This document shows, one piece after another, positions 1 through 24,000 of a DNA stretch of 24,000 nt; within the stretch, counting starts at the first letter, position 1, and the number at the start of each line of letters is the position of its first letter. The DNA lies in NCBI GenBank assembly GCA_002255025.1, contig NJEJ01000003.1, positions 3,132 to 27,131 of the forward strand. Reading direction: 5' to 3'. Made by a program: the position numbers and the translations under genes. The stretch comes from Candidatus Bathyarchaeota archaeon ex4484_135. Lineage in GTDB: Archaea; Thermoproteota; Bathyarchaeia; EX4484-135. The notes under the pieces are model-generated. The model had not been told where the DNA came from. It made no database searches and was given only the letters and a program-made list of their open reading frames with translations.

Positions 1-5
1 AGATC

Positions 6-1367
6 TTGGCCGCGAGGAAGCCGAAGGCCGTGGCCATGGCCGTGGCTGGCCTGGACCCATCGGGCGGAGCTGGCCTATCGGCCGACATAAGGGCCTTCAC
101 GGCCTTAGGCGTATACTGTGCCCCCGTCATATCGGCCATAACGGTCCAAGACACGAGAGGCGTTTATGCTGTGAGGCCCGTGGAAGCTGACCTCCTTAAG
201 AGGCAGTTAGAAGCGGTCCTAGAGGACCTGAGGCCCTCCTGGGCTAAGGTGGGCGTCCTCTACTCGGCCGAGAACGTCAAGCTAGTGGCCGAACTCCTGC
301 CCGAGAAAGGCGTGGAACTGGTCGTTGACCCCGTGCTAAGGGCTGGGACAGGAGGGCCCTTGCTCGAGCATGGTGCCCTCGAGGCCCTGAGGGACGAGCT
401 GATCCCGAGGGCCTTTATCATAACGCCCAACGCCTGTGAGGCAGGCGAGCTAGCGGGCATCCAGGTCAGGTCGATTAAAGATGCCAAGAAGGCCGCCAGG
501 GCCCTGGCCCTGTTAGGCCCTGAGGGCGTCGTGGTAAAGGGAGGGCACATAAGAGGTCTCATGGCAACCGACGTGCTCTACTATGAAGGACGTTTCTACG
601 AGTTCAGGAGGCCAAGGTTTGATGTGGACGCCCACGGCTCTGGATGTGCTTTCTCTTCCTTCCTGACGGCCCTCCTGGCCCTGGGCGAGGACGTGCCTTC
701 TGCTGTCGAGAAGGCCGGCGACCTGGCCTACGATGCCATTCGCTGGTCCATTAGCGTGGGCTCGGGCAGGCCTGTGGCAGAGCCATCAGCGAGGCTGCTC
801 AGGGAGGCCGAGAGGTACGCGGTCCTGAGGGAGGTCGAGGAAGCCGTCGGGGCCTTCCTGTCTGAGCCTAAGGTAACCGATTTCATACCAGAGGTCGGGA
901 CGCAGATAGGTATGGCTATCTCCATGCCCTCAGGTCCTGAGGATGTGGCAGCCGTCGAGGGACGTATAGTAAGAGCCGGTGCTAGACCTGTAGCCGTCGG
1001 ACCTGTGAGGTTCGGGGCCTCGAGCCATGTGGCACGCATCATACTGGCGGCCATGAGGTACGACCCGGGCATGAGGTCGGCCATGAACATGGCCTATAGG
1101 CCCGGGCTCCTTGAGGCCCTCAAGCGTATGGGCTTGACGGTAGCCTCCTTCGACAGGCCAAGGGAGCCGCCCGATGTGGCCATGACGGAGGGAGCTTCAC
1201 TGCCCTGGGGAGTTGAAGAAGCCATCAAGGCCTGTGGAGGACGTGTCCCGGACGCCATATATGACCTGGGGGCCGTGGGCAAGGAGCCCATGATAAGGCT
1301 CTTGGGCAGGTCGGCCCGCGAGGTGGTCAAGAAGGCCCTCAGGGCCGTAAGGATGGCCTCGGGCTAA
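6..1367 (+). CDS. thiDN: Bifunctional ThiD-ThiN (hydroxymethylpyrimidine/phosphomethylpyrimidine kinase fused to ThiN-type thiamine-phosphate synthase)
   Basis: 453-aa ORF. The N-terminal half shows ThiD/ribokinase-like signatures (AGLDPSGGAGLSADI, GSGCAFSS). The ~190-aa C-terminal extension is as in archaeal ThiDN fusions. The frame is open to the window edge, so the start is ambiguous: TTG at 6, or ATG at 36 giving MAVAGLDPSGGAG. Confidence 0.8.
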   Translation: MAARKPKAVAMAVAGLDPSGGAGLSADIRAFTALGVYCAPVISAITVQDTRGVYAVRPVEADLLKRQLEAVLEDLRPSWAKVGVLYSAENVKLVAELLPEKGVELVVDPVLRAGTGGPLLEHGALEALRDELIPRAFIITPNACEAGELAGIQVRSIKDAKKAARALALLGPEGVVVKGGHIRGLMATDVLYYEGRFYEFRRPRFDVDAHGSGCAFSSFLTALLALGEDVPSAVEKAGDLAYDAIRWSISVGSGRPVAEPSARLLREAERYAVLREVEEAVGAFLSEPKVTDFIPEVGTQIGMAISMPSGPEDVAAVEGRIVRAGARPVAVGPVRFGASSHVARIILAAMRYDPGMRSAMNMAYRPGLLEALKRMGLTVASFDRPREPPDVAMTEGASLPWGVEEAIKACGGRVPDAIYDLGAVGKEPMIRLLGRSAREVVKKALRAVRMASG

Positions 1368-1400
1368 ACATATATCAGTTCTCAGGGCCCTTTACCCGGC

Positions 1401-1853
1401 ATGAAGGGCGTGGAAATGATTGGGGTAGGGCACAAGCCCGATGTCCTAAGGGTGGCCGTGGCCGAGGGCAAGATATTGCTCGGCCGTGAGGCCCTGAGGC
1501 GTATAAGGGAGGGGTCCGTCGAGAAGGGAGACCCGCTCTTGGCCGCCCAGCTGGCTGGCATACTGGCTGCCAAGAGGACGCCGGAGCTCATACCGCTATG
1601 CCACCCGATACCCATAACTAAGGTCGATATAGAACCGACGGTCGAGGAGGACGGCGTGAGGATTAAGGCCCGGGTCGAGGCCGTGGCCAAGACGGGCGTG
1701 GAGATGGAGGCCCTCACAGCCGTCTCGGTGGCCCTGCTGACTGTGTGGGACATGGTGAAGCAGTACGAGAAGGACGAGGCTGGCCAGTACCCTCATACGG
1801 CCATAACGGGCATAAGAGTGCTCAGCAAAATTAAGGGGCCGGTTCAGCCCTGA
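1401..1853 (+). CDS. moaC: Cyclic pyranopterin monophosphate synthase accessory protein MoaC
   Basis: 150-aa ORF with MoaC-like conserved blocks (KRTPELIPLCHPIPITKVDIE; EMEALTAVSVALLTVWDM). Size is typical of the family. Confidence 0.85.
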   Translation: MKGVEMIGVGHKPDVLRVAVAEGKILLGREALRRIREGSVEKGDPLLAAQLAGILAAKRTPELIPLCHPIPITKVDIEPTVEEDGVRIKARVEAVAKTGVEMEALTAVSVALLTVWDMVKQYEKDEAGQYPHTAITGIRVLSKIKGPVQP

Positions 1854-2683
1854 GCCGAGCTGTAAGGGCAGGCCTTGATACATATCCCGCATATCAACTC
1901 GCCTATCCCCGGCCTTCTGGCGAACTCCATGAGCTTCTCCAAGCAGGCTCTGTAATCGAAGACCTCATTACGGCTCCTCGGCTTGAGGTCAAAGCTGACG
2001 TCTCTTATGGCACCGGCCGGGCAGGCCTCCACGCAGGCCCGGCAGGGACCACATTTCGACCTCACGGGCTTGCCGACCTCTAGGGGCATGTCGGTCAAGA
2101 CGGTCGCAAACCGGACTCTTGGGCCGTGGTCGGGCGTTATGACCAACAAGTTCTTTCCCATCCAGCCCAGGCCAGCCAAGACAGCCACGGCCTTATGCGA
2201 TATCAGGCCCAGCTGACGCTCCCAATCGGCTATCCGCGAGGCCGGTACTGCTAAGGCCCTGTAACCCTTCGAGGAGCAGAAGGATGCTATCTCGCGGGCC
2301 GCCCGGTCCAGGAGGGCATTCGCCCGCCGGTAGCAGCGTGCGTAAGCCGGTGATGGCCCATCTGGCCCTATGGTCTCTATGACCTCGCGGGGCAGGACTA
2401 CGCCTATGGAAATGGCCCTTGAGTATTTCTTGAGCAACCGCTTCGATATGCCGAACTCATCCTCGTAGGACGAGAGGTCAGCGAACCCAACTTTATCGGC
2501 ACCTACCGCCCTGGCTAGGGCCTTTATCTCGTCCTCGTACAAGAGTGGCCCCGGGGACCTGTGGCCCTCACGCTTATAGATGTCCTCTCCTGCCTCGGGT
2601 GGGGGTGGTAGGCCCTCACCTTGAAAGGCAAGCCCAGGTACGTAGTGTGTGCTGCCTGGCCCTACATCAACTACGTGCCACAC
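1844..2683 (-). CDS. 4Fe-4S protein, epoxyqueuosine-reductase (QueG)/reductive-dehalogenase-like
   Basis: C-terminal ferredoxin-type cluster motifs CGPCRACVEACP and CGICIKACP. The N-terminal region ...EIKALARAVGADKVGFADL resembles QueG N-termini. The longest ORF (ATG 2683) overlaps the divergent metG start by 63 nt. An in-frame TTG at 2542 (giving MYEDEIKALARAVG...) removes the overlap and is the more likely start. Confidence 0.6.
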   Translation of the reverse strand: MWHVVDVGPGSTHYVPGLAFQGEGLPPPPEAGEDIYKREGHRSPGPLLYEDEIKALARAVGADKVGFADLSSYEDEFGISKRLLKKYSRAISIGVVLPREVIETIGPDGPSPAYARCYRRANALLDRAAREIASFCSSKGYRALAVPASRIADWERQLGLISHKAVAVLAGLGWMGKNLLVITPDHGPRVRFATVLTDMPLEVGKPVRSKCGPCRACVEACPAGAIRDVSFDLKPRSRNEVFDYRACLEKLMEFARRPGIGELICGICIKACPYSSAQG

Positions 2684-4303
2684 CTCGGGACCATCATACC
2701 GCTCCTGTCGGCCGACGTAGTGACCCGCTTCTTACGCATGAGAGGACATGATGTCGTCTTCGTCAGCGGCTCCGACGAGCACGGCACGCCAATAGAGGTC
2801 GAGGCCGTCAGGCAGGGCATAGAGCCCAAGGAGCTCACGGACCGCAATCACGAGTTAGTGGTCAGGCTGTTAAAGGAATGGGAGCTCTCCTTGGACAGCT
2901 ACATAAGGACAGAGCACCCGGTCCACAAGGAGTTCATAAAACGCTTCTACAAGCGTGTCTACGCTAACGGATACGTCTTCGAGCGAGACGAGGAGCTGCC
3001 TTACTGTGAGAGCTGCGGCCGCTTCCTGCCTGACCGCTTCGTGGAGGGCACCTGCCCCTACTGCGGCTATGAAAGGGCCCGGGGAGACCAGTGCGAGGCC
3101 TGCGGGAGGCTGCTGGACCCGGCCAAGCTCGTGAACCTCAGATGTGTCATCTGTGGCTCTAGGCCCGTCATAAGGACCACGAGGCACTGGTTCCTCGACC
3201 TGACGAAGCTCCAAGAGGCCGTGGAAGAATACGTCCGCTCGAACGAGCGTTTCTCCGATACGGTCCGCTCGTTCAGCCTTAGGATGCTCGAGGAAGGCCT
3301 GAGGCCGCGTTCTATAACACGCGATACGAAATGGGGCATAGAGGCACCCTTCCCGGGTGCTGAGGGCAAGACCATATACTGCTGGTTTGAGGCCGTCTTG
3401 GGCTACATATCGGCCACCATAGCTTACTTCAGGTCCAAGGGCCAGCCGGACCGCTGGGAGGCCTTCTGGAAGGACCCGGAGGCCCGCTCGGTGTTCTTCA
3501 TAGGCAAGGACAACATACCGTTCCATGCCATCCTCCTGCCAGCCCTCCTGCTGGCCTCCGGCGAGGGCTACAACTTGCCCTGGGACGTAGTGTCCAACGA
3601 GTTCTTGCTTTGGGAGGGAGAGAAGTTCTCGAAGAGCAGACGCGTGGGTATATGGATTGACGAAGCCCTCGAGCTGTTCCCGGCCGATTACTGGCGTTTC
3701 GTCTTAGTGGCCCTCAGGCCGGAGCTGAGGGACTCCAACTTCACTTGGGAGCAGTTCCTGGAGAAGGTCAACTCGGACTTAAACGACACGATAGGGAACT
3801 TCATACACAGGACCCTGACCTTCATATGGAGATACTTCAGCGGCCGCGTGCCCGAGCCCGGCCCCATGGGCCCGAGAGATGAAGAAGCCCTAAAGCTTCT
3901 CAAGGACGCGTTCGACCAGATAACGGACGAGCTGGAGAACTTCAGGCTGAAGTCGGCCCTGAGGTCCGTGGTCGAGCTGGCCAGGGAAGGGAACCGCTAC
4001 CTGAACGAGCGTGAGCCCTGGAAGCTGGTGAAGGAAAGGCCGGATGAGGCCAGGACGGCCTTATACGTGGCTGCCCAGCTCGTGAAGGCCCTCTCGGTCC
4101 TCCTGGCCCCCTTCGTGCCCTCATCGGCCGACAGGCTCTGGTCCATGCTGGGCCTGGAGGGCTCCGTGCACGAGGCGTCCTGGGACGATGCCCTCAGGCC
4201 CTTGGAGCCAGGGCATGTTATAAGGAAGCCTGAGCCTCTGTTCCGCAAGGTCGAGAAGGGGCCTGAGGAGCTGAGGGCAGCTTTAGAAAGGCTGAGAGCT
4301 TGA
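2621..4303 (+). CDS. metG: Methionyl-tRNA synthetase
   Basis: 560 aa. Class I aaRS HIGH-type motif (PHLGTII) and KMSKS-type motif (KFSKS). Cys-rich zinc knuckles (CESCG, CPYCG, CEACG, CVICG) in the connective peptide. TTG start at 2621. Confidence 0.92.
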   Translation: MKGKPRYVVCAAWPYINYVPHLGTIIPLLSADVVTRFLRMRGHDVVFVSGSDEHGTPIEVEAVRQGIEPKELTDRNHELVVRLLKEWELSLDSYIRTEHPVHKEFIKRFYKRVYANGYVFERDEELPYCESCGRFLPDRFVEGTCPYCGYERARGDQCEACGRLLDPAKLVNLRCVICGSRPVIRTTRHWFLDLTKLQEAVEEYVRSNERFSDTVRSFSLRMLEEGLRPRSITRDTKWGIEAPFPGAEGKTIYCWFEAVLGYISATIAYFRSKGQPDRWEAFWKDPEARSVFFIGKDNIPFHAILLPALLLASGEGYNLPWDVVSNEFLLWEGEKFSKSRRVGIWIDEALELFPADYWRFVLVALRPELRDSNFTWEQFLEKVNSDLNDTIGNFIHRTLTFIWRYFSGRVPEPGPMGPRDEEALKLLKDAFDQITDELENFRLKSALRSVVELAREGNRYLNEREPWKLVKERPDEARTALYVAAQLVKALSVLLAPFVPSSADRLWSMLGLEGSVHEASWDDALRPLEPGHVIRKPEPLFRKVEKGPEELRAALERLRA

Positions 4304-4956
4304 GCGACGGCCTGAGGATAGATCTACACGTCCACACCTTCTACTCGGGCGATGCCATAACGAGCCCCAGGGAAGCAGTTTTATGGGCTAAAAAAGCCGG
4401 CCTCCACGGCCTGGCCATAACTGACCACGACACGCTGAAGGGGGCCCTTAAGGCCCACGAGATCGGCCGCAGGGAAGGCGTCTTGATCCTGCCGGGCATG
4501 GAGTTAGAGAGCAGGGGAGGCCACGTCTTGGCCTTGTGCCCGTTAGAGCCCGTCAGGCCCGGGAACAGCTTGGCCGAGACCGTGGAGACCGTGAGGGAAG
4601 CCGGAGGCCTGGCCATCCTAGCACACCCGTACCACCTGCTGGCCCCTCGGGCCTGGGACCTAGAGGGCCTGAGGGCCCTAGATGCCGTAGAGGTCCTGAA
4701 CGCCAGCGACCCCCTGGCTGCCCTGAGCACGAGGCTCGCCATCAGGCTGGCCAGGGCCTTGGGCAAGCCCGAGACGGGCGGGAGCGATGCCCACTTCCCC
4801 GAGGCCATAGGAGCTGCCTACACTGTCGTGGAAGCAGACCCAGACCCGGACGAGGTTTTATCGGCCATAGAAAAGGGCCTGACGACGCCGAGCAGGAGGG
4901 CCTTGAATCCCATGGTCATCTTGAAGAAATGGGCCATACCTAATTACCTACGTTGA
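4300..4956 (+). CDS. PHP-domain metal-dependent phosphoesterase
   Basis: 218 aa. PHP signatures IDLHVHTFYSGD, AITDHDT, LAHPY and GGSDAH. The TTG start overlaps the metG stop by 4 nt, suggesting translational coupling. Confidence 0.75.
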   Translation: MSDGLRIDLHVHTFYSGDAITSPREAVLWAKKAGLHGLAITDHDTLKGALKAHEIGRREGVLILPGMELESRGGHVLALCPLEPVRPGNSLAETVETVREAGGLAILAHPYHLLAPRAWDLEGLRALDAVEVLNASDPLAALSTRLAIRLARALGKPETGGSDAHFPEAIGAAYTVVEADPDPDEVLSAIEKGLTTPSRRALNPMVILKKWAIPNYLR

Positions 4957-5129
4957 TTCTGGCCTTCCTCCCTTTCTCTCCTGCCCCAGAACTCCTTGTT
5001 CAGCAGGTCCCTTATGGCCACCCTTATAGCTTCAGCACGGCTCGGGTAATAACGCTTCTCCACGAGCTCGTCCAGGGCCCTGAGGTACGACTCCGGCAGG
5101 TAGAGCGTTATCAGCTTCACGGCGGGCAC
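4944..5129 (-). CDS. Ribbon-helix-helix (CopG/NikR-N-like) DNA-binding protein
   Basis: 61 aa. A beta-strand (KLITLYLPE) is followed by two helices (YLRALDELV...; SRAEAIRVAIRDLL), the typical RHH pattern. GTG start. Its 3' end overlaps the PHP gene tail by 13 nt. Confidence 0.6.
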   Translation of the reverse strand: MPAVKLITLYLPESYLRALDELVEKRYYPSRAEAIRVAIRDLLNKEFWGRREREEGQNQRR

Positions 5130-5283
5130 CGGGCACGCAGGGCCTCAGGCCCCTTTTCAGGGGGCGTGTTAGGGAGGAGATAAGGGGAAAACAAGAGGGT
5201 GGTTAAGGCCGGGAGGAGGTAGGTACCTGCTTACACATGGCTCATTAAAAAGGGCTGGTGTCTTATGGATTCCTACGGCACGG

Positions 5284-5291
5284 TTTAAATC
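5284..5291 (+). promoter_or_regulatory. TATA-box-like element (TTTAAATC) upstream of the methylthiotransferase gene
   Basis: An A/T box sits 25-32 nt upstream of the TTG start at 5316. This spacing fits an archaeal leaderless or near-leaderless transcript. Confidence 0.4.
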
Positions 5292-5315
5292 CGGCCCCTC
5301 GGGCCCTTAACGGAG

Positions 5316-6581
5316 TTGAGGGTCTACATAGAGAGCTACGGCTGTGCTATGAACATGGCCGATGGGCACCTCATGGCCGAGCTCCTGGCCGAAGCAGGCC
5401 ACACCATCGTCGATAGGCCTGAAGAGGCGGACGTCATAATACTAAACACATGTACGGTCCGCTCGGATACGGAGAGGAGGATGGTAAGGCGCCTGAGGGA
5501 ACTCATGTCCTACGGGAGACGCCTCGTCGTGGCTGGTTGCCTTGCCTCAGCCCAGCCCGGCCTGGTCTACAAGATATCGCGGGATATCTCGCTGCTCTCC
5601 GCGAGGGCCGTGGAAGCCGTCAGGGAGGTCGTGGAGGCCAACGGGCCAGTTTACGTCTTGGAGCCGAGGCCCAGGGAGAGATTGCCCAAGCTCCTCCACG
5701 GCATCAGCATAACCATACCGATCGCCGAGGGCTGCCTGGGCTCCTGTGCCTACTGCATCGTCCGGGTGGCCCGTGGGCCCCTTAGGTCCTACAGGCCCGA
5801 GGCCATAGTGAGGGCCGTGGAGGAAGCGGTCCGCAGGGGGGCCCGCGAGGTCAGGCTGACGGCCCAGGACACGGGCGTCTACGGCCTGGACATGGGGACC
5901 AACTTGGCCGAGCTCCTCAGGGCCGTCTGTGAGGTAGAGGGCCTCTTCATGGTGAGGGTGGGCATGATGAACCCAAATGCGGCCCTCCGCATCTTAGACG
6001 ACCTTGTAGAGGCCTACAAGGACCCGAAGGTCTACAAGTTCCTCCACCTGCCCGTCCAGACGGGCGATGACAGGCTCCTGAAGGCCATGAGACGTAATTA
6101 CACGGTGGAGGACTTCCTCACGGTCGTCGATGCCTTCAGGCGTGAGTTCCCGGACCTCATGCTCGCAACGGACATAATGGTCGGTTTACCGGGCGAGGAC
6201 GAAGAAGCCTTCAGGAACACGCTAGAGCTGCTGAAGCGTGTCAGGCCGGATAAGGTCCACGTGGCCAGGTTCACGCCCAGGCCACATACGAAGGCAGCCT
6301 CCATGCCGGGGCAAATCCCGGAGCCCGAGAAGAAGCGTAGGTCCCGTATCGTGACGGCCCTGGTCTTAAAGATAGGCCTGGAGAAGAACAGGGCCCTCAT
6401 AGGACGGCGTTTAGCCTGCCTGGTGGTCGGGAGGAGCGGAAGAGAAGGCCAATTGGAGGCCAGGGCCATGAATTACAAGCCGGTTTACTTCACGGGCCCT
6501 GAGGTCCTCGTAGGGGATTTCCTGGGGCTCGAGATAATCGATGCTGGCCCCTACTACCTAATCGGCCGTGCTTACTATTAA
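5316..6581 (+). CDS. Radical-SAM methylthiotransferase, MiaB/MtaB (CDKAL1-like archaeal type)
   Basis: 421 aa. N-terminal MTTase domain (VYIESYGCAMN...NTCTVR), radical-SAM CxxxCxxC (CLGSCAYC), and a C-terminal TRAM-like tail. Confidence 0.85.
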   Translation: MRVYIESYGCAMNMADGHLMAELLAEAGHTIVDRPEEADVIILNTCTVRSDTERRMVRRLRELMSYGRRLVVAGCLASAQPGLVYKISRDISLLSARAVEAVREVVEANGPVYVLEPRPRERLPKLLHGISITIPIAEGCLGSCAYCIVRVARGPLRSYRPEAIVRAVEEAVRRGAREVRLTAQDTGVYGLDMGTNLAELLRAVCEVEGLFMVRVGMMNPNAALRILDDLVEAYKDPKVYKFLHLPVQTGDDRLLKAMRRNYTVEDFLTVVDAFRREFPDLMLATDIMVGLPGEDEEAFRNTLELLKRVRPDKVHVARFTPRPHTKAASMPGQIPEPEKKRRSRIVTALVLKIGLEKNRALIGRRLACLVVGRSGREGQLEARAMNYKPVYFTGPEVLVGDFLGLEIIDAGPYYLIGRAYY

Positions 6582-6651
6582 AGGAGCCCGCTCAAAGACA
6601 AGGGGTTCCTGCTATCCCGGGGCAGGCCGTTGAACAGCCCGACCGTCAGGC

Positions 6652-7614
6652 TCAGGCCTGGCCTTTCCTACGCTTCAGAACCTCTATCAGGGCTGGTATG
6701 ATCTGGTAGAGGTCGCCCACCACGTAGTAGTCCGACACGGAGAGTATCGGTGCTTCCTCGTCCTTGTTTATGGCCACTATGACCTTTGAATCCCTTATGC
6801 CGGCCACGTGCTGTATGGCACCTGATATGCCGACGGCCACGTAAAGCTTGGGCTTCACCTTGCGGCCCGAGAGGCCAATCCACTCCGGGAACCAACCCCT
6901 GTCCTCCGCTATCGGCCTGGAGCAGCCGACAGCACCGCCGAGCAGCTTGGCCAGCTCCTCGAGCATGGCGAAGTCCTCACGCCTCTCAACCCCACGGCCG
7001 CCCGCCACTATGACCTCTGCTTCCTCAAGCCTGGGCCCCTTCAGCTCTTTCTCCTTGACCGACAGGAGCTTCAGCTTCGGCTCCGGGACCTCCAGGCTAA
7101 CGGTCCTGACCTTGCCGTTCCTCTTGGTTGCTGGCCTCTCGAAGGCCCTCGGTGCCACCGCCAGGACACACGGCAGGGACGGGCACTCCTGCCTAGCGAT
7201 GGCCCTGCCAGCGTAAACGGTCCTCTCGACCAGCAAGCGGCCGCCTTCGACCTTGATGGACGTGCAGCCGGTCATGCAGGGCACCTTCATCTTGGCCGAG
7301 AGCCTGGCAGCTACCTCACGGCCGAACCGGGTGGAAGCGATCAGGATTAGGTCGGCTCCCTCCGACCTGGCGACATCCTGTATGGCCGATGCGAAGACGG
7401 ACGAGTCTGGCACCGAGAACTTCCCATCGGTGGCCAGCAGGACCTCATCAGCCCACTTAGCCAGCTCCTCGGCCCCCGAGGCAGCTTCAGGCCCACCGGC
7501 TAGCACCAGGGCCTTCAGGCTGGACCCGAAGGCCTCGGCCAGGCTTGAGCCCCCGCCGAGCAGCTCAAGCAAGAGGTCCTTCTTCTCCGACCAAGCCAGG
7601 ACCGGCCCAGCCAT
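6652..7614 (-). CDS. etfA: Electron transfer flavoprotein, alpha subunit
   Basis: 320 aa. The C-terminal FAD-binding block (VVAGGRG..., [15 protein letters not shown]-type: [26 protein letters not shown]) is typical of EtfA. Its start overlaps the etfB stop (ATGA). Confidence 0.85.
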
Positions 7615-8399
7615 CAGGACAACACCCCCTCTTCCTCCAGGGCCTTGAGGAGGTTCTCAGCTATTTCCTCAGGCGTCTCGCCCGCTATACGGACCTTTTT
7701 CCTCTCCATCGGGGGGACTATGACCTCTAGGAGGCCGTGGGCCCTCAGGGCCGATAGCTTCTCGGCCGATAGGCCCAAATCTTGGGCCCCGAGGACCTTT
7801 ATCTCCTTCTTAGCGGCCTTCATTATGGCCATGAGGCTCGGTATCCTGGGCGTGTTTATCTCTCTCGTGACCGTCACGACGACCGGGAGAGGGACGGCCA
7901 GTTCTTCATAACGGTCCTCCAGGGCCCTCTCGACCAAGAGCTCGCCGTCCCGGACCTCTATCTTCCTCACGCAGCTCACGCAGGGCACGCCCAGCAGCTC
8001 GGCCAGCTTAGGCCCGACCTGACCGGAGAAGCTATCGAGGGAGACCTCACCACATATCACTAGATCGGCCCCGCCGGCCTTCTCTATGACCTTGGCCAGG
8101 ACGGTGGTCGTCCCGAGCGTGTCAAGGTCCTTGAAGGCCTCATCGCAGGCCAGGTAGGCCTCGTCTATGCCCATGGCGAGGGCCTCCCTAAGGGCCATCT
8201 TGGCCCCCTCGGGCCCAATGGTGATGGCAAATGTCTTCCAGCCGAGCTTCTCCTTTATCTTCACGGCTTCTTCTATGGCATTCTTATCCAGGTCATTAGT
8301 CCTCATGGAAACGCCTTCTGTTATGAGCTTCCCTTCCCTATCGGCCTTCACCTGCTCCACGTCCGGTATGTACTTGACGCATACCGCTATGCTCGGCAT
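7614..8399 (-). CDS. etfB: Electron transfer flavoprotein, beta subunit
   Basis: 261 aa. Begins IAVCVKYIPD and contains DLVICG...D, as in EtfB. It lies immediately upstream of etfA and is coupled to it. Confidence 0.85.
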   Translation of the reverse strand: MPSIAVCVKYIPDVEQVKADREGKLITEGVSMRTNDLDKNAIEEAVKIKEKLGWKTFAITIGPEGAKMALREALAMGIDEAYLACDEAFKDLDTLGTTTVLAKVIEKAGGADLVICGEVSLDSFSGQVGPKLAELLGVPCVSCVRKIEVRDGELLVERALEDRYEELAVPLPVVVTVTREINTPRIPSLMAIMKAAKKEIKVLGAQDLGLSAEKLSALRAHGLLEVIVPPMERKKVRIAGETPEEIAENLLKALEEEGVLS

Positions 8400-8428
8400 C
8401 CCAGGCCCCCGCTGACATATGGCCCCGG

Positions 8429-8450
8429 ATAAAAAGGATTACGGTTAAAT
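8429..8450. promoter_or_regulatory. Divergent promoter pair (ATAAAAA for etfB on the minus strand; TTAAAT for the plus-strand gene)
   Basis: ATAAAAA at 8429-8435 is 30-36 nt from the etfB ATG (8399). TTAAAT at 8445-8450 is 25-30 nt from ATG 8475, which supports 8475 as a leaderless start. Confidence 0.4.
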
Positions 8451-8474
8451 CTGGGCCACGACATACCTCGGCCG

Positions 8475-9755
8475 ATGTCGGTTAGGCCTTCCGTGTTGTT
8501 CGCATCGGTTGCCTCAAGGCTCCATTTAGACCGTGCGAGGGAGACATCCTTCAGGGCCTTCACGACCATGGAAGGCCTCGGCGTGAAGGTCATCGGTTCT
8601 CCCGGGCCCATCTTGACGGTAGAAGAACTATCTAAGGCTCTGTCGGAAGAAGCAGATCTTAAAATCGTGTTCGTGGCGAGCGGAGGGACATCAAGGATAC
8701 TCAGGGAAGCACTAAAAGGCCATGAGGCATGGCTTTGGGCCCATCCTCATGATAATAGCCTGCCCTCAGCCCTAAGTGCCAGGGAAAAACTACGTTCTTC
8801 TGGCTCCTGGAAATGCGAGCTTGTCTTCTCAAGCCCGGACGAGGTTCCACGTAAGATAATGGCAGAGGTAAGGGTCCTTAATGCCTTGTGCAAGCTTAAG
8901 GAAGCTGAGGTAGTAGCCTTCTGCTCGGAGAAAAAAGCAGGAAAAATAGATACCGTCCTGTCGAGCTTGCTAGGCCCGTGGAAGCCTGAGATCAGGAGGT
9001 TTGACGTGGCCGATCTGCTAAAGGCCCTCGAGAAGGCCAGGCCTCTCTCCGTGAGCGAGGCCATCTCCATACTTAAGGGCCTTGACTCCGAGAGTCCTAC
9101 GCCCGAGCTATCCCTGGGCTTCGCGAGAGGAGTCCAGATGGCCTTACTGATAGAAGAGCAATTCCTCAGCGGCCGTGAGAAGAGCATAGTGACCTTTGAC
9201 TGTTTTGATGTCATAGAAGACCTCGGCATAACGCCCTGCGTGGCCATAAGCCTACTGCTTGAACATGGCATAACGGCTGTCTGTGAGGCAGACCCGGCCT
9301 CCATGGTCCTGATGGCCTTGTGCCATTATCTCTCAGGCGAGCCCCCCTGGATGGCCAATTTAGCGAGCTACGACCCGGCCTCTAACACGCTCACGCTGGC
9401 CCACTGCACGGCCTGCCCGTCCCTTTCCTCGGCCTGGCCCTACAGGGGCCACTTCATGGAGCATTTTGAGTCGGGAAAGCCTGCTGCCTTAGACATATGG
9501 TTGAGGAGGGGGCCCGTCGTCCTAGCCAGCCTCCAGCCCGGCAGGAAGAAGCTCGTCTTGGCCAGGGGCAAGGTCCTCGACTCGGGCATGGGGGAGGAAG
9601 GCATGTGCAGGACGCAGGCCCTGGTGGAACTCAAGGGCAATATAAGGGCCTTCATAGAGGAAACAGGCAATCACCACGTCCTGACTTACTCAGACATCTA
9701 CGAGGAGCTGGCCAGGGCAGGCCGCAGGCTCGGCCTTGAAGTAGTGGCTTATTGA
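8475..9755 (+). CDS. L-fucose/L-arabinose isomerase-family-like protein (COG2407-like), function unknown
   Basis: 426 aa. Recognised from memory only. The middle block ITAVCEADPASMVLMAL and the C-terminal ...GNHHVLTYSDIYEELARAGRRLGLEVV resemble the sugar-isomerase-like family. An alternative ATG lies at 8568. GC is lower than in neighbouring genes (about 48% in one hand-counted line). Confidence 0.4.
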   Translation: MSVRPSVLFASVASRLHLDRARETSFRAFTTMEGLGVKVIGSPGPILTVEELSKALSEEADLKIVFVASGGTSRILREALKGHEAWLWAHPHDNSLPSALSAREKLRSSGSWKCELVFSSPDEVPRKIMAEVRVLNALCKLKEAEVVAFCSEKKAGKIDTVLSSLLGPWKPEIRRFDVADLLKALEKARPLSVSEAISILKGLDSESPTPELSLGFARGVQMALLIEEQFLSGREKSIVTFDCFDVIEDLGITPCVAISLLLEHGITAVCEADPASMVLMALCHYLSGEPPWMANLASYDPASNTLTLAHCTACPSLSSAWPYRGHFMEHFESGKPAALDIWLRRGPVVLASLQPGRKKLVLARGKVLDSGMGEEGMCRTQALVELKGNIRAFIEETGNHHVLTYSDIYEELARAGRRLGLEVVAY

Positions 9756-9788
9756 GGGCAAGCGACCCCTCAACACGCATGGTAAAAG

Positions 9789-9796
9789 TTTATTAT
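9789..9796 (+). promoter_or_regulatory. TATA box (TTTATTAT) of the thermosome gene
   Basis: The A/T box is 40-47 nt upstream of ATG 9836. The purine-rich GGAGGG/GAGGGG sequence between them could act as a Shine-Dalgarno element. Confidence 0.45.
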
Positions 9797-9835
9797 CAAG
9801 GAGGCCCAGGGCCATGAGGCCGGAGGGATGAGGGG

Positions 9836-11491
9836 ATGGCATATCTGGCAGGCACCCCGGTCTTGATACTCAAGGAGGGCTCGACGAGACGTAGGGGACG
9901 TGAGGCCCAGAGGAACAACATAATGGCTGCCCGCATAATAGCCGAGGTACTGAGGTCAACGCTTGGCCCCAGGGGCATGGACAAGATGCTCATAGACAGC
10001 TTAGGCGACATAACCATAACGAACGATGGTGCTACCATACTGGATGAGGTAGAGGTCGAGCACCCGGCCGCCAAGATGATGGTCGAGGTAGCCAAGGCAC
10101 AGGACGACGAGGTCGGAGACGGCACTACCACAGCCGTTGTCCTGGCCGGCGAGCTCTTGAAGGAGGCCGAGGAACTCCTGCTCCAGAACATCCATCCGAC
10201 CATAATAGTAAGCGGCTTCAGGAAGGCTGCCCAGAAGGCCCGTGAGATACTGCACGAGATAGGCAAGGACGTGGACTTGGATGACCGCGAGACCCTGAAG
10301 AAGATAGTCATGACCAGCATGGCCAGCAAGGCCGTTGGAGGTGCCAAGGAGCACCTGGCCGAGATAGCCATAGATGCCATAAAGCAGATAATCGAGAAGA
10401 GGGGCGATAAGCTGGTCGCGGACGTAGATCAAATACAGGTCGTGAAGAAGGAGGGCAAGAGCCTCCTCGACAGCCAGCTCGTGAAGGGCGTCATAATAGA
10501 CAAAGAGGTCGTCCACCCAGGCATGCCCAAGCGTGTTGAGAACGCTAAGATAGCCCTCCTGAACTGCCCGCTCGAGATAGAGAAGACGGAGTTCGATGCC
10601 GAGATACGCATAAGGGCCCCCGAGCAGATGAAGGCCTTCCTCGACCAGGAGATGAAGATACTGAAGAGCATGGTGGAGAAGATAAAGAAGGCCGGTGCCA
10701 ACGTGGTGTTCTGCCAGAAGGGCATAGATGACGTAGCCCAGCACTTCTTGGCCAAGGAAGGCATCTTGGCCGTGAGGCGTGTGAAGAAGTCCGATATGGA
10801 GAAGCTGGCCAGAGCCACGGGTGCTAGGATCGTGACGAACTTGGACGACCTTAAGCCTGAAGACCTTGGCGAGGCCGAGCTCGTTGAAGAACGCAAGATA
10901 GGCGAGGACAAGATGGTCTTCGTGGAAGGCTGCAAGGACCCGAAGAGCGTGGCCATACTCATAAGGGGCGGTCTCGAACGCATGGTCGACGAGGCCGAGA
11001 GAGCCATCCACGATGCCCTTTGTGTCCTGTCCGATATAGTGGAGTGCCCGAAGGTAGTTGGGGGCGGTGGTGCTGCTGAGGCTGAGCTGGCCAAGAGGCT
11101 GAGGCAGTATGCCACCGAGCTCGGCGGCCGTGCCCAGATGGCTGTTGAGGCCTTCGCTAACGCCCTGGAGATAATACCGAAGACCCTGGCCGAGAACGCT
11201 GGCCTCGACCCGGTGGACGTTATGGTAGCCCTCAGGCACGCACACGCCGAGCCCGGCAAGGAGGGCTGGGGCGTGGATGTGTTCGAGACGGACTCGAAGA
11301 AGGCCGTTAAGGACATGTTCGAACTCGGCGTGCTGGACCCGGTCAGGGTGAAGGAGCAGGCCATAAAGGCCGCGACCGAAGTAGCCTGTATGATACTGCG
11401 TATAGACGACGTCATAGCGGCCGGCAAGATGAAGGAGGAAGAGGAGAAGGAAGGCGGCGGAGAGGAGACAGAAGGGATCTCCGAGTTCTGA
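9836..11491 (+). CDS. ths: Thermosome subunit (group II chaperonin)
   Basis: 551 aa. Canonical blocks [35 protein letters not shown] and VVGGGGAAE, plus a Glu/Gly-rich C-terminal tail. Confidence 0.95.
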
Positions 11492-11572
11492 ACGCCCAAG
11501 CACCCTCGAATACCTTTTATCTTGCTAACTGAGGCCAGGCCCATTTATGTACGTGTCGAACAAAACGCAAGA

Positions 11573-11580
11573 GTTATATG
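11573..11580 (+). promoter_or_regulatory. TATA box (GTTATATG) of tRNA-Glu
   Basis: Lies 33-40 nt upstream of tRNA position 1 (11613). Confidence 0.4.
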
Positions 11581-11612
11581 CCCCCTTCCCAGGCCCTACC
11601 CATGGGACCAGA

Positions 11613-11689
11613 GCTCCGGTGGTGTAGCCCGGAAGCATGGCGGCCTCTCGAGCCGCAGGTCCCGGGTTCAAATCCCGGCCGGAGCACCA
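11613..11689 (+). tRNA. tRNA-Glu (anticodon CUC), genomically encoded CCA
   Basis: Cloverleaf folded by hand. Acceptor GCTCCGG/CCGGAGC, D-arm GTGT/GCAT, anticodon stem GCGGC/GCCGC with loop CT-CTC-GA, and T-arm CCGGG-TTCAAAT-CCCGG. Discriminator A is at 11686 and CCA at 11687-11689. Confidence 0.9.
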
Positions 11690-11795
11690 ATCTCCCATCT
11701 GCCCCCACACGACCTCTCCCAATATCCTTAGTTTAAAAATGACTTTGTGACTCTCAAAAACCGGCAAAGGGCATGTGTAGCTAAAAATCGCCTCT

Positions 11796-12413
11796 TCACC
11801 TAAGCAAATGCCAGAGAGCTAAGTCCGCATAAGGCCACTCCTCAGGGGTAAACATCTGCGGTGTTAAGTTAAATTGTCGTAACCGATCCACAAATGTTTG
11901 AGGTATGCTTATTATGCTAGCTGGAGGCATAGGATAACACCAGACCCGGTGAAGTTCGCAAATGAACCAAAAGGCAGTCTGTGGCCCAAAGCCAGGGCTT
12001 CCTAGTAATTGATTATAGAAATGCGCAATGTTACTGCTTAGATTTGGATCGGGGTGCCCCCGTCTTTTAGTTAGAACCTGGTAGTTAGTTGCAATTCTAA
12101 TAGCTGATTCTAGCGCCAATCTTTCGTTACGGCCTAATGCCAGGTTCCTTATAAGGGTATTAAACGCACCTTGTTGGAGTTTCTGCTTAAGAAAGGCAAA
12201 TAATGATTGTTTTGCCTTAGCGGCTCTGAATCGTAATTCATATAGTTTCCAGTTCGCGTAATCATCTCCAAGGTTTCCCGTAGTCAGAGAAACGAATACA
12301 AGGCATTCAAATGGGGACTCCCAGGTTATTTGTTTTGCCAACACTTCACCTAAAGTTACTAGAAGCTTCTTTAACAGAGACACGGGTACGTTCACTCTAG
12401 GGACCTGCGACAT
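11796..12413 (-). CDS. Hypothetical protein in a low-GC pocket; possible degenerate helix-hairpin-helix (DNA-glycosylase-like) fold
   Basis: 205-aa ORF with no overlapping competitor. A TTTAAT box at 12440-12445 (minus strand) lies ~27-32 nt upstream of ATG 12413. GC is about 43% in a hand-counted line, against ~58-65% in flanking genes. The segment LLGSPGFGPQTAFWFICEL looks like an HhH hairpin. Family assignment is very tentative. Confidence 0.45.
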   Translation of the reverse strand: MSQVPRVNVPVSLLKKLLVTLGEVLAKQITWESPFECLVFVSLTTGNLGDDYANWKLYELRFRAAKAKQSLFAFLKQKLQQGAFNTLIRNLALGRNERLALESAIRIATNYQVLTKRRGHPDPNLSSNIAHFYNQLLGSPGFGPQTAFWFICELHRVWCYPMPPASIISIPQTFVDRLRQFNLTPQMFTPEEWPYADLALWHLLR

Positions 12414-12504
12414 TATGCATCCCTCTGAAGATTCTCCTCATTAAACGATTTTAAGCCCCATCCGCTCACAGATGGTCCCCCAGAAGATGGTTTAGCAGCC
12501 GTTT

Positions 12505-13134
12505 ATGAGCCCTGCGGCCTTAAGGCCTTCGATGAAGGAGGAGCTGGACGAGAAGGAATCGGAAATCCTAGGTATAATGTTCGGCGATGGCTCGGTCCGC
12601 CCGACCTTGAGGTCCCTCAAGATAGAGGTGTCAGGGCACAAGGTGGATGACAGAGATTACCTGCTGGGCCATGTAAGCGGCCTTTTCAGGGAGGTCTTCG
12701 GCCTCAAGATGCGGCCTTACTACAGGAGGAAGGAGAACTCCATGGTCATATATGCTTATTCTCAGCAGGTCGGGCTAGAACTTCACGAGTGGGGAATGCC
12801 CATAGGCTCTAAGGTGCGGGCCATCTTAGTCCCGAGGGTTTCCGTCAAGACCGTGCCGTTCATCAGAGGCCTCTTCGACACGGATGGCTGCATCTACAGG
12901 AAGTATGGCCCCTACGCACAGGTCCAGTTCAAGAGTGCCTCCAGGGATCTCATGAATTACGCCAGGGGGTTGTTAGTATCCTTGGGCTTCAGGCCGACTG
13001 CCGTAATCAAGGACGAGAGCCGCTTTAAGTTCTACATATGTCGTCAGGTGGAGGTCGTGAGGTTCATTAGGGTCATCAGGCCAGCTAACAAGAAGCACAT
13101 GGAGCGTTTTAAGGCCGTACTAAAGGGCTTCTGA
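12505..13134 (+). CDS. Free-standing double-motif LAGLIDADG (DOD) homing-endonuclease-family protein
   Basis: 209 aa with two LAGLIDADG-type motifs about 90 aa apart (ILGIMFGDGSV and FIRGLFDTDGCIY). It is not embedded in an intron or host protein reading frame. An alternative ATG lies at 12532. Confidence 0.75.
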   Translation: MSPAALRPSMKEELDEKESEILGIMFGDGSVRPTLRSLKIEVSGHKVDDRDYLLGHVSGLFREVFGLKMRPYYRRKENSMVIYAYSQQVGLELHEWGMPIGSKVRAILVPRVSVKTVPFIRGLFDTDGCIYRKYGPYAQVQFKSASRDLMNYARGLLVSLGFRPTAVIKDESRFKFYICRQVEVVRFIRVIRPANKKHMERFKAVLKGF

Positions 13135-13197
13135 GGAAGCCGAAATCTTAAAATACCCTCCTTTAGCTCTCAAGCCCGCAGGAGACAGTTGGGAAAG

Positions 13198-13333
13198 GGG
13201 GCCGTGGCCCAGCCAGGAAGGGCGGCGGGCTCCAGAGCACTACGGGTTCGCTCGACCCGCTCGTGCGGGGATGAAGAAGCTCTGGAGCGGAGGAACCCGT
13301 AGGTCCGGGGTTCAAATCCCCGCGGCCCCACCA
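13198..13333 (+). tRNA. tRNA-Trp (anticodon CCA) with a ~59-nt intron at the canonical 37/38 position and encoded CCA
   Basis: Folded by hand. Acceptor GGGGCCG (13198-13204) pairs with CGGCCCC (13323-13329). D-arm is GCCC/GGGC. The anticodon stem GCGGG (13225-13229) is completed only by CCCGT at 13296-13300. The loop reads CT-CCA-G then intron then A. T-arm is CGGGG-TTCAAAT-CCCCG. Discriminator A is at 13330 and CCA at 13331-13333. Confidence 0.85.
13236..13294 (+). other. tRNA-Trp intron (boundaries +/- 2 nt)
   Basis: These 59 nt must be removed to join the anticodon loop to the 3' anticodon stem strand. The intron contains GCTCTGGAGC (13279-13288), perfectly complementary to GCTCCAGAGC (13229-13238), which spans the anticodon. 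It also has an internal hairpin at 13237-13266. Confidence 0.7.
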
Positions 13334-13365
13334 GGTCCGGGGTTCAAATCCCCGCGGCCCCACCA
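13302..13365 (+). repeat. Perfect tandem duplication (2 x 32 nt) of the tRNA-Trp 3' end (part of the variable loop, T-arm, 3' acceptor strand, discriminator, CCA)
   Basis: GGTCCGGGGTTCAAATCCCCGCGGCCCCACCA occurs at 13302-13333 and again, identical and directly abutting, at 13334-13365. Confidence 0.95.
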
Positions 13366-13369
13366 CAGG

Positions 13370-13374
13370 TTTTT
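13370..13374 (+). terminator. Oligo-T termination signal after the duplicated tRNA-Trp 3' end
   Basis: A TTTTT run lies 4 nt after the second repeat copy. Archaeal RNA polymerase terminates at T tracts. Its position implies both repeat copies are transcribed. Confidence 0.4.
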
Positions 13375-13408
13375 AATTCGGCCAGCCCATTTAGCTCGGG
13401 CCGCCGAG

Positions 13409-14269
13409 ATGGCATGGATCAGCCTTATCCTGCTGTTCCTGCTGGGCCTCTCGGTCACTACGCTGGCCTCTATGGTGGGCCTGGCCGGCGGGACGGTGAT
13501 CTCGCCCGTGCTTATAATGGGCTTTGGCCTCGAGCCGAGGTTCGCCATAGGGGCCACGGTGCTGTCCGTTTTCCTAGCCATTATATCGGCTTCTCTGGCC
13601 TACATGAGGGAGGGCAGGGTTGATTACAAGCTGGCTTTGCTCTTCGATGCCTTGGATGTGGCCGGCGTGGCTGTAGGTGCTTACGCCACGGTGGTCCTTA
13701 GGCCCGAGTTGTTGGCCCTGGCCCTTGGGGTCTTCTTGCTCTACTCGGGCCTCAGGAACATTAGGAGGGCCATCTGGGGTACCGGCTGGGATGGGCCTGT
13801 TACTGGAGTAGAGCGGGGGAGAACTCTCTGGACTGGACACATCATTGATAGGGAAGGCCGTTGCTTTACTTATGCCCTGGGGCCGAGGGAAGTAGTCTTG
13901 GCTGTCGTGGGGAGTTTCTTCAGCGGCCTTGTCTCGGGCATGTTGGGCCTCGGTGGCGGGCTGGTTGACCTGTCCCTGATGTTGATGGTAGGCATACCCT
14001 TTGAGGTCGCCGTTGCAACGGCCACGTTCGGCATGCTGCTCACTAGGGCGAGCTCCATAGCGGCCCACGCCATCTTGGGCAACATAAGGCCGGACGTGGC
14101 CATCCCCTTAGGCGTGGGGGCTTTCCTCGGGGGCCAGATAGGGCCGAGGTTATCGGGGCGTGTGAGCCCTAGGCTGTTAAAGGCCTGTCTCTCGTTCTTG
14201 GCCTTCTTCTTAGGCCTGGCCCTCCTCCTGCAGGCCCTTAGGGCCCTGTTCATCGTTAGGCCCTGGTGA
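13409..14269 (+). CDS. TauE/SafE (DUF81) family membrane permease (sulfite/organosulfonate exporter-like)
   Basis: Highly hydrophobic with multiple predicted TM helices and two Gly-rich halves (MVGLAGGTVISP; MLGLGGGLV), typical of TauE/SafE. The longest ORF (13271) runs through the tRNA-Trp gene, so ATG 13409 (MAWISLILLF...) is taken as the start. Confidence 0.7.
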   Translation: MAWISLILLFLLGLSVTTLASMVGLAGGTVISPVLIMGFGLEPRFAIGATVLSVFLAIISASLAYMREGRVDYKLALLFDALDVAGVAVGAYATVVLRPELLALALGVFLLYSGLRNIRRAIWGTGWDGPVTGVERGRTLWTGHIIDREGRCFTYALGPREVVLAVVGSFFSGLVSGMLGLGGGLVDLSLMLMVGIPFEVAVATATFGMLLTRASSIAAHAILGNIRPDVAIPLGVGAFLGGQIGPRLSGRVSPRLLKACLSFLAFFLGLALLLQALRALFIVRPW

Positions 14270-14319
14270 GGGTGGCCTTCTTATCCTGGCCCTGGCCAGG
14301 GATCTCGGAGGCCCCTGGG

Positions 14320-15498
14320 ATGGGAGAACTCCTCATGACGCCTGGGCCAGTCATGCTCTCCTCAAGGGTCATAAGGGCCCTCTCTAGGCAGGCCTGTAGC
14401 CACGTGAGCCAGGAGTTCGCGGAGGCTCTGTCCGAGACGAGAGATATGCTGAAGGAGGTCTTCAGGACGTCTCATGACGTCGTCATAGCCCCTGGCTCGA
14501 GCTCGCTGGGCCTCGAAATGGCCATAGCGAACTCCGTGAGGCCCGGTGATAAAGTCATAGTGGTCTCCTCGGGCTACTTCTCGGACAGGATCGCCGAGGT
14601 AGTCAGGCGGCACAGGGGCATCCCGGTCTTAGTGGGCGGGGACCCGAGGAAGGGCGTAAGCGTCGAGGCCGTTGAAGAGGTCCGCGACAAGCACCCGGAT
14701 GCCGTGGCCCTGTGCGTCGTGCACGTGGAGACCTCGACGGGCGTGGTCAACTCGGTCGAGCGTATAGGCCGCCTGGCCCGGGAGGAAGGCCTGTTGCACA
14801 TAGTAGATGCGGTCTCATCCGTGGGAGGCATGGATGTCAGGACGGACGAATGGGGCATAGATTACTGCGTGGCCGGTCCTCAAAAGGCCCTCGCGGCCCC
14901 ACCTGGCCTGGCCCTCTTATCCGTGAGCCAGGAGGCACTTGATATGGCCAACTCCAGGCCTGAGGACCCGTTCACCTTCTACATGGACGTCAGGGGGTGG
15001 GTCAGGGCCATGAGGGACCCGTTCAAGCGTTACGTGACGCACGCGGTCCACCTGGTGTTCGCCCTGAAGGAGGCCTTGAGTGTAGTCCTTGAGGAGGGGC
15101 TGGAGAGGCGTTTCGAGAGGCATCGCCTCTTAGCTGAGGCCGTGCGGAGGGGCGTCAGGGCCTTAGGGCTCAAGCTGTTCCCTGAAGAAGGCCACGAAGC
15201 TGATACGCTCACGGCCATAGAAATGCCGGAGGGCATATCGAGCAGGGTGGTGGCCGAGCTGATGCTAGAGCGTGGCGTCAGGGTGGCACCTGGCTGGGGC
15301 GAATACGCTGAGCGTGTGTTGAGGATAGGGCACATGGGCAACATAGGAGCCGAGCACGTCCTAAGGACTCTCTCCTGCCTCGAGTCAGCCCTATCTGAGC
15401 TAGGCTTTGAGGCTGAGGGAGCCGTAAAGGAAGCTTCATCTTACCTCTCGGGATTCGACCAAGAGATATTGAAGCCGCCGGATGAGATACCGTGCTGA
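14320..15498 (+). CDS. Class V pyridoxal-phosphate aminotransferase (serine-pyruvate/alanine-glyoxylate aminotransferase-like)
   Basis: N-terminus LLMTPGPV, the HVETSTGV block and the PLP-lysine context GPQKAL are typical of AGXT/SGAT-type enzymes. The ORF opens at 14266 (alternative start overlapping the TauE stop). ATG 14320 is preferred. Confidence 0.85.
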   Translation: MGELLMTPGPVMLSSRVIRALSRQACSHVSQEFAEALSETRDMLKEVFRTSHDVVIAPGSSSLGLEMAIANSVRPGDKVIVVSSGYFSDRIAEVVRRHRGIPVLVGGDPRKGVSVEAVEEVRDKHPDAVALCVVHVETSTGVVNSVERIGRLAREEGLLHIVDAVSSVGGMDVRTDEWGIDYCVAGPQKALAAPPGLALLSVSQEALDMANSRPEDPFTFYMDVRGWVRAMRDPFKRYVTHAVHLVFALKEALSVVLEEGLERRFERHRLLAEAVRRGVRALGLKLFPEEGHEADTLTAIEMPEGISSRVVAELMLERGVRVAPGWGEYAERVLRIGHMGNIGAEHVLRTLSCLESALSELGFEAEGAVKEASSYLSGFDQEILKPPDEIPC

Positions 15499-16415
15499 GG
15501 GGATATGCTTTGGTCGAAAAAGAAGTCCTCCGTTCTAAGTTCGTGGGCAGCCTCCTCGGGACGGCGGTAGGCGATTCCCTAGGAGCCGGTAGATGGCTCA
15601 GGTCTGCTGGCCGTGAGCTATCGCCTTTCTACACGGACGACACCCACATGACCATAGGCGTGGCTGAATCGCTGGTGGATAAGAAGGGCTTCGATAAGGA
15701 CCACATGCTCGAGACCCTCGTGAGGAACTGGGAGCGTGAGCCTTGGAGGGGCTACGGCCCTGGCCCGCCCAGGATATTCGCGGCCTACAGGCGTGGCGAG
15801 GACCCATATGAGGTCGCGAGGAACCTCTACCCTGGCGGCTCCTACGGGAACGGAGCTGCCATGAGGGTCGCCCCAATAGCCTGCTTCTACTATGATGACT
15901 TAGACAGGTTAAAGGAGGTCGTTTATGAGGCGAGCAGCATAACACATGCCCATCCGCTTGGGAAGGAAGGGGCCTTCCTGCAGGCCTCGGCCATAGCCCT
16001 GGCCGTAAGGACCGAGCCGGGCCATCTGGACCCGTTTGATTTCGTTGAACAGCTCAGGGCCCTGATGGAGCATGACGTATATGTGAGGAAGCTAAATATC
16101 ATAAGGCGTTTCCTGAGTTCACGACCAACTAAATCCCAAGTCATAAGGGAGCTGGGGAACTCGGTTGAGGCCTTCAACTCGGTCCCGACAGCCATATACG
16201 CCTTCCTGGCTCACGACCAATTCGAATCAGCTCTTAGGTACGCGGTCAGCTTAGGAGGTGATTCGGACACGATAAGTGCTATGACGGGGGCCATAGCTGG
16301 TGCTTATCACGGCCGGGAGGCCATACCGGACCGTTGGCTGGCCGAATTGGAGAACAAAGATTACATAGAACATTTGGCTGTGAGGTTATGGAAGATTAAG
16401 GTAAAATGTCTTTAG
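15492..16415 (+). CDS. ADP-ribosylglycohydrolase (ARH/DraG) family protein
   Basis: 307 aa. Family motifs GSLLGTAVGDSLG, TDDTHMT, GNGAAMRVAP and GGDSDTISAMTGAIAGAYHG. The GTG start overlaps the aminotransferase stop by 7 nt. Confidence 0.85.
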   Translation: MLRGYALVEKEVLRSKFVGSLLGTAVGDSLGAGRWLRSAGRELSPFYTDDTHMTIGVAESLVDKKGFDKDHMLETLVRNWEREPWRGYGPGPPRIFAAYRRGEDPYEVARNLYPGGSYGNGAAMRVAPIACFYYDDLDRLKEVVYEASSITHAHPLGKEGAFLQASAIALAVRTEPGHLDPFDFVEQLRALMEHDVYVRKLNIIRRFLSSRPTKSQVIRELGNSVEAFNSVPTAIYAFLAHDQFESALRYAVSLGGDSDTISAMTGAIAGAYHGREAIPDRWLAELENKDYIEHLAVRLWKIKVKCL

Positions 16416-16430
16416 GCCTGGGAGGGGCCG

Positions 16431-17690
16431 TCAGGTAAGCCCTTCTTGGGTCAGTATCTCCCGCACTATGGATCTCTGGACGGCGAGCCTTATCTTCTTC
16501 GTCCTGCCGTACCGGCCCATGTTGACCAACTGGGCGTTCAACAGCCCCATCATATCTAGCTCGTTTATGATGCTGCTTATCCTCCTCTGCGTCAGAGGCG
16601 TCAGCCCCATCCGGCTGCAGATGGCCGAGTAGGCAGCGTATATCTCGCCAGTTATGACTGAGCTGACCTTCTTAGTCTTCTCGTAGACGGCCAGGAGGAT
16701 TAGCTTGGCGTGGAGCGGGAGGCTCCTGATGGCCTCCACGATCCGGTCATATTCTATGCATTTGACGGCCTTCCTTACGTGTTCTACCTCGACCTTGCGG
16801 GCTCCCTCACGCTCGGCTATCTCCCCTGCCACACGGAGCAGGTCCAGTGCTCTACGGGCATCGCCATGCTCCTGGGCCGAGAGAGCTGCACAGAGCCCAA
16901 TCACGGCTTCTGAAACGGCCCCATCAACGAAGGCTTCCCGGGCCCGGTCCCACAATATGTCCCTGAGCTGGGAGGCGTTGTAGGGCTTGAAGACCATTTC
17001 TTCCTCGCTGAGAGAGCTCAGGACCCTTGGATCTAGATGTTCCTTGAATGTGAGGTCGTTTGAGATACCTATTAGACATATCTTGGAGCCCTTCAGCTCT
17101 GGATTCAGGCGTGTCAGCTCGTACAACAAGGCATCGCCATGTGCCTTCACGAGTACGTCAACTTCATCGAGCATTATTATGAAGACGAACTCACGACCAA
17201 TCAAGGCCTTCTTGAAACGCTCTAGGACTTCTGCCTTCGCAAGGCCCGTGAAAGGCACCTTGACGCCCAGGGCCTCGCACAGGGAGGCCAGGATGCGGTA
17301 CTCCGTCCCGGCCATGCGGCAGTTGATGTAGCAGGCCACGACCGGTGCTCCTATCTGCCTTGCCTTGGCCGTGAGTTTGTCGAGCACGTACCTGGCAACT
17401 GCTGTCTTGCCAGTGCCGGTCTTACCGTATATGAAGACGTTAGAGCACTTCTGGCCCTTTAGGGCTGGTGCTAGTATGGATGCCAGAGTCCTGATTTCTT
17501 CCTCACGGTGCGGTAGCTTCTCCGGGACGTAATCGTGCCTTAGGACATCCCTGTTCTTGAATATAGTGTTCCCCTTCAAGAATTGGTCGAAAACCTCATC
17601 AACAGGGGACCTTACCTCAGGCTCGAGATCCTCGACACCCGCACCCCCCTGTTTCCACTGGAGAACCTGCGGCAATACTGAAACATCCAT
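16431..17690 (-). CDS. cdc6: Orc1/Cdc6 replication initiator
   Basis: AAA+ Walker A GKTGTGKT and Walker B IIMLDEVD. N-terminal IFKNRDVLRHDYVPEKLPHREEE and a C-terminal winged helix. The longest ORF reaches 17816, but ATG 17690 (MDVSVL...) gives a normal length. The start remains uncertain because an ORB element lies at 17636-17665. Confidence 0.9.
   Translation of the reverse strand: MDVSVLPQVLQWKQGGAGVEDLEPEVRSPVDEVFDQFLKGNTIFKNRDVLRHDYVPEKLPHREEEIRTLASILAPALKGQKCSNVFIYGKTGTGKTAVARYVLDKLTAKARQIGAPVVACYINCRMAGTEYRILASLCEALGVKVPFTGLAKAEVLERFKKALIGREFVFIIMLDEVDVLVKAHGDALLYELTRLNPELKGSKICLIGISNDLTFKEHLDPRVLSSLSEEEMVFKPYNASQLRDILWDRAREAFVDGAVSEAVIGLCAALSAQEHGDARRALDLLRVAGEIAEREGARKVEVEHVRKAVKCIEYDRIVEAIRSLPLHAKLILLAVYEKTKKVSSVITGEIYAAYSAICSRMGLTPLTQRRISSIINELDMMGLLNAQLVNMGRYGRTKKIRLAVQRSIVREILTQEGLT
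17636..17665 (-). promoter_or_regulatory. Origin recognition box ORB-A
   Basis: The minus strand reads TCTCCAGTGGAAACAGGGGGGTGCGGGTGT. This is the TCCAGTGGAAA dyad core plus a downstream G-string (GGGGT), as in described archaeal ORB elements. Confidence 0.7.
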
Positions 17691-17837
17691 GGTTCCTTGG
17701 TTTTTGAACAAGGAACAGTCCCCTCCCTGCGTGCTAGGCTGCATGCCAGAGTTCTTAAGCAGTTTTGTCGAGTTTTCTCGACTACCAGCCGACCATATGA
17801 CGCAGTTCTTCTCCACCTAAGCTCTGATGACTATGGC

Positions 17838-17849
17838 TTGGTCGAATGG
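17838..17849 (+). repeat. TTGGTCGAATGG motif copy (function unknown)
   Basis: This 12-mer is identical to 18076-18087. It abuts ORB-B and is intergenic. Confidence 0.9.
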
Positions 17850-17850
17850 T

Positions 17851-17881
17851 CCTCCAGTGGAAGCCGAGGGGTAGAGGGGGG
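17851..17881 (+). promoter_or_regulatory. Origin recognition box ORB-B
   Basis: CCTCCAGTGGAAGCCGAGGGGTAGAGGGGGG. It has the same core CTCCAGTGGAA (17852-17862) and GGGGT (17868-17872). Confidence 0.75.
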
Positions 17882-17952
17882 CACGTACCGGCTTTAAGCG
17901 TGCATGTTGAGGAGGCAGGTCCTATTGTGAACCTGTTTTTAATCGGGTGTGG

Positions 17953-17986
17953 GATCCCCCCAACCCCTTCCCTTCCACTGGAGGAG
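17953..17986 (-). promoter_or_regulatory. Origin recognition box ORB-C
   Basis: The minus strand reads CCTCCTCCAGTGGAAGGGAAGGGGTTGGGGGGAT. It is inverted relative to ORB-B, with the G-strings of the two boxes facing each other across ~70 bp. Confidence 0.75.
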
Positions 17987-18075
17987 GTCAATTCACTATT
18001 CGGCTGAGCTGATATTGGGGCCCTTGACTTCATGGTGAAGCCTGTGAAGACCAAAACACTGGAAAAATAAGTCCT

Positions 18076-18087
18076 TTGGTCGAATGG
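18076..18087 (+). repeat. TTGGTCGAATGG motif copy (function unknown)
   Basis: This 12-mer is identical to 17838-17849. It is intergenic, ~90 nt upstream of the wHTH ORF. Confidence 0.9.
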
Positions 18088-18175
18088 CCTTCTTTTCCAA
18101 GGCTCTAACTTCACAACCTTCACAGAAAGCCTTTAGAGCTTGTGAACCTGTCGAAGTAGTGAAGGGGCCGGCCCC

Positions 18176-18589
18176 ATGCCGCCTAGGAAACTCAGGATAG
18201 AGGTCTACGACTGGGAAGGTACCAAGTACGTCTTGAGCGTGGAGGGCAGGCTCACGAGGGAGAAGATAGCCTTCCTCCTAGAGATGGTAGAGAGGATGGG
18301 TGCCGTGCCCGAGGAGGAACTGGTCCTCAGGCCTCTCCCAGCCGAGATGACGCTTTACGAGAAGCTACAGCTCGTCATAGAGCGTTACTTCTCGGGCACT
18401 TGGTTCACGACCAGGGACGTGAAGGAAGCATATGAACAGGAATTCGGTGAGCCCATAAAGCTCAGCACTGTCTCGACCTACCTGGCTAGGATGGCCGAGA
18501 GAGGCATGCTCGTGAGGGCTGGCCCAGCTTCGGCCAGACGTTATAGGCTCAGGGCTGAGGTAGCCCGGCCTCTACCTGGCCCGTACTGA
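18176..18589 (+). CDS. Small origin-adjacent protein with a C-terminal winged helix-turn-helix domain
   Basis: 137 aa. The C-terminal half FTTRDVKEAYEQEFGEPIKLSTVSTYLARMAERGMLVRAGPASARRYRL fits a wHTH pattern (helix, recognition helix, beta wing). The N-terminal ~70 aa is not recognisable. Coding-like composition, with no strong competing ORF. Confidence 0.55.
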   Translation: MPPRKLRIEVYDWEGTKYVLSVEGRLTREKIAFLLEMVERMGAVPEEELVLRPLPAEMTLYEKLQLVIERYFSGTWFTTRDVKEAYEQEFGEPIKLSTVSTYLARMAERGMLVRAGPASARRYRLRAEVARPLPGPY

Positions 18590-18609
18590 AAGGACCTCAG
18601 AGGACATGT

Positions 18610-18625
18610 GAATTGGTCGAATACC
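18610..18625 (+). repeat. GAATTGGTCGAATACC motif copy (function unknown)
   Basis: Intergenic, 21 nt after the wHTH ORF stop. It is 15/16 identical to GAATTGGTCGAAAACC at 17580-17595. Confidence 0.9.
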
Positions 18626-18691
18626 CCATAACTAAGGCCTCCTAGGCCCCCTATATAGGCTCGGGCTCACGACCAATTACCTTCTGGCAGC

Positions 18692-18699
18692 TATTATAA
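18692..18699 (+). promoter_or_regulatory. TATA box (TATTATAA) of gcvPA
   Basis: Lies 28-35 nt upstream of the in-frame GTG at 18727 and only 16-23 nt upstream of the TTG at 18715. This favours 18727 as a near-leaderless start. Confidence 0.45.
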
Positions 18700-18726
18700 G
18701 CCCGAGATAGCCGTTTGTGGTGCAGG

Positions 18727-20124
18727 GTGCTCAGGTTGACGCCAGCACACCCCTACATACCTAACTCGGCCGAGAGCTCCAAACGCAAGCTCGTGGATTT
18801 CCTAGGCATATCAGACCCAGAGGAACTCTACTCGGATGTGCCCGAGGTCGTGAAACTGGATAGGCCCCTTGAGGTCCTGGGCCCACTGCCCGAGCAAGAA
18901 ATACTCAAGCGTATCAAGGAGAAGCTATCAAGCGTTAAAACGGCTTTAGACATGCCTGTTTTCCTAGGGGCAGGTTGTTGGCCCCATTACGTCCCGGCCG
19001 TGGTGGATTTCATATTAGCTCGGACGGAGTTCTACACGTCTTACACGCCCTACCAGCCGGAGATAAGCCAGGGGATGCTCCAGGCCCTCTGGGAATACCA
19101 GAGCATGGTATGTGAACTCACGGGCATGGAGGTAACTAACTGCTCCATGTACGATTGGGCTTCTGCCCTCGGGGAGGCAGCCCGCATGGCCGTCCGGATA
19201 ACGGGCCGAAAACGCGTGCTCGTCCCGAAGATAATACACCCTGAGAGGCTCGAGGTCCTCAAGGCCTACACGGAGCCAGCGGGCATAACGGTCGAGCAGG
19301 TCCCCTACGAGCCCGAGACAGGCCAGATGGACTTAGAGGCCCTCAAGGCCAGGATGGGCTCAGATGTGGCAGCTGTCTACGTGGAGAACCCGTCATACCT
19401 GGGATTCATAGAGACGCGTGTGAAGGCCATAGGGGAGATAGCTCACGACCGAGGTGCCCTATACGTGGTCGGCGTTGACCCGATATCGCTCGGCATCCTC
19501 GAGGCACCAGGCAACTACGGGGCTGACATAGTGGTCGGGGAAGGGCAACCGCTCGGGAACCACATGAACTTCGGCGGCCCCCTCTTGGGCATACTGGCCT
19601 GTAGGGCCGAGAGGCGTTTCATATGGCAGATGCCTGGCCGCATAATAGGCCTGACGGTCGATTCCGAGGGCAGGAAGGCCTTCTGCATGGCTTTACAGGC
19701 CAGGGAGCAGCACATAAGGCGTGAGAGAGCCTCCAGCAACATATGCACGAACGAAGCCCTCTGTGCCGTGGCAGCTGCGGTCTACCTAGCCCTCCTGGGC
19801 CCAAAGGGCCTGAGGGAGCTCTGCGAGACCATAATCTACAGGTCCCATTATGCCATGAAACGCTTGAACGAGCTCCCGGGCGTAAAGGCCCCGTTGTTCA
19901 AGGCCCCCCACTTCAAGGAGTTCGTGGTCAACTACAACGGCACCGGCCTCACGGCCAAAGCCATCCACGAGGGCCTCTTAAAGGCCGGCATCCACGGCGG
20001 CAAGCTCTTAGCGGGCGAGTTCCCAGAGCTAGGCCAATCGGCCCTATACTGCATCACAGAGCTCCACACAAAGGAGGACATAGATCGGTTGGCCGAGGCC
20101 CTAAGGGGTCTTTTGGAGAGGTGA
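18727..20124 (+). CDS. gcvPA: Glycine dehydrogenase (decarboxylating) subunit 1 (P-protein alpha)
   Basis: Begins ...HPYIPNS, with blocks FLGAGCWPHYVP, YTPYQPEISQG and NICTNEALCA typical of GcvPA. The ORF opens at TTG 18715, so the start could be 18715, 18727 or 18736. Confidence 0.9.
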   Translation: MLRLTPAHPYIPNSAESSKRKLVDFLGISDPEELYSDVPEVVKLDRPLEVLGPLPEQEILKRIKEKLSSVKTALDMPVFLGAGCWPHYVPAVVDFILARTEFYTSYTPYQPEISQGMLQALWEYQSMVCELTGMEVTNCSMYDWASALGEAARMAVRITGRKRVLVPKIIHPERLEVLKAYTEPAGITVEQVPYEPETGQMDLEALKARMGSDVAAVYVENPSYLGFIETRVKAIGEIAHDRGALYVVGVDPISLGILEAPGNYGADIVVGEGQPLGNHMNFGGPLLGILACRAERRFIWQMPGRIIGLTVDSEGRKAFCMALQAREQHIRRERASSNICTNEALCAVAAAVYLALLGPKGLRELCETIIYRSHYAMKRLNELPGVKAPLFKAPHFKEFVVNYNGTGLTAKAIHEGLLKAGIHGGKLLAGEFPELGQSALYCITELHTKEDIDRLAEALRGLLER

Positions 20125-21675
20125 TTGGTCGTGAGCCAGCCATCATTTAGACAGGCGAGGTGGGACGAACCCATAATCTTCGAGCTAGGGGCACCCGGGC
20201 GGAGGGGCCACATACCGCCGAGGCCCGAGCCAGAGGTCGTGGAAGCCGTCGGGCCCATAGAGGACCTGCTGCCCGAGGAGCTTGTCCGCAAGGAACCGCC
20301 CCGGTTGCCCGAGATGTCCGAGCCAGAAGTCGTGAGGCACTTCGTGAGGCTATCACAGATGAACTACTGCCCCGACGTAGGCCTCTACCCGCTCGGGAGC
20401 TGCACCATGAAGTACAACCCGAAGATATGCGACCTCGTGGCCAGCACGGACCAAGTAAGGTGGGCCCACCCTTATCAGGACGAGAGGACCGTCCAGGGCC
20501 TACTGGCCATCCTATATGAGCTGAAGAAGTGGTTGGCCGAGATAACGGGCACACACGAGGTCTCCCTCCTGCCAGCGGCCGGTGCCCACGGTGAGTTCCT
20601 GGGCTGCCTCATCATAAGGGCCTACCACAAGCGTAAGGGCCAGCTAGTCGAGAGGCGGGAGATGATAGTGCCTGATAGTGCTCACGGCACCAACCCAGCT
20701 AGTGCGGCCATGGCCGGCTTCAAGGTCATAACAATCCCCTCCGGCCCAGACGGCTGTGTTGACGTAGAGGCCCTGAAGGCAGCCGTCTCGAAGAGGACAG
20801 CTGGCCTTATGCTGACGAACCCGAACACCCTCGGCATCTTCGAGTCCAAGATAAAAGAGATAGCGGAGATAATACACGATGCAGGCGGCCTCCTATATTA
20901 CGATGGAGCCAACTTGAACGCCATATTGGGCAAGTCGAGGCCGGGCGATATGGGCTTCGATATAGTGCACATAAACATCCATAAGACCTTCGGGACCCCA
21001 CATGGCGGTGGGGGGCCTGGCTCAGGCCCGATAGGCGTCGTGGAAGAGCTAGAGCCCTTCCTGCCCGTCCCCAGGATAGAATACGATGGCGAACGCTACT
21101 GCCTGAACTGGGATAAGCCGCTGGCGGTGGCAAAGATAAGGGCCTTCTTGGGCAACGTGGCCGTCCTAGTGAGGGCCTACGCCTACATCTTGGCCCTGGG
21201 CCCCGAGGGCCTTAAGGAGGCGGCGGAGGTATCCGTCCTGAACTCCAACTACCTGCTGAAGAAGTTGGCATCCTTGGAGGGCATAGAGGTCCCCTACGGG
21301 CCAGACAGGCCCAGGAAGCACGAGTTCGTGGTAAGCCTCAAGCCCCTAGAGCGTTCCACGGGCGTCAGAGCCTTGAACGTGGCCAAGAGGCTGCTTGACC
21401 ACGGCTACCACGCACCAACCATATACTTCCCACCCATAGTAGATGAGGCCTTCATGGTAGAGCCGACTGAGTCCTTCGGCGTAGAGGACCTAGATGGCTT
21501 CGCAGAGGCCATGCGGGCCATATTAGAAGAGGCTCGAGCGGAGCCCGAGAAGGTCCTTAAGGCCCCTTACAACACGGCCGTCGGCCGCGTGGACGAGGTA
21601 AGGGCATCGCACCCGAAGACCATGGTCCTGAGCTGGCGTATGCTGAAGGAGAGGGAAGGTTTATCAAGGGCGTAG
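20125..21675 (+). CDS. gcvPB: Glycine dehydrogenase (decarboxylating) subunit 2 (P-protein beta)
   Basis: 516 aa. Blocks YPLGSCTMKYNP, PDSAHGTNPASA and the PLP-lysine context NIHKTFGTPHGGGGPG. The TTG start directly abuts the gcvPA stop. Confidence 0.9.
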   Translation: MVVSQPSFRQARWDEPIIFELGAPGRRGHIPPRPEPEVVEAVGPIEDLLPEELVRKEPPRLPEMSEPEVVRHFVRLSQMNYCPDVGLYPLGSCTMKYNPKICDLVASTDQVRWAHPYQDERTVQGLLAILYELKKWLAEITGTHEVSLLPAAGAHGEFLGCLIIRAYHKRKGQLVERREMIVPDSAHGTNPASAAMAGFKVITIPSGPDGCVDVEALKAAVSKRTAGLMLTNPNTLGIFESKIKEIAEIIHDAGGLLYYDGANLNAILGKSRPGDMGFDIVHINIHKTFGTPHGGGGPGSGPIGVVEELEPFLPVPRIEYDGERYCLNWDKPLAVAKIRAFLGNVAVLVRAYAYILALGPEGLKEAAEVSVLNSNYLLKKLASLEGIEVPYGPDRPRKHEFVVSLKPLERSTGVRALNVAKRLLDHGYHAPTIYFPPIVDEAFMVEPTESFGVEDLDGFAEAMRAILEEARAEPEKVLKAPYNTAVGRVDEVRASHPKTMVLSWRMLKEREGLSRA

Positions 21676-21682
21676 CCGTCAA

Positions 21683-22714
21683 GTGGGCCCAGGGACGGAG
21701 CCCTTGAAGTTCCTCATCTATGGGTACGGCGACGTAGTTCAGAACCGGATGGAAAAAGCCCTAAAGAAGCTGGACATCAAATTCGCCATAGTTGAGGTAG
21801 ACGAGGCTAAGATGGAGAAGGCCCGCCAGAAGGGCATAACCGCCTATAAATACGGTGAGGAAGACCCTTACATAAAACAGTTCAACGCCGTTATAATAGC
21901 GACGCCGCCTGACAGGCACTTTGAGCCCTTCAGGAAAGCTATCGACAACAGCGTGCCGGTCATGGTGGAGAAACCGTTAGCACATGACCTAGAAACAGCG
22001 AAGAAGATGAGAAATATGGCAGAGGGAAGACGCCTGGTCTGCATGGCGATAGACCACTATGTTCTCAAGTTCTTCGAGAACACATCAGCTAGGAAGGACC
22101 ACCCCGTCTTCATATCTGACGATAGGGACCTAGGTCTCAAAGCCGTGGGGAAGGATATGCCTCCCATGCCCGATTATGGCTGGGTCAACAGGATCGTCAG
22201 GAACCTGGTCACGAGGTCCCTTGTCCTCATGCTCAGGAACCTCTTGAGCATGTTGAACGAGGAGATAATGGAACGTGGGATAAGGTACAGGGGTATTTTG
22301 CCCGGCGGTGGCTACGAGGACCTGTTGAGGAGAGCTCACCATGATTTAGAAGAACTCTACAACCTGAGGGCCATAAGATACCCAATATGGAGGATGACCA
22401 TGCTCGATACCATAGATAGGTTAGGCGTGGACGAGCTCTACGAGAACCTTAAGGACAGGCTTGACGCGTTGGACAAATTCATAACGGTGGCCAGCCACAG
22501 GAGGCTCCAGCTCCTCTTCCTGATACTTACGCTCGTTACCATTTTCATATCTACTTCCGCCCTCATATTGCAGGAGATAGTGGAATCCCTTGTGGCAGCA
22601 GGCTTCCCGCTAGTCCTGGCCAGTTTTACGGCCTTCTTCCTGACGGCACTGGCCATAATTGTGATTTACTACGCTATCTATGCCCTCACGTCACGTATCA
22701 GGGTCCGCACCTGA
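21683..22714 (+). CDS. Hypothetical membrane-anchored protein: Gfo/Idh/MocA-like NAD(P)-binding N-terminal domain, a helical middle region and two C-terminal TM helices
   Basis: 343 aa. Residues ~8-125 (KFLIYGYGDVVQN...AVIIATPPDRHFEPFRKAIDNSVPVMVEKPLAHDLETAKKM) match the oxidoreductase N-terminal Rossmann pattern. The usual C-terminal alpha/beta domain is absent. The tail LQLLFLILTLVTIFISTSALIL...FPLVLASFTAFFLTALAIIVIYYAIYAL is clearly two TM segments. GC is about 45-48% in two hand-counted lines. Confidence 0.5.
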   Translation: MGPGTEPLKFLIYGYGDVVQNRMEKALKKLDIKFAIVEVDEAKMEKARQKGITAYKYGEEDPYIKQFNAVIIATPPDRHFEPFRKAIDNSVPVMVEKPLAHDLETAKKMRNMAEGRRLVCMAIDHYVLKFFENTSARKDHPVFISDDRDLGLKAVGKDMPPMPDYGWVNRIVRNLVTRSLVLMLRNLLSMLNEEIMERGIRYRGILPGGGYEDLLRRAHHDLEELYNLRAIRYPIWRMTMLDTIDRLGVDELYENLKDRLDALDKFITVASHRRLQLLFLILTLVTIFISTSALILQEIVESLVAAGFPLVLASFTAFFLTALAIIVIYYAIYALTSRIRVRT

Positions 22715-22737
22715 CGCGACCCTCAGGGGGATGGCTG

Positions 22738-23886
22738 TTGAAGGCCGATGTGGCCGTGATAGGTGCTGGCCCAGCCGGTTCATCAGCTACGGCTGTCTTG
22801 GCCCGCGAGGGCTTTGACGTCGTCTTATTGGAAGAACACGCTAGGCCTGGCGTACCGCAGCACTGTGCTGGCATGTTGACGAAGGAGGCCTGCCGTAGGT
22901 TGGGCATAAGGGTCCCGAGAGGAGTTGTTCAATCCGAGCCAAGTCATGTGGTTATCCATTACGGCTCTACGTCCTTTAAGGCTAGGTTAGATATGTATGT
23001 ATTGGATAGGGCTTCATTCGACCAGTACATGGCCGAAACAGCCGTAGAAGCCGGTGCTGAACTCCTAACAGGCCATAAGGTGATTGGGATGCGTAGGTCC
23101 GGCCATGGCTGGCTTTTGAGCGTGAGAGGCGGTCCTGAGCTGGCATCTGAACTCGTTATAGGTGCTGATGGCTATAAGGCCCTTAGCCTTAGATGGGCTG
23201 GCCTTGAAAGGCCATCGGAAGTTGCTTCCTGCCTCCAGTACGAGCTTAAGCTAGATCGTGAGGTTGACCAGGACATAGTGGTCTGCTACTTCGGTTCCTC
23301 GGTAGCCCCGGGAGGATATGCTTGGGTGGTCCCAATAGGCAATAAAGCTGTCAGGGTGGGGTTGGGTGTCAGGAAGGCCTCAAAACCAGCCCGTTTTTAC
23401 TTAGATGCCTTCGTAAAGAAAGAGTTCCCGAACTCTAAGATAGTGAAGCGGATGGCGGGCCTTGTCTCGACAAGCGGTCCCGTAGTCCCGAATTACACGG
23501 GAGCCTACCTGGCAGTTGGGGAAGCAGCTGGCCACGTAAACCCGCTGACAGGTGCCGGCATAGCTTCCTCCATGGTCTCTGGTCGAATAGCCGGCCTCAT
23601 AGCCTCGAGGGCCTTGGAAGAAGGGGACTTCTCGGCCCTAAGGCTATCGGAACATTACACCACTTGGAGGTCCGTAGTAGGTCGTTATCACGAACTGGCC
23701 ATGGAAGTCCGTAGGGCCCTCGAGTCCCTGACGAGCGAGGAACTCGCCTGCTTGGTCAAAGACATGTCGCGAGGAAGTAGCAAAAGCCGGCTTTCCCTCA
23801 CGGCCTTAAGTCTGTTGGCGAGGAATCCCAAGTTCGTCAAGTTCTTGCTCAAGGTGAGGGAGCTTAAGGTAGCCTTATGCCTCTGA
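22738..23886 (+). CDS. FAD-dependent oxidoreductase, geranylgeranyl reductase family
   Basis: 382 aa. N-terminal dinucleotide fold DVAVIGAGPAGSSATAVLAREGFDVVLLEE, plus the blocks GADG, YAWVVP and GEAAGHVNPLTGAGI typical of GGR/FixC-like flavoproteins. TTG start. Confidence 0.75.
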   Translation: MKADVAVIGAGPAGSSATAVLAREGFDVVLLEEHARPGVPQHCAGMLTKEACRRLGIRVPRGVVQSEPSHVVIHYGSTSFKARLDMYVLDRASFDQYMAETAVEAGAELLTGHKVIGMRRSGHGWLLSVRGGPELASELVIGADGYKALSLRWAGLERPSEVASCLQYELKLDREVDQDIVVCYFGSSVAPGGYAWVVPIGNKAVRVGLGVRKASKPARFYLDAFVKKEFPNSKIVKRMAGLVSTSGPVVPNYTGAYLAVGEAAGHVNPLTGAGIASSMVSGRIAGLIASRALEEGDFSALRLSEHYTTWRSVVGRYHELAMEVRRALESLTSEELACLVKDMSRGSSKSRLSLTALSLLARNPKFVKFLLKVRELKVALCL

Positions 23887-24000
23887 GGGCATGATTTCCT
23901 CTAGGGCCTTCCTCAGCTCTTCCTCGCTTAAGGTCCCATCGAGCACTTTATCTCCTATTCTCACGGCCGGAGCCTTCTTGACACCGGCCAGCTTGGCCTT
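23875..24000 (-). CDS. 3' end of a minus-strand gene truncated by the window edge; possibly a small thioredoxin/glutaredoxin-fold protein
   Basis: My hand translation of the minus strand gives ...KAKLAGVKKAPAVRIGDKVLDGTLSEEELRKALEEIMPSEA-stop (TAA at 23877-23875). The pattern resembles C-termini of small redox-active disulfide proteins. Only 41 codons are visible. It overlaps the tail of the preceding gene by 12 nt. Confidence 0.3.
   Translation of the reverse strand, partial: KAKLAGVKKAPAVRIGDKVLDGTLSEEELRKALEEIMPSEA

Follow-up and report, generated by a model that had tools for sequence, protein, structure and literature searches.

The 24,000-nt window that we analysed (the whole stretch of DNA, taken from the metagenome-assembled genome, MAG, of Candidatus Bathyarchaeota archaeon ex4484_135) contains a perfect head-to-tail duplication of the last 32 nt of a tRNA-Trp gene. 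We consider this duplication to be probably an artefact of assembly or else a young mutation of an ordinary kind, rather than a scar left by a mobile element. Precisely, the reading that we prefer, with a probability of about one half, is that a local error at a scaffold join produced the second 32-nt copy, which would be absent from the genome of the organism. The att-site and endonuclease readings of the initial annotation, considered below, were not supported.

Geometry of the duplication

The features of the locus are collected in Table 1. Tandem Repeats Finder reported a perfect tandem repeat at 13301-13365 of the window (period 32, 2.0 copies, 100 % matches, zero indels, score 130) and a second repeat search agreed with it, placing the copies at 13301-13332 and 13333-13364; both confirm that the exact, spacer-free duplication described from the letters alone is real as a property of the deposited sequence. 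As the periodic stretch is 65 nt long, i.e. 2 x 32 + 1, the phase of the repeat is ambiguous by one base, and the 13302-13365 phasing used here is one of the two valid ones. There are zero bases between the two copies and no Ns at the site. The junction of copy 1 and copy 2 reads ...GCGGCCCCACCA/GGTCCGGGGTTCAAATCCC (the slash marks the boundary), and the 31-mer GCGGCCCCACCAGGTCCGGGGTTCAAATCCC is unique to the duplicated allele.

The chance expectation of a perfect 32-mer tandem repeat in 24 kb is about 24000 x 4^-32, and an origin by chance is ruled out. In 888 kb, represented by the window and the fetched archaeal loci, this repeat was the sole perfect tandem duplication with a period of 15-150, and no further anomaly of the same sort was seen in the 24-kb window. 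The microhomology at the boundary of the duplication is a single A (1 nt), which argues weakly against a simple slippage; a 4-nt AGGT lying 2 nt beyond the boundary, which would have favoured a 34-nt slip, was left unused.

Copy 1 covers variable-loop positions 45-48, the T-arm, the 3′ acceptor strand, the discriminator A73 and CCA. The repeat unit hence starts at variable-loop position 44/45 and ends at the CCA end of tRNA-Trp, and this span, from variable loop to CCA, matches the placement of the tRNA by Infernal and Rfam, as had been proposed.

Table 1 Features of the window around the duplication
Feature	Position	Strand	Evidence or remark
Thermosome	9836-11491		
tRNA-Glu	11613-11689		
Low-GC ORF, 205 aa	11796-12413	-	no family match
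LAGLIDADG-domain gene, 209 aa, two LAGLIDADG-like motifs	12505-13134	+	Pfam PF14528 (LAGLIDADG_3), E = 1.8e-10
tRNA-Trp (anticodon CCA), encoded 3′ CCA	13198-13333	+	Rfam RF00005, 49.3 bits, 13198-13330
tRNA-Trp exon 1	about 13198-13235	+	split by hand
tRNA-Trp intron, 59 nt, canonical 37/38 position	about 13236-13294	+	putative splice sites
tRNA-Trp exon 2	13295-13333	+	split by hand
Copy 1 of the 32-nt unit, GGTCCGGGGTTCAAATCCCCGCGGCCCCACCA	13302-13333	+	true tRNA-Trp 3′ end
Copy 2 (extra 32 nt)	13334-13365	+	no counterpart in all other assemblies of its own and related populations
CAGG + TTTTTAAT	13366-13377	+	compared across the window, L127-129, L138, L037, L124 and L137
TauE/SafE-family membrane protein gene	13409-14269	+	Pfam PF01925, E = 4.9e-38

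The tRNA-Trp gene

Infernal with Rfam placed a tRNA with an insertion of ~60 nt in the anticodon loop. Read by eye, this loop is CUCCAGA, which makes the gene a tRNA-Trp(CCA), and the CCA end is encoded at 13331-13333. ARAGORN did not recognise the intron-containing tRNA-Trp, either in the window or in any related locus; in the window it called instead a spurious ‘tRNA-Leu(caa)’ at 13284-13365, composed of both copies, and it did so because the 32-nt duplication is present.

The anticodon-loop region (GCTCCAGAGC) has an exact complement in the 3′ part of the intron (GCTCTGGAGC), the two segments being at 13229-13238 and 13279-13288 of the window. The intron also includes GATGAAGA, with no clear box C/D set, and it had no Rfam family match; at a permissive threshold Rfam gave, around the duplication, only sub-threshold tRNA-like noise.

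In free-energy folding, the minimum-energy structure of the intron-containing precursor was not a tRNA and is uninformative. When the 5′ acceptor strand was paired with either copy 1 or copy 2, the predicted values were -45.3 and -47.1 kcal/mol, respectively, hence within 2 kcal/mol of each other. The idea of two competing 3′ halves is consistent with these figures, according to which the alternative cloverleaves would be almost isoenergetic.

The 3′ third of tRNA-Trp is also a dispersed identical repeat, common to tRNA-Trp and tRNA-Pro(GGG). In fact, the same terminal 33-mer, from variable loop to CCA, is found in the tRNA-Pro(GGG) genes of L086 (5368-5446) and L101 (2350-2428), which are other Bathyarchaeia, and of L094 (4356-4434), which is among the same tRNA-Pro(GGG) set, a set that includes a Hermodarchaeota MAG.

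Comparison with related loci

We collected related loci in several ways. A scan of GTDB species genomes with a 22-mer of the T-arm and acceptor gave at least 120 loci, the majority of them tRNA-Pro and other tRNAs of Desulfurococcales; L037 was the only syntenic locus among the matches listed, which did not include the source MAG itself. A metagenome scan with a tRNA-Trp-specific 35-mer added seven more loci, and further contigs were obtained by exact-protein look-ups with TauE, the LAGLIDADG protein (both start variants), the 205-aa ORF, the thermosome and the aminotransferase.

Three independent assemblies were 99.0-99.7 % identical to the window with matching flanks, and each carries a single copy: L127 (JGI Ga0180302; 10 mismatches in 3311 nt), L129 (ERZ584659, SPAdes; 15 mismatches in 3483 nt, with a LAGLIDADG protein identical to that of the window) and L128 (ERZ27227321, MEGAHIT; 38 mismatches in 3907 nt, with a TauE protein identical to that of the window). 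The sole indel separating the window from these three contigs is the extra 32 nt of the window. Each of them reads ...GCGGCCCCACCA/CAGGTTTTTAATTCGG..., so that the single-copy junction consists of the tRNA body, CCA and CAGGTTTTT. The more distant relatives L037, L121-L126 and L137 are single-copy too. Each of the 11 related contigs that span the junction has one copy, and in these syntenic contigs no degenerate second copy was found at ≤10 mismatches. Among the 120 matches listed for the 22-mer, none of the other archaeal loci has a tandem copy.

The duplication is therefore private to the window and not ubiquitous at related tRNA-Trp loci. Its absence from strains that are 99.0-99.7 % identical agrees with the suggestion that the event is recent, whereas the alternative suggestion, that the two identical copies are kept by selection, is not supported, as the duplication was found in one assembly only and is conserved in no relative.

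Several assemblies break in this region. The contigs L131, L134 and L136 (the last in SRR6301444), which are 100 % identical to the window, all end before covering the duplication; precisely, in assembly ERZ23491052, L134 covers 11647-13273 and L131 covers 13496-15781, and the stretch with the duplication is left unassembled between them. Other contig ends lie in or next to tRNA-Trp: L133 and L135 end at 13319 and 13247, respectively, L127 begins at 13211 and L138 begins at CCACCA. All the related Bathyarchaeia loci that we fetched, of which several come from one metagenome, share the last 69 nt of the tRNA (13265-13333) without a mismatch, and their flanks differ. The end of L133 corresponds to the first 55-mer inside this shared 69-nt block, and in our reading the break may be the one expected from a de Bruijn graph with k = 55.

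A SNP-free zone (12684-13845) spans both sides of the junction, and a shift in SNP density is uninformative as a sign of a chimera. The LAGLIDADG gene of L135 (ERZ27227318 k141_728347) is a mosaic, in which the 5′ two-thirds match the window exactly and the 3′ third is like the L037 type; co-occurring strains that recombined, or else a chimera made in assembly, would account for it.

Gene neighbourhood and 3′ flank

The TauE gene is the conserved downstream neighbour of tRNA-Trp (synteny in L037, L122, L124, L126-129 and L137), and it is followed by a class-V aminotransferase gene and then by an ADP-ribosylglycohydrolase gene. Between tRNA and TauE lies a T-run, TTTTTAA (13370-13376). In the window, in L037 and in L137 it keeps a fixed distance (-39 to -33) to the start codon of TauE, and it belongs to a CAGG(C/T)TTTT(T)AA motif that stands, across relatives, 33-39 nt upstream of that codon (window 13366-13377, L037 2912-2923, L137 about 215-228). 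The initial annotation had taken this element as a T5 terminator. The T-run could indeed terminate the tRNA transcript, but it is probably the TATA box of TauE as well, given its constant spacing from the start of that gene; a promoter function is here suggested by the sequence comparison.

The 3′ flank of tRNA-Trp is indel-prone. In L037, L121, L122, L124 and L125 a cassette of ~800 bp stands between CCA and the conserved CAGGyTTTTAATTCG. The cassette (L037 2101-2911) is a vapBC-like toxin-antitoxin pair on the opposite strand, absent in the clade of the window, and encodes a PIN-like protein of 160 aa (a marginal match, 23.3 bits) and a MazE/AbrB-like protein of 74 aa; no tRNA-derived repeat flanks it. 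In L126 and L137 there is, in place of the cassette, a spacer of ~90-120 nt, and a part of this spacer can still be made out in the L037 insert, at its right end. This native tRNA-TauE spacer has been lost in the clade of the window, where the CCA end is 4 nt from the TATA-like element and the tRNA abuts the TauE promoter.

A second variable site is just 3′ of tRNA-Glu. The window carries there a low-GC island of ~760 bp (11717-12476) containing the 205-aa ORF, which is unannotated in the NCBI record and had no match in Pfam, PHROG, PADLOC and NCBIfam. L133-L136 have the island and L037, L124 and L125 lack it; the contigs L128 and L129 start close to its right edge, at 12456, and L121 has a different insert of ~2.2 kb at the same place. 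This site is a strain-polymorphic insertion hotspot.

Search for attachment sites

We considered what an integrase-mediated insertion at the tRNA 3′ end would have left. Two direct copies of a tRNA 3′ segment are there, at 13302-13333 and 13334-13365. No mobile DNA with an integrase lies between them, as there are zero bases and no integrase gene, and among the 11 related contigs we found neither an occupied state nor a decayed second copy (≤10 mismatches).

The search for an attP matching the 32-mer, which had been proposed as a check, was also negative. In IMG/VR, the 32-mer, the 22-mer and a 20-mer of acceptor plus CCA had 0 exact matches, in a kind of scan that diverged sites can escape, and a 21-mer of the T-arm had 19, all with other acceptor stems. 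In INPHARED phages and PLSDB plasmids, blastn found no cognate attP, the only matches being heterologous sites of Aeropyrum pernix spindle-shaped virus 1 (APSV1) and of an Acidianus fusellovirus. Beside these sites, the attP searches as a whole gave unrelated viral tRNAs only.

A pair of tRNA 3′ ends was seen elsewhere. In L009 (4459-5531) and L040 (CAYNPH010000016.1, a Desulfurococcaceae MAG) two tRNA 3′ ends with 14 nt of identical trailer are 1051 bp apart, with a HicB-like 84-aa ORF between them and a third copy of the 22-mer elsewhere on the contig. This pair has the look of a true att-type duplication that encloses a small cassette.

Origin of the duplication

The proteins of the window are OYT53024-OYT53026 of Candidatus Bathyarchaeota archaeon ex4484_135, encoded on a contig of 37,852 bp. 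This MAG was obtained from Guaymas Basin sediment by ESOM binning of IDBA-UD scaffolds (k 75-105, 2 x 125 bp reads), and the curation reported for it is a contamination and binning clean-up only, with no report of local assembly error correction (PMC5569505). IDBA-UD metagenome scaffolds are prone to local assembly errors (Chen et al. 2020, Genome Res 30:315; PMC7111523), and the recurrent types include sequences doubled at scaffold joins despite their overlap and incorrect repeat numbers (PMC7111523).

What is established directly is that the second copy is restricted to one scaffold, that this scaffold came uncurated from IDBA-UD, and that assemblies break in tRNA-Trp. As for the mechanism, two contigs overlapping in the 3′ end of tRNA-Trp would have been joined without full removal of the overlap, so that 32 nt were written twice; the real locus would then have the single-copy form, in which tRNA-Trp-CCA is directly followed by CAGGTTTTTAATTCGG and the TauE gene. 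In favour of such an error we count that the duplication is private to a single uncurated IDBA-UD scaffold with which three near-identical assemblies disagree, that it falls in a region where other assemblers break, and that it does not recur (0 of the other archaeal loci among the 120 listed). Against it, k ≥ 75 exceeds the 65-nt repeat, and the de Bruijn graph alone therefore cannot create the duplication, a scaffolding or local-assembly step being needed. In such a step, contigs would be joined on an estimated distance. Also against an artefact are the lack of Ns at the site and of any similar anomaly elsewhere in the window, the divergence of 0.3-1 % of the comparison assemblies (the 100 %-identical contigs end outside the site), and the right edge of copy 1, which is exactly at the CCA end; a random join would not predict this edge, unless one of the contigs stopped at the point just after the tRNA where the sequences of co-occurring strains part. 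The repeat has the same boundaries as the 33-mer that tRNA-Trp has in common with tRNA-Pro(GGG) in L086 and L101. We rejected an overlap artefact of k-1 = 32 at this 33-mer, which needs a k of ~33, while k = 75-105 was used.

The main rival is a genuine event, namely a very recent, strain-private and functionally neutral tandem duplication that arose while the DNA was replicated or repaired. In a tRNA gene, which is highly transcribed and forms hairpins, a stalled fork could have led to template switching; another possible route is that staggered nicks were filled in. We hold such a duplication to be quite possible, at rather less than even odds. The deposited sequence has both copies without Ns, and with an assembly k (≥75) larger than the repeat a contig built from reads shows two copies only if the reads do. 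The zero divergence between the copies and their absence from relatives at 99.0-99.7 % would fit a young mutation, the 3′ flank has other real indels (the vapBC-like cassette in five of the relatives and the spacer loss), and the near-isoenergetic cloverleaves indicate that the allele would not be forbidden. Nevertheless, the duplication was seen in a single uncurated assembly, and the second copy is missing from three independent assemblies of near-identical strains; moreover, the boundary microhomology is only 1 nt, random slippage would not account for an edge lying precisely at the CCA end, and perfect repeats of this kind are rare (0 others in 888 kb).

An integrase footprint of the attL/attR type at the 3′ end of tRNA-Trp, which could be due to an SSV-type or other tyrosine recombinase or to an abortive staggered cleavage by a Cas1-family integrase followed by fill-in, we judge very unlikely. 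The duplicated segment, from variable loop to CCA, is of the kind used as attP by archaeal viruses: APSV1 has AGGTCCGGGGTTCAAATCCCCGCGGGCCCACCA, identical at 32 of 33 positions, inside its SSV-type integrase gene, the 33-mer also ends tRNA-Pro(GGG) in two other Bathyarchaeia (L086 and L101) and would thus be a reusable target, and in L009, from another archaeon, two tRNA 3′ ends form a true att-like pair. However, the spacer in the window is zero, no integrase or fragment of one is nearby (the neighbouring ORFs are LAGLIDADG, TauE and aminotransferase), no remnant copies exist in the 11 related loci, the attP-like matches in phages and plasmids come only from viruses of unrelated hosts (Aeropyrum and Acidianus), and the genuine pair of L009 differs in that its repeats reach into the trailer and stand 1 kb apart. 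Tyrosine recombinases exchange strands 6-8 nt apart, and conservative site-specific recombination restores a single att on excision; we know of no pathway by which it would give two att copies with zero spacer. The proposed attL/attR pair, or collapsed integration, is thus not borne out, given the lack of intervening DNA, integrase, degenerate copies and matching attP. Casposon target duplications are of 14-15 bp, and a casposon or CRISPR-type target duplication was rejected, since there is no insert and the known duplication lengths do not fit. A variant in which the duplication is real and arose by fill-in of a 32-nt staggered double nick at the att borders of the tRNA, made by an integrase that inserted nothing (an ‘empty’ target-site duplication), seems to us still more improbable; if true, it would offer a natural test of the choice between 3′ halves by an archaeal pre-tRNA.

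Least credible of all, we think, is that the duplication is a repair scar of LAGLIDADG cleavage, or a functional duplicate (a second 3′ half or processing signal) maintained by selection. The LAGLIDADG gene does lie just upstream of tRNA-Trp, as had been pointed out, ending 63 nt before it, it keeps both acidic motif residues (GDG and TDG), and its protein has weak homing-endonuclease matches in PADLOC and PHROGs. However, the gene is a long-standing resident in conserved synteny with tRNA-Trp and under purifying selection (dN/dS 0.08-0.11 against L037 and L121, relatives at dS 0.6-0.7), and the relatives that have it all show single-copy tRNA ends, including L129 with its identical LAGLIDADG protein. 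LAGLIDADG enzymes make staggered cuts with 4-nt overhangs, which cannot explain a duplication of 32 nt. A repair scar is not supported on any of these grounds, and neither is a selected duplicate, given the lack of conservation in any relative.

Implications

If the duplication is real, copy 1 would be transcribed first, hence would fold first and complete a normal tRNA, and copy 2 would form a 32-nt 3′ trailer with a hairpin, situated before the T-run and presumably cleared by 3′ processing. The bases upstream of the TauE promoter are unchanged, both alleles ending in ...CCCCACCACAGG, and no phenotype would be expected. The duplication would then be a young neutral mutation of minor interest, another event in an indel-prone tRNA 3′ flank beside the gain or loss of the vapBC-like cassette in relatives.

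In either case, a clean duplication of a tRNA end in a public MAG calls for caution: it tempts to integrase or homing-endonuclease stories, and yet it is private to one uncurated scaffold. As the ARAGORN call indicates, it also misleads tRNA finders.

Comparison with known systems

The att repeats of archaeal SSV-type elements, such as APSV1 of Aeropyrum pernix, resemble the duplication in being direct repeats from variable loop to CCA, with an APSV1 attP that agrees at 32 of 33 positions, but the window has no element between the copies and no integrase, the collections searched gave no cognate attP, and conservative recombination is not known to yield a pair without spacer. As in spontaneous short tandem duplications, the repeat of the window is perfect, head-to-tail, young and strain-private, and lies in a hairpin-forming, highly transcribed region, although it differs from them in its 1-nt microhomology and in a boundary placed exactly at the end of the tRNA. 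The local errors of IDBA-UD often leave Ns at joins, unlike the duplication in the window, but the assembler is the same, the MAG is uncurated, the error classes described for such scaffolds include duplication at a join of overlapping contigs and an incorrect repeat number (PMC7111523), and the site is one where other assemblers break.

Follow-up and report, generated by a model that had tools for sequence, protein, structure and literature searches.

What purpose might be served by a short word that recurs around a predicted archaeal replication origin, in most cases inside genes? The question arises from a 24-kb stretch of DNA of the thermophilic Bathyarchaeia archaeon 'ex4484_135', which was analysed over its whole length and is termed the window below. 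A first-pass annotation had reported 13 copies of TTGGTCG/CGACCAA in it, where base composition predicts about three, and had placed 11 of these between 15.45 and 20.14 kb. Both the count and the clustering are borne out: the 13 copies compare with 1.7-4 expected (dinucleotide shuffles, mean 1.74, maximum 7; Markov models of order 0/1/2/3/4, 3.1/2.0/2.1/2.8/4.0 copies), TTGGTCG is the most enriched 7-mer of the window under Markov orders 3 and 4, and 11 of the 13 copies fall within 15456-20131, i.e. 4676 bp (~4.7 kb) of the 24 kb, for which uniform placement gives a scan P of 3e-5. As the best 7-mers of comparable 15-21 kb control loci reach P ~1e-4 to 2e-6 (~1e-5), the raw count alone is unexceptional; the finding is real through the clustering, the identities over 12-14 bases and the replication in relatives. 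The identities include TTGGTCGAAT at 15453 (minus strand), 17838, 18076 and 18613; TTGGTCGAATGG, common to 17838 and 18076; GAATTGGTCGAA(A/T)ACC, whose instances at 17580 and 18610 agree in 15 of 16 bases; ATTGGTCGTGAG, present four times (16210, 17190, 18666 and 20124); and ATTGGTCGTGAGCC, the sole 14-mer of the window that occurs three times. The weaker relatives at 16119, 18404 and 19441 and the inverted pair of CTGGTCGAAT at 23016 (-) and 23579 (+) were also recovered, and the family stands, position by position, as first mapped.

Its definition had to be changed. TTGGTCG is one lineage's version of a wider asymmetric motif of 10-11 bp, T-GG-Y-CG-Y-GAG(C), and with the core redrawn as TGGYCGYGAG, C variants at 15208, 15608, 17365 and 19948 are added that the earlier reader had missed. 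Variation is confined to two of its cytosines (C4 of GGCC and the C of CGCG), which alternate between C and T both within and between lineages. Likewise, the two subfamilies that had been distinguished are really flavours of this single motif, the AAT copies of the window having CGA copies as their orthologues in lineage B. Where sites are orthologous, CGCGA is found throughout in lineage C' and CGTGA in lineages C and A, while lineage B has both; concerted usage of this kind is what one would expect of a single trans-acting reader.

The origin itself is predicted, from the ORBs and from the orc1/cdc6 initiator gene (16431..17708, -) that provides its context. ORB1 (CTCCAGTGGAA followed by GGGGT; 17852..17862, +) is taken as its centre, with ORB3 (CTCCAGTGGAA and a G-run; 17653..17663, -) and ORB2 (17973..17983, -) on either side. 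The core of an ORB is a TTCCA-N-TGGAA dyad, made up of a 'TTCC' and a 'GAA' motif and in many cases with a G-run after it (PMC1904270); this dyad is absent from TGGYCGYGAG, and the three canonical CTCCAGTGGAA boxes at 17653, 17852 and 17973 are separate from the copies. Lacking resemblance to an ORB, the motif gives no indication of classical Orc1 binding, and no second orc1 paralogue was seen in the window. A small conserved ORF (18176..18589, +) with a C-terminal winged helix (wHTH) is a candidate origin factor and had been put forward as a possible binder of the words. By its sequence it is an unlikely one, because its recognition helix, LSTVSTYLAR, is invariant from the window's lineage to Nitrososphaerota, including the motif-less lineage D.

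The copies are distributed over several genes on both sides of ORB1. At the left edge of the cluster, TGGCCGTGAG (15208..15217, -) lies antisense in a class-V aminotransferase gene and is the same in the 8%-diverged strain L074. At the 3' end of this gene TTGGTCGAAT (15453..15462, -) forms a divergent pair with TTGGTCGAAA (15510..15519, +) where the ADP-ribosylglycohydrolase (ARH) gene begins; the TTG of the latter copy is the ARH start implied by the gene length in L074 (301 aa vs the 307-aa ORF). Further copies in ARH are TGGCCGTGAG (15608..15617, +), whose position is kept in lineages A, A2, B and C, and the antisense TTGGTCGTGAA (16118..16128, -) and AATTGGTCGTGAGCC (16208..16222, -), the second of which is kept in L060. 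Within orc1, TTGGTCGTGAG (17190..17200, -) is on the sense strand and encodes IGRE, strains L040 and L030 having TGGCCG there and lineage B TGGCCGCGA; TTGGCCGTGAG (17365..17375, +; kept in lineages A, B and C') and, in the 5' part of the gene, TTGGTCGAAA (17583..17592, +) are antisense. Beside the origin, one TTGGTCGAATGG copy (17838..17849, +) is 8 nt from ORB1 (lineage B has one at 12 nt; strains L030 and L031 read TTGGCCG here) and another (18076..18087, +) is 100 nt upstream of the small wHTH ORF, where CTTTGGTCG is invariant across the window, its strains and lineage B. The small ORF has an antisense CTGGTCGTGAA (18404..18414, -), and the spacer between it and gcvPA carries the inverted pair TTGGTCGAAT ... 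CTCACGACCAA (18613..18676) with an AT-rich, TATA-like centre. In gcvPA, the position of the antisense TTGGCCGTGAG (19948..19958, -) is shared by lineages A, B, C and C', the flavour there being that of the lineage, and at the gcvPA stop/gcvPB start ATTGGTCGTGAGCC (20124..20137, +) is kept in lineage B in another reading frame. A secondary hot spot (22751..23588) coincides with a geranylgeranyl-reductase-like gene, in which the CTGGTCGAAT pair is joined by TGGCCGTGA (22751, +) and TGGCCGAAA (23030, +); in relatives this gene has five copies in L079 (lineage C') and four in L080 (lineage C).

Of the related lineages, four (A, B, C and C') have this motif as their highest-ranking de novo word around the orc1-linked origin, whereas a fifth (D) and more distant relatives lack it. 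The top 8-9-mers near the origin reach P 1e-10 to 1e-25 in every motif-bearing lineage, as against ~1e-5 for the best words of the control loci. Pooled over the four lineages, the motif reaches 3.04 copies per kb within 3 kb of ORB1 (72 copies, 35x the Markov-3 expectation) and declines to 0.88 (3-6 kb), 0.66 (6-10 kb) and 0.36 per kb (10-20 kb), in lineages that differ in their outer flanking genes and with sequence surveyed to ~18 kb from the origin. In the window's lineage density is at background beyond 3 kb, whereas a low excess of about 4-10x expectation extends to 18 kb in some lineages (4-8x at 10-18 kb in C'), and there may be a weak wider baseline. On the initial concern that this might be a genome-wide rather than an origin-specific word, the peak within 3 kb of ORB1 in all four lineages mostly favours the origin, the absence of such a positional bias having been named as grounds for abandoning the idea. 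Individual sites turn over, with some common to lineages and many lineage-specific, and density is kept. The body of gcvPB is nearly empty of the motif, and the reductase-like gene 4-5 kb away, which retains its copies where a GFO gene has been inserted in front of it, is a hot spot; this unevenness fits gene-linked regulation as well as origin organisation. Orientation does not flip at the origin in the manner of KOPS, Chi or ASPS (TGGYCGYGA in the window: -,+,-,-,-,+ left of ORB1 and -,-,-,+ right of it), and in L001 the mild strand bias of exact TTGGTCG copies runs the other way. The same origin, orc1, small ORF and gene cluster are present in lineage D, yet it has no motif within 3 kb of ORB1, its orthologous codons specifying other residues; the array is thus dispensable for origin function as such.

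The genic copies are not explained by protein coding. In line with the first-pass annotation, which had discounted a shared peptide, they occur on sense and antisense strands and in every frame, and the peptides encoded at them differ (LTAI/LTAK, AGRE/IGRE, SRP, AHDQ/VFDQ/GFDQ, LVEK and FTTR). Synonymous-codon shuffles of the near-origin genes yield 1.0 copies where the window has 8, 0.7 where L001 has 14 and 0.3 where L003 has 8, with 0 of 400 shuffles matching the observed count. Between the window and L074, 8.0% of 5477 region bases differ, as opposed to 1 of 140 motif bases, and L040 differs from the window at 1 of 60 motif bases, by a Y swap that retains the motif; the deficit of substitutions inside the motif is 12-fold. 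The T variants are themselves conserved. At the gcvPB start, TTGGYCGTGAGCC is read as L-V-V-S in the window and as M-L-G-R-E in L001, a 4-nt indel downstream restoring the frame. Hence, the motif, genic copies included, is under purifying selection at the nucleotide level, and selection on a DNA word can reshape the codons, even the amino acids, of origin-adjacent housekeeping genes. Overall, the original interpretation survives as a real, peptide-independent and origin-concentrated family, with its core, subfamilies and wHTH binder revised and a weak wider baseline possible.

The strong sites are palindromes of the form TCRCGRCCA-N5-7-TGGYCGYGA and inverted pairs, found in the spacer that separates the small wHTH ORF from gcvPA and to either side of ORB1, which copies abut in lineages A, B and C. 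A perfect palindrome is seen in L084 and L001, a palindrome with four inverted-pair units in L080 and two units in L079; the inverted pair at 18613..18676 is the window's single-unit equivalent of the L080 and L079 arrays. The last arm is always ~20-25 nt upstream of the gcvPA TATA box (~20 nt for the right arm in the window). Most copies, being single and genic, are unlike REP/BIME-type units, and 10-11 bp copies on both strands over ~6 kb are unlike plasmid-type iterons, which are tandem direct repeats of 17-22 bp in one orientation; Tandem Repeats Finder found no tandem array in the window.

A motif packed near the origin and held by selection within genes is most likely an array of protein binding sites. 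From the motif and its enrichment, gradient, conservation and flavours we infer a protein that would read it, the probable nature of that protein and a role for the array. The reading we prefer, with confidence at about the halfway mark, is that the words are mostly single half-sites for a trans-acting, sequence-specific dsDNA-binding protein, which would mark or organise an origin domain. This candidate reader, which is not recognisably encoded in the window, would bind TGGYCGYGAG(C) half-sites in double-strand DNA, most strongly at the palindromes and inverted pairs of the small wHTH ORF-gcvPA spacer and on both sides of ORB1, and further at dozens of isolated half-sites in the flanking genes (ARH, orc1, gcvPA and the gcvPB start). 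Between them the sites might maintain, with the predicted origin at its centre, a protein-coated domain of ~6 kb, whose most likely role would be organising or controlling the origin region, be it as a centromere-like or compaction nucleation zone or in the control of initiation and of the flanking promoters. The working model has its analogues in ParB/parS, the SegB sites and the intragenic mini-ORB cluster of Thermococcales. A more specific proposal, possible but doubtful, is that the TGGYCGYGAG arrays are the cis element of a new archaeal origin-domain system, with a dedicated reader in lineages A, B, C and C' that is absent or replaced in D, nucleates at the palindromes beside ORB1, spreads or bridges over ~6 kb, and tethers, compacts, segregates or times the origin.

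The layout 5' of gcvPA would also suit the operator of a local transcription factor for a glycine/serine cluster (aminotransferase, ARH, gcvPA/gcvPB and the reductase-like gene), which would lie near the origin only via synteny with orc1. Palindromes or inverted pairs flank TATA-like boxes there (L084/L001, L080 and L079), as in a dimeric transcription-factor operator, the last site keeps its fixed distance from the TATA box, copies sit at the gcvPB and ARH start codons and near the start of the reductase-like gene, and that gene retains its copies when displaced. This layout, however, covers a minority of copies, the window contributing one inverted pair; most are deep within genes on both strands (5-9 in ARH alone), which is unusual for an operator, they flank ORB1 and enter orc1, and the gradient extends into unrelated genes, namely, in L088, those of the Nuo/Mrp complex and, in L084, the PheRS beta-subunit gene with its neighbouring ORF. 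With lineage D having the same gene cluster and zero motif, we regard a purely local operator as rather unlikely. Far less probable is a role of the inverted pairs as hairpins in DNA or RNA (cruciforms, or stem-loops in a transcript, e.g. a leader 5' of gcvPA) and not as protein sites: their units do fold (z-scores -2.9 to -3.7) and both arms are always in the lineage's own flavour, which amounts to covariation, but only intergenic pairs can fold, most copies being single, on both strands of genes and with any partner out of reach. Moreover, loop lengths and sequences are not conserved, and no Rfam match, the glycine riboswitch included, was obtained at E up to 1 in 15000-20600.

By analogy with GATC and SeqA at E. 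coli oriC, the motif might instead be the target of a lineage-specific DNA methyltransferase with a reader, serving origin sequestration or timing. Variation between C and T at the two cytosines only runs in the direction that deamination of methylated cytosine would favour in a thermophile, and the motif does cluster at the predicted origin. Nevertheless, the window has no methyltransferase gene, the conserved T variants point to functional copies and not to decay products, and a contiguous asymmetric site of 10-11 bp is long for a methyltransferase target; we hold this to be improbable, if somewhat less so than hairpins. Scarcely credible at all is a by-product of GGCC-rich oligonucleotide bias, codon pairs and post hoc choice of the word. 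GGCC-containing words are strongly over-represented throughout the window, TGGCCG is one transition from TGGTCG, and the best 7-mer of any similar locus reaches P ~1e-5; yet this account is already contradicted by the independent replication in three further lineages, the local peak relative to the flanks of the same contigs, the codon shuffles, the substitution deficit, the conservation across reading frames and the lack of near-origin copies in lineage D at a similar GC (0.64).

Archaeal origins are usually described as ORBs plus an AT-rich unwinding element, and to our knowledge little is known of origin-organising sequence elements in archaea beyond the Thermococcales mini-ORB cluster and the SegB sites of Sulfolobales; our literature search returned no report of such elements for Bathyarchaeia. 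With a sharply delimited and strongly selected motif that some lineages carry and one lacks, the marking of origin neighbourhoods becomes testable in this phylum. The bacterial precedents, parS/ParB arrays and the DnaA-box or GATC clusters of oriC, likewise concentrate a word near the origin, tolerate it in genes and nucleate a nucleoprotein domain, as is proposed here. They differ in that parS is a 16-bp palindrome in few copies (TGTTNCACGTGAAACA; 0 matches in the window even with 3 mismatches allowed), the extent of DnaA-box and GATC clusters is a few hundred bp as against ~6 kb, and the present host is an archaeon with an Orc1-type initiator. In the composite origin oriC2 of S. solfataricus, an mORB for Orc1-1 stands beside C3 sites for Orc1-3 (PMC3089459), comparably providing a second, non-ORB class of site directly beside an ORB, though the C3 site (GAAACGTAGGAAATTTAC) is unrelated in sequence and confined to the origin core. 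In Thermococcales, Cdc6/Orc1 binds a 5 kb zone with an intragenic mini-ORB/ORB cluster in the dp1 gene adjoining oriC (PMC1904270). Common to both are short repeated words in a coding gene near the origin in an arrangement conserved between species, isolated copies elsewhere, and a bound or marked zone of several kb around orc1. However, the Thermococcales repeats are ORB variants (TTCC...GAA dyad) that Cdc6/Orc1 is proven to bind, whereas the present array lacks the dyad, coexists with three canonical ORBs, spans several genes on both sides and has a putative reader. The centromere-like SegB sites of Sulfolobales are 13-bp palindromes, TCTAGA-S-TCTAGA with the core AGA-s-TCT (PMC12284271), of which the window has 2 matches at 3 mismatches (5.95 expected), neither within the cluster; Pfam scans of 21 of its ORFs revealed no segAB/ParA/SegA-type ATPase. 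The SegB sites differ in sequence, have a palindromic single unit, unlike ours, and cluster around segAB and not around ORBs; they are similarly archaeal, ~83% intragenic and gathered in one chromosomal neighbourhood with scattered copies elsewhere, the strongest being in an intergenic promoter region. If a dedicated reader system were indeed to exist, it would be an independently evolved counterpart, in Bathyarchaeia, of ParB/parS or SegB in function.

The predicted origin (17.6-18.2 kb) lies at the orc1/cdc6 gene (16431-17708, minus strand), a prediction that draws on orc1 itself, on three canonical origin recognition boxes (ORBs; CTCCAGTGGAA with a G-run, at 17653, 17852 and 17973) and on gene context; ORB1, at 17852 on the plus strand, marks its centre. 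A small ORF (18176-18589, plus strand), whose product has the same sequence as a hypothetical protein from 'Candidatus Bathyarchaeota archaeon ex4484_135', is situated between orc1 and gcvPA, and further genes near the origin encode GcvPB, an ADP-ribosylglycohydrolase (ARH) and a class-V aminotransferase. Syntenic relatives were recovered from metagenome contigs by searching with Orc1 and the small ORF, and five lineages were defined by DNA identity: A (the window, L074 and L040, plus the more distant L060, termed A2, at about 80% DNA identity), B (L001, L035, L084 and L087), C (L003 and L080), C' (L039, L079 and L088) and D (L002, L037, L036, L049, L038 and L082). The same searches also recovered more distant low-GC Bathyarchaeia loci and Nitrososphaera loci. 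L003 is contig DQYM01000020 and L002 is CAYUYX010000197; assembly GCA_964638535.1 represents lineage B. The outer flank on the orc1 side carries aminotransferase and TauE genes in lineage A and the Nuo/Mrp complex in B, C and C', while the outer neighbours on the gcvP side vary by lineage (GFO, PheRS or an ABC transporter).

Several peculiarities of these loci were recorded along the way. In lineage D a Fic-domain gene is inserted between orc1 and ARH (L082, 7756-8241), an arrangement not seen in A, B or C. In L080 the position of gcvPB is taken by two ORFs without a Pfam match (3335-4859), and this gene may be disrupted or replaced there; an N run (943-952) lies within the origin of the same locus. 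A palindrome, GGTTCCTTG-N9-CAAGGAAC and then CCCCTCCCTGCG, is found at 17691-17716 of the window between the TATA-like CTTAAG of orc1 and ORB3, and is kept in all five lineages, its loop being variable and bearing an indel; thus, this stretch is probably non-coding and the annotated start of orc1 uncertain. Further away, a low-GC island (47-49% GC, ~1.6 kb) with an unknown ORF and a LAGLIDADG ORF (12505-13134) separates tRNA-Glu (11613-11689) from two tandem copies of a 32-nt tRNA 3' end (GGTCCGGGGTTCAAATCCCCGCGGCCCCACCA, 13301-13365), which ARAGORN calls as tRNA-Leu(CAA) and upstream of which there is no convincing tRNA body. The region 11613-13365 resembles the scar of an integration, or else a tRNA that was split or duplicated.

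The first-pass annotation had counted by eye 13 copies of TTGGTCG/CGACCAA in the window, most of them clustered around the origin, and both observations are borne out: 13 copies are present, where dinucleotide shuffles average 1.74 and never exceed 7 and Markov models of order 0 to 4 predict about 2.0-4.0, and 11 of the 13 fall within 15456-20131 (scan statistic over 4676 bp, P = 3e-5). All the extended forms it had described were found where it placed them, with ATTGGTCGTGAGCC being the sole 14-mer of the window to reach three occurrences, and its argument against a shared peptide stands, as the intragenic copies occupy both strands and all frames. For enrichment at Markov orders 3 and 4, TTGGTCG ranks first among all 7-mers of the window. 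Nevertheless, its count by itself is unremarkable, since the best 7-mer at any comparable locus reaches P ~1e-4 to 2e-6, and a maximal-order Markov test on 24 kb is uninformative because sub-words of the word are themselves enriched. Separately, words containing GGCC are strongly over-represented across the whole window (e.g. GAAGGCC, 52 copies vs 7 expected; CACGGCC, 33 vs 4; GGCCCTGAGG, 9 copies), a compositional signature that inflates simple k-mer statistics.

Listing the copies across lineages yields a single asymmetric motif of 10-11 bp, T-GG-Y-CG-Y-GAG(C). TTGGTCG is only part of this wider motif and, consequently, additional copies in the window (at 15208, 15608, 17365 and 19948) had been overlooked. 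The motif takes a distinct flavour in each lineage: TTGGTCG followed by TGAG or AAT in A, TGGCCG[CT]GAG and TTGGTCGCGA in B, TGGYCGTGAG in C, and TGGCCGCGAG in C'. In lineage B, TTGGTCG ranks among the three most enriched 7-mers, alongside GCCGCGA and CGGCCAA, and the window's AAT copies (17838 and 18076) have CGA copies as their orthologues in that lineage. A de novo word search near the origin places pieces of the motif at the top in A, B, C and C' (P from 1e-10 to 1e-25), while in lineage D the search within ~3 kb of the origin returned ORB and GTGAA words only. TGCTCG was considered as a substitute motif in lineage D and rejected as a coding effect, as it corresponds to sense-strand V/M-L-D/E codons; likewise, kinship of the motif to the GTGAA family via the common GTGA is excluded by lineage C', which has CGCGAG exclusively.

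When lineages A, B, C and C' are pooled, the density of TGGYCGYGA falls with distance from ORB1, from 3.04 per kb within 3 kb (72 copies in 23.7 kb, 35x the Markov-3 expectation) to 0.88 per kb at 3-6 kb (10x), 0.66 per kb at 6-10 kb (7.5x) and 0.36 per kb at 10-20 kb (4x), the sequence covered reaching ~18 kb from the origin. The peak sits on ORB1 in all motif lineages despite their differing outer flank genes; lineage D has zero copies within 3 kb of ORB1. Beyond 3 kb, lineage A is at background (one copy in the 7.9 kb lying more than 10 kb away), and in C' a leftover excess extends out to 18 kb. The profile is also uneven, with ARH very dense (5-9 copies), the gcvPB body almost empty and a secondary hot spot in a geranylgeranyl-reductase-like gene of lineages A, C and C'. 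A leading-strand polarity was discarded, as orientation does not flip at the origin and the pattern was not reproducible.

A frame and strand table together with shuffles that permuted synonymous codons of the near-origin genes, leaving the proteins unchanged, rule out a shared peptide or codon bias as the cause. The window has 6 copies of TTGGTCG in these genes vs 0.9 expected and 8 of TGGYCGYGA vs 1.0, L001 of lineage B has 14 of TGGYCGYGAG vs 0.7, and L003 of lineage C has 8 motif copies vs 0.3; none of 400 shuffles attained the observed counts. Distal genes show a weaker excess (3 vs 0.3). Comparison within lineage A points the same way: of 5477 positions compared in this region, 8.0% differ between L074 and the window, yet among 140 motif positions only 1 does, and the single change in L040 among 60 motif positions exchanges C and T at a Y. 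At the start of gcvPB, TTGGYCGTGAGCC encodes L-V-V-S-Q-P-S in the frame used by the window and M-L-G-R-E-P-G in that of L001, with the common frame regained via a 4-nt indel before FRQARWDEP. At orthologous sites every motif lineage carries its own flavour, whereas the corresponding codons of lineage D specify other residues and lack the motif (e.g. LTAK of orc1 in A, B and C' vs LLTK in D). Many sites are lineage-specific, and this turnover suggests selection for motif density as well as for individual sites.

The strong sites are arranged as follows. Immediately 3' of the small ORF stop codon, lineages B, C and C' have a palindrome, TCRCGRCCA-N5-7-TGGYCGYGA, followed by inverted-pair units in which TGGYCGYGAG and CTCRCGRCCA enclose an AT-rich, TATA-like stretch of 19-27 nt. 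L080 has four of these units, in an array at 1578-1916, L079 has two, and the window has one (18613-18676) with a longer spacer; the TATA box of gcvPA consistently follows the final arm by ~20-25 nt. Furthermore, lineages B and C have CTCACGRCCA adjoining the ORB1 G-run (decayed in the window), and on the opposite side of ORB1, at a distance of 8-12 nt, A and B carry TTGGTCG. Searches for tandem repeats and against Rfam were negative.

The small ORF encodes a protein of ~137 aa with an N-terminal beta-hairpin and helix and a C-terminal winged helix that is confidently modelled (pLDDT above 90 for residues 60-125). Its structural matches are generic (RosR, ArsR, Fur and PadR; E of 6e-3 or weaker), Pfam gave matches below threshold only, and it belongs to no Pfam or NCBIfam family; almost all of its 106 homologues are annotated as 'hypothetical'. 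The gene is divergent to orc1 in nearly all retrieved Bathyarchaeia relatives with at least 57% Orc1 identity and in the Nitrososphaera loci (homologues at L004-L016, L022-L024, L041-L053, L063-L065 and L078-L084). The recognition helix LSTVSTYLAR is invariant in all these homologues, including those of the motif-less lineage D, which disfavours this protein as the reader of the motif; it may be a conserved origin-associated factor. A second word family, GTGAAS in the GC-rich lineages and TGTGAAGT..TGTTAA or CTGTTAAC in others, is found around the promoter of the gene in every lineage examined and is a better candidate than the motif for the target of the protein. One copy always follows the TATA box of the small ORF and precedes its start codon, making it a candidate operator for the winged-helix protein. 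In the window the family occurs in the origin and the small ORF promoter, at 17927-17937, 18033-18050, 18110-18127 and 18143-18170, with equivalent places in all related loci; it appears as GTGAA(C/G)(C)TGT and TTCACAACCTTCACAG in the GC-rich lineages, as TGTGAAGT..TGTTAA in low-GC Bathyarchaeia and as (C)TGTTAAC ~8 times in Nitrososphaera. A block of ~65-70 nt upstream of the small ORF (18096-18160), which includes TTCACAACCTTCACAG and a putative TATA box, CCTTTAGAG, shares almost 100% identity with its lineage B counterpart, against 71% for its surroundings.

The enrichment, origin-centred gradient, purifying selection, conservation across frames, operator-like palindromes and concerted lineage flavours all favour, as the simplest proposal, that a trans-acting, sequence-specific protein would bind the motif and that the array would mark the origin neighbourhood. 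Both this function and the binder are predicted computationally, from metagenome contigs. Classical Orc1 binding is not indicated, as the motif does not resemble an ORB and lineage D has its ORBs unaltered. The window has no gene for ParA/SegA, ParB or a methyltransferase, and the reader is most likely encoded outside it. As the main rival, a local transcription factor might act on the glycine/serine gene cluster, and both readings could be true.

C/T variation is confined to exactly two motif cytosines, namely C4 in GGCC and the C in CGCG, and could reflect either relaxed specificity there or deamination of a modified cytosine. Methylation, hairpins and composition appear less likely as explanations of the array. 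The inverted pairs are foldable as hairpins (z = -2.9 to -3.7), but the majority of copies have no partner. For composition, the GGCC signature has to be set against the codon-shuffle excess.

Precedents for the proposed binding-site array are presented by Pyrococcus, where Cdc6/Orc1 covers a zone of 5 kb with a mini-ORB cluster inside the dp1 gene (PMC1904270), and by the Sulfolobales, where SegB sites are clustered and 83% intragenic (PMC12284271). The motif differs in sequence and gene context both from the mini-ORB cluster and from the SegB sites, and SegB and parS motifs are absent from the window. By analogy, the motif array may work in the manner of the mini-ORB and SegB clusters while belonging to neither family.
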